Assembly (NCBI GenBank): GCA_000165425.1
Contig: CT868196.1
Location: 124,001 to 188,000 of the forward strand
Length of the DNA stretch: 64,000 nt
DNA from: Paramecium tetraurelia
Lineage: Eukaryota
Direction of reading: 5' to 3'
Shown: positions 1 through 64,000 of the stretch, in pieces
How positions within the stretch are numbered: the stretch's first letter is position 1
Layout: every line of letters begins with the position of its first letter
The notes under the pieces: model-generated
What the model was told of the DNA's origin: nothing
Database searches by the model: none
What the model saw: the letters and a program-made list of their open reading frames with translations, nothing else
Made by a program: the position numbers and the translations under genes

Positions 1-1729
1 AATATTTTAGTTTTATATTTACTATTTTCTTTATTTCTTTTATATATTCATCTAATTTCATTTCTTGTTACATAAAATTTTATATTTTTTCAGATAGATA
101 ATGCATTTCTGGAGTTAACTATGATGTGCCAAACATATATCTTAAGTTTTATTTAATTTCATTTGAAAGGTACATTATTTTCGATAATTAAACAAACTCC
201 AATTTAATCTAATATTTAATCACTTACTGTTATGAACTTATTTTTTTGTTCCTCTATTTATTCTCAAGTTATTTATCGGGATCTATTTGAGTCGACGATT
301 GAAAATCATTTCTTAAAGTTGCAGAAAAAGAATAAAGATTTTAAAGGCTCTAATTTAAGCTTTTAGTAGACGTTTTTTAATTCAATTTCCCGTACATTAA
401 TTAATTAAAGTGCTTTATCGATTAAATAGGCCATCCATTGTTCGCTAATAATGCTCCATATAGAATTATATAATATTAGAGTTAATTACTTGCAAAATTT
501 TAACTAAAGATATATCTTCTTACCTATTTTAATTTTTAATTAACAAAATCTTTATCAATTTCATAAGTAAGTGCAGCAGCATCCCTTGAATCTATGTAAT
601 TGATTTATTGATTACAAATGCATTTTGCAATTCTACATCTTTTTTAATGATAATTATAAATGTAAAGCTTGTAAATTAGAGGTTGAAAATAATTATTTTA
701 CTTTTTTACTAAAATTTGAGTAATGGCAAATAAGTCAGTTTGTTACTTTGAAAATGCTAAGTTTTCCAATTTTATATTAATCTTAGCATCAATTTTTAGC
801 ATTATTTAAAGTAATAAAGGAAAGGAAAATAATGTGTAGATAAATACCTGAAATGATTGCATTTAAAGGATTAATTAGAGAAGTGAATAAAATACATAGA
901 GTATGTTAAATGAATCAGAAAAGTAAATAATAAATTTTTTAGAGTTTTCTATGACTATTTAATTCTGTTGTAAATTGAGGGCATCCAATGAAGAGCTTAA
1001 TAAAACAAGTAAATGAATAACCCAAGAAAAAATCTAAGATTTTTCCACAACTGAAAATAAAATAATAATAATTAAATTTAAAAATTAAATTATGTATTCT
1101 TTAACTGTTACTCTTAATCGATCAAAACATATAATCTTACCATCTATTGATTCTTCAGTTATTTATAAATGATATATTGCCTCCAATTATAATATCACAA
1201 AACATAAAATTCCAAATAATATATTAATTTAATTACGTTGGTTTACTTACAATTAATAATTTTTATTACTTAAAAATAAACAACATAATTTTGTAAATAA
1301 TATATTATATTTATTTTAATTTTATTTTTTTTTATTCCCAATCATTTTATTTATATAAATATATTTCTTTTCTTTTTTCTCTTCCAATATTAATAATGCA
1401 TAATCTAGTTTCTCTATAATTATAATTCCTAATATCAAATTATCAACAAAATTCTTAACAACTTCAAACGTTTACAAAAACAAGTCAATCCTAAATATTA
1501 CAAGTAAAACTTTGTTAAAAAAATATAAATCTTTTCCTTCCGTCCAATCGTAATCAAAGTATAGCAAAAAGTATATCAGCTAAAACCTACAAATAAATAG
1601 AAGTATTAGTTAGAATTTCGAATTCAATATTATACTTTTTTTAGAGTGCAATGTAATCGATATTGTTTTGTTTAATATATCTGTTAGCCCTATATATTTC
1701 TTGTTTGATTTTTCAAACTCTTTTTTCAT
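1..1729 (-). CDS. Large multi-pass membrane protein, PAS/TmcB-TmcC-like ciliate family (5' part; runs off window edge)
   Basis: Code-6 ORF from ATG 1729, MKKEFEKSNKKYIGLTDIL...KFQLILLFICRFQLIYFLLYFDYDW. Collinear with the paralog at 2821-7894. Confidence 0.75.
907..1224. repeat. ~318 bp near-identical direct repeat, copy 1 (copy 2 at 7069-7386)
   Basis: Manual ungapped alignment at offset 6162 gives 12 mismatches in 318 bp. Confidence 0.9.
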
Positions 1730-2820
1730 TATGATTTGATTTTTGATAATAAATATATTGATAAGTTAGTATTGAATTTAGTGATAAACCAATATTTATT
1801 AATAAACCCTATATATAAAATATATAGTAAATTTAAATTGCTTAAAATAAAATATAATAAAAGGAGATAATATTAATATCATACTGATAATATTTGCATT
1901 ATCTATTGAGTACAATATTAGATAACTTTAAGAGATATACTGTTAGTTTAATATCTAAACAACAAATTAATTAAATTAATTTATAATTGCAGACTTCATG
2001 GATGAATTTCATAATGAATTATATTATGTTGATATTTCAAAGTGATTCCCTGTATAGTTTTAAATAGGTAGGAAATATAATTTTAATACAATCTTGTTAA
2101 CTTGTATCAAATAGTGCGTTTTTTTTAATTATCATAAACCAAATAATTTGCTTATAATTTAGTCATACTTATAAGCGATCTAAAATATATGCCCTTCAGT
2201 GATTTTATTTCATGACACCGATGATGAAAATTGTAAGAAATAATTTTTTAGTTTACAATTATATGTACTTACTTATAGTTCCTAATTAAAAATTTAAATA
2301 TATTATCCGAGAGATGAAAAGAGAAAATATAGTATCGATAAAAATTCAAAAAATTGATTTTTAAAGAATCCAAATAAGTTTATTCTTTTAACAGCTTTTA
2401 TTATCAGATTTCTTAATATTACCATAGAGGAATATGGAATACTTTAAAAATTGAATGTATTAAGCCCTTAAGTTCATTTATATTTGTTTAATTTTAATCT
2501 TACAAATTTTATATCATTGGGAATAAATCAAAATTTTGATTAGTATTATCTTATAAGACAATAGAGTAATAATAAATATTAGATCATTTTATTCGGGGAT
2601 GAAGAACTACTTGAAGAATATTGAGGCATATAAAATTTTAGTTTTATATTGAAGTTTAATTTGTAAGGTTATCGATCAAACTAATGAAATAAATCAATAG
2701 CCCCTCTATATTAATTAATTAGTACTAATAAATATTTTTGAGTTGAAGAATTATATTATACAACTATTAAACGATTATTTTTTTTTTAAAACATAAAAAT
2801 ACACATATAATTAATGTAAA

Positions 2821-5800
2821 TCATTTTAATTCTTAATTTAAGGCTAACTGCTTTAAAAATCTCTAGAAAGATTCATCTCCTAATACTATCTATTGTGGTA
2901 CTAAATATACAATCCTTCTTAACATAGCATATTCCTTTACTAATAGATTCTTGAGTATAAACACAACAACTAATAGGAAAATAATCAAATAGCAAAAAAA
3001 TATAACCGTAATTATGAGAGTGAATTCATTTTATTCGGTGGTAATTTATTTCAATCCTACCTAAAATTCATCTGAAATCCTAAAAAATGATCTAATAACT
3101 ATTTAAGACCCTTCTAATTCATACAGATTTACTTCAGCTCTTTTAGTAAAATTATTAACAGCCTATTAACTTTTAATTTGACTTGACATAAAATTAAGAA
3201 CTGATATTTAACCTGTTTTTAATAGGCCATCAAATGATTTTTCACAATACAATGACATAAAATTGAGATATATCTAAAAATAATAAAATAGAAATTACTT
3301 AATCCACAAATTCGCAGAGATCATGAGTTTACTAATATTCAAAAAAAGAAATAAATTAGTCAGATAATAAATATTTATCTGCCTAAAAGGAACTTGTAAA
3401 AACTAAATATTGTTAAATATTAGTTTATGCTTTGTCAATTAGTAAATATGCTCTATCTAAATCGTAAGCTGTTAAATAAGTAAAATTTTTCCATCTTAAC
3501 AAATGTTCTCTGTACATATACATTGATCCACTTCTGAATTTTAAATTTTATATCATAAAGTAAAAATCTGCTGTGTCATCATACTTACTTATATATTCAT
3601 TTGTTTTAATTTAAATAACTATTATATAAACTGAAAATATGCAAGCTACAAAAGTCAAAAACACCAAAATATTTCTTCTTGCAAATTTAATTGACGCATC
3701 ATTTTCTACGATTTTCTTTGCATTTTAGATTTTGTTTAAAGCCACATAATTATTCATCATTTATTCTTAGCGTTGAAGATCAAACTAATATGAGTATATA
3801 AATTCTTAATTTGCAGTAATCAATTTCTATAATTGATTAAGTTTGTCAATTTCCAATTGTACTTTTTATTTATCAACAAAATTTAATAACTATAAAAATC
3901 GATCATATAACTTATAATATTGATGAAATTCACTCATAAGAAAAATTGAGTTGATTATTATAATTAGGGCAAAAAATAAACAAATTATTTACCATTTGAT
4001 TCCTACATTTCTACTTCTATTTTTAGAATATTATAATATATCATTTGTAATGCCTTCAAGTTTATCTTGGATATTATAATAATTTGAAAAAAGAAAAACT
4101 TAATAAGGTTAGCCTGCTGTGCTCTGTCTCTTTTAAAATGTTCTCATTTATGCAAATTAATATTGTAGTATAATCAATAAACATTCTCTAAATGTCTTAG
4201 GTTCCATAGCATAATTTTCTGTATCATTGTTTCTCATAAATAGTAGTGTCATCTCCTCTTCATCTAAAAACATTTTCAAATAATCATTGTCTAGTTAATG
4301 ATAAAAACTGTCTCTCAATTCGTAATATCCAAATTAAATATTTAGATAGTATGGTTCAGTCAAATTTGTAACTTTGCTAGTAGGAATAAATCCTTCTCTT
4401 GCCATCTATTGATATGAAGTGATAGTATTTCTCATTGAGAAAAATAAATCATGAGGTCCTTATATGCTTGCATGCAGAGCAATAATCTCGATATCTGAAA
4501 TAAATTATTATATATCATTATGAAGAATTGATACAACTAAGAATAGGCATATAGTTTAAATCAGCACAAATAAAATAAAAGTAGCCAGGGCAATTTTTAA
4601 AATTTTAGGAATTTTTAATTTAGTCAAAGAGTCCAATAATTCATATTTTTTTATAATTTCACTATTACCCCCAACATCTGTTAATTGTAATGAATTTTTC
4701 AATAAATTTTCAATTTATTTTTAATCCGCTCTTAAATTGAAACCATCATGATCCATACTATTCTGATGTTTATTTAGTTTTTAATATGTATTTATGGTGT
4801 AATAATCTTATTATGATGAAAGACGTAACAATTTATTTTGTTGTTTTTCAATTAATTGACTAGTGCTTTTATTAGGAGATAGCATTATTTAAAGTTAGTC
4901 CATCTTTAGATAAACTTCTTCTTAATCAACTTCTTTAACTGCAAATAAATTGATAATTTAGCTATTCTTTTGCATATTCTAGGAATATGTTTCTCTATTT
5001 CTTATTGTAAATTAATTAATGAGCCTTGGCATAGCTTCTTCTATGGATAAATTTAACTAACTGATTTCAAAACTTTATGATTATTCGTGATTTTTTATAC
5101 TTTCGCTAGATTTATCTTAAGTTTTAGTAAATTTTTAAGTTTAAACCAAAGAATCAATTTGTATAACATAATAATTGTAACCATAAATTTCATAAACATA
5201 AATAGTAATACTTGAATAATACGATTTTACATGCTGATCATCCCATAATTTCAGCAAAAACTATGCTTCCTGATGAATTGAATCAAAATTTTCATTTTGC
5301 AATTCATTAAAAAAATATTCTAAATCAATAAAACATGTATCTATGTTACTGAATTTTAAAACTGATTATTAATTCTCATTTTATACGAATTCATTAAAAT
5401 CAGAAAATATTTATGTTATTTTTATTTGGTAGAAGACAAGAAAACTTGTTATGTTGTCTATGAAAACCTAATTGTAGCCTAAGTTAGAAAGCAAGGATTT
5501 TGTTATTCCTCCTACAACCTAATTGACATCCACCATAATAAAAGGATTTTAAATATCGATTTCTTATAATAATCCAATAATTGTAATTTTTTCTTACTCT
5601 AATTAGACTACATTGTCAAAGCTAAAAATAATTGATTTTGCCAAATCTTTTTTTGTTTTTATAAAACTTTAATTGAATTATTTATAAAATTTAGATTATC
5701 CAATTTTGAAAAATTTTGATATTAACAATGGATGTTCTCTAGATATAAAAGGTAGAAATAGAGAATAGAAATTTATTTCATCGTTAGGACTACACTCAAT

Positions 5801-7894
5801 CATTTGTCTTAAATTAGTTGAATATTTTATTATTTCTGCTCCTTATAAATCATCATCTATCTCTAAAATGATATAGCTTATTTTATTAGAATAAAATTTA
5901 ACATTCATATTTTAATTTAATATTGCTATTGAATCTTCGGAAAGAGATGCTTAGTTGTATAATTTAAAAGCCCCTAATATGTTTCTAAAGATTTCTGCTT
6001 CGTAAAAGATTTATAGTGATAGTAGCCTTTTACTTTGATAATTATCATATTCAAGTTTTAATACATTTTTAAATATCATCAATTTATTTGTAATTAAGGA
6101 TAGACCTTTCATAATTTAAGAAATTTTTTTTTCCTTAATTTGCTAATTTAGATTTTCAAAATATTTGATTTTCAACTTTAAGATTTTCTTAATTTCATTG
6201 ACATGTTAATCCATTTTGAGTTCCTATTTCATAAAAGCTTATATTTATTCTGACAAACTATGTTGTTCTGCTGTAAGCTAATGGCCCCCAAACAAATTTT
6301 TCAGTTAATATTTCGTCTCAGTTAAAAAAAATTAAATTTTTTAAATTTGAATAAAATCAAATTTCACCATCTAAGTTAAAGTGTTTTTCTAAAACCGCTT
6401 TTGATCATTCATTTAAATTTCTTGAAACTTTTTCTCAGGTTCATTTATTGTTTGAGATGAAGAATCATTTTTTTAGGTTACAGAAAAGGAGTTAGGTTTT
6501 AAAATTGATTAATTGATGCTTTGTTGAGAACTTCTCCAATTTTTTCGACCATATATTAATTAATTAAAATGTCTTATTGATTATATTGGCCAACCATTAT
6601 TGGACAATAATGCACCATATAAAACTGTATAATATTAAAGATCATCCAAATTGTCAAATTTATAATTCATAATAAATTTTCTTATTTATTTTAACTTTTT
6701 TTGAATGAAACCTTTGTCTATTTCAGATGTAATTGTAGCTGTATCCTTAGGATCAATTAAAAGCTTATTGTGATGGCAATAACATTAGATGTCATTACAT
6801 TTCTTTTTATGATGATTATAAATGAATAATTTCAAAATGGCTGGAAATTTAGAATTATTTTATTTTTTAATTAGCAATTAAGTTATGGCAAACAATTATA
6901 TCTTTGTTCTCTCAAACGCCTAATGAAAAATAATATAATTTAAGTGTTAATCTACTTTAATTAATATTTAAAGTAATAAAGGAAAGGAGAAGATTGTGTA
7001 AATAATGACTTGAAATGATTGGCTCTAAAGAATTAATTAGATAAGAGAATAACCTACATAGACCATTGTAAATGAATCAGAAAAGTAAATAATAAATTTT
7101 TTAGAGTTTTCTATGACTATTTAATTCTGTTATAAATTGATGGCATTCAATGAAGAGCTCAATAAAACAAGTAAATGAATAATCCAAGAAACAATCTAGG
7201 ATTTTTCCACAACTGAAAATAAAATAATGATAATTAAGTTTAAAAATTAAATTATGTATTCTTTAACTGTTACTCTTAATCTATCAAAACATATAATCTT
7301 ACCATCTATTGATTATTCAGTTATTTATAAATGATAAATTGCCTCCAATTATAATATCACAAAACATAAAATTCCAAATAATATATGAATGTAATTAAGA
7401 TTGCTTATCTCTACTTATTTATACTGCTGATATATAAATAAGCAACTTAATGTTGAAAATAACATATGGAAAACAGTATAAAATAATTGCCCATACAATC
7501 CAATAGATTTTATTAAAAATGGAAGCTTGTTTTACTAAAACTTATCATCAAATGATAGTAATATGTAGGATAAATACTTTATTGTAATAATGCCTAATAT
7601 CGTATAGATACTCAAAGCATACATATTTTCAAATGTAGATATTAAGAGGTCAATTCTAAATATTAATAGCAGAATGTAGTGATAAATATATAAATTATTT
7701 TTGTTTTACCATTCATAATCCAAGTAAAATAAAAAGAATAGCAGCTAAAATTTGCTAAAAAAGAAAAGAATCAATTATATTTCTGATCTTATTCTTACAC
7801 TCCTTTCGGAGTGCATAGTAACTTAAATAATTTTACTAAAAGCATCCCCGATGTAAATTCTTTTATTACTTCTTTTGCTATTTGTCTTTCGCAT
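2821..7894 (-). CDS. Large multi-pass membrane protein with PAS-like domain (TmcB/TmcC-like ciliate family), ~1680 aa
   Basis: Starts MRKTNSKRSNKRIYIG; N-terminal TM bundle; YQSKRLLSLQIFYEAEIFRNILGAF motif; PAS-like FLPFISREHPLLISKFFKIGQSKFY; ends LRRIVYLVPQQIVLGDESFQRFLKQLALNQELK*. One 25-nt intron near 3274-3298 restores frame. Confidence 0.8.
7069..7386. repeat. ~318 bp near-identical direct repeat, copy 2
   Basis: Matches 907-1224 at about 96%. Confidence 0.9.
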
Positions 7895-8830
7895 TTAGCG
7901 ATTAAACTTTATAATAATAATTTAAAATTGTAATTCAATACATATGAATACTTGAAATGCAATGTAATATAAAATTAAATCAAAAATTAAATGTTCTTTA
8001 AATAAATATATATTTTTTATACAACATATATCTTCCTGAAAATAGAATATTATTTCTTATCTTAATATTGCTGCCATTAATATTTCATTGAATTTTGTTA
8101 TTCTACGAATTTGGATATCTAATCTATTTTTAGACACATTTTTGAGCGAGCTAGGACTTTATCTCCCAAAAACTCAAACTGGTCGATTTTAATTTTCACC
8201 CTTTTAAAGATCATTAGAGAGATTTGCAGGTCACTTAATACAAGCTAATGGTAGTTTCTATTATAATTTTACAATGCATTAATAAATGTTGTGGGATTTA
8301 GAAAATAACGATATATGACTTTTCAGTGTTGAATATACTTTTATTCAAAAATGAAAACTGATGTAGTTGAAATTTGGTTAATTGGACACATATTGGATAT
8401 ATTATTTAATACCGTACATATGTTATGACAATTATTGTTATAACTATTTTTTAATTTTTGGGAATAAAATTGTTTATAATATTTATGCTTGAGATTATTC
8501 CTCAAATTCGACAATATCTTTCTTAATAGTAGTGTCATTCACAATTTTTTCACCTTATACTTTATATATATTAATATCCAAAAGTGCTTTCATGTTGTTT
8601 TTATTAAAAAGTAAAATATTTTAAAGTAGTTTATTTTTGCATAATTAGAAATTTATTAATAAATTAAATTATTTTGTAAAAATCAATATCAATAATTTAG
8701 AAAAAAAAAGTTAGTCATTTTCTGTAAAAATACTTAAGAAAAAAGTTTATAATAAATCACAATATTTATAATTTGTTTGCTTAAATCAAAGCTAAATACT
8801 TCAATAGTAAGTTTAAAATAAAAAAATGAA

Positions 8831-9925
8831 TCATAAAACCACAGAGGCTTCTTCATTTATCTTCAGTAATTCGTCTTCAACATTATTAAAGTATAATTAA
8901 ATTTAATGCTTCATGTTTCTTAGTTTTCTAATTTTATCTTAATCTATATTATTTTCCATCTATTTTATCATATTTTATTTAATTATGTCAATTAATTTAA
9001 GATCTTCTGTCACCTTTTAAATAGAATTTTCACTACTTTATCTATTAATAACAGGAATTTATTAAAGGTCCTTAAAACTATTAGTTAGTTTATCTTTTGC
9101 TGTTTACACTCTTTAAAGGAATCTAGATTTAATTATTCCATAATACCTTTACATTTCCTCTATTTCCATTTAGATATTGTTGATCTCTCCTTCTACATGT
9201 TCCTAATAAAACTGCTCAAATGATTTTTTTTAAGGTTCTTTATTTTAATTGTAATTAATGTCTACCCTTTCTTAATTCATCATATAATCCTTGAAACATT
9301 TAGATGATTACAAGCTTTACTCTTATTCATATTCCTTGGAAAAGTTTTGTACATTATTGAACAAGTTCTCCTCCTACCTTCTTTTCCCAATCTAGTCATT
9401 TCCAAAATTAGAAGTATCATAACTGTATTGGTGTTATTATTATGAGTCTTATTAGGATTGAGATAATTTAAACATTTCTTCTATAGTACTTGTTCCAAAC
9501 TGTTATTTAGAATCTCTGATTAATAATGTTTAACCTGAATTTTGAGTAGTTTATTATTGTTGCTAATCTTATTAGACTAACATTTTTTCATATTTATTAA
9601 TAAATTCTCTAACATTATCTTAGTTTAATTCTTATTGTTATGATTAAAAAGTCATTTAATTGCATTTAATTTGAACCTCTTCTGTTAAGGATTCACTAGT
9701 TGGATAATTTCCATTTTTGAGTTTATTAGTATCAAAGCCCTGAATCTGATTTCTATAATAATTGATTTATTTTTCTGATTAAGCTGCCAAAACCATTTCT
9801 AACTATATTATATAAATCTAATTTGATACTTTGATTTGTTCAATCCAACTTAAATATTTTTTTAATTCAATTTTTGCTTCCTTAAATCTTCTGAGTGTAT
9901 GCAATATTTCTTTATCACTTTTCAT
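8831..9925 (-). CDS. Hypothetical Gln-rich/coiled-coil protein
   Basis: Starts MKSDKEILHTLRRFKEAKIELKKYLSWIEQIK, followed by a short GT-AG intron (~9801-9828); likely TGA at 8831. Confidence 0.65.
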
Positions 9926-9949
9926 TAACGAATTTAATTAAAATTAATA

Positions 9950-10934
9950 ATGGATGCAGTAATGAATGGCGCAATAGCTGGAGCTACCACAGTTCTAATC
10001 ACAAACCCATTTGATTTGGCAAAAACACGATTATAAGCTTAAGGGGAACTTGTAGCTGAAGGCCACTATAAGAGAGCATATTCTGGAGTGATAAATACAT
10101 TAATTAAAACTTCATAATCTGAAGGAATCTTTGGAGTTTAGAAAGGCCTGTAAGCTGCAATTGTATTTCAAATTATTATGAATGGATTACGATTTGGAAG
10201 CTATGAGATCGTAAAGGATATTGCAAATGAATAATTCCATTTATATAATTCTCATGGATATGTAAAGGTTTTATCGAATATTGGCATTTCAGCAGGAGTC
10301 GGTTGTTTTAGTGCGTAATTGATAAATATTTAATTCTAGTTTTGTCTCAAGCCCATTTAATATGATTAAAACTAGATTAATGCTTTAAACCAAGGATTTA
10401 CCATGTGGAAATAGATACGATTATTCTGGGCTTATTGATGCTATTTCTAAAATATTTAAATAGGAAGGGTAATTTAATAGAAGAGTTAAATAGATTGAAA
10501 GGACTGTATGCTGGATCATCAATTATGGCGTTCAGAACTGGATTAGGATCTGCAATTTAGTTACCAGTTTTTGATTTTACAAAAGAACATGGAAAAAAAT
10601 GGATCACAAACCAAACTGAATTAAATATGGTGGCTAGTGCTAATGCAACCTTATGGTTATGTTTAATGACCTGTCCTGTTGAGGTAGCTTTGACAAGATA
10701 TTTTAATTAATAATTTGATAAAGTAGTCATATAAAATATTCTAATTAGTTTGGTAATCCCACAGTTTATTAAGGATGTTTCCATGCCATAAAAATAATTT
10801 TTACATCAGAGGGGTTCTTAGGATTATACAAAGGATTAGGAGGTTTATTTTTTAGATCTGGACCATAATCGTTTATCTCATTATTGATTGTCAATCAATT
10901 AAATAGTCTAAGAAATCAAAAAAAAAAATAATGA
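9950..10934 (+). CDS. Mitochondrial carrier (SLC25), OAC1/SLC25A34-35-like
   Basis: Three carrier repeats: NPFDLAKTRLQAQGEL, SPFNMIKTRLMLQ, CPVEVALTRYFNQ; EGIFGVQKGLQAAIVFQIIMNGLRFGSYE. Three 25-26 nt introns. Confidence 0.9.
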
Positions 10935-10975
10935 ATATTGTATCTGTATAATTTTGGTTACAAAACACTAATTAA

Positions 10976-12129
10976 TCATAGATCCTTAATGAATCTAAAA
11001 TTCTCGGGCTCTTTTAATGCTCTTAACAAATTTTGTCGATACTTGAGATGCCAAATAGTATTAGAAATTCTGGAGTTATAAACGTAAGCTACTGACTAAT
11101 TCTTTAAAAAGTATTAACTTTAATAATAGAATATAATAATTACCTTATTATTCGAAAGACTTTATTAAATTCAGAAAACTTTCCTCCATCTACCCAAAGG
11201 TCTCTTAATTATTTGATATTAGTCATTTGATTTTTTTTATTCTTTAGCAAATTCAAAAAGTCATCATATTGTTTATTAGAGAAAAATGATTTAAGTAAAT
11301 CTGGGTTATTCATAATATATGAGATGATTGCTTTCGAAAAATTCTTAGTGATGTTTTTAGTATCATTTATTTTCTTTTCTTTTTTCTTCCTTATTATTTT
11401 GAAGGATTCAGAACTATCAACATGTGAGTGCTTATTATAGTACTTTTTCATCTTTGATGGTTGTGGAAGTTCATTCCAACTGCTTTCTTCTTATCTTATA
11501 ACTTCACTTTAACAAGATTCTTCTAAATTCAGAAATTTTATTTCTTCCTTTTTGAAATGTAAATCTTATTTTATTGCTTTTGGCTTCAAAATGATTGACT
11601 ATTTACAGAGTTAGTTGGATTGTTAAGTATTATTACAGATACCTGATGTGTTTTGTTATTGCTCTAAATTTTAGTGCAACTGCTGTTTATGGTTTTGATT
11701 TAAGTTAAGGAATGGGCAGAATGAGCCATTAGGTGACTAACTGATTAATGCCCCTAACTAGTTTAAGTATTATTGTTAGGCTGGAACTAATAGCAATGGT
11801 CTTTAGAGCAATTTGCTATCAAGAGAATTAGTGATTAGTAGTTCTATATATTTTTGTCTATCCTTGAATTACTCGATTCCTCCATCCAAAGATAGTTTCG
11901 AGACAACCCTTTGATTTTGTTAGGATTATGCTTGCATAATTTTTTAGATTGTTGGGATGTCTCCTGTGATTAATTAGATGGCGTCTTTTTATGAGCCAGG
12001 AACCTTAGGTTCAACAGAATATGATTAGACAGGATCAAAGGATACATCCTATTTAAGGTTTTATTATCTGTGGATTAGAGAATTGTAGGGAAGGAAAGAT
12101 TTCCCATATTTTTTTATGCCTTCCTCCAT
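10976..12129 (-). CDS. Ciliate-family protein with Q-rich N-terminus and conserved C-terminal KNITKNFSKAII...YVYNSRI...HLKYR domain
   Basis: Code-6 ORF from MEEGIKKYGK to ...FRFIKDL*, one intron. C-terminal domain is homologous to the gene at 61276-61820. Confidence 0.75.
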
Positions 12130-12410
12130 ATTTAATTATATTATGATATATTGATAGCATATATTAATTAAAAAGTGAGCTACATGTAAGCCTGATTTTT
12201 GGATACAATGAATTTGTCTTCTTAATTCCAATTTAATGAAATATGAAAGTGTTAAGATTCATTTATATATATAAATATATATTCAATAATATATAATGTT
12301 CAATTAAATTAAAAATCTGGAAACTGTGGTTTAATTTTTGATCATAATAGAAAGTAGTTAGTTTGATTGTGTAATATCGAATTTAATTAAAAATAAAAAT
12401 TATACAACTA

Positions 12411-15400
12411 TCAATACTCTTGACCAGCTATGATGATCCTGACATGCCGATCAAATTGATCATCTAAGAATAACACCGATGTTGGAATTAACAAAATAAA
12501 TCGTCGAACTAGAAGCAACTCTTTCTACAATTTTGGTAACAGATAAAATACAAAGTACAGCATTAAAAGGATGGAATAAATCATATATATGATTGAAATA
12601 CTCTAAAAACAATAATAATAACTAATTACATTTGAGATGGTGATCTATTGATTGGTAACGTTCACCATTCCTGCCTTAAATTATTTACTCATGATTTGTG
12701 TAGCCCTCATTACGATCAATCCCCCTTCGTTCTCATACCAATTGTATTCGATTCTTTTTGTAAAATTATTCATCTCCATCTACACAGTTATAGTGGAATA
12801 GATGAATTTTAATGTCTATGTCAGCCCTTGATTCAAAGAACCTTGTAAAGATTTATCACAATATTGTGTTAGAAATCCTAACGTATCATCACCAATTGTT
12901 GTACAAACATCATTTTATTGAATTTGAAGAAAAAAATCCAAGAAATCTTAAGAAACTTGATACTTTGTTGAATCAAAAGTATAAGAGAACTCTAAGAATG
13001 TACTTATAGTGTCCAAACCCGTATACATAGTTACATAAAATTTCTCTCTATCAAAGTCTCTTAAATAGGGTAGATTAGGAAAATTAAGACCAAAATCTCT
13101 ATTCCTAAATAGTGTTCCTGCGTATAGGGTCATGTCTTATAACAATTTATAAGTATCAGCTGTGGCAGTGTATTTATCTAAGTAATCAGCTATTTATATG
13201 TTGGCCACTATACTCAAAGCTAAGAATACTAGCCAGCCAAAAATGATTAAGAAAAACCCAGAGAAAAAGGAGAGATTCTTTAATTATTGCTACACTTTGA
13301 TGTCTTTCGCTTTCAATTAATCATGATCGCTTTTCTGCTTTTCTTTTAATATATTATCTTCTTTATTATCAATAGAAAATTAATAATTATAAAGTGACTC
13401 TGTATTTTTATTCATAATCTTAATTATTGACTTTAACTTTTCAATTTCTAAATCCATTTTATACGAAGAGCAATATCTAAATAGATTTGTGTATTTATCA
13501 AATTTTAATCTATATATTCTATAATAGTAGATGCTGGATAACAAAGGACAGACTCCTATGAGTAAATAGATAATCCAAATTAGATTCCATTTATTACTAG
13601 TCTCAACACTCCTATTTTTTGAATAGGCTAACACTTCTAGGGTCAAATCCTCCAGCCAAAAATGGAAATTATAAACATTAGCAAATTAATAGATTTGATA
13701 GGTTTGATTAGCAGGACTTAGTCGAGATTCAAATCTTAATTTAAATTAATAGTAATATGACAAGGTTGCCATTAATGCCTCTCTAATGTTTTACACTATC
13801 CCGTATGTTTTTGTGGCATCATAAAGCATATAATATGCTGTTATATTCTTGTCTTTAAAAAAGGGAGTGAGATAATCATTGCTTAACCAATAGATAAACC
13901 CATCTTTGAATTCGTAATATCCTATTGCAATATTTTCATATAATGGATTGGATAACTAGTTGTATTACTCCTATGTGAGTTTACCTTAACCTAAAAATCC
14001 TTGATATGTAAATATAGTTTATCTCATTTGCAAATACAAATCGTGTGGATTCATAACACCGGCATGCAATTGAATCATATCAATTTCACCAATAAATCTA
14101 TTTAAATCATTTTAAACTCCAACCAGGATAATGAGAAAATAAGTTAGAGAGATAAAGTAGGTTAATTCTTAGAAGAGTATAAACAACTTTAAAGTATTAG
14201 GATATATTGGTTCTACAAGTTAGAGGATCATTTCGTATTTTTTATAGAATTGTGATTTCTTGATACCTTTGAGAACATTGTTCGATGATGACTCCTCTTC
14301 TCCTTACATTATTTTTTTCCGTTTCAAAATGTTCTACTCTACATTTTTTCTACTGGCTCTTCTATTATTATCATCATCAAATTCATCTTAATTATTAACT
14401 ATCTTAGAATCATTAACAGATATAGAAATGTCTTTTTGTTTATTAAAATAATCCTATTGATGGATTGACTATTAATTGTTAAATTACAAAGGGATTTACG
14501 ATGAATCTTGCCAAGGAGTATTACTAACATTCGGACTTAAAATATTGGGTTCTTGAAATGAAATGTAATCTGGTTATAATATTTATATCGGTTACGCATT
14601 CTATATTTTATTTATTTCTATTTCATCGCCTGAACGAATCATTTCATCATTTAGTTTTACTGAATTAACAGCTCTAAAGGCTTTTGGAGAATTAGCAACT
14701 GCTTCATTTTCAGATAAATCAGATAGTTCAAAAAAGTGTTCTAAACCTTCTAGTGCTTTATTCCTACTTGATTACCCTATAGACTTTTTTGAATTAAACT
14801 ATTGTTTTAAATCTTTGACTTCTATTATATAATAGTAATAACCATAAATTTCAAAGTACTAAATTATTAATTCTGCATCAAAAATGTAAAGCTTTTCTAA
14901 CTGTGACCAATTCGTAGAAGTCATGGATTATTGTCTTTTTTACTTTCTATCGTATTCATCCCGATTAAAGAATGCCTCTTTAACAAACCTTAATTCAGTT
15001 ATGGCACTCTAAATATTCGAATCAATTAGCTTTTTAAAACTTGGTATCAGTAAATCAATAGGTAAATAAAAGTCTTCAACAGAATTTATTTAATTTATCG
15101 TTTTTTCATTGAATCCCATCTTCTCAAAGAAGCTCTCTGTTAGACCGCCTACCAAATGATTAATGTCAACTAAGATATATGCTGATTAATTGACACTTTC
15201 AGAGAAAAATGCAGAAAATTTATAATGGCTTACACTATCAAAGTGGATATCAAAAATGAATTGACATGTTTTCATCAAAATATTCTAATAGCGAAAAAAT
15301 GTTTAATTAGAATTAAGATAGAATTTGGATTTACTTGTTTATATGAATCTCTGTACTAATAGACTATGTTCATTCTATATACCAATTGGTAAAATATATT

Positions 15401-17513
15401 CAACATTAGAGAATTATTTTGTATCGTCAGAGTGTATTTAGAAAAACCGTAAAGCATTTTCCGACCTACGCTAAATAGACAACGTTTAGTTGTCCTCCAA
15501 GGTTATGTTTAAATAAACAACCTTTTTAGTAAAAAAAGTTGACCTTATGTTAGAGTCCATGTTAATTAATTATTCATCAGGCATTGATGTTAGAGCTTTA
15601 TATTTAAAGGCCTCAATGAAATTGTTTAAGATTTCTGCTTGATAGAATGTTAAAATTGATTAAATTTTTCTACTTGGGAATGACTAGTATCTCTGAAATA
15701 GTTTGTTCTCCACTTTTAATTACAAATTGCTGATATCTTTTGCTAAATTGAAAATCTTATCCGAATCTAGAATTTTCTTATTTGTAAACTAGGAAAGGAA
15801 TTTAATTTTTTCATTTATCAACATCAATAGAGTGTTTTTCAAATTCTAATTTCTCTTTTCATTTTTTAAAAACAATTCAACCCCAAGTTAAACATCATTA
15901 ATTTAGGTTTTCATCTTATTATTTTCAAAGAACCTCACTTAAATTTCAGCTTTTATTTAGTTTTTTAACAATAGGGCACGTGAAGTTTCAATCTAAGAAA
16001 GCTAATGCTTACCTTAAATTAATAACTTACTCCTCTATTAATTATTTTTCCTCGCAATATCATTAACATCATCAGAATTAGATTTTATAGATTTGCTAGA
16101 TATGGTTTGATGATGCATTTATCTACTTGAACTATCTTACCCTTTGCTATAATTTTCACTATCAATCAAGAAGCCTTTACTTTTTGATTAGTTTAAAAAA
16201 GAATTCAATAGGTTATTGATTTAATTTAAGGCTAGATTTGTTAAGCCATATTTATAGAGTAAAGCGATATAATGTAAGTCATAGCCTTTATTCTTTTAAA
16301 TAACCTTGGCATATTGTTTCATTTTCTTAGTCACAAATTATTCCATGCTTTATGGAGATAAAAAATTAGTATCATAGTTAGAAAAATGAGCTAATTCTTC
16401 AACTTACTCTTATTATTTAACTAAACCATTAGTAATCACAGCATTGAGAATTCTCTTTTGAGTTTAATTAAAATGTTCATTAATTAATTTTGTGAAGAAA
16501 TATTTCAAAGGAAGTTGCTATTTAATTGACATAATGTTATTACAGAGTACTTTTTCTTGGTATGTATAAATTTCTATTAAAACCTTTGATACAACTAAAA
16601 ATAACAATAATATAATCGAGTTAGCATTTTAACTGAAATTACTTTCGTTTATATTATATATAAGATATAATATTGATTATGTTAAACCAAATGATGATAT
16701 AATTAGAATTAAATTGATTATGGTATTGTTTGTGTACTAAAACTAAAAAATTTATAATATCTTGATTAATGAAATTGTTATTATTAAGATACATTATAAA
16801 ATCTAAGCATTATACGATTCAGCGATAACACCATATACTATAATTTATAATGTGAAAAGAATTAATTAAACATAATCTAAAAATGTTTAATTTAATTTTT
16901 GAAATCTATCTTTTTTTAAATCTATTGTTTCTTTGCATAATATGGATAAAATAATTCCGAATAGAAATAAAAGTCCAAAAGTCAAGCAAATGAAAAATAT
17001 ATTAGTGTAATTTGCGGCATTTGGCGTATCTATATTAATTAATAGAGAATCCACGCAAAATATTGAAAAAGGAACAAACATTGTGATTATAAATATCTGG
17101 CAATAAATTGAACTCAATGCAAAAAATAGTTTTAGCAAAGTATATTGAAAAACTTATTGCTTATGTTTAATAGTAATTAGTAAAACTATTGGCATCACAA
17201 ATAAAAGTAATTGTGTCATTAATGCAATCAAGTAAAATGTTTAAGACTTCCCAAATTAAAAGTAAGTCAACTAATCTATTCTTGTAAAATAAATAGCAAA
17301 AGCTTAAAAATTAATAGATTTGTCATAAAATCCTATTTAGTGAGACTTGATATTAGGTACCCATAGAAAAGTTAAGTATTGAATTTCTCCCAATATGATA
17401 ACAATATATTATTAATACTCCTTGCAACTTGAAAAATAATATAACTAAAGTATCCTTTCATAAAATATCATCTTTATATTTATACTCTTAGTTTAGCTTT
17501 CTTTCGTAATCAT
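12411..17513 (-). CDS. Large multi-pass membrane protein with PAS-like domain (TmcB/TmcC-like ciliate family), ~1700 aa
   Basis: FPSRKIQSILTFYQAEILNNFIEAF motif; PAS-like VEYILPIGIQNEHSLLVQRFIQTSKSKFY; ends RRFILLIPTSVLFLDDQFDRHVRIIIAGQEY*. Alternative start at 17471. Confidence 0.8.
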
Positions 17514-17688
17514 CTGCTCCAATAATTTGAATTTTTCTTAGTCTTTAATAATAATAAAAAAAAGAGCACTTAAAATTGGATAAATCAATTTAAGATAGGT
17601 TTCAACCTTCTCAAAGGTAATACTAACTTCACATTTAATATTAATATCAAGATGATTCAATAATAAAAGCAATATATATATAGATTAA

Positions 17689-17988
17689 TCACTTTTTCAT
17701 TCTTTTATTCATAATTCCTTATATTTTATCCTATAAGGAAGGAGCAGGGCTTTTTGCTTGCCTTTCTGGAACTCTATCCGTCTCTGTGTTGTTTTATTTC
17801 AGTTTAGTGAGATCAGCATTTATTTTATTTACATACATCAATGTTTTGATTTGTTTGAGGATGTCACTTAATTATTAGGATGTTTATTGAAAAGATTCCA
17901 GAATCTAGTCATCATTCTTCGAGATATTATGTAATTCAACTAAGTGTTTATCAATTTGAATAAGTCCTTGAGTATATTGTTATTACAT
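17689..17988 (-). CDS. Small hypothetical protein (99 aa)
   Basis: Intronless code-6 ORF MQQQYTQGLIQIDKHLVELHNISKNDDQILESF...MNKRMKK*. Confidence 0.6.
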
Positions 17989-18029
17989 TATAATAAATTA
18001 TTGAAAATTATCGTTATATTTAATTTTGA

Positions 18030-19377
18030 ATGATCAGAACCAACTCTACTCAAAAAACAAAATAGGTAGTGCTTTCAAACGGATAAGTTTAATCACTGAG
18101 TCCATTTAATAGTGCAATCAGATTAAGCAGTCATTATTAAGAAGCACCAAGCACACCGCAGAGATAAATAGTTTCTTAAAATGCATTGAGAGTGATAGTT
18201 AATAATCATTAAGCAGAAGTTAGATAATCTAATGCTTTTACACCAAATGGCAAACAATAATAAGCAGGAAAGACCTATTAAGAGAATAGATCAGTGATAG
18301 TTCAAGATAACACACGAATGCAATAATTAATAAATGATAACATGTACTTATCCTAAGCATTGGAACAAACGAAAAATGAATTAAAATAGTATCAACAATC
18401 GACACATGAATCTCAATAGTTAGATTTCATTAAGGTGAAAATAGAGAGTCTCGAAAAGGTGATAGATGATTAAGCTTTGGAAATTGAATAGTGGAAATAG
18501 AGATATCAAAAGGTTTGTACACAGGATCCTTAGGATTCGATGCTACAAATGGAATCTTAGATTATGTTAGTAATTTAAGAGAATGAAAGATTGAACATTT
18601 TAGTAAAAAATATTTAGGATTCAACAGACAAAAAGGATTAATTAATTTCACAATAGGATTAGGAGATTAAAAAGCTTAAAGAAAAAATTAAAGTATCAGA
18701 TAAAACAATATAGAGTTAAAAAGAGGGTAAATTTTAATAATTATTTTAATTAGAGATAAAATAATGGCATGATAACTTTGCAGAATTCGAAAAAAATTCA
18801 AAGTAGTAAGTAAGTCATGAATCTGAATTATTGAAAAGCAAAATGAAAATATAAGAACTTGAATTTTAATTACATAAAAAGAAGGTCAGTGAGAATAATA
18901 ATGGATAGAAATTGAGTTAAAGGAAATTTGATGAAAATCCAGAATTAGAGCTAAAATTAAGATAACTACTAGAAGAGAATAATAAATTGACTCTTTTGAT
19001 CGAAAGTTTGTAAACTGAAAATACAAAATTAAAATCAACAAAGTAGAGTAGATCAACTAGTTGTTTTTAGTCAAATAGTCAATTATCTTAAGGAGTTCTC
19101 GAATAAATTAAATAAGTAATTGTATATATCGATAGTTTAGGAATTATTTAATTAATAGTTATTTAGTACTGAAGAGTTTAAGAAACTTAAAGTAATCTAT
19201 CAACAGAATGAAAATTTGAGAAATCAGTTAGATAATGCTAATGAATAAATTTCAATTTTGAAAAAAACTCTTTAATATTATGAGGATGAATAAAATGTAC
19301 CTTCTGATTAGCTCTTCGATGAATTCTTATAAAGCTAAAGTCATTGTTTAAACATGATATAACAATTATAATAATGA
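18030..19377 (+). CDS. Hypothetical coiled-coil protein
   Basis: Starts MIRTNSTQKTKQVVL; E/Q/K heptad-rich; short introns (e.g. ~18727-18752); ends ...NMIQQLQQ*. Confidence 0.7.
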
Positions 19378-19465
19378 TTTAACCAATTTAACTCTATTAT
19401 TATATTATTCTAATTAAAAGTGCTTAGGGTGTGAATTATTATATATTTTTTTATAAAGAATCCAT

Positions 19466-19804
19466 ATGAATTTTAAAGAAGAACGAATTCTTGAATATCT
19501 CAACAATTTACAACTCTAAATTACTGATCCAACCTAGAAATAGCAGGATTACTATGAATCAAAAAAGCACAAAATTATTAACTTAGATCATAAACACTGT
19601 GACAGCGATCCTTCATCCCCCTTTTCGCTTAGAGAGATACATAGCCCTGTATCTCTCTTTCATGCTTACAGTGTTTAATCGTGCGATATTAATAGTCATC
19701 ATAATTATAATCATCACAATAATCAATAGATTCATCATGCTCATCATTCATTCAGATTGCACTTGAATATACATTCAGGTACTGAAAAGAAAGTAGAAAT
19801 TTGA
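19466..19804 (+). CDS. Small His-rich hypothetical protein (112 aa)
   Basis: MNFKEERILEYLNNLQLQ...SHHNYNHHNNQQIHHAHHSFRLHLNIHSGTEKKVEI*. Confidence 0.6.
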
Positions 19805-20242
19805 TTTCGAATTCGAATGGATTTAACAATGAATAAATTATTTTGTATTATCTTTATAATTCAAATTCATCTCTTATCTGCATTCACATCTAAATGAAAT
19901 ATGAATAAAAGAAAACTGGACAACTTATTAGGAGTACACTATTGATGTATATTTTAAATATTAAAATATCAAACTTCGTTTATTTTATACTCTTTATAAA
20001 AGTGAGAATTATTTATTAATTTATGTATTTTGGCAAGTACAATTCTACATTTAATATTGCATTATTCATGTATTATAAATATATCCTTTTACAATGCATT
20101 TCTAAGTGACTAGGTGGATCTACAATTAGCCATTAGATATAGTCATAATTAATAATAGAAAATTTAAATTAAAAAAAAGTAAATTATTATTATATTTTAT
20201 AATTATTTATAAACTATTATTATAAATAAAATATCAAAACTT

Positions 20243-20859
20243 ATGTGGGAATATTTATTAGCTATTGGTTCTTGCCTTTTGATTCTCATTTTCATTAAAT
20301 TTTCCTTATTCAGAGTAATTTATTTAATTTAATTAGGTGTTCAAAGAAAAGAAAATAGAATACTACAGTGACCCTGATGAAATGGCTATTGAATTATATT
20401 CAAATATGCTGAAATATGATACAAAACATTAACTTGCTAAAATGATGAATAAGATTTATGTATTAATATTAAGAGATGTTTAAATCATACTATATTAATG
20501 TAAATTTATTTGCTAAGCAAATAGTTAAATTGGGTTAGAATGATACTACTTTACCAATTATTTCAGAGAGATTACGAAATACTTCTAAAGTAATAGCTCT
20601 TCTGAAACTCATGTATCCAAATGAGATACCTGAAAAATTTGAAATGATAGGAGAAAAAATTTATGAGGTAATTGTTACAATTGAATAGAATTTTACTATA
20701 TTTAAGATATTAATTTAATGGTGTGAATAAAATTAAATTAAAATGAAAGACTCTAAAAGAGGTAAGAATAGTTAGTTAGACATTAATTTAATTAATTCAA
20801 TAAGAGCATATTCGGAATATATTAACAATGAACTTGGAATTTACTTTAAACCAAAGTGA
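20243..20859 (+). CDS. Hypothetical protein with N-terminal signal anchor
   Basis: Starts MWEYLLAIGSCLLILIFIKFSLFR, then several short GT-AG introns; ends ...LGIYFKPK*. Confidence 0.6.
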
Positions 20860-20912
20860 AGGATAATGATTATAAATTATAATATTCAAAATTTTAATGT
20901 TGGTTTCCAATA

Positions 20913-22033
20913 TCAATACACTTTATGATTGATAGGTCTAAAGTCAGCGAATTTCTTTTGTAGATCGGTGATGTCAGATTATTAGATATTTCTATATGAT
21001 CAAAATTAATTTACCCAAAATTCATATTGTTTTAATCGTTTCTTTTATTGTTTTGGTTATTGTGGACCAAGAAGTTTTTTAGGTAACATATGGACTCTTC
21101 ATTTCTCTTAGTAATTTATTCTAATTGTTCAATCTTCTTGAGTTATTTAGAGCCATACTAAATTGTATAAATGTAGTATAACATACTTCTTATTATTATT
21201 TGTTCTCATAAATAAATTCCTTAAGTTGATCTTGAATATTTCTATTGGCATCATCCAGTTAATCTTGTCTCAATTTGATGGTGCTGATTTCTTTTTCAAT
21301 TTTTTTCATTTTGACTTCCATGTTTCTATAGGAATCACAAGTGTCAGAATTCGAGTTCTTCTTATTTTGAGTCTTACCTGATAAGATTATTAAAAAGAGA
21401 AAATAGAAAAGTTACTTTTAAGAGTCTCAGCCCCACATATGTCATTTGGGGTAGAATCATTGGGTTGTTTTTGATTGGTTGGTTTGTTACTATAAGAAGG
21501 ACCTCTTTTTCGGTCAGGAGTAACATTTTGTTTAAGTGTTTAGCCTTATTAGTATTACAGATAATTTGATCCTTGTTTTTTTAAAGTACTTTTGTAAAAC
21601 TCATTTGACTTTGTGTTGAAGATTTTTTGTAAGTTGCTTCATTTGTAGAGTTGAATGGTTTTTTGGATTGAAGTTCCTTGGTATTAGATCCAGATTTGAC
21701 AATCTATTAGATCTGGTTGATTAGAGTAGAACAAGATGATAGATTTTTGAAATTTTCTTTGTCTTATTATTGAGTGGGTTTCACATTGGACATATTCAAA
21801 TCTTTGATCATTTGGGAATGCTACTTAGATGATTCAGTCGTTTGTTCAACAGAAGATATGAGATCATTTTATTCTGGAATTTGAAACAAAGTAGATCCTA
21901 GATTGATTCTTTTGGGATCAATTTTCTATTGTTGGTATTCATCCTCAACTAAGCCAGCTATCCTCGCACATATAACTTGTTGAAAATCATTATTAGATTA
22001 TGCTCTTCTATGAATTGTATTATTATAGTTCAT
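20913..22033 (-). CDS. Hypothetical protein with C-terminal coiled coil
   Basis: Starts MNYNNTIHRRAQSNNDFQQVICARIAG; ends SDITDLQKKFADFRPINHKVY*; short introns. Confidence 0.65.
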
Positions 22034-22334
22034 TCAAATTTAAAATGTTAATTATTAAATAAATAATAATAAAATTTATTTTCTTACAGCTATTCCTAAA
22101 GGTTGATAAAGTGACTTAATTATAATCAAAATTTTGAAAGATTAATACAAATCGAAGTTAACCTCATTGACAGGAATCAATGGATATCTCTATTTGGCTT
22201 GCATATCTCAAAAGATATTTTAAGATATTTTAGGTTGTTTTAGTGAATAGAGAGATAGTCCCCAAGGTGATTAAATAAAAGAGATTTAAATTAATAAATA
22301 TTGATAGGTTATTTCAGGCTGTTTGATTGTTTTA

Positions 22335-22769
22335 TCAATTTTATATCCTTTCCTCTTTATTTATGCAATTTTATTTATTTTATTTTTTTCCATTTTCACA
22401 TTTTTTGCAATGACATTATTCACCACATGATCTGCCTTTGATAAAACATTCACAATAGTTAAGTTTGCATTTACTTTTCTTACAGCAACAGCCTTAACCC
22501 TTATCACCTGACAATTTTTATTTATAATCATCTTTATACTTATGAATTATCTTCCCAATAGCTTTATTTCTTTCGAGATAATCATTTAAACTATTTTTAC
22601 AACCATTACAACCACATGATTATCCGCAGCATTTTCCATCATGAAAGCATTAACAGTATAATTTTAGACATTTCGTTTTTTAACATTAACATCCTTCTTT
22701 AGTCTCCTCACTATCATTCCCTTGTATTTATAATTTTGGAGGAACAATAAACATAATCTTCTTTTTCAT
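22335..22769 (-). CDS. Tesmin/TSO1/LIN54-like CRC (CXC) domain protein, 144 aa
   Basis: Two CXC motifs: GCQCQKTKCLKLYCQCFHDGKCCGQSCGCNGCKN and GCCCKKSKCKLNYCECFIKGRSCGEQCHCKKCEN. Confidence 0.9.
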
Positions 22770-22827
22770 TAAGGATGTTATTAGATATAAATTACCAAAA
22801 ATTTGATTATTTTATTAATAAAATAAA

Positions 22828-23442
22828 ATGACAAGTTATGTACCGGTGTACAATTCAGATGAAGGTTCTACTAATTAACCTAAAATTATCAAATAGTTAG
22901 ACATTTATGATAAACTTGAATAATGGGGGGAATGGCTATGGCTGAAATTTTAGGCTTTGCTCTGGATTTCAGCAGCGGTGTCTATAATTTATTATTCAAA
23001 CTTTTTTAAATAATTGTTTCATAATGAAAATATCAATGAGTAATCAAAACAATCAAATTAGACTTTTTTTTACATAAGCATTATTATTTATTGGCATGAG
23101 CATTAGTTTATCATTATATGTTGCATTTTATTTACCATTTATAAAGGGTGTAACTGAGAACATCGAAAAATACAACCCAAAAGCAATATAATTGGGAGCT
23201 TTTGCTGGGTTTATGAGTTTCATAACGTATATAAATGTAATCTCATTTTTAGACTAACAATTGCAATTTGGCCTATATTTGGATGGTGGAGTTTTCCTAT
23301 GTTAATTGCAATGTTTCTGGGTTTCATTAATACAAGCCACTTTTTACCTAATCATTAAGTAAGCGGTTTGCTTTTTGGAGCTATTTTCATAGGTGCATTT
23401 TTCTCACATTACTACATAGATCATGATGGTTTTATGCATTGA
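22828..23442 (+). CDS. TMEM128: TMEM128-like 4-TM membrane protein
   Basis: FQALLWISAAVSIIYYSNFF...SLYVAFYLPF...KYNPKAIQLGAFAG...IAIWPIFGWWSFPMLIAMFLGF; two short introns. Confidence 0.7.
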
Positions 23443-23468
23443 GTATAATTTTAAATATATAATCAAAA

Positions 23469-25090
23469 TCACATTTGTGTTGAACTTTAATCAGATTGAT
23501 GACTTTTAATTAATTGTTACACAAAAGTAATTTATTCATCTGTAATTTCTTAGTTTTAGAGATTATCTTGCAATTAAGAATGTTTTTTCATTATTTTCCT
23601 TACGCTTTTCTTCTTTCTCCACCTTTTGATAGGGTATCTAAACTACTCAATCCATAAGCACAGCGAGGATTTATGATGATGAAGTGAATTGTGGATTAAT
23701 TTGTTAAATGAAGTCTATAATTATTCTATTAATGTATTTGTTGTGGATTTCTTAAAGAATTTCAGTTGTGGTTTCTTTTATAATTTATATTGCATTTAAA
23801 CACTCTCCTTGAAGACATATTGAGAAGTTTGATTGATTATTTTAATGATTGGGTTAAACAACACGATTATGATGATGCTCGTAATCAAAGCAGAGGAAAA
23901 CATGTATCCAAAGAAGCCAAGTATTGTTCCCAAGAAGATAGATGACATTCCACTTTAGAAGGTGTCAAACATCTACTTAAATTATTTCTGATACTATGAT
24001 AATTTGCTCTATCTAAATTAATATCATTAATAATTTACATGATCAAAACCAAACCTTCATTTTCCATAATCTTGGCATTTATAAGTTCTTCCTCTGTAGA
24101 ATTGTGTATCTTTCTGCATAAATAACCAAAATCATTCCAAACCTTTGAATCACAATTGCTGATAGTATCACGTTTATTTGCTTAATTAATTATTTATTAA
24201 TAATCTTAATAATCTAAATGTGTTAAATTGTAATCATATATGTAAGAAGTTTCTGAAATATTTAATTCGCTAAGCAAAATTCTACCGTCAGGATATATTA
24301 TAGTGAAACTTACTTCGCTATCTTAATATTTGAATTAAGTGAAGTTTACATGAGATGCTATCACTCCATCCAATGATCCATCAATATCCAGTAAACTTGT
24401 GGTCTATGCAATCATCAACAATTTCCAAGTCCAGTGGATATGAGGCTCACAAAAATAAGTACGACTTTTATTATTTTTAGACGATTGTTCTAAATGATTG
24501 GTGTACCAAATTCGTTTTTGAGGATTGTAATCAAAACCCAAATAAGAGCCTGGCCAAACAGTAAAAAAGTGAACATCCTCCGTTGATGCAAACATAATAT
24601 CAAAATCTTGATCGAGCATTAAAACTGTTTCACTCAAAATACTGCATAGATCTTTAAGTTTTTAATACATCTCTCCTTGATCATCATTACTGTATACTAG
24701 ATAACAAAAGGAAGCGCTATAGGCGTATTGATCCATGAAATATTAATCGTTTAAACACGGATAAGGTTTTGATAAGTTGGCCTAATGAAATTACTGAGTT
24801 AATTGATATAATTTATCCACTCTTAGTATTTGCTGTTAACTTCTAAATAGGGTTTATTAAACTCTTTAGATGTGATGAGACATTATTGTTTTTGTCCATT
24901 TACCAAATTGTTTCTAAAAGGCTTGCTACGATGATGACATTTATTTGTCCGATATATAAAACAGAAAAGTTAATGTTGACAGAATAATTAATATGATTGC
25001 TATCGTGGTAAAGATGAATTGTATCATGCATACTTATGTACGTAGTTACCAATTCCTCCAAAATCGGCACTTTGTTGTATTAATAATCAT
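23469..25090 (-). CDS. Two-TM receptor-like protein with extracellular dCache-type domain and short cytoplasmic tail
   Basis: N-terminal TM after RFWRNWQLRTQ; Cache signature FDYNPQKRIWY...EPH...LDGVIASH; second TM SIFLGTILGFFGYMFSSALITSIIIIVLFNPI; one intron ~24013-24038. Confidence 0.75.
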
Positions 25091-25329
25091 TATTTTAAAA
25101 AATGCTTCATTATTTCAAAATTAACTTAGTTTGATACTAAGTATAATTGTAAGGAATAGATACTTTGTATAAAATTATTGAGTAAAATAAAATTAGTCTG
25201 ATTATAGGAATAGCATCTTTACTCAGCAAATATAGCATGAAGAATATTTTATAATAATATTTGTAATTCTTATATAAAAATACTTTATATTTACACAACT
25301 TTAAATAAGAATAGTGGATACAATAGTTA

Positions 25330-27348
25330 TCAATTTTCACAAAAGGTCCAATCGTTTAATTTATTCCTCGTACTTGTTTTGCTAAAAGTAACTTTTCTAG
25401 CATCCTTAGGTTCATGAAAGATCAAAGGTTTTGGTGGCTTTAACTTTTTATTATAGCAATCTAACCAGTTCAAATCATTAAACCAAGGATGGCTTTTTAT
25501 TTCTTTCGCATCTTCCTTACATCCTAATCTTCGCTTAGGATCTCTGATCAATAATTAAATTATTAAGTCCTTGACCTCTGGACTCAAGTGTCGTGGTAAT
25601 CTAAGGGGAGCTCTTTTAATGTTTTCTTTTAATATCTCTTTCTCAGCATCATAATAAGGTGGAGCTCCAACCAATAATTCATAAATGAAGATCCCGAGCA
25701 TATACCAATCAACTTAACGACCGTGTCCTTTCTTCATTAACATTTCAGGAGCCAAATAGGCCAATGTTCCACAAAAAGATTGGTTTATCATTTCTTCATC
25801 TATCCCTTGTTTAGACAACCCAAAATCGGTTAATTGAGCATGTCCATCAATGTCTAAGACAACATTTTCAGGTTTAAGATCTCTAAAAATGATACCTTAT
25901 TTATGCAATGCTTCTAAGGCCAATGTAATTTCAGCAGCATATATTTTGACAATATCCTCTGGAAAATTGTTAACTAATTCTAAATGAGTTGCCAAATCTC
26001 CTCCAGGACACAAATCCATTACAAGATACAAATGATCTAAAGTTTAGAATGCATAATTTAATTTAACTATAAATGGATGATTCATAACCTTCAGAACATC
26101 CTTTTCAATTTAAGCAGAATTTATAATATTTGAAGTGTCAATATCTTCCTTTTTCAAAATCTTCATTGCATAATACTTTTTAGGTTCTTATCCTATTTTG
26201 TCAACCATATAAACTTAACCAAATCCCCCTTCTCCCAATTTCTAATAAAACTGAAAGGACCCTGGGCCAATCTTATTCTTTTCATGTTCAGAATTGGTTG
26301 TTTGTCCATTACCTTTAATCGAGACCCTAGAAAACGATACGGCAAAATCCATAATCTTTCCCCAAGTAGTTCTATTTTAATTATTATCTAGGTTTGTGAG
26401 AGATTGGTTTTATTATTCATTATTAATCTATTCTTGTTTAATTTCATTTTCAATGTTCTTCTTTTACTATTATTAGGCTAACTTTAAAAATTTTTAGACG
26501 TGATCTCTTCTACTGTTTTGTAAAACCAAATTCTATTCTTTAACAACAGTTCTAGTATAAGTAAAATTATTGAGCGAGATTCCATATTTATTAAAAATTT
26601 CGATTATTCGAATATCTGAAGTCATCTCAATAGGAGTCAAGTGTTAGTAATTCTTTATATCATGGTTTGCTTTCTTCTCTAATAATATTGTACACACTTA
26701 ATCATTTCCATGTAATGAAGCTATGTGCAATGGTGTATTTTAATCTGAATCTTAGGCATCTAAATCGGCTCCAAAGTTGATCAACAAGTCACAGATCGTC
26801 AAATGGTTTTTCATAGCTGCAACATGCAATGGGGATTTCCCATCCAAAGATAGCAACTTTGGATTGGCTTATTAATGCAATAGGAGTTAAACGATCTCAA
26901 CATTGCTTTATAGACAGGCAAAATGAAGGGGAGTCCAATCATCCAAATCTCTATTTTATTATAACTTTAAGTACCTTATATTTAAATCTATATAGAATTA
27001 AGGATGAGCCAGGAGTTCATATACTTTATTATTCTCATTTTATTAGACTAATAACACTAAGTGCTCACTAATTTCTCTACTATGTTTCCAGTAATTCTTC
27101 CAAGCAACATCCTTCGAATCTGCTATTGGAAATTTGTACTCTTCTAATTTCCTACAATCTATAGCAAGTCCTGTATCTCTATTTAAAATCTGGAACTCCT
27201 TCTCATCTTCTGGAATTGTTTAGAGTTACGGAACTTGACTTGTCTGATAGGTTTTCTAAAAAGCTTAATAGCATTCCTCAGAGTATCTAAGAAATAGGGA
27301 CTATCTTATACTATTAAGATGCAGGAATGGTAAATTCATTTTACTCAT
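25330..27348 (-). CDS. Ankyrin-repeat AGC-family Ser/Thr protein kinase
   Basis: Ankyrin motifs [24 protein letters not shown]; kinase motifs [44 protein letters not shown] tail KKLKPP. Confidence 0.93.
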
Positions 27349-27569
27349 ATAAATCAAACTAATCTAAAGACTTCGATATTAAATCGAATCTTTTCAAAAG
27401 TTACTTTAATGTTAAAAAACATAAATACTTCTTTCGACATTTTTAAAAATAATTTAAGCTGATTAATTTATATAATGAATCAACTCTTTAATAGTAAATG
27501 GTTATGTAGCATAATAAATATATTACAAATTAAATTAAAATAAAGTGACGAGTTAATTTCAAATTACTT

Positions 27570-30500
27570 TCATTTGAGTTCCTCAATTTTCCTTTCCTCA
27601 ATTCCAGAAAAACCATTTTCCTTTTTACTAATCATGTAATAAGATTCAGAATGTCTTTTTAATAATTTCACTAAATCCATATCATGTGTGATTATAATCA
27701 ATTAAATTTATTATTCATGCTATTTCATCAATTCTATCAATGAGTTAAGTTGTTCAGCCAATGCTAATTTATTAAAATTATTTAATACTTTTTATATGTT
27801 TTCTATCCAAATTAGATGTTGGCTCATCTAGTGCCAAAAAACAACAATTACTACCGAAACATTCCGCCAAAGCCATTCTAAAGACTATTGATGCAAGCAT
27901 CTTTTAACCCATTGAACATCTCCCCTTCATATCTATTTCTGTATTATTCATAGTTCTCATCACCAATCTATAGTTATATTTTTTGGAGATCTTTTTTTAA
28001 TTTGGAATTTCATCGAATTTTACTTCTATGAATTTAATGTCTTATCCATTGTATATTTTCTATCTTTAAAATTAATTAATACCTGCCAAGTATCCAATAA
28101 GTATTTATTGATTTCTTTCATTTTTTAACCATGACATTCAAGCATCGTAGCCTCTAAAATTTATAAATATTTTTTCAAATCACTTATAAATTATTAAGTT
28201 GCCACATACTCACATAACATTTCAAGTCTTTTTTGTTCTGATCCATCATATCTTCTATTGATATCCTTTTTTAATTCCAAAGCTGATTAAAAGCTTTATT
28301 CTAATTTCGACCTTCTCAAATCATATTCTAATCTAAATTTATCCTTTTTCGATATATTTAGTTGTTATGATTAATACTCATCTTATAATTTTTGAATTTC
28401 TTATTGTAGAATCTCTATCTACTCATTCAATTTCTCTTCTGCTTGATCTAGGTCCTACCATTTTTGTAATTTTTATATATAATCTTATAATTCTTAATAT
28501 TATTTTAACTTCTATTATTTTTAATTAATATCTAATTCTAATTACTTCATTTTATCAGCCTCAGCTTAGATTTCCATTTATAATTTTTATATGTAATCAG
28601 CATATTTATAGTTATTCTTACTCTTATTCATTAAGTCTTATTTCTTTAATACTTTCTATTCGAATTAAGGTTATATTGCTTCTAAATTATTCAAGAGTTG
28701 TTTCTTGTTTAGAATAGATTCCATATATTGATCATACTATAACTTTTGTTCTAGTTCTAATTGATTCAATTGAGATTCTATCTATGAGATCTCATAAGAT
28801 TTATCATCAAAGTCTTAAATCACTATTTTTTAATTCTACTATCTTAATTGATTCAACTCAGTTTAAATTCTTAACATACTGTCTTATAATTATTTTGGAT
28901 TTTCATAATTATCTTATAAACCTTCATATTACTTTAATTTATTTTGAATATCCATTTTAGCTTTCTGGAGTTAACTTTAATTATGAGGATTATTTGATAA
29001 TTTTAAAGATCCTTTCAAAAATGAATTCTCTTTTTCCAATTATATTTTTTGAATTAACAACTATTCCTTTTGGGTTTCTTCCTCATTCCCAAGTAATTAT
29101 CTCAATACCGTAATGTCTTAAAGATTTTTTTCCAATTACAACAAAGAATCATTAGCAACAGAATCTCTTTAAGTTGCTTAAATTTCAGCTATTTATGAAT
29201 CTAATTGTCTAATTTTTTCTAAATGTTGATTATTTTGAATCCCTTATTTAATCTTTTCTTTTTCAGCTTTTAGACTATTGATTTAAAGTTCAAATTCGTT
29301 AATTTTAGATTTAGTTTTCGGTAAATTTTGTTGGACTCTATGCTTTAATAGTTCAAAGCAACTTTAATCAGTCGGTTTAAGACATAATAAGCATTTTCCA
29401 GATTGTTTGGAACTAGTAATCTTAATAATTATTTATATATACATATTGGTCAATAAACTCTGTTTGATTGAAGATGTATTTAATTTTATTTTCTTTGACT
29501 TCTCTAAGTTATCTTTTTACGTTTTCTAATTCAAAAGGATCATATTTAATTGCTTTATTGATGGATAATTAATTTTTCAATTCCTCTTTTTGATCATTTA
29601 ATATTTTAATTTATGCTTAATCTTTAGCCATTTAAGTTTTGATTGATTACATCTTTTATTTAATTGACTCCTCACATCTTGAGATGGAGATGTCTCGTTC
29701 TAATTTTGATCCATTTAATTTAATCATGGCTCTCCATCCATTTTCTCGAATTAATAAATCAATTTATGTCGATTTAGAGGATATATTCTCCTCTAATTCT
29801 GATATTTTCTTCACTATTTCTTAGTAAGAATTAATTTGTGAATTTTTCTATGTGATATCATAGCATTCAATAAGATCTTAATTGATTTATTCAAACTCTT
29901 ATTTTAACTTTAGTTTTTCCTTAATTTGCACTTCTTATTATTCAGCCTATCTCTTTTGGAAAGTTAATTATTAGAGTAATAATTCCTTATTTTTAATATC
30001 TTTGTTCATTTATTCTTTTAATTTAAGTTGTTCATTCCTTTGATTCTCATTTATCCTAACTTCAATTAGACATTTCTATTTCCTCTCATTTAAATTAGAT
30101 ATCCTAGTTTAAAAGACAGATTGCGTTTCTTGTTAAGTCTATTACTCTGACTATTATTCAAGTTTATTTTAAGATATCTTTTCTTTAACTTGCTTTAATA
30201 AATTTTCATCAGAAATATTATTAGAAAACATAAATAGAGACCTAATGGAGTCTCTAATTAATTTAACTTCTTATTTCAATGTTTCTATTGAAGTATCAAC
30301 TTAAAGTTCTTATAATTCGATCTTTTTATTTTCTACATTGATTTCAGTAGATTTGAGAGTATCTTAGGAGCTTTTTAATTCAATTTCTAGTTGTTTGAGA
30401 CTGGAAATAACAAAATCCTATTAAGATAATTGATTCAAATCGATATGATCCAATTGCAATTATAATTTGTTCTCTTATATTGAATTCCTGCAGGCAATCA

Positions 30501-31401
30501 AATCAGCACACTCACTCATTCTCTATTAGATGATATTGAAATTGATGTTTGAAATCTATATTTGATTCATTTAGGAATTAATATCTTGGATTACTTTAAT
30601 TTCCTAGATTTTTTCTTCTAACTAATTTTATAGATTAGTTCTCTATCGTTGACCATCATCCATGTCTCTTTTTGAGAATTCCACTTTCTCCATTAGTACT
30701 TTGGCCTTGCTCTCAGCTTCTTTGAGTTATTCCCTGAGTCTAACTTCAATGTTAACCAAATCAGTAGTCTCAAAAAGTTCATCAAAAATCCCTTTTAATG
30801 TTGAATTATCACTAAACATCCAGAGCTATTCTTCCTGATGACACAGGAGAACATTATTCAAAATAGGGACTGAAACTCCTAGAAAACAAGGAATTTATTT
30901 TTCTATATTGGCACAAGTGGAATGCAATGTTTCTAATTTATCAGTCTCCAATGATCTAGTTTATAAGGTAGATCTAAGTGAAGAGAATTTACAAGAATTT
31001 GGAGAATCATATACAATACTAAAATGTCTACGAGCAACAATCTCACGATTATTAATGGACTTAAAACTAAGTTCAATACAGGCATCCGTCTTGCTTTATC
31101 CAAGCAAATGACTATCTGTTAAGAAACTTCTGCCTCTAAATGAATAGAAAATGTTGTTTACTTCTCGGAATTAGGAGGCTGCATCCCAGTAGTGATGGTT
31201 CGGAGTGCTTCAATAATTGTCTATTTTATTATAAATAGGTACTGTCTTTCCACTTCCATTATGACCCCAAATTAGAGTGAGAGGTTGCTTAAAATAGATA
31301 GATTATGACTGTTAAGCTGCTCTTCTGCTGTCCTCTTTGACTTGGCCAACATGACAATAACTTCTAATTCCATCTAATTTCAAGTGAAGTAGAGATGACA
31401 T
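27570..31401 (-). CDS. RAD50: DNA repair protein RAD50 (MRN complex ABC-ATPase)
   Basis: GIRSY...[21 protein letters not shown]-loop [10 protein letters not shown]; long coiled coil with central CLLC hook; YNYRLVM...[10 protein letters not shown]; Walker [18 protein letters not shown]; several short introns. Confidence 0.96.
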
Positions 31402-31433
31402 TTTTAAAATTAATTTATAAAATTACGCGGAAA

Positions 31434-32122
31434 ATGAAAAAGCAAATTCTCTAGTCAGGAGAGAAGGTCATTACCATTGATGATACTATTAACTCAAAAT
31501 AGCCAACACCTGTATAACCAGTTGTTTAACAATTATCTGCCTATTAAATATTTATGAAGGATAAGAAGGAGGAGGGCAGATTCTCACTTCAAGTTCTTAG
31601 TTAAATGTGGAGGGATTTACCTCAAGATTACAAGGAATAGTAATACATATTAAATATTCAAGAGATATTAAGAAAGGGCCAGACAATTGAAAGAGTAGGT
31701 TTAACAAAATTAATTGCCCCCTCCTTAAAGTATGTCTCTTCTATTAACAAATTATCAGCTTTCTTCCCATTGTCTAGATTGAAAACCATTCTCAAAGAGG
31801 ATGACTAGAAGCCACAATTCAAACCAGAAGCATATCAATATATGTTAAAAGCTATTGAAGAATTTGGTGAGCTTTTACTAAACAAAGTAAAGGATCAAAT
31901 TAAACAAGATTAAAGAAAAACAATCAAAGAGGATGATTTAAGTAATCATATTTTATTAATACTCGAGTAACTGTGATCAAAGAGAATCAAGAATTATAAT
32001 TTCTGAATTGTTTAGCCATTCACCATTAAAAAAAGAAAACAAGTTAAACTCAAAATTAATAAGGCAAATCAAAAACTTTAGGTGCATTAGACAAATTTTT
32101 AGAAAACAATAATGGCATATGA
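31434..32122 (+). CDS. HMG-box plus histone-fold (NF-YC/DPB3-POLE4/CHRAC-like) protein
   Basis: HMG-like LSAYQIFMKD...LSQMWRDLPQDYKEQYQERARQLKEQ (after predicted 25-nt intron); histone fold FPLSRLKTILKEDD...EAYQYMLKAIEEF...RKTIKEDDLITVIKENQELQFL. Confidence 0.75.
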
Positions 32123-32154
32123 TTATTCAAATAGCAATTTCATCCATTTTTAAT

Positions 32155-34264
32155 TCATTTTTCAAACAAAGTATTTTTCATCTCTGCTATATCAACTGAC
32201 TAGCTATACTAATCTTAATGAGCTAATTATTTGTTAATTGGTTTCAACTTATTTTCAGTGAATTGATTTTTCTATAATGATATTAGAAAAAACAGATTTC
32301 AACTTCAAATTTTACCTTAATATCTTATTCATACGAATTGTTTCCTAGATAAAACAGTTTTAGATTTGTTAATACCTCTCTAGGCTTGATTTCATGATTA
32401 GACAATTCTTTATATTATTTAAAATTTCTGTTTATAAGATTATTTCTTTAGATTTTAGTTTCGACAATTATAAACTATAGGGATTAATGATAAATTATTT
32501 TTGATTACTTCCATTAAAATATGCTTATAAATTGATAATATATCTATATTCTACATATAATTCCATTTATCATATAAGTTAAAATTGTACTTAGTATTTT
32601 TTCTACAATATATTATTTAGTTCTTTGGATGTGCAATTTCTCCTCTCAGTAGTGCAAGTTAATTGGTTATAAATTCCAAAGGAACAAGGTCTAAATATTT
32701 CTAAAATTTCATTACTCCATGATAATTTATAAATCTTTATTATTTATCTCAATTTCTTTTATAAATACCGACAGTAATCCATTATTAAGATGTTCTTCAG
32801 TTATTTCTAAATTTTATTCTGAAAATGTTGGAAAATTAAAACTAATTTATGTTCCCTTCTTAAATTCTTTGTAATCAAAATCTTCTGGTTTAAGATCAAA
32901 TGTAGTAATTAAGTATTCATCTACAACTTGCTTCACATGTTTTGATCCTAATTAGGTTAGAAATTCATTAAATTCTTAAAAGCTTGGAGAATACAATTTA
33001 ACAGTTTTTTAAGACACTTTTTCTTTAATTATAAATTAGATTGGTAAAAAATCTACACAATAATAAGTTTTTGCATCCTTTTAAGCAACACATTTGATCA
33101 TTCTCTTATTCAAAATCTTTTGAGGAAATTCACTTTTTTCTATATTTATAAATATTCTTACTTTCATTTATTATTATTGCTAAATCTGGGATTGTTGGTT
33201 TAGTGACTAATACTTTTTATTAGGATTCAATTTTTGATGGCACTTAGATTTATTCAGAAATTTACTACTAAGGTTGTACCTTCTATTCAATTTTTTATTC
33301 TACTTTTACTTAATTTTCTGTTTATTTGAATAGTTTATATTTAAGCAGTGTAAAATCAACATTTATCTCTGAAACTATTTCAGCTACTTAAAAGAAATTA
33401 TTATTAACCAATTCATGTAGCCTCTAGGGTGACAATGATATAGTTTAAACATATTAGTATTCTTAAAAATAAATTTCAATTTTCGGAAGATGAATTTTAA
33501 AATATCCTTATCCAGTTTGATTTGATACAATTGTAAAAGGTGCTGGAAATTCATCGTTTGAAAATTTATTGACTTTAGTTTTTAACTAATTTAATCCTTT
33601 ATGCTTCAAAGCTATGGTATTCAATTCTAACAGTTATAAGTTTTTGATAAAAAATTCGATGTAATCTTGATGAGTATTTAGAATTTGTAGAGTTGTATAA
33701 AAATTTAATATTAGACTTTATGATAATTTTCTATTAACCTAATCTTCTTTCTCCTTGATCCAATCTATTTCAAATGATTTTATCAATGCCACAACAGGCA
33801 TTTAATTATATTTATATATTTTCTTATAAAACAACCTTTCATCCTTTTTAACTTCTTCCACATCTTCTCCATCAGTCAAATCAGCAACAATGTTTCTCTC
33901 AACTGGCTATAATCTTGTGCCAATATGTCCGAATTTTTAAGATAGATGATAACTAGATAATCCCTAGAAACCTCTATCGCAAGTTGTTCCAAAGTTTCTC
34001 GTATTGTAATCGAAACTATACATAAATCCTTTATTTAGATATTTTAATTATACTTTAAACTACCATTTGCTTAGAATTACCCTATATCACAGATCTCCTT
34101 TCTAAATGAGGCAAGATCTTTGATTCATTCCTAAAAGATTATACATATTTAGTTTACTAAGAATGACGCTATTATGTGTTTCTTATGTGATTCGGATCTA
34201 GCAGTTTTTGTTGATTAGTAATCAATTTTGGTAATATCTCAAATTAATTACTATGATTATTCAT
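32155..34264 (-). CDS. Hypothetical protein
   Basis: Long code-6 reading from MNNHSNQFEILPKL to ...IAEMKNTLFEK* with short introns; no recognised family. Confidence 0.6.
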
Positions 34265-34705
34265 TAATTATATAAATGTAAATTGAAATAGAAAAATTAT
34301 AATTTTTTATTGATGAACCTAAATATGATCTATATCGTATAGGTTGATAGTGCCTCATAAGCTATCAATAAAATTTGGTTAAGAGTTCTTGTTAGATGTT
34401 TTAGAATACAGAAAAAATTGGATAAATTCCCATAATTGATTTAATAATTTTTTTATCCTGAGTTAACTAATAATACATTACTATTATGTATAAGAAGCTC
34501 TATTTAACTAAAAATATAGCCCAACAATAATAGAACTAAGTGGGAGCTTTGATAATATTTTAATTGTCCCATTTAGTTTATAATTTATTCTCATAATCAA
34601 AAAGCAACAACTTTGATAATATGATGTATTAGATTAAGAATATATTCATTATTTCTATTATAAGATTGTTTATTTTAGAATAATCAACTTGTATTAAATA
34701 TAATT

Positions 34706-35576
34706 TCAGAATCTTAAAAAATACTCTATAAATGGTATTAAAATGGGAGTGTTGGCACTATATTCCTAATACGCATATCCAAAGAATTGATGTAGATAAT
34801 ATTCCTCTAAATAAATTCTCGAAATGAAAAATTTATAGAGGACAGGAATATAAGCAATAAATGCAATAGGATTCTACAAAACTACTTATTATCCTAGAGA
34901 ATAAATGAAGAAACCAAAATAACTAGGGTGTCTGCTGATTCTATTAAATAACCTTATGAAAAATAATACTTGTAAACTCCAGTTGTAATCAAGATATGGT
35001 CTGAAGCTTTTTTACTTTAAACTTAGTGATGGAAACTTTGTTTGGCTGATATAAAAGCTCCAATTCTAAATGAATGTCCAACCAATGTCATTAATACACC
35101 AATTAAAATGAACAAAGAATAATCCTTCTGGAAAAAAAAGGATTCTGCAAAATATTCAGATATCGAGAATGTTATTGCTAAATTATATCCAAAACTATGA
35201 TTGATTAAATAACCTAATTAATAAAAAATTATATACTTCCCCATTTTAATAAATTGAATTTATAGAATGCAACATGCAACATTTCACCCATATGAAATAA
35301 GACTTAATTTAATAAGAAAATGCTGAATCCTACATAATTTTCTTTGATAACCCAAGCAATATAAACAAGGAATCCAAATACAACACAGGTTGCATTGATT
35401 TTTGAAATTTCAATTCCTAATTGTGGGTAAACTTTTGGACTTATTTTCCATGTTAAGGACAATAATGATCCAATTATTAAAATCTGGAATAGCAAATTAT
35501 CAAATAGAAGTAACAAAGTAAGTGTTAGGACTATGATAATCCATTATATTAAATATATTTCTTTATTTATTAACAT
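34706..35576 (-). CDS. ICMT: Protein-S-isoprenylcysteine O-methyltransferase (ICMT/Ste14)
   Basis: YLINHSFGY; GHSFRIGAFISAKQSFHHQVQ...HILITTGVYK; RHPSYFGFF; RIYLEEYYLHQFFGYAYQEY...TPILIPFI. Confidence 0.92.
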
Positions 35577-35613
35577 TATTATTATAATTAAATTAGGAAC
35601 GAGAATAAATATA

Positions 35614-36969
35614 TCATTTAATATGAAAGTGAAATTCTAATTATGGGAAATAAGAAGATTGATTTTTAAGAGGTTTGAAGATCATTATATCTCTACACAT
35701 TTCTGATAATTTAATTTATCTATTAGAATAAGTACTATAGTCTTGAATAAGAATTTCATTTCCAGATTTCTTGTGATTTTTTAAATTCTCAGATCCAATA
35801 TAATTTGAATAATTTCTCATCCTAGTAGTTTTTTATGAAATTTATCTAGGTTTATTTTATTTTTAATTTAATTATTAGAAGTATTGCTCCATAAGAGATT
35901 TAAAAGAATGCTTTTATTAAAAACTTTATGGAAATTAAGCAAATCTATCATTACTGCATATGGAGACTTCCTAATCTTTTTTTTTGGATTGCATTGATTA
36001 ACTAACCTTCTTGTTCCTCAATTAATTAAACGATCTTAATTTTCTCGGTTGGATAGGGGTGATTATGTCGTGTTGTTTGAGAGGATCCTTATCATCTAGG
36101 TGATGAAATTAAGTAATCTCACTTAAATCCAACTTGTTCATAGAATCTTAAATAATTAAAAATATATAATATCTGCTATTTTCATTTTTATAATCAATTT
36201 AATTATTTTGAAGAAAAACTCATTCCTTATGATTGAGTTCTTGTTCAAGCATTTGAATGGTAATAATCTACATTAAATATTAAAGGATGTATACATATTA
36301 TTTGATTTGTTATTCTTGACTCTGTATAATTTTGCTGGTTTATTCTTCAACCAACAGTCTATTTTTCTTTTCTTCATTCAGTTGTCTTTGCAATTAGATC
36401 ACAGATTCGTAATGGAAAGATGGTTTATAAAAGTTTTGGGAAGAATTCAATTGCAAGGATAGGGCTTTGATTAGTTTTTCACAATTTTGATTTAATTGCT
36501 TTTGCCATGAAAGCAATAGAAAGGAATTAATTTAACTACATTTTTTTTTATTAATTTATTCTCCTATCAACTTGAGATTCTTCTACACCTTGTTGATTAC
36601 ATCATCTTCGTTGTTTCTTAACCTAATGCTGACATCTCCTAACTCAGCATTGGTCTCATCTTGTTTATTTTAATCCTACTGAATATTATCTAGATTGCAA
36701 TTGCTATTAACTCTTGAAAGTTAGGAAAGGCTATTATAATTAAATTTATTCGAAAAAGATTAGGATTTTGGTGGAGAAATGGGAGTTGCAGCTCTAAATT
36801 CACACGTGGTCCTTGATATATTTTATTATTGTTAATTCCCTTTGATTTTTGAAGAAATCAATTTAGAGATCACTGATTGCTAATTGGAAAACATTCCAGC
36901 AGATAATTTAGGTGAGTTAAGAATGTATTTCTATTTTTTATGTTTATCTGAGCTATTTTGATGTAGCAT
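35614..36969 (-). CDS. Hypothetical low-complexity/coiled-coil protein
   Basis: Starts MLHQNSSDKHKKQKYILNSPKL; ends ...SYFPQLEFHFHIK*; internal intron structure not fully resolved. Confidence 0.6.
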
Positions 36970-37411
36970 AAAATAAATATTTAATAATTTTTATTCAAGT
37001 TTTTATTGAAAATTAAATAAATGCAGCCTTAACTAATCAATGCGCTAATCACACAACAACATATTTGTAGTTATAGTAATTTTGCACATATAATTTTACT
37101 TTTCGGAATAATATTAATATTTAATTCAACTTTAATTTAATTTGTAAGTAATTTATAGTTATAATGAATTAAAAATTGAAAATGAGTTTTCTAGTGATAG
37201 ACAATATATTTGGAGAATTTAAAAGAATAATCAATGTAAATAAAGTTAACGAAGTGATAAAACTAATAATTTAATGAATTGAGAGACTTCTTAAGTTTAG
37301 ATTGAATGATCTTAAGAACTAGGCTATAATTTGTGAATATAGTAATGATATTATAATTTGAGTTGGATAGTTTTTAATTTGATTCAATTACAATATTATT
37401 TTATTCAAAAA

Positions 37412-38446
37412 ATGTTATTTGTAATACTCTGTTTAATTTCCACTTTAAAAGCATAAGATGAGGATGAAATTGAATATGATGTTGTTGAAACATTACAAAG
37501 TGCTTGCAGATGTAGTTAGATTTTGAGTGAAGTTGATTGCAAACAATTTTGTTTTTGGGTAGCTGATTCTGATGGTAAAACTGGAAAATGTAGAGATAGA
37601 TTATGTAGTGATTATACAGATAAGAGTTCATGCAATGGGGATGAAAAGAATTTATGTTATTTTAATTAAGAATCAAATCAATGCAAAAATTTAAGAGGAG
37701 ACTGCAATAGTTTTGACACTTAGGAATAATGCGAGGCTAAACAAAATTGCTTATGGTAAAATTAGCCAGATGATGAGGGTGTTTAATGTTAAGTTTAGGA
37801 ATAACCAGAAGAAGAAATTCCTGTTATTTGCAATGACATTAATTAACAAGAAGTTTGTGATTAAAGCACAGAATCTAATAGTGGTTATTAATGTGCTTGG
37901 TTATTAAATCCTGTCGAAGAAGTATCAACTTAAACTGCTTCTTCTAATGATTCAACAACTAGACTCTTAAAGGTCGATAACACTGGATATTGTACAAGAT
38001 TCTCAATTAAAAAATGTACAGATGTGAATAATATTGATGCTGATGATTCAATCAAAGAGATGCTTTGTAATAGATTTCCAGAGACTTGTAGATACACAAT
38101 TCAAACATCAAATGGCATCACTGTAACAGGAACCAATTTCAATCTTGTTTCCTATTCTTGTGAATAACGAACTTGCACAGATTATGGAACCAAAGAATTA
38201 TGTGAAAATAACTATATTGTCCCTGATTTCGAAGACTATCTTCATTTATGCAGTTGGACATCTGACTCCTGTATTGAAGGATTGGTAATTGAAAAATTCT
38301 CTCCTTTGAACAGTCCCGATAACTGCTATAAGGAAGAAACTCGGTATTAGTTGACATGGAATCAGGAAATCAATAAATGCACTAAATGTCCAGGAGAAGG
38401 ATATATACTGAGTTTACTATTCAGTCTTTATGTTTTTGCATTATGA
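37412..38446 (+). CDS. Cys-rich, probably GPI-anchored surface protein (mini-antigen-like), 344 aa
   Basis: Signal peptide MLFVILCLISTLKA; periodic Cys with CxW motifs (FCFW, NCLW, QCAW, LCSW); hydrophobic C-terminus GYILSLLFSLYVFAL*; intronless. Confidence 0.85.
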
Positions 38447-38526
38447 TAATATAGATTTATTTATTATATGACAGAAAAATTTAAAAACTCTATTATAAAT
38501 TTAAATAAAAAGTATAGAAATAGAAT

Positions 38527-41223
38527 TCAATTCTTATCAAGGTTCATTAAACAGCCATCTGCAAGTAATTTCTCTATCATATTTTTAAAATTAGATTCGT
38601 TGCCATATCGAATTAACAATAATTATAAAGAGCAATCCTAAACAATCTCTTATTGCTGCACAAACAATTTTATGTTAGAATTTACTGAATGGATACTCTA
38701 ATCTTAGTTTCATTGCTTCTCTTTAAAATTCTTTATTGATTAATCCACTTACTTTCTTACTATTGCTAGTCCATATTGAAGCCATTCTTTTAGAAACTTC
38801 AATAATATATTCTGCACACTATTCTATGCTACCAAAATTATTTTTATTAAGATTGTTTAAGACCTGCTTTAAATCATCTTTATTATGAATTATCATAAGA
38901 TTTTCTTAATTACTCATCAATTCGAATAACATTTCAAAAATATTAAAATTTTTGGGATATGTTGCCTTCAACAATTTCTCCATTTAGTTTCTTAGTTATT
39001 CTTTAATTTCCTCTTTACTTAGATTATTAATAAGAATGCCTTCCTAAAGAACTGAAGCAAGGATATAAGAAAACACTTATATATATTCCTTAGTATAGCA
39101 TGATTTTTATTGTAAACTTTCTAAAACATCGATGCAGTCTTCGAAATCTGGATGTTTTTTAATGACACATTTTAAATGTTAGATTGCTTCATCATCAGCC
39201 TATTACATTTACAGAGCAATCGAATATCTTATATGATATTTCTCAATGTTATCGTTTAAAGTGCATGCTTTTTAAAGCATTTCAGCTGCCTCTTTGAAAT
39301 CTTATTAAAAATATAGTAATTGTCCAAGTTCAAAATACAACTCTGATTATTAGTTATCCAATTTCAAGCCTTAATATAGGTCTTGTATTGCTTCTGTGTA
39401 TTGCTTGAGTTAAATTCTAATTTTGGCTAAAGATTTAAATTTATAATTACATCTTTTGAGATAAAATTCAAAATTCTGATTATTCAAAGCTATAAGTTCA
39501 TCATAGACACTCTTTGCATTAACATAATCTTTGGTTTACTCGCACATTTAAGCCTTTTCTATATAATATAAAGGGATATTTCCATTTTCGGTTATCAATT
39601 GATTATACAATTTATTTGCGTATTCATAATTTTTATTATCTCTACTTGTGTTGGCAATTTTAAGTTTTAATTCTTAGTTATTAAAATCTATCTCCATGGC
39701 TTCTTCAAAATTCTGTTTAGCAGACAAGTTTTAACGTAATTTCAAATGACAAAACCCTATTAATTTAAAATGATTAATACCTTTTTCAAACAATAACATT
39801 GATTTCTATTTTGGTTCTAAAATGTATTTAATGATCTAATCATAGCATTATATTGCTTGGTTATACAATTTTAACATACTTAAACAAAATCCTATGATTT
39901 ATAATAAAATATACCTTTATGCTTTATTGCCATGAAATTACTTTAATCATGAACAATTACTTTGTTAAAGTCATCTAGAGCAGCTTAGTAATTTTATTAT
40001 TGCATAAAAGCAAGTCCTCTAAAAAAGTAGGTTGAATAATCAGTAGGATCGATTGTTAGTAATTAATCACAATATTCTCTTAATTAAGAATATTGTTAGA
40101 GTGTGCTCTGAATTTTAATAATCATTTTAAAAGATTTTATTTCCTTTGGATATTAGGTGTGAATCTTCTAAAAGTATTCTAAAGATTGGTTTAATTAATT
40201 TAAATTGAATAGACTCATTGCTATTCCAAATAAACCTTCTAAATTCTTGGAGTCCAGTGTTAGTACTTCATTGCATAAATTAATTGACCTTTCAAATAAC
40301 TTCTAAGAAAAATAAGCTTGACCTATAAATGAATTAAAAAGCTCATTACTTTTGCAATTTAATATGGCAATCTAAATTTATGGAATTTACTATTCTAATT
40401 ATTGATCACAAAATTCATGTAAGTTTTCATAGTTTTTTTAAATCATGAACAAATTACAGATAGATTGAATGGCTTCAAGATATCCAGGATCTTATTTTAA
40501 TGCTCGTTGATACAATTCCAAAGCTTAGTCGTATTTTTATTGTTTTACTTTTAAATGACCTAATTTCGAAACATCAAATACCATAATTTAATAATACTCC
40601 TTTATCATTTTATTTTAATTCCAGGGCTGTTTCGTAATAGCATTAAGCCTTCTCGAAATTGTTTAGCCTTGTTAATACAAAAGCCATTCCGAAATACCCC
40701 TCAAATGATTTTTCATTCATTTCCACTAATTTATTAAACACATTAAGAGCCTCTTAATACTTTTTGTTCAATATGTATATGTTCCCTAAAATAGACAATT
40801 TATATACCAATTTCTGCCAAGGCCTTCGAATGTTGTTTATCGAGTTAAGTTGCCATTTGACAAAAATACAAAGCCTATTGTAAATTGTTTTAACCAAGAT
40901 GAGCCAAACCTAAAATCTATAAATACTGTTAGTACCTTTCAAGTACTACGCCTCAGCCATATTTGGAGATCTGAGTAAAATACGGTCAATTAACTCTATC
41001 GCTTTCTCATATTGTTGTTTTCTCAATAGCTTAAATGCTTCTATAAATGCTATTAATACCATTAACTAATTGGGCATTATTGTTTATTTTGTGGATTTAA
41101 GTTGGGTTAGCTAATTTATCAAAATCTATGTTTAGTAACTAATAACATACTTGTTAGCGATGACTTACAATTGATAATAAAACTGCTGCTACATTGATTG
41201 CTTTTTGCTTGGCTTTAACCCAT
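38527..41223 (-). CDS. Tetratricopeptide-repeat (TPR) protein
   Basis: Repeated TPR helices, e.g. SFEGYFGMAFVLTRLNNFEKAQCYYETALEL and YDQALELYQRALKQDPGYLEA; many short introns. Confidence 0.85.
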
Positions 41224-41239
41224 TAAAATAATTTTTGAT

Positions 41240-42520
41240 TTATGTATCGATTAAATCATTTCATTTATAACATAAAAACGTAAAATAGTTCATTGTTATT
41301 TTAATATAATTCAAAAAAGCTGTCAGTCGTCTTTCTTTTAAATAATACATCAATTGCAAATTATTCATTAAACTTTAAATAGTTAGTTTTTAGCCTGACA
41401 TCTCCCCTTAAGTATTTGGATCGTAAAATTTTATAGGTTTTTTAAACACAACTTCCATAATATTTCAGTTGAAAAACTAGTCTATATTGCTCTGTATATC
41501 ATTTTGATATGATAATTTAAGCTCTTAAATTATACCTAATCTATTTATCCTATGAAAAATCAAATAGAAGTCAAAAATAACGTATGTATCTTTGATAGTT
41601 AGATAAAAAAAGATGAGAGATACAATCTTTGGATTTTTAAAATAATCATAATTAATAAATTTATCTCTTCTTCTAAAATAAGAACTTGCTGAATTTTGTT
41701 TAACAATAATTTTCAGAATATTTTGAAGACAGTTAGTTTAAATATTTTTCAGATCATAATTGAAATATGTAGATATAATAATTGCTTGTTAATAAGTTTA
41801 CTTTAATAATTTTAACTAATAAAATATGAAATAAAACTTAAATGGCGTGACGTTACATCACAAAAAGTAAGGGTTAACATATAAAAACTTTTCTTGATTT
41901 TTAATATAGTTTATTTGATAAAATATTTGAGTCTGTTTAAATATTAATTAAATTTATAAATTACTTCATTGTTGAACTAAATTTCCAAATTTTATTTTGA
42001 GAAATAATTTCAATTTCCTCTGTTTCCAAATCAATATTAATCCATTAATCTTTGATTTCTTAGTATTGAATTCAATAATTGCTTGAGATATTTTAGATTA
42101 ATTTATAATAATTGAAAATCAAATTTTATGTAACAACGTCGATATGAGAAAAATCGAAAATAGATACCTAACAATATCGATCACGTTGCCAGAAGATATC
42201 TCATTCCAATCTGATTTTATAATATTTAGAGATGATCAAGAACTGTTTAATAATTAAAAAAATCAATATTATCAATAATTTAAAGAATCTATTTATTTAT
42301 TTCTCATAGATTTTAGCATTTAATGAGTTACTATAATCGATAATTATATATTTATTTCTGTAAGAATGTTTTAAATATTAAGGCTGTTAATTTTAATAAA
42401 TAATTTATTTATCTCTACAACGAATATTTCACATAATTAAAATGTTAATATCCTTAAATTTGAAAATCTAAAAGACGATTAGAGTTATCATATATGAAAA
42501 ATTCACAGAAGTAGGCTTTC
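41240..42520 (+). pseudogene. Possible decayed gene remnant
   Basis: 1.3 kb gap in otherwise compact DNA, with coding-like fragments in shifting frames broken by TGA; no family recognised. Confidence 0.3.
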
Positions 42521-42550
42521 ATAGGTTAATGATATATTTAAATATAATTT

Positions 42551-43967
42551 TCATTACTGCTATTGATTTCTCTGAAGGTTCATATGTATTTTTAGGTCAG
42601 CCCTACAAGTTGGACAATTCTTGTTAATATATATCCATGCGAGAATGCATTCCTTGTGAAATAAATGTCTAATTTATAATTATAAATTACTTGCATTTTG
42701 TAGATCTGAGATCTGGTTTACTAGTGTAAAGATCAAGGCAAATTGGACAGACATCTGTGTTCTTTATTTGATCGCTTTCGATCAAAGGTAGTTGCTGCAA
42801 GATTTCCTCATCAAAGCTTTTTGCGATGTATTTCTATTCATGTTGCATTTATCTTATCATAGCTAAAGCAGATATGGCTTCTTTGATTTTCTTGTTTCTA
42901 AAGTATTTGCCAATTGCAAATGAAATACTTAGAATCATAATTATGCCAGCAATCGAAGCAACTATAATTATTACAGTAGTAGTTGAAATTGTGTTTTATG
43001 TGTTTTAATTGATGAGGTCCAAAGAAATATGAATATTTTATTCAACTAGAGATTTCTATTTGAAAATAAACCTTATTCTTTTTTGAACGAGTGTGCTATT
43101 ATCATTTCTGTCTTTTAACTCAAATTCTATGGGTGAAGAAGATGTAAATTCATTGCCTTCAACTAAAAGATCATAATATTTTCTATTCAAATCTTCTAGC
43201 GCAGGTATGTAAAGTACTCTCGTCTTCATTATATACCAATAAACTCCTTCAGAACTATTTGTCTAAAATATATTGGTATTTTAAATACTTAAACTATTAA
43301 ACTCATGGATTCATTTTCACTTTCTTCCAAATCTACATATGCATACTTAGCAGTATTTTCTAAATTAAGGATTATTTCTTTGTTTTATAGAATATAAGTT
43401 GCCTTTTAATGGCAATCATTCCCTATGTAATATTTATTACATAAACATTTTCCATCCTAAAGAATAAATATATTGAGTACTTAGCAACTGCCTTGGTTGT
43501 TGCAGTTGTTTGGACACATTTTAGTGTTGGTGGCAGTAACTGAAATGTTGTAATTCTAAGTCCATTCAGATGAAGTAGATATATAAACTTATCGAGATTG
43601 AAAATCTTCACTTGACAAGAGGATGAAATGAGTAAATCTATTTTCAAGATACCTAAGAATTATTGGCATAGTTGCAATACCCATATATATCAAACCCCTT
43701 ATCTTCTGAAATTTCAGACAAGCTTAAACTAAAATCTGGGGGTTTTCCAAATCCATAATGTAAGGAAAAGGTGTCATCTTGCTTGTGAAGTTCAACATTA
43801 ATGGCATAATAAGGAAATTTGGCTGTATTTGCAATGTTAAGTAGATAAGTATTATTTGGAGAACTCAATTAAACATCTGACCAAAATTTTGCATTTTCCG
43901 AGATTTCTATTATAGTTTCTAATGAAAAAGCGATCTGAAATTATAGCATTTACAGAATGAACCACAT
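42551..43967 (-). CDS. Single-pass membrane RING-H2 E3 ligase-like protein with luminal EGF-like module
   Basis: Signal-peptide-like start; MCPNNCNNQGSCQDGKCLCNKYYIGNDC; TM VIIVASIAGIIMILSISFAIG; RING-H2 CPICLD...C.HLFHKECILAWIYINKNCPTCR. Confidence 0.88.
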
Positions 43968-44158
43968 TTTTGTTATTAATTAATCCTTTATTAAGTTTTA
44001 ATTAAAAATATAATCTAAATGTAAGGATTGGTACTCTTTTAGAATTTGAGATATGGCATTTCTTAACAATTATTGCAATCACAAGTCTTAGTTTCAATAA
44101 TAGTATCCATTATTATTAATTTAAGGAAAAGTATTATATAAAATAATTCAAAATTGAG

Positions 44159-46845
44159 ATGAATGGTAACTAGCTTAAAAATCCTGAAATAGAAATTATA
44201 GCTGCTGAAGAAATGAAATCTCGACAACCATCATAATAACATATATCGATCTGTTTCTGCATATTGCTCACCATAATATATTCGGTTTTATTAGGAATTG
44301 AGCAAACATAATTGCCATTAATGATTTGTAGCATATCTTATAACACCCTCATAGCTATGATAATATTCATCAACACATCTAAAATTAATACCAAATATTA
44401 CTTTACAATGATTATCTCGAGTAAATTGATTAGTTTAGTCTCATTATTATTTTTAGATTAAGAATACCTAATTATTATAGCATTTTTAATAGATAGTTTG
44501 ACCCAAGAACCCGATCCAATGAATGCGTTGGAATAAACTATTATTAAACTCAGCTCACTTGTAGTTGTATGTATTAACGGAAAGCTTTTATTCATCTTGG
44601 TTATGATCTCCATTTCATTGTTGTAACTATTAAAAGATTTGCAAAACAAAGTGTCATAAATGAAAAAATAATTGAATGTTACTAACATGACACCAAATCA
44701 GAATATTTCATAATATTCATAATTGGAAAAACAAAATGATGAGATATGGAAGAATAGAATGCAAACAATTCCAATTATTGCCATTATCATATCTATGCAA
44801 AATTGGTAAATTGTCCATAAAAACTAGTCCTTCTATACTTTCTTTTCATCTTATAAGTAAACGGAAGAAGAATTAGAAAATTTGGTAATGAATCATTTAA
44901 GTTTTCATGTTTCCAGTAGTAATCTCGAGGAATAAGATGTTTCGTCCATTAATTAATTCATAAAATAGATAAGAAGACCTCATGCCATGACGTTTAATAA
45001 TAATTGTAATTAAAGAAATTAAGAAACACTTCAAGATATCCCTATAGGATATTAATCTTTGAATGAAATTGTGTTGAATTTTAAAAGTAAAGTCCAATGT
45101 TCTTTCCTCAATATTCATCACTCCGTTTATTATGAAATCTCATGCCGATAACAACTAGAAGATGGATCATATCTATAGTTATTTGGATAAATTGTATAAA
45201 ATGAAAAAGACAATGAACTTTTAATATTTTTGAATGACTTCTCAGGTTAAAATGAAATGTAATAAAATATTCTTCTAAACGATTTTAAATCTAAAGTAGT
45301 AATAATTACATATATTAGATCCTCCAATCATTCTCTCATGAACTCAGAACCCCACTTAATAGTGCTTTGAACTTTTTAACTTCCTCTTTGTAAGAATAAA
45401 AGATACCTTTATATGTGAAAGATAATCTGATAGAGCCAGCAATCAATTCATTAAAGATACAAAAGTATCTAATAAATGACATACTTGATTTCTCATCATT
45501 TTATCAAGATCACATCAAAATATAACTCAAAGAATTTACTATTTCTGAACTTATTGCCGAAATTAGTTCGATGTTTTATTATCAATTTAACACTAAATAA
45601 TTAGCTTTCCATGTTGATTTAAAAGAAAATTAGTTAAATTCATTTTGTACTGATTACAAAAAGCTTCTTTAAATTTTAATTAATCTTATCTAAAACTCCT
45701 TAAAATATTCCTTTAAAGGAGGCTGCGTTCTTAAACTAATATCATTACCAAATCAAAATATATTATTTGAAATAGCAGATTAAGGAATAGGTATTGAATA
45801 AGGTCTATTATAAAAGTTATCAGATATAAGCAAGAACATGGATAGAAATAAAGAATTTGTAAAAGATTGGCATGGAATAGGTTTAATAATTTCTTCTATT
45901 ATTTTATAATACCTTGCTCCTCCAGATATGAACTCTTTTAATATTAAGTCAGAAGGGGAGAACAAAGGAACGTTTATTTCCTTTTGTATACAAAACTTTT
46001 TTCGAGTTCCTGCATCCTAATAGAATATCAAGAATAGCACTTCGAATTGTATGAATATTGGAAGTGCATCAAGTCAATTCAAGCAATTGTCAGCTTCTTA
46101 ATAAATACAACTTAATAGTTCTCTATTCAATGTTATGGGGACTATAGTTAAAGCCACAGAATTTCACATCACAAGCACTCAAATCAAAACACAATTTGCA
46201 TAGTATTCTTCAAAAAGATCTTAAAATGACTCTTTTTATTCTGAAAGCAACGATGACTTCTTAGAAAAGAGATTGGATGATTTAGAAAGTTTGAATCCCT
46301 TTTTGATAACAGATATCAATAAGGTTTACAACAAAGTAAAAGATAAATCCTCAAAGGTCATAAATTTAAAATAAATTAAATAATTAGAGGAAAAAGAATC
46401 TGAATTATTCTTGAGTGGATTAAATAGTTTAAAAAAATGTAATTGCATGAGAATTTTAAGTGTTGATGATGAAATTTTTAATTAAAAGTCCTTATAAATT
46501 TTGATTTCTAAAATGGGATTCGAAGTGCTGCTAGCATTTAATGGCTAATAAGCCATTTAAATAGTATAAAATTTATAAAAGTGTTGTTCATCTTGCAATT
46601 TACTTTCTTTAATTCTAATGGATTATCAGATGCCAATAATGAATGGAATTGAAGCAACAAAATAATTAATTAATATGATGAATAAATGTTAAATTCCTTA
46701 TATTACAATTGTTGGATTAACAGCATTTACTAGCTAAAAGGATATAGATAACTGCCAAAAGGCAGGGATGGAGTAAGTGCTTGCTAAACCATTAAATATA
46801 TAAGAATTGAAACAAATTTTATTATGTGTATTTAAAAAATATTGA
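44159..46845 (+). CDS. Hybrid sensor histidine kinase (TM + HisKA + HATPase + receiver)
   Basis: H-box FSHELRTPLN; N-box QILINLIQNSLKY; G1 IADQGIGI; receiver ILSVDDEIFN...ILMDYQMPIMNG...GLTA...AKP. An in-frame upstream ATG exists at 44053. Confidence 0.92.
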
Positions 46846-46903
46846 TAGTAAATGATTTTATGAATTAATTTATATGATTTATAAGTACACTTCACGTCAA
46901 AAC

Positions 46904-46963
<60 letters not shown>
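46904..46963. repeat. Perfect (TAT)20 microsatellite
   Basis: 60 bp uninterrupted TAT run read directly. Confidence 0.97.
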
Positions 46964-48114
46964 CTTATTTTGATATCATCTATTTTCCCCTATTCAATAT
47001 TTTGAAGAAGCCACAGACTTAAGTTGAAATATTTCGAATGTTCTATCTATTTTAAATAAATACTTGACAATTCAATAACTTTTATTTTATTTTCCTTTCC
47101 AATCTATATAATATATATCATTGTAAACATAGTCAAATCTTCATTATTGATTTCGCTTGAGATGGTGTATCTTTAAATAACTAGCTCATAATTCAATGAA
47201 ACTGATTCAATTTGAGCAGGTAATTAATATAACAGCTCATTTAAATCAAATAAATCAAATAGAATCAAAACTCGCTCAGAAATATATATCTCATCTTAAT
47301 ATCAAATTTTTACCTTTGCGTGTGGTAATATCCCTAAATAATTTTAAACTATATAATTTCAACCGTTGTTAATTCTATCCCAATAACTAAGTCGCCTTCA
47401 CTAATTCTAAAAATATATGATGAAATTCAAATGAATCCATTGAGCATTTATGACATCTGGATTTAAAGAAGCTTGACAATCTCTACATTTCGAAAGAGTT
47501 ACATTCAATTAAGAGTTTGTATTCTGAAGGTGTTGACTTTTACAGTTGCTATATGGGTTCCAATATAATATAAAATTTGATGATTAATTGTATTTATTCG
47601 TATAAATTAAAGGAGTGTGGGATGGTGAAAAAAAGAGGAAATCTATTATAAGGCAATCCCTATGGGCAAAGGAATTAATGTGTCAAACGAAATTGTTAAT
47701 GAGATGAAATTAATAATTTAGTGAAAAAATAATTTCTCGTTAAGAATTAATTTAATTATGCCTTAAAAATGGTAAATTATATGTCTATGAAATAAAATTA
47801 AAAAAATTAAAACATTAATATTAATATTAAAATCCAATTTTTTATTCTAATCAGACAATATGTATTTCTATATAAGATTAATAAAAAGGCATTAATAAGA
47901 ATATCCTCCAATTTATACAATAAAAAATCAGAGATAAAATTTGTCTCTAATTTTTATACTAAAATCAAAAAAAATGTCTCACTAGAATGAATTATCTTTT
48001 ATTATTATAAGTACATATTTCTATTAAAATACTTTAATGCGAAATAAATGTTAGCTCATAATTTAGAAAAAATTAAATAATTTCAATAGAAATTTATTAT
48101 TAACATAATGTAAT

Positions 48115-48969
48115 TCAATCATCTTCTAAAGATTCCTCTTCGCCTTCATCGTCATCATCGTCCTCATCTCCTTCAAAATCATCTTCTTCATCTTCAGCCT
48201 TCAGTCCCAAATAAGTGAATAAAGCTTTTGGTATGATTGAATTCACAAATTATGATCCCAACTCATAATCAAATTGCTCTCTCTCAACTTTCTCATCTTC
48301 ATTGTTGATCTAATCAACATCTTCGAAGAAATGGAAAAATGTTGGGGCTTTCTCCTCCTTTTCAATTTCCCTTGTTTATCCTGTTTTCTTATTCTTTTAT
48401 TTGCGTTTAACAATCTTCTTGGTGATGTTTTTACCCTCCTTCCATTTGATTGAAGATCCTTTTTATTTAGTTGGAAATTCCTCATCTGAATCCTCAAAAA
48501 CATAGGATTTAGTTAAAATGCATGCACCAAAATGATCATTGTCTTCAAACTCAAAATTGATTGTAAAATCCTTTCCATTTTCTCCTAAATCAACATTTAC
48601 TGATAATAAATGTCTAAATATGGTTTTATCTGCTTCAGATATCAATTTTCCTGTGAGACTATTATTCATCAAAACTTGACCCCAATAATTTTGGAGTGGA
48701 GATGCTTTGACATCTTTGACATCAATTTAATATGTATTTGCATCTTTAATTTCCTCTTCAGTTGGAGCTCTGAGTCCTTTGATGATAGCATTGATTTCAT
48801 TTTATAAAGGAATCACACTCCTCAAATACTCTGTTTAAAGTTGGCGTACTTTCTTCGCAACTTGTTTCTCTGAATCCACCCATTTATTGAGATGGTGCTA
48901 GATTGCGATTGCTGTAGGTTATTATTTTGGAGGAAGTTGTTTAATTGCTTCTAAAATAGTTGTGTCCAT
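48115..48969 (-). CDS. Nucleosome assembly protein (NAP1/SET family), 284 aa
   Basis: LQNYWVKVLMNN...ISEADKTIFRHLLSV...FTINFEFEDNDHF..ILTKSY...GSSIKWKEGKNITKK...TFFHFF...DYELG...IIPKALFTYLG, followed by an acidic tail. Confidence 0.93.
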
Positions 48970-48990
48970 AAATTAAAATAAAAAATTAAT

Positions 48991-50782
48991 TCAATTAATA
49001 CTATTATCTAAATCAGAAACCTTTAATTTAAACTTTGAAAATAGAGTCTAAAAATTAAACCGCTGTAATTATTAAGAATCGGAAAATATTTCTAATTCCA
49101 AATACAATCTCTGTCTGGAAGTTAAAAGGATATCACAATATTTTAATGCTTCCTATATTACATAATTGGAATTACATTAAAATCTTCATATTCACACTAA
49201 TTGTTTCCCAAATGTTTTTTTTTAATATTGAACTATTTAATTGCAGATTCCATTCCCTAATCATATTTATGGAACAACTGGCAAAAGTATTCGAACATCT
49301 ATTGCTTCTCCGATTCATCAAACAAATTAAATTCCCCTAATAATTTCTTATACACAGATTTTATGATAATCTTGGTCTACGTCCTCTATCTATCATATAG
49401 AATATGATCCTCAGTGTTATCCTCTATCAAATACCTTGCCAATAGACTTGATTCATCCTCATTTAATTCAAAGGGTGCTTTCTAAAGACGTAAATTAAGT
49501 TTCTTCAAGAGTCATATATTCATCATCACCTTCACACAGAATTTATTCCTATGTTTCATAATCAATATTATTGCTCAATAATTTGATTTTTAAATTGCTC
49601 ATGATTTCTTTGATGTCATAAGAATTTACTTTTAAACATTGTTTTTTATTTGTAACAGGTAATTATAATTGCAGTTTCTAAGGACTATTATTACTTCTAG
49701 GACTACCATAAATTGTCATTGCTTGTTTAAGACCTATTGATTAGAGTGAACCTTCTTATGATTAGTCTTGATCATCTCTTCTCTAATTCAATTCCTCAAT
49801 CTACTTTTTTAGCATATTGATTCTATCCTGCAATTTTTCCTTTTCTTTATTTTCCATAGATTTGAATACATCATAATTATGTTGTAATTCTCCATTCTTT
49901 GACTCCAATTCTTCTATGAGTTTTTTATTTTATTATAATTATTTGGCTTAATTTTAGACCTATTATTACAATTCATCTATCTTTTTCAAATAATCTTCAG
50001 AGGGAGTTTACTTTTTAGTATTTTGCATTTCCTGTCTCATATACATCATGTGTTTATTAACAGAGTCAAATTGCTTCTCCAAATCTTTCAACCTACCAGT
50101 CAATCTATCCTTATCATTCTTGAGAGATAACAAACTCTATTGCAAACCATGATTCTCCTATTATAAACTGAGAATCATTTAAGACAAATTCAAGTTGTCT
50201 TGTTTGTAGGCTTAAACTAAATTGATTTGAATTTAATCCTTTAGTGATTGATTTACCATCAGAGTTTCATTTGTATCTTGGCTGCATTTGCTACTGATGT
50301 ACAACTACAATTTTTGATATGCTTCTTTTTATTCTTCTATTTCTGCCTCCAATTCTTTGTTCTTAGTCCTTTCAGGATTTCGTTTCAACTTAAAGACTTA
50401 GTCCTCAAGTTCCTTAATTAATTTATCCTGCTCTTTGATTTTTGCTCTCTAAGACAAGATGACTTGAAACTGTCTAAATCAACACATAATTACATCTTTT
50501 TAAGTTTCATTAGTTTTCTACACTTGTTTCTCGAAATTCGCATGCTCTTGTCTCTCCTTCTTCAATTCGAATTTGACTTATTACAATTCCTTCTTCAATT
50601 TCAAATTTTCCTCATACAACCCCTCCTTGTCATAAAGCATCTATTATGGCATTTAACTAAACACATATACAAATCAATTACCGATTTTTCTTGTTTTCCT
50701 TAATTCTAAAGGATGTACTACTACTATCATAGAGTTTCGATTATTGCTGCGATGATGTGATGCTGGTTAATGGCCTTTACAT
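48991..50782 (-). CDS. Coiled-coil protein, N-terminus reminiscent of IQCE-like ciliary proteins
   Basis: Starts MQRPLTSITSS; DKEGLYEENLKLKKELQQVK...LKLKRNPERTKNKELEAEIEE; ends KVSDLDNSIN*. Family call tentative. Confidence 0.65.
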
Positions 50783-50825
50783 AAAAAATAAATAATGAAA
50801 TAAAATAAAAAAACATAGAAATAAA

Positions 50826-51771
50826 TCATAACCCTTTTTATTTAGGTACTTTCATTGGCCAAATCACAGATTAATTCATCATCTTATTCAAAATCTCTGC
50901 TCCCAATACCTTTGCCAGTTGCTTAGCTCTCGTTTTAGCAACTAAAATAACGTTATTTATTTAATATACCTCTCGAACACTAGAAATAGAAATAAAAATT
51001 AATTGTTTGAATAGTCAATTAAAATGATATGCCAGTTAGCTAAATTAATAATAACAGTAGTGAATACATTGAGAATATGAAAGCCAATTACATTGACTAC
51101 AGCTAAAAATCCCCATGCTAATATCGCTAGTACCAATGTTGCCCAAAAGATAAAAGAATTCACTTAACTCACCTAACTCTCATTTACTCTAGTTTCAAAC
51201 ACCCATAGTTGTTCTCCTGAGGCTTCATCTATTTCTTCCCACCATCTTAATCCTACAAGGAGTCTGCCTGTGATATTCTTTGTAACCCAAAAATCAACTG
51301 CTCCAATAACAATCACTATCTCAGGCAAAGTCCAACTATTATATTTATATTTTTGTTACGCTTCTCTTATGAATAGTCCTCCGAACATATAAACAGCCAG
51401 GGCAATCCCTTTGATTGCAAAATGAAATAAAGCCACGGAGGGATGATCAGATTTAGTATAATCAAAATTGTATCCTTCCATTTACTCTTTGTAAAATCCA
51501 TTCAAGCTTAAGACGCTGGTTGTCATCTATTCATAGATCAATTAGTACTTACATCTTATTTATTCTTCTCTTTATACTGTTTGTACTCATTAATCTTACT
51601 AGGTGTTGGCTACTAGAGATTACTGTTCACCATGTTTGATTGAACCATGTTAGATTAGCCTTGAAGGTGTTAATGGTATTATTATTGAGAATTCACTTAT
51701 TAGATTTGTTCGTTGGTTGGGATTGGGATATTTGGATCGAGCAGATGTTAGTAAGGATTTTAAGAATTCAT
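50826..51771 (-). CDS. TVP23: Golgi apparatus membrane protein TVP23/FAM18
   Basis: [14 protein letters not shown]...[25 protein letters not shown]...WVFE...NSFIFW; four short introns. Confidence 0.92.
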
Positions 51772-52619
51772 GATTATTATTATGATTATAATTCAATTTA
51801 ATAAAAATAAGGCCATTATTTGCCGCTTAATATGAGATTACCACCTCTATATGCAATCCCATTTAACACCTTGTTAAACATAGGGTCTGTATACCCTTTG
51901 CCCTTCACACTCTCAACATCCTAGATCAATGCAGTAAAGTCAAGAACATCCATCAACTTCCCATCATGTGGATCTATCTAAGCAATCAATGGAGTCTCAT
52001 AAATGTTGGCTAGAACAGTGCCATCTCCAATGATTTCTAATTCATTCAGTTTATTGAGTGCTTCTCCATTCCCTAAACGTACGCTTACTGTTTTCTTAAC
52101 CTTAAAGTCACTTGGATCAACATGATACAATCTATTTGTTCCGTCTGATATTAAGAGCATCGCATCCCCCTCATTATTCCTATAGGAGGTCATCCCCCAT
52201 CCTTCCTAGATTTCTCCTGGAATTTCCAATTCTTTAACTAATTGCAAATTGCTATCCAATTGAAATGCTTTTCTCTCCTTCCAAGTCAACATATAGATTT
52301 CATCTTTACCGTTTTTGTTTTTAATTTTTGAACATCCCTCACCGAAATACTGTTTACCTATAGGCTAACGTAATTTGAGTTCTATTTTCTTTTTGTCAAA
52401 GACATTATCGACATAATGTATCTCAGAATCGCCATATAAACCTGTACTCTCTAATAAAACATCATCTGAAAAAAAGGAGAGGCCTTCTGTAAAGAACAGC
52501 AAATCTGCTGGTCTCTATATTTTATCCTTTATTATATAAGAGACTTTGTCAGACGCCTTAAAAACAGTAGGATCTTGACTAAATGATTAAAATAGTAGTG
52601 AAATGAAAATTAAAAACAT
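51768..52619 (-). CDS. Glutaminyl cyclase, type I (plant/bacterial beta-propeller glutamine cyclotransferase), secreted
   Basis: Signal peptide; FTEGL, LLESTGLYG, YFGEG, LTWKE, EGWGMT, ISDGT, LNELE, ANIYE, VLNGIAY, SGKQWP; intronless. Confidence 0.93.
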
Positions 52620-52936
52620 ATTTAATTATAATATCCAAATATAAGTAAAATTTGAATTTCAAAATATTACTCAACACCATCTTCATTAGCCATAAAGCAT
52701 CAAACTTTTGGCTTTTATTGGACATCAAAAAAATAACGAGTTTTAAGAACATTAAATTACAAATATGGAATTTGAAATAAAAAAAGAAATAAAGTTATGG
52801 CTTTGTACTTGATATTCAAAAATTTAAATTATCTTTCAATATTGAGATGTGCGGCAAATTAATGTCAATTGAATTTGAAGTATGCGCTAGGAATATATGT
52901 GTATATCTTGGGTTTGGGTGACAAAATGTCATAGCT

Positions 52937-53010
52937 GCCCTTGTAGCTCAGTTGGTTAGAGCGCGAGTCTCATAATCTCGAGGTCGTGGGATCGACCCCC
53001 ACCAAAGGCA
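52937..53010 (+). tRNA. tRNA-Met (CAT), elongator-type
   Basis: Cloverleaf: acceptor GCCCTTG/CAAAGGC, D-arm GCTC/GAGC, anticodon arm CGAGT-CTCATAA-TCTCG, T-arm GTGGG-ATCGACC-CCCAC, discriminator A. Confidence 0.93.
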
Positions 53011-53014
53011 GATA

Positions 53015-53021
53015 TTTTTTT
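53015..53021 (+). terminator. Pol III oligo-T terminator of the tRNA gene
   Basis: T7 run beginning 5 nt after the tRNA 3' end. Confidence 0.7.
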
Positions 53022-53075
53022 AATTATGCTGCATGTAATTAATAATTAATTTATTAACTAATATAATTGTTAGTA

Positions 53076-54210
53076 ATGTAAAAGGTATAAAAATTCAATT
53101 TTTGGGGTATTTTCAAGACCTAAATTACACATTTTTGATAAGGGTGCTAAACACACTCTATCAGGAATCAGAGCAACTATTCATGGTGGTCCTAGTTTTT
53201 CAGGAATTTATATGGGTGGTATACTTGGAAATATAGGATCAGAGTTGATATTTCCTCACAATCACTAATAAGGATTAAAATAAGATGAAGATATAATTAT
53301 GAAGATCATCTAAGAGAATTGAAGACATCATCAGGACCTGGTTAAAATTGGTTATTGCACGAAATGAATTATGATAACAAGAGATGATAGAGTGAACAAT
53401 GAAGAATTCAAATGTAGGTCCAAGAAATCATTTAAACAATAGAAAGGATTTTGAATGGATCAATATCACTGTACCTAAAAGAATTGCTGAAGCCTGTGCT
53501 AAAAACCCAAGAGTAATCAGATTTATTCATTTTTCTGCTTGTGGTGCGAATCCTCATCCCGAATCCTTAGATTTATAAACTAAATACATAGGTGAATAGG
53601 AATTAGAGCATGAAATTAATATAGATTTTAAATGCTTTTCCAAATGCCACCATATTCAGACCAAGTGTGATTGTAGGAGACAATGATGATTTTGCATATC
53701 ATTGGTAGGTTCAGAAGAGACACTTCCATAATTTCAATATTGTACCAGATAACTGTTAAGCAAAAAAGACAGCCTGTAAGAAAAGAGAAATATAATAGAT
53801 TTTTGTTCAAGATGTATTCTTAAGCTATGTTGAATGTTTTGAAAATGCCAGAGACTATAGAATAAACCTATGAATTGGGAGGTCCTCATGTTTATACTTT
53901 GTTGGAATATTATGAAATGTTTCATAATATTGTTCAAAGACCGCTAAAATTGGCACACATTGATAAATAACTATTACTAAAGATCGGTAAATACTTTTAA
54001 ATATATAAATTAGCTTAATATATTCCAAATTGGAAGTATTTCAATATAGATTATATCTTAAAACACGGAGATGATATGGTCGTTTAAGTTGGATCAAAAA
54101 TAATTGATGATTTATGCGTTAGACCATTGTAGTTAACACAAGCACTTTAGAATATCTTCTGGGATATTCAGGCTCGTTATGGTGGATCAAGTGAATTATA
54201 TAAAAGATGA
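53076..54210 (+). pseudogene. NDUFA9: NADH:ubiquinone oxidoreductase 39 kDa subunit (NDUFA9) pseudogene
   Basis: Recognisable SGIRATIHGG, IAEAC...RFIHFSACGA, NAFPNATIFRPSVIVG, QPIFVQDV, TYELGGPHVYT. Carries an in-frame TGA (53393), frameshifts and lost splice donors. Confidence 0.85.
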
Positions 54211-54263
54211 TTATCACATAGTGGGTTATCGAAAAAACGATTAGAAATAATAATAATATTTAT

Positions 54264-56852
54264 TCATAAATATCTCTTTAGTATTTCCTGAAGTTCTATT
54301 TCGCTTACAGGTTTTGTGATATAATCTGACATTCCTGCATCTAAGCACTTCTTTTTGTCTTAGTAATCGGAATAGCCACTGCAGCCGATAACGATCTAAC
54401 TAGGATTGAGAGCCAGTATTTATTTAGTGGTTTGAATTCCATTCAAAATGGGCATTTCTACATCCATGAATATGAGTTTGTATCCTTGGCATGAATTGTT
54501 GCACTTTTTGTTTTTCACTTTTTCTATAGACTCCTTTCCAGAAAGAGCAGATTCTACATCAATTTGTTGGTTATTGTTTTTCAGAACTCCTTTTAAAATT
54601 TTGTTGAAGGCATAAACATTAAAGCATTCATCATCAACAATCAAACAGTGAGTACAATACGAAATAATATCCTGAGTTATTTTCTATTACTCTTGGTTCA
54701 ATGTAATAATGTCATCAACGTCCTGACAAAGAGGATAGACTTCAGGAATTTTAAAGATTGCCACTTTTTTTTTTTCAGGTAATTCTATTAGCATATCGAA
54801 ATAAAAGAACGAATAATGATTGTCTTCATCTTTTTTAGATTCTATATTCAACCCAGTGCATCCGATAGTTTAGGCAATCTGATTGCTGATAACTAATCCC
54901 AAACCAACCCCTTGTTCATTTAACTTTCTGCTTTCCTCTGAATTAACTTTAGAGAATGCCTTAAATAACATCTATTGCTCCTCATTACTGATCCCGATGC
55001 CATCATCTCTAACTCCAATTCTCAAAAAAGCAGACTAAAGCGAGATGATAACTTCTATTCTGCTACACGTGAATTTGAATGCATTGCTTAATAGATTCAC
55101 AATGATTTGTTTCAACCTATTCTTGTCTGACATTATGAGCTTTGGGATATTGTTACTGAATTCTGTTAATAACTAAAGGTCTTTCAATCTAGCCTTCAAG
55201 GCAAACATTTTGATGCAATCTTTAATTAAATTCTCGATATTAATAGATACCTTATTTATTTTGAATTTGCCATTCTTAATTTAAGCCAAATCCAATAAAT
55301 CATTGGACAAATTTAACATATATTTGGAATTGTCCAAAGCTATTTATAGATTCTCAGCTATTTCTTAATTACTTTTTATGATCGGATTCAAGAGAACACA
55401 TTCGATCATCTGTATGATGCAGCCTAATGGTTGCCGGTATTCGTGACTCACAAATGATAGCATCTTCGATTTCTAAATATCATAATCCTTTAAATATCTT
55501 ATTTTTTATCTATGTGTTACATCTCTACAAATTATTAATATGCTCCTATCTTTAGTAAGGGTCAAAGTGAACTCCATCAATCTTTCATTTTATTCATGTC
55601 TGGATTAACCTCCTGCATTAGATTAAGAGATTGTTATATTTTTATTTGTGTTTAATGATATGCTTCCACTAAAATGAGTATTCACTGTTATAACATCAGT
55701 TCTCCTGGCTTATATCATTCTTTCAAGTAAGTCTTTCATACTGATAGTTTGATATTTATCAAACATTTAAAAGTCTAAAAGTGGCTATTTCACTGAACAA
55801 AACAGTTCCTTCTAAAGAAAGATAGATTTGCATAGGCGAGAATGTTATAAGTTCGATAATCGTTATTGAACAGATTCCCTTCTCGAACTAGGATCATCTG
55901 AGATATCTTAACCTTAAATATGCAGAGTATTTAAACTCTCCAAGATATACAATATCTCTCCTTCCTATTCACGACCAAATAGAATTCTGGTGGCATTATT
56001 TACATACTGTATTTTGTAAGACTGAGTCTTCTCATCTTATATATCCAATACTATTAAGCCTTCTTATAAAAAGTCAAGAGAATTATAAATAATTTCTGAA
56101 TTGATATAATGTTATTAAATATTGCTAAAATTATTGCACAGTATTCTTGCGCTCTCCTTTGATTGATCTAATATAAAATTTTTATCACTGTCAGCCACAG
56201 AAACCACTCTTTTGGCTAAGCTGTCCAGTTTCTGCATAGGCCCGCCATCAATTGGAATTGTTGTATTCAATTAACTTTGGTTTTTCTTTTTCAATGTCAC
56301 ATTCTGTTAGAAGGACAGTAATAAACACAACATTAATTGTGGTTACTCTAAGCCAAACTTGCTCACAGTGTGTAAATATATTTACTAAAATGCGCATACC
56401 AGGATCATTAAACCATAATAGAAAAACATGGGGTTTATTAAAAGCTGATTTTATGTCCTCACTTATTTAATCAGATCTTTTGAAAGGTATTAACATATTA
56501 TTAATTAAGCGTAAGAAGCGTGGTTTAAGTTTTCGTAATTCAGAATTATTAGACAGATCAAATCTATTTGAATACAGAATATAGTTCCAATGATTTTCAC
56601 TCTCAATTTAGCATAATGAAATAGTAATACAATAGGGAATATCAAGCATAGGATTACCAAACATAATAAATTACTTGTATTCCTACTTTCGAGGTAGAAA
56701 TAAACGGAGTAACAAAATGACATCCAATGAATTGCTTATACTTTCACAAATTATCTGTCCATCATATTCTAAAGTCCTTGGCTTTTCGATAAAATATTAA
56801 AATAAAAACTAATTATTACAACATAAAATAATCACTTTCCCTCTTCAGACAT
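54264..56852 (-). CDS. Hybrid sensor histidine kinase (TM + HisKA + HATPase + receiver)
   Basis: H-box VSHEYRQPLG; N-box RLKQIIVNLLSNAFKFT; G1 VRDDGIGIS; G2 GVGLGLVIS; receiver LIVDDECFN...IFMDVEMPILNG...GCSG...TKP. Start approximate. Confidence 0.92.
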
Positions 56853-57143
56853 TTCTTTTTATCTTGTCTAAGTTGTATATACGTTACCATCCTAATTTAT
56901 TATATTAAAAAAACAAATTAATTTCATCATCACACCAGCAATTTCGAAATTTTAAGAAATATACTTTCCCATTTACCTCTCCAATTCAAAAATAGAACAC
57001 TACTTATTCACTTCCATTATTTTCCTGTTTCATCTTTCTCATAACCATCTGCTCAAATTCATTCCCACCCAAACAATAAATACAAAAATAATTGATTAGA
57101 TCTAAGAATTTTAAGAGACAATTTATTGAGAAATAAGATAATC

Positions 57144-57584
57144 TCATGATTATGATTGATTATTATTATAATGATCACGAGATGGAATGCTGAAATTATA
57201 GATGATTTGCCTATGCAATTCTGAATCTAATGTAATCTTCTCCATTTAAAATTGAATGACGCTTAACATTTCTTTGTTTTTATCTTGATCCACATCTCCC
57301 AATACCTTCTTCACCCATCTACTGTTGTATTTATTCAGTCGTTTTTGGATTTATTGTGCCTTGTTCAACTACTGAAACTTAAGAACTTTGCTATTGTTTT
57401 ACAAAGCTTCCCTTTCTGATTTCAATATTTTTATTGCATTCTATATATCAGCTGTCTAATTTAACGCATTTGTTATCTATTCGACTGTATAATCATTTCC
57501 TAATATCATCTGAATTTATTCAAGAGGCGATTTCTCAGGCTTTTTTGATCCTTTAATAGGCAAGGGCTTCTTAGCAAAACTCAT
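57144..57584 (-). CDS. Small protein with possible UBA/CUE-like helical bundle (146 aa)
   Basis: MSFAKKPLPIKGSKKPEKSPLEQIQMILGNDYTVEQITNALNQTADIQNAIKIL...; ends NNNQSQS*. Confidence 0.6.
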
Positions 57585-57629
57585 AACAAATTTATAATTA
57601 TTTTCAACTAATTAAAAATAACATTCAAA

Positions 57630-59628
57630 TCATCTCCTATAACGAGGCTTCTTGAAATTAAACCATAAATGAAGGATTCCCCTAGAAAAGACTGATTTAA
57701 AACCCATACGATCAGAATAATCCCACTCCTTGCATAAAATTTAAAATGCTAAATCCTCATACGGAGGACCAGCAATAAATCTGATAATGCAATAATCTGG
57801 ATTCTCACAAGTTTCCAAAGTGTATTTAGGAGCCTTAAAATTAATAACATCAGAAATAATACTTAAGTTTTATCTATCAATTCTGGATAGAAGACATTAA
57901 ATTTGTATCCTTGAATAGTCTTGGGAGGGGGATTGTCAACATCATAATGAGTTTTATTATACATATTCCAATCGAAACCCATTTTAACTCTGTTGAAATA
58001 TTAAGGACGCTTCAACTTATATTTTTAACTCCATGATGGTTCTTGTCTTTAGGGTACAACTTCATTAAAATATACTTCATCTTCTTCTAATGGCTTTGAT
58101 CTTTCATATTCAAACATTTATTGTGCCAAAATATCTAATCCTTCAACATTATCTTCTAGTTTTCTATTATTTGGAATTGAAAATTCAGGCAATTTATTTT
58201 ATTTTCCCTTTTATTTTTCCTTTTCTTTTTCCTTCTCTTTCTTCTTCTTCAATTATTATTTTTCTAATTCGATTTTGGCATTGTTTAGGAATTCTGTTAA
58301 AATTGTAATTCTCTAATCAGTTAGTTATTTCAAATCATCATTTTCCAATATAAATTCATCACAATCAACAGGATCTGGACTTACACATTCATATTCTGTT
58401 TATTCTTAAATTTCAACCTAATAATGATATTTTTCTGTGGCATTTCTTTCTACATTGATTTATATATCCTTTGTATTGATTCCTACATCCAATACTAATT
58501 AATTGTCTTACCTCATACTCTTATACTTTAGATCCTTGCAAAAAACCTTATAATAATTTTTTAATATAGTTTTAGCCTTAATAACCTTTAATTTCTTTAA
58601 AATCTTTTCCCAATAATCAAAATCTATTTTGTATTCAGCTCCATAATTCAACATCTGATTGATCTCTCCCTCCAATTCATCTAATCCTTCTCTTGACTTG
58701 CCTTAAAACATCTTCTTGATATCCTATTTGAATTCACTCTGTATTCCGAATTTTGGACATTTTGGATCTTTTTCTTTTTGTTCTCTCCACTCTACTTCTG
58801 CTTAAGCTATTGATATTATGGATGCCCAATAATCTTAGAAATTACTTTTATTGTCTATTTCTATGGCAAATTATTTCTTTGATTCATTCAGTATTACTTT
58901 TTGATCCTCATGACCTAGAGTCTTGATAAATTAAGATGGATTATGCATAATTTATTCTAATTGCTTCTGATGCCCAATTTAACCCTAAATTTATATTATA
59001 TATATTATACTTTATATATGCAACAAATTCTAACAAATTTATCAAAGGGAAGTTCTCTTTATTATTGGATTCTAATCAAAGGTCTCAGCTTTTCAACCTT
59101 CTCAAAAAATGCATCCTCATTATCAATCCACTGTTTATAGTTTTCCATTTGTCTTTCTTTATTTAATCTATTTTTCTCTTCCTCCAATTTTATTTTTTCT
59201 TCCTATTTCTTCTACCTTTAAGATTTTAATTTTTCTATCTCTTTCAACATATCATCTAATTTCTCTTTCAATTCATGCTCAGATATTCCATGCAGACCTT
59301 TCTCATCTAACTTACTCTTCCAGATTAAAGACTTAGCTAAATTTTTATCACCATAAGGGTTGTCCTAATCAGTATAACCAATTTTTTATAAATACTTCTG
59401 CTTCATCTTATCTAATGAAGCATAAGCCTTTAACAGTTGATTTTTTGATTGCATCTTACTACTTTTTTAATATTTCTTTATTGATTAGTGTTTTCTTGAA
59501 CTTCTTGATCTAGATGACGAAGAAGATGATGATGAAGGTGAGGAAGAAGATGATGAAAATGATAGTGATTCAGCAGATGATGCTGAAGAGGATTCATTTG
59601 CTTGTTTTCTTTTTAAAAATTCTGTCAT
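57630..59628 (-). CDS. CACTIN: Cactin (spliceosome-associated)
   Basis: Ser-rich N-terminus; GYTDQDNPYGDKNL; C-terminal domain QYFNRVKMGFDWNMYNKTHYDVDNPPPKTIQGYKFNVFYPELID...IRFIAGPPYEDLAF...FNFKKPRYRR*. Confidence 0.95.
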
Positions 59629-59689
59629 TTATTAAATTAATAAATATATATATATATAATGTTAATTTAAATATTTTTCATCCATTCAT

Positions 59690-61224
59690 TATTAATTACT
59701 TCATTGATTGTGATAAGAAACCCAGAATTTCAAATCTTCCTAATTATAATTACCTTTATTTCTTTGAATACATATTTTATTATCCTAAGCTTTAAAGACA
59801 CAAATATATTGAGGAAGTTAATTCTTTTTCCTCTTATTTTAATACTTTATTAAAGGTTTGTTGATAATTATAAGAAATAGCCAGCTCCTCATCAAAAGTG
59901 TGGAAGAACTGAAATCTGGCTTGTTCCCTTTTAGAGGAATTTATACTAAAGGTTTACAATAGGAAAAATAAGATTTATAACATCATTTTACATATTTTAT
60001 TTTCATGAAACTGAAATTTCTTCAAGAGTGAATCAATATTAAGTAATTTGTTATTCTTGATAATTTCGTCATTATTAATAAAGGTATATAGATCGAATTA
60101 TTTATAATTGAAAGAAGGTTTTCAATATGTATAGCTTAAAATTCTAATTAGCAAAATATGAGTAAAAAGTAAACAAATTAAATTTACATTAATTTTTAAG
60201 TTAAATATTGCGAAAGCATATTTATAGAATATTATAATTATAAAACTAAACAATATATTTCACCTTAAGTGTTACAAATCAGAATCTGATAATGGAACTA
60301 GAATATACAAATTTTCTATAAATAAATAGTCAAATTTTACAATTCTAATGATTTATGGCTTGTGTAAAGTTTTTTTCTAAATATTGAATTTTAATAACTA
60401 AAATGTATGAATTTTAATTTCATGATAATTTTAAATCAGAATAAATGTTTTTTTTTAAGTTAAATGAAAAATTAAATATTAAGTTAAGATCAAACCCTTA
60501 AAAGAATTTTATCAATAATATTTCATGCCTTAATTTACTAGACTTTTGCTAGATTTAAGAATTCTAGATATATTATATTAATTCTGTTTTTAAGAAAATT
60601 AATACAAAAATTTAATTAAAATTTTTTTCTTAAGAATACGAAAAGTTTTAAAAAATTTGGATTTGAATGTTCGATAAGATGTTTATTAAATTTCAAAGAT
60701 TATTTCTTAGAGATAAAGTCATGTCAAGAATTCATATTCCTTTGTAGTTCTACAACTTTATAATGATAAATTGTTGCATAGGAGCAAATGCAACTATTGC
60801 CATGGCAAGCTTCTTAAAAAAATTGATTGCATCAACAACTTGTAGGACATATTATGTCGATTTAAATGCTTATTTTTCCCTTTAGAAAATCGTAATTATA
60901 TTAAATTTTAAACTAGATTTTGAAAAGTAATTTGGTGTTATTTGATTTTAAACTTGAGTTGAGCAATAGTTGATTGAATAGCTTATTTAGGTCTCATAAA
61001 TGTGAAATAGACTGAACATTATTAAAAATTGAACATAATTAATGATTTTATATTAAATATTATTTTATATGGTATTTGATATAATTAGTATTTAGTTTTT
61101 ATTGATGGAAATTAATATCGGAAATTTTTATAAATTTGGTGAATTCATAGAGGAGGACACTTAAATTATAAAAGAGTATAAATCTATGATTTAGATGAAA
61201 GACAATTTTGAAAAAAAATATTGA
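59690..61224. pseudogene. Possible decayed gene remnants (minus ~59700-60150, plus ~60720-61224)
   Basis: Partial code-6 frames (e.g. IDGINIGNFYKFGEFIEEDTQIIKEYKSM) without an intact gene model. Confidence 0.3.
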
Positions 61225-61275
61225 TAATGACATATATGATATATTTGTGTTTATAATTTAATAAGCTTAATGTAA

Positions 61276-61820
61276 TCAGATTTTGAATAGATTTTTATTA
61301 ATCGCATGTTTTCCTTTCAAGTGACTTGTCTTTTATTTAATTTTTGAATTGTAAATGTAGCTGACACAATCTTTTCTCAAAAATTTATTACTAAATATAT
61401 AAATCAATATTTACCACAACATTCTAAATAGTCGGATGAATTCTTCATCTCTTGTATAGTTGTTTATATGTGATAAATTTCTGATTTTATTTTAGATTTT
61501 GGTTATGAATCTGAAGAAATATGTGGCTTTTTTTTAACCCAATTCCTTAACGATACTTGAATTTTGTTATTTAATATATAAAATGACAGCCCGGGCATAG
61601 TTTTTCTGTAAATTAGTTGAGCCCTTCAACTGATTAACAATATTATTTCTATCAGAATTTTCGTTCGAACACATAACTTTATAATCTTCATCTTTGTCAT
61701 CTTAATCATCAATATCAAAATCAAAATTATGACTATCCTAGGCTTCAGGTGGCTTTGTTTCCTCTAGATTTTGTTTTTTTATGATGTTAAAACAATTCTA
61801 ATTCGAAATTTCTTATTCAT
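61276..61820 (-). CDS. Ciliate-family protein, same C-terminal domain family as 10976-12129
   Basis: STNLQKNYARAVILYI...LFRMLC[24-nt intron]NKFLRKDCVSYIYNSKIKQKTSHLKGK...FKI*. Confidence 0.75.
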
Positions 61821-63201
61821 TTATTTAAGGTTAGGTTTAAACAACGATTTATTATGGATAGAAAAAGTAGGGATTGTAAATTTACATTGGATAATAACAA
61901 AACATAGGTTGAGAGGGAATGTTATAATTCTACATTGAGGTTGTTTGGTTTTGCAAATTATATTAATGAAATTATTTACGTTTCTTCTACGATAAAAATA
62001 CCAAATTTATTAACAAATCAAAATCTTTCTTTATAAGAAGGATCCTTTATCGGTTATTTGTGAAAAAAGTATTCTTCTAAAACTGAGAGAAATTATTTAA
62101 TGAGGTTAAAACAAATTTTTTTACTTTTACACATATCTAGAAATGCGATATTTTCTATCTTCTTAGGATAAAGTTAAAGAACTATGTTTTAATCTAATTT
62201 TCAACTTTTTAACCCCAAAATCCTCCACTTAGAATATAAACTGTTTTGTGATGTAACTGACATATAAAAAATATTTCGGTTACATCAAGTACATAATATT
62301 TTTTTTTTTTAATATTCATCTACAAAAAGATATCTATATTGACAATATAGATTTTGAACATGAAAGCATTGGAAAAATAGAAAATAAGACATATTCCCAG
62401 TTGTTTTTAAGGTTGACACATATAAAATATAATTTTAGAATTAATATACTTTATCTTGTCATAACTTTTTTAATATTACCAAAGAGGTTGTCTATAAGAA
62501 TCCTCTTATTTTTTCATATACTAGAATTCAATATTTAGAATTTTCTTCTTAACATTTCATGAAGGTGTAAAATAATTACAATTAATTTATATTTAAATAA
62601 AATTCTCAATAATTAATATACCTTCTTTCAGTCGTTAAATTATCCAACCCATTTATTAAATAAGAGTATATTTTTATTTTATTTTAATTTAATTTGTTTT
62701 ATGTTTTTTTAACTATTTAACAATTACTTAAAATTTAGTTAATAGGTCATCAAATTCAAATTTGTCTCTTAATAAGATTTTTTCATGGAATTCCTTTTAG
62801 ATAAGAATGTTGTTTAAAGATTTCAAATTATTCAGATATTGAACTTACTGATCATCGATTTGTGTTAACTTATTCTTACAACTAATTATATGATTGCACA
62901 AAATTAGGAATTTTTAATCTAATTTTTCTAAATTTCTTTTTATAAGGTATGGTTGAGGATTTTCTTTATTATAAGATGTCTCTGCGATTGTTTTTGCAAT
63001 CTACAACATTTTATTTGGCTAAGTATTTATCAAGAATTATTCAATATAGAAGCTAATTATTTGATATTAATTGATTTTAATGAATAGCATTTTATTTTTT
63101 TTCTTTGGTTCTACCTTAATTCACAATCATTCTTCTCTCAACTAACTTATAAACAATTAACAAGAAATAAATGACAAAAGTCATGCATTAATTAATTATT
63201 T

Positions 63202-64000
63202 ATGCTATAATTATTTTTACTCATTGTTATTGCTAAGAGTTAAATAAATTTAGTTTGGCAGATATATAATCCAGATAGTGGATTAACATCGTAGGATTAA
63301 TCAATAACTTTTGGATAATACAATAAAGAAATAAGAGTTTGGCCTTCAGATGGAAGCTCTTTTAAGAGTGAATTTTAATTATCCGGCAACTTGCCTATGA
63401 GTCCTCAATTTCCTATTGCAAGAATAAATAGTAAATACGTAAGCTTTTACGTTGGGATAACAGAAAATAGTGGATCCACTCTTAGCTTATCTAAAACTAC
63501 AAACTCGTAATATTAGTTCTCCTAGAATGCAATTACTTTTGTGCCATCCTCTAAACAGTGTGTATTAACTCCATCCGCTGATTTTAATACAATTCCTATA
63601 GGAGGGAAAAGGTAATTAACGTTAGATTTCATCAATTGTATACCAATTACAGGTTTATAGATTAAAGTGTTATATGAAACAATTAGTAAGACAATAATCC
63701 AAAAAAACAGAGAGAGATTTGCTTTCATAGAAGTGTCTTCCTTAAATGCAGCTGTAGACACTTCCATTTCTATATCATTCTAAGTGAATTCAACTTATTA
63801 TCTGATTAGCACAATAACACTAAAGGTGGTTGCAAATTCATAATCTCTTCCTGTTTCTTCGATAGTCAATAAAAATAGCGGAACTTGTACTGGAGCATAA
63901 GCGGTATTCACATTTAATTGTGGAAAGAAATCAATGCTCTATTATAGTTATTCGTATTAGAATTAAGCAATAGATATAACCAAAATAAAGGAATAACTGC
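63202..64000 (+). CDS. Secreted/surface protein, N-terminal part (runs off window edge)
   Basis: Signal peptide MLQLFLLIVIAKS followed by about 265 TGA-free codons with beta-rich, S/T-rich composition. Confidence 0.75.

What the first reader, a model, noticed from the sequence alone, without database searches (positions are those of the whole stretch)
51768..51771. Bacterial-style ATGA stop/start overlap between glutaminyl cyclase and TVP23
Seen: on the minus strand the cyclase ends ...gaa tta taa tca taa taa taa tcA TGA, and the same ATG opens TVP23 (MNSQNPYQHLLDP, in frame to the conserved domain after splicing). There is zero intergenic space in a eukaryote. Inference: either the TVP23 promoter lies inside the cyclase CDS and the cyclase 3' UTR inside TVP23, or a bicistronic mRNA with termination-reinitiation exists. 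Both products are secretory-pathway proteins.
Basis: partly seen in the sequence, partly recalled or inferred. Interest (0 to 1): 0.7.

Follow-up and report, generated by a model that had tools for sequence, protein, structure and literature searches.

The report
Two Paramecium genes sharing four bases
In Paramecium, one gene's stop codon overlaps the next gene's start codon, but RNA reads point to two separate messages rather than a bacterial-style operon, so this is an extreme case of the tight gene packing already known in this organism.

Summary
The overlap is real. In P. tetraurelia (code 6) a 283-aa glutaminyl cyclase (52619-51768, PF05096) ends at the TGA of ATGA, whose ATG opens TVP23 (279 aa, four introns, PF05832). 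Independent contigs show no sequence error. P. octaurelia has the same cyclase end, and P. sonneborni keeps TVP23 residues 1-41 (39/41 identical) while losing Met42. Stranded oligo-dT reads argue against one bicistronic mRNA as the main form. Depth falls to 1.3 and 0.7 in the last 72 nt of the cyclase and is 12 and 16 just after the ATG; TVP23 averages about 5 times the cyclase. Best reading: two overlapping single-gene transcripts. TVP23 starts in the AT-rich last codons of the cyclase (12% GC), and the cyclase 3' UTR runs into TVP23. Neither end was mapped. With TGA the only stop, ATGA is the commonest single place where a frame entering a neighbour's start region ends (201 of 1682 trials). 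Public gene models hide this overlap by adding an intron or moving the start. Overlapping UTRs in Paramecium are already in print; rare read-through with reinitiation is not excluded (about 6%).

The parts
51768..52619 (-). Glutaminyl cyclase (plant/bacterial type, PF05096), 283 aa, single exon, hydrophobic N-terminus read by eye as a signal peptide
   Evidence: 96% identical over the full length to P. octaurelia CAD8161147.1; no gaps in contigs
51768..51771 (-). ATGA: cyclase TGA (51770-51768) overlapping the TVP23 ATG (51771-51769)
   Evidence: spanned by X15 contig 50620-51809 with 0 differences
51772..51812 (-). Dual-use stretch: last cyclase codons (YFYQIELQSQQQS) and inferred TVP23 initiation region and 5' UTR; about 12% GC
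   Evidence: GC 0.119 over the last 42 nt, against 0.34 for the CDS; 11 of 1015 internal CDS windows are that low. The 30 nt before the ATG are 0.10 GC, against a median of 0.115 before 30 predicted starts. Start site inferred, not mapped.
51553..51771 (-). TVP23 exon 1 (73 codons; Met1 51771, Met42 51648, Met47 51633). Its first ~45 nt probably double as the cyclase 3' UTR (inferred)
   Evidence: RNA depth 12.2/15.8 at 51700-51771; 39/41 identity to P. sonneborni residues 1-41
51527..51552 (-). TVP23 intron 1 (26 nt)
   Evidence: loose end at 51526, 3 reads in X19
51336..51359 (-). TVP23 intron 2 (24 nt)
   Evidence: loose ends at 51360 in X19 and X21
51040..51067 (-). TVP23 intron 3 (28 nt)
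   Evidence: loose ends at 51068 in X19 and X21
50942..50969 (-). TVP23 intron 4 (28 nt)
   Evidence: needed to reproduce P0162 exactly; no read row shown for it
50826..51771 (-). TVP23 gene (Golgi membrane protein TVP23 homolog, PF05832/DUF846), 279 aa

Best explanation
The two genes are transcribed as separate capped, polyadenylated mRNAs whose ends overlap by roughly 50-70 nt. SHOWN: the ATGA overlap; both ORFs intact; TVP23 spliced; both transcribed from the minus strand; a depth minimum at the junction; TVP23 about 5-fold more abundant. INFERRED: TVP23 starts about 10-25 nt upstream of its ATG, inside the cyclase's Q-S-Q-Q-Q-S codons, which are AT-rich enough to serve as a normal Paramecium initiation region. 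The cyclase mRNA is cleaved some 40-50 nt into TVP23 exon 1. Each protein is made by ordinary cap-dependent scanning to the first AUG. ORIGIN (inferred): the genes were already nearly abutting. TGA is the only stop and TAA reads as Gln, so the cyclase frame extends a few low-complexity codons through the neighbour's leader and ends at the first TGA available, the one inside ATGA. The overlap is a by-product of compaction plus code 6, not a coupling device.
For: 72-nt bins, X19/X21: 51772-51843 depth 1.28/0.69; 51700-51771 depth 12.2/15.8 (step 9.5x and 23x). Gene means 24.8/15.1 for TVP23 and 4.5/2.8 for the cyclase. The cyclase's last bin is 0.28/0.25 of its gene mean, like TVP23's own last bin (0.23/0.37), so it tapers like a transcript end. 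In X19 both genes peak about 250-280 spliced nt before their stops (read). An equally AT-rich bin inside TVP23 (GC 0.19) keeps depth 6.4/6.8. Composition of the shared stretch. The 30 nt before Met42 and Met47 are 37% GC, unlike a start region. Null model: ATGA 201 of 1682 trials, next commonest single offset 53. The cyclase tail is 15 residues from the conserved W, against 13 or fewer in 103 of 114 homologs and 13 in the two homologs named as ciliate. Literature: 5' UTR median 19 nt, 3' UTR median 44 nt, genes 'sometimes overlap' (PMC5485702, passages); start sites mostly -26 to -11 and AT-rich (10.64898/2026.09.19.752804). The next two gaps downstream are only 43 and 21 nt.
Against: Neither the start site nor the poly(A) site was mapped: no start peak near the junction and no poly(A) loose end among the rows shown. 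Depth is low (about 2.5 read-equivalents in the junction bin over both runs), reads are 58 nt, and both raw RNA runs come from one study. The tool does not report pairs spanning the junction. The junction bin is AT-rich (GC 0.22) and oligo-dT favours 3' ends; both would lower depth upstream of TVP23. The tail is only 2-3 residues longer than usual (8 of 114 homologs are as long or longer), so the read-through origin is weakly supported. My gene models are rough: retrained without these two genes, the model fused them with invented introns whether or not overlap was allowed.
Confidence: 0.84

Rival explanations
1. Bicistronic mRNA with termination-reinitiation at AUGA: cyclase transcripts read through TVP23 and terminating ribosomes restart on the overlapping AUG, as the main or a minor route to TVP23.
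For: AUGA is a known stop-restart geometry (PMC10275272, PMC5972666, passages). A UGGGA, the TURBS core, lies 90 nt upstream. Junction depth is low but not zero, so rare read-through is possible.
Against: There is a depth minimum at the junction, and the downstream gene is about 5x more abundant, so a bicistronic RNA cannot be the main source. The UGGGA lies in the conserved N-G-I codons and is paired in the predicted fold, which is no more stable than shuffles (z -0.9). 3 of 31 predicted genes carry one in their last 110 nt, this gene included. The influenza B TURBS region is about 45 nt. Leaky scanning is excluded by 26 internal ATGs.
Confidence: 0.06
2. TVP23 really starts at Met42 or Met47, so the CDSs do not overlap and the ATG in ATGA is incidental.
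For: Public models of P. octaurelia, P. primaurelia and a further Paramecium record start at Met42 (238 aa), and one P. sonneborni copy at Met47. Met47 is kept in 5 of 5 aligned sequences. A Met1 start gives 100 residues before the HP motif, longer than in any non-Paramecium hit with the motif (at most 93). Coding score of codons 2-41 is only +3.6.
Against: RNA depth is 12-28 over 51628-51771, upstream of Met42, and collapses just upstream of Met1, so the transcript contains the first AUG. Residues 1-41 are 39/41 identical in P. sonneborni, as conserved as the rest (218/233), and Met42 is Leu there. A later start would need a 5' UTR of over 120 nt holding an in-frame AUG, against a median of 19 nt.
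Confidence: 0.07
3. The cyclase ends earlier (sequence error, or the 23-nt intron 51867-51845 implied by the public P. tetraurelia model P0004), or the two genes are spliced into one fusion protein.
For: P0004 is annotated with a frameshifted end 16 residues shorter. My retrained model preferred a spliced fusion. One loose-end row was not shown.
Against: Contigs show 0 differences across the region. The P0004 intron removes LNGIAY...GK.W, which 10 of the 11 aligned sequences keep, P0004 being the exception. The P. octaurelia model keeps it. No loose ends are shown at these predicted introns, though 51623-51599 has depth 16-24. No PF05096+PF05832 protein among 35 longer hits.
Confidence: 0.03

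Closest known systems
Overlapping UTRs and transcription units in Paramecium tetraurelia (PMC5485702; 10.64898/2026.09.19.752804)
   Same: Same organism; very short UTRs; adjacent transcripts overlap; promoter elements are proposed to overlap the upstream neighbour's 3' UTR.
   Different: Here the overlap reaches the CDSs themselves (gap -4), so the initiation region must lie in coding sequence. The passages read do not describe CDS-level overlaps.
Overlapping transcription in compact microsporidian genomes (PMC2803860, passages)
   Same: Termination and initiation signals move into neighbouring genes when intergenic DNA shrinks. That paper kept 9 of 129 annotated CDS overlaps after start correction, with signals inside adjacent CDSs.
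   Different: Free-living ciliate with a median intergenic length of 161 bp. No evidence here of abundant multigene transcripts. The code-6 stop rule gives a specific route to ATGA.
Coupled termination-reinitiation at AUGA/UAAUG (caliciviruses, influenza B; PMC10275272, PMC5972666)
   Same: Identical stop-start geometry; a UGGGA occurs upstream.
   Different: Those systems translate both ORFs from one RNA, with the downstream product at 3-20%. Here the downstream gene has its own, more abundant RNA, and no exposed TURBS is predicted.
Green algal bicistronic genes translated by leaky scanning (PMC11892635, passages)
   Same: Nuclear, co-linear ORFs with very short spacing.
   Different: Algal ORF1s are short (medians 291 and 357 nt) with a bias against upstream AUGs. 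The cyclase is 852 nt with 26 internal ATGs, and the RNA is not mainly bicistronic.

Membership tests
Overlapping single-gene transcription units of compact eukaryotic genomes | Spacing too short to hold both UTRs | tested here: met
   CDS gap -4 against UTR medians of 19 and 44 nt
Overlapping single-gene transcription units of compact eukaryotic genomes | Downstream gene has its own transcript | tested here: met
   9.5x and 23x depth step at the ATG; gene means differ about 5x; indirect, from coverage
Overlapping single-gene transcription units of compact eukaryotic genomes | Mapped start site inside the upstream CDS and poly(A) site inside the downstream gene | tested here: inconclusive
   No start peak or poly(A) loose end shown at this depth; taper and composition are consistent
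Coupled termination-reinitiation (calicivirus / influenza B type) | Stop and start overlap or lie within about 20 nt | tested here: met
   AUGA
Coupled termination-reinitiation (calicivirus / influenza B type) | Downstream ORF is supplied by one shared bicistronic RNA | tested here: not met
   Depth minimum at the junction; downstream gene about 5x higher. A minor read-through RNA is not excluded.
Coupled termination-reinitiation (calicivirus / influenza B type) | TURBS: exposed UGGGA in a structured element, pairing with 18S helix 26 | tested here: inconclusive
   UGGGA 90 nt upstream, paired in the predicted fold, z -0.9. Paramecium 18S complementarity not tested.
Coupled termination-reinitiation (calicivirus / influenza B type) | Downstream translation depends on upstream termination | not testable with these tools
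   Needs reporters or ribosome profiling
Green algal leaky-scanning bicistrons | Short ORF1 depleted of AUG | tested here: not met
   852 nt, 26 internal ATG, 30.5 per kb against a median of 22.9 in 31 predicted CDSs
Glutaminyl cyclase PF05096 | Score above the curated cut-off over the whole profile | tested here: met
   179.3 bits against 22.3, profile 31-249 of 249; catalytic activity not tested
TVP23 / DUF846 PF05832 | Score above the curated cut-off | tested here: met
   121.3 bits against 22.6; UniRef names the cluster members TVP23 homolog

The most novel reading that the evidence does not exclude
A fraction of cyclase transcripts reads through TVP23, and ribosomes terminating at AUGA reinitiate on the overlapping AUG, helped by the UGGGA 90 nt upstream. 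That would be virus-like termination-reinitiation in a ciliate nuclear gene, one member of a class of ATGA-joined gene pairs that code-6 genomes generate readily and gene finders hide. The milder half of this (a hidden genome-wide set of ATGA overlaps with no coupling) I put near 50%, at interest about 0.4.
Probability: 0.06. Interest if true: 0.75.

Novelty: new member of a known kind. Interest (0 to 1): 0.27.

Why it matters
Modest. It is a clean case in which a eukaryotic core initiation region must be written inside another gene's coding sequence. That makes it a handy test of what a Paramecium promoter needs: synonymous GC-raising changes in about 14 codons alter only the promoter role. 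It also exposes an annotation blind spot. The public models resolve this one locus in incompatible ways: an intron that deletes the cyclase's conserved last motif in P. tetraurelia, and a TVP23 start moved to Met42 in P. octaurelia. Counts of overlapping genes in ciliates (144 of 39,521 in P. tetraurelia and 0 in three other Paramecium species, PMC7285179 Table 1) may therefore be too low. It would matter much more only if read-through with reinitiation were shown.

Tried and rejected
Whole genome not held, so no genome-wide count and no direct ohnolog check; one P. tetraurelia copy of each protein appeared. No listed holder of the stretch is on record as RNA; this is no evidence either way, and raw reads added by species label were laid instead. 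Two metagenome scans (TVP23; the 82%-identical fragment P0204) found no related locus, so the overlap could not be read as DNA in any other species; cross-species support is from proteins only. No cyclase named for P. primaurelia, P. pentaurelia or P. sonneborni was seen in the hit tables; absence or missing annotation cannot be told apart. Using my own gene finder as evidence for the overlap is rejected: it chose ATGA when the cyclase was in its training set and a spurious fusion when both genes were left out. TURBS-like fold not significant. Gene ids were not found in the single supplementary file of PMC5485702 held as text. PMC1182411 was not held and was seen only as a reference. Earlier findings of the scan: none. 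No structure or complex prediction was run, since nothing suggests the proteins bind. Two other ATGA coincidences (35614-35617, 43226-43229) were rejected as gene pairs.

Full report
ORGANISM AND ANATOMY. The window is 21-32% GC per 2 kb, reads under code 6 and has introns mostly of 21-33 nt in my gene models. Its proteins match public P. tetraurelia records (P0004 100% over 89% of the cyclase; P0162 identical to the spliced TVP23). On the minus strand ATG 52619 opens a 283-codon ORF, PF05096 at E 1.2e-52, closed by TGA 51770-51768. ATG 51771-51769 opens TVP23: five exons, 279 aa, PF05832 at E 4e-35 for the part scanned.

SEQUENCE ERROR. Contigs of run X15 cover 50620-51809 and 51780-51945, and one of X3 covers 51917-52617, all with 0 other letters and 0 gaps; the only variant row is a change at 51915 in RNA reads, a synonymous third position. 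X15 may be the same strain as the assembly, so the stronger support is the P. octaurelia cyclase: 283 aa, 96% identical, ending in the same QIELQSQQQS.

WHICH START. Public models disagree. P. tetraurelia P0162 and the P. sonneborni model P0161 start at Met1. P. octaurelia and the record shared by P. primaurelia and a further Paramecium start at Met42, and a second P. sonneborni copy at Met47. Residues 1-41 are 39 of 41 identical between P. tetraurelia and P. sonneborni, against 218 of 233 for residues 47-279, and Met42 is Leu in that copy. RNA covers 51628-51771 at depth 12-28 and drops just upstream of Met1. The 30 nt before Met1 are 10% GC, those before Met42 and Met47 37%; the median for 30 predicted starts is 11.5%. 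Against Met1: Met47 is kept in 5 of 5 sequences, the N-terminal part would be longer than in other homologs, and its coding score is weak (+3.6). Met1 is the most likely start.

ONE RNA OR TWO. I laid 4 of the 24 listed runs: two raw stranded oligo-dT runs of one study (X19, X21; 33% and 42% of each read; 487 and 304 reads laid) and two contig sets. Nearly all first mates lie on +, as expected for minus-strand mRNA. Depth in the last 72 nt before the ATG is 1.28 and 0.69; in the first 72 nt of TVP23 it is 12.2 and 15.8. Gene means are 24.8/15.1 for TVP23 and 4.5/2.8 for the cyclase. The cyclase body rises again to 12.9/6.6 at 51988-52059, so the junction is a local minimum rather than a point on a smooth 3'-bias slope. 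The cyclase's last bin is 0.28/0.25 of its mean, like TVP23's last bin at 0.23/0.37. In X21 the first TVP23 bin equals the gene mean (1.05), so 3' bias over TVP23 is small. Limits: about 2.5 read-equivalents in the junction bin; that bin is 22% GC (an equally AT-rich bin inside TVP23 keeps 6.4/6.8); no start peak near the junction; no poly(A) loose end among the 5 of 6 rows shown; mate pairs across the junction are not reported. So separate transcripts are shown indirectly, their ends are inferred, and a minor read-through RNA remains possible.

THE SHARED STRETCH. The last 42 coding nt of the cyclase are 11.9% GC against 34% for the gene. This is the joint lowest of 30 predicted gene ends (median 26%) and is matched by 11 of 1015 internal windows. 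Paramecium 5' UTRs have a median of 19 nt and 3' UTRs of 44 nt (PMC5485702, passages). P. tetraurelia start sites lie mostly at -26 to -11 in AT-rich DNA (10.64898/2026.09.19.752804, parts 1-2 of 6 and passages). These values place the TVP23 start in the E-L-Q-S-Q-Q-Q-S codons and the cyclase poly(A) site in TVP23 exon 1 (inference). The neighbourhood is tight: TVP23 stop to next ATG is 43 nt, and the next gap is 21 nt, both shorter than the two UTR medians added.

WHY ATGA. Under code 6 only TGA stops, and it is rare in AT-rich flanks (0.018 per position). 12 of 30 predicted starts read ATGA. I let a frame enter 3-60 nt upstream of 29 predicted starts, this case left out: 237 of 1682 trials stopped before the ATG, 475 ran in frame into the gene, 769 stopped deeper inside it (commonest single offset 53 trials) and 201 stopped at ATGA. 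The starts come from a rough self-trained model, so the figures are approximate. The cyclase has 15 residues from the conserved W to its end. Of the 120 hits, P0003 and 5 without the motif were dropped; of the remaining 114, 103 have 13 or fewer and 8 have 15 or more. The Tetrahymena malaccensis and Pseudomicrothorax homologs have 13. A 2-3 codon drift into the neighbour's leader fits, but is not proven. These ciliate homologs also make a recent bacterial import of an operon unlikely; no tree was built.

REINITIATION TESTED. AUGA is a known stop-restart geometry, with a UGGGA-containing TURBS upstream in caliciviruses and influenza B (PMC10275272 and PMC5972666, passages). A UGGGA does lie 90 nt upstream here. 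It is formed by the conserved N-G-I codons; GGG is 6 of 23 Gly codons in this gene, and 3 of 31 predicted genes, this one included, have the word in their last 110 nt. It is paired in a fold no better than shuffles (z -0.9). Leaky scanning as in green algae (PMC11892635, passages) is ruled out by 26 internal ATGs.

ANNOTATION. The P. tetraurelia cyclase model P0004 needs a 23-nt intron at 51867-51845 that removes LNGIAY...GK.W, kept in the other 10 of 11 aligned sequences; TVP23 there starts at Met1. The P. octaurelia models keep the cyclase whole and start TVP23 at Met42. Both avoid the overlap; that this is the cause is my inference. My own model also mis-solved the locus once retrained without it.

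WHAT IS KNOWN. Overlapping UTRs in P. tetraurelia are stated in PMC5485702. 144 of 39,521 annotated genes overlap, orientation not given (PMC7285179, passages and tables). Short distances suffice for independent regulation (PMC8997361, passages). Microsporidia show widespread overlapping transcription and a few true CDS overlaps (PMC2803860, passages). In the listings of searches I saw no paper on this locus, on same-strand CDS overlaps, or on bicistronic mRNA in Paramecium. I read listings only, and the library lacks most subscription journals. The bioRxiv supplements, which may hold this gene's start site, could not be seen.

VERDICT. Observation confirmed; the overlapping-transcripts alternative is supported (0.84); later start 0.07; reinitiation 0.06; earlier stop or fusion 0.03. 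New member of a known kind; interest 0.27.

Noticed in passing
window 48115-51771 (-); protein P0161: The public P. sonneborni model CAD8075250.1 (1120 aa) fuses three neighbouring genes: TVP23, a coiled-coil gene and a NAP-family gene. In this window they are separated by 43 and 21 nt; probably an annotation artefact of the tight packing.
   Followed up: partly
window 51768-52619 (-): The cyclase has no intron and uses the four Gly codons evenly (6/6/5/6), whereas GGA is 239 of 474 window-wide. No cyclase named for three other aurelia species was seen although their TVP23 was.
   Followed up: partly
window 51915: A>T on + in 4 of 9 reads (X19) and 1 of 3 (X21); synonymous Val codon; contigs of X15 and X3 break beside it. 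Probably a strain or allele difference.
   Followed up: partly
window 35614-35617 and 43226-43229 (-): Two more ATGA coincidences between code-6 ORFs of 150 aa or more. Neither is a gene pair in my models and none of the four ORFs passes a Pfam cut-off; they show how easily the motif arises.
   Followed up: yes
window 52936-53011 (+): tRNA-Met (CAT) about 320 nt upstream of the cyclase ATG, on the opposite strand.
   Followed up: no
window 53040-53900 (-): Minus-strand coding fragments that look like a complex I NDUFA9-type subunit (label recalled, not tested). My model instead put a + strand gene here, probably wrongly.
   Followed up: no
window 54264-57048 (-), 57144-59628 (-), 48115-48969 (-): Hybrid histidine kinase with receiver domain, cactin, and nucleosome assembly protein; ordinary genes.
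   Followed up: no
window about 46890-46960: AAT trinucleotide microsatellite of about 19 units.
   Followed up: no
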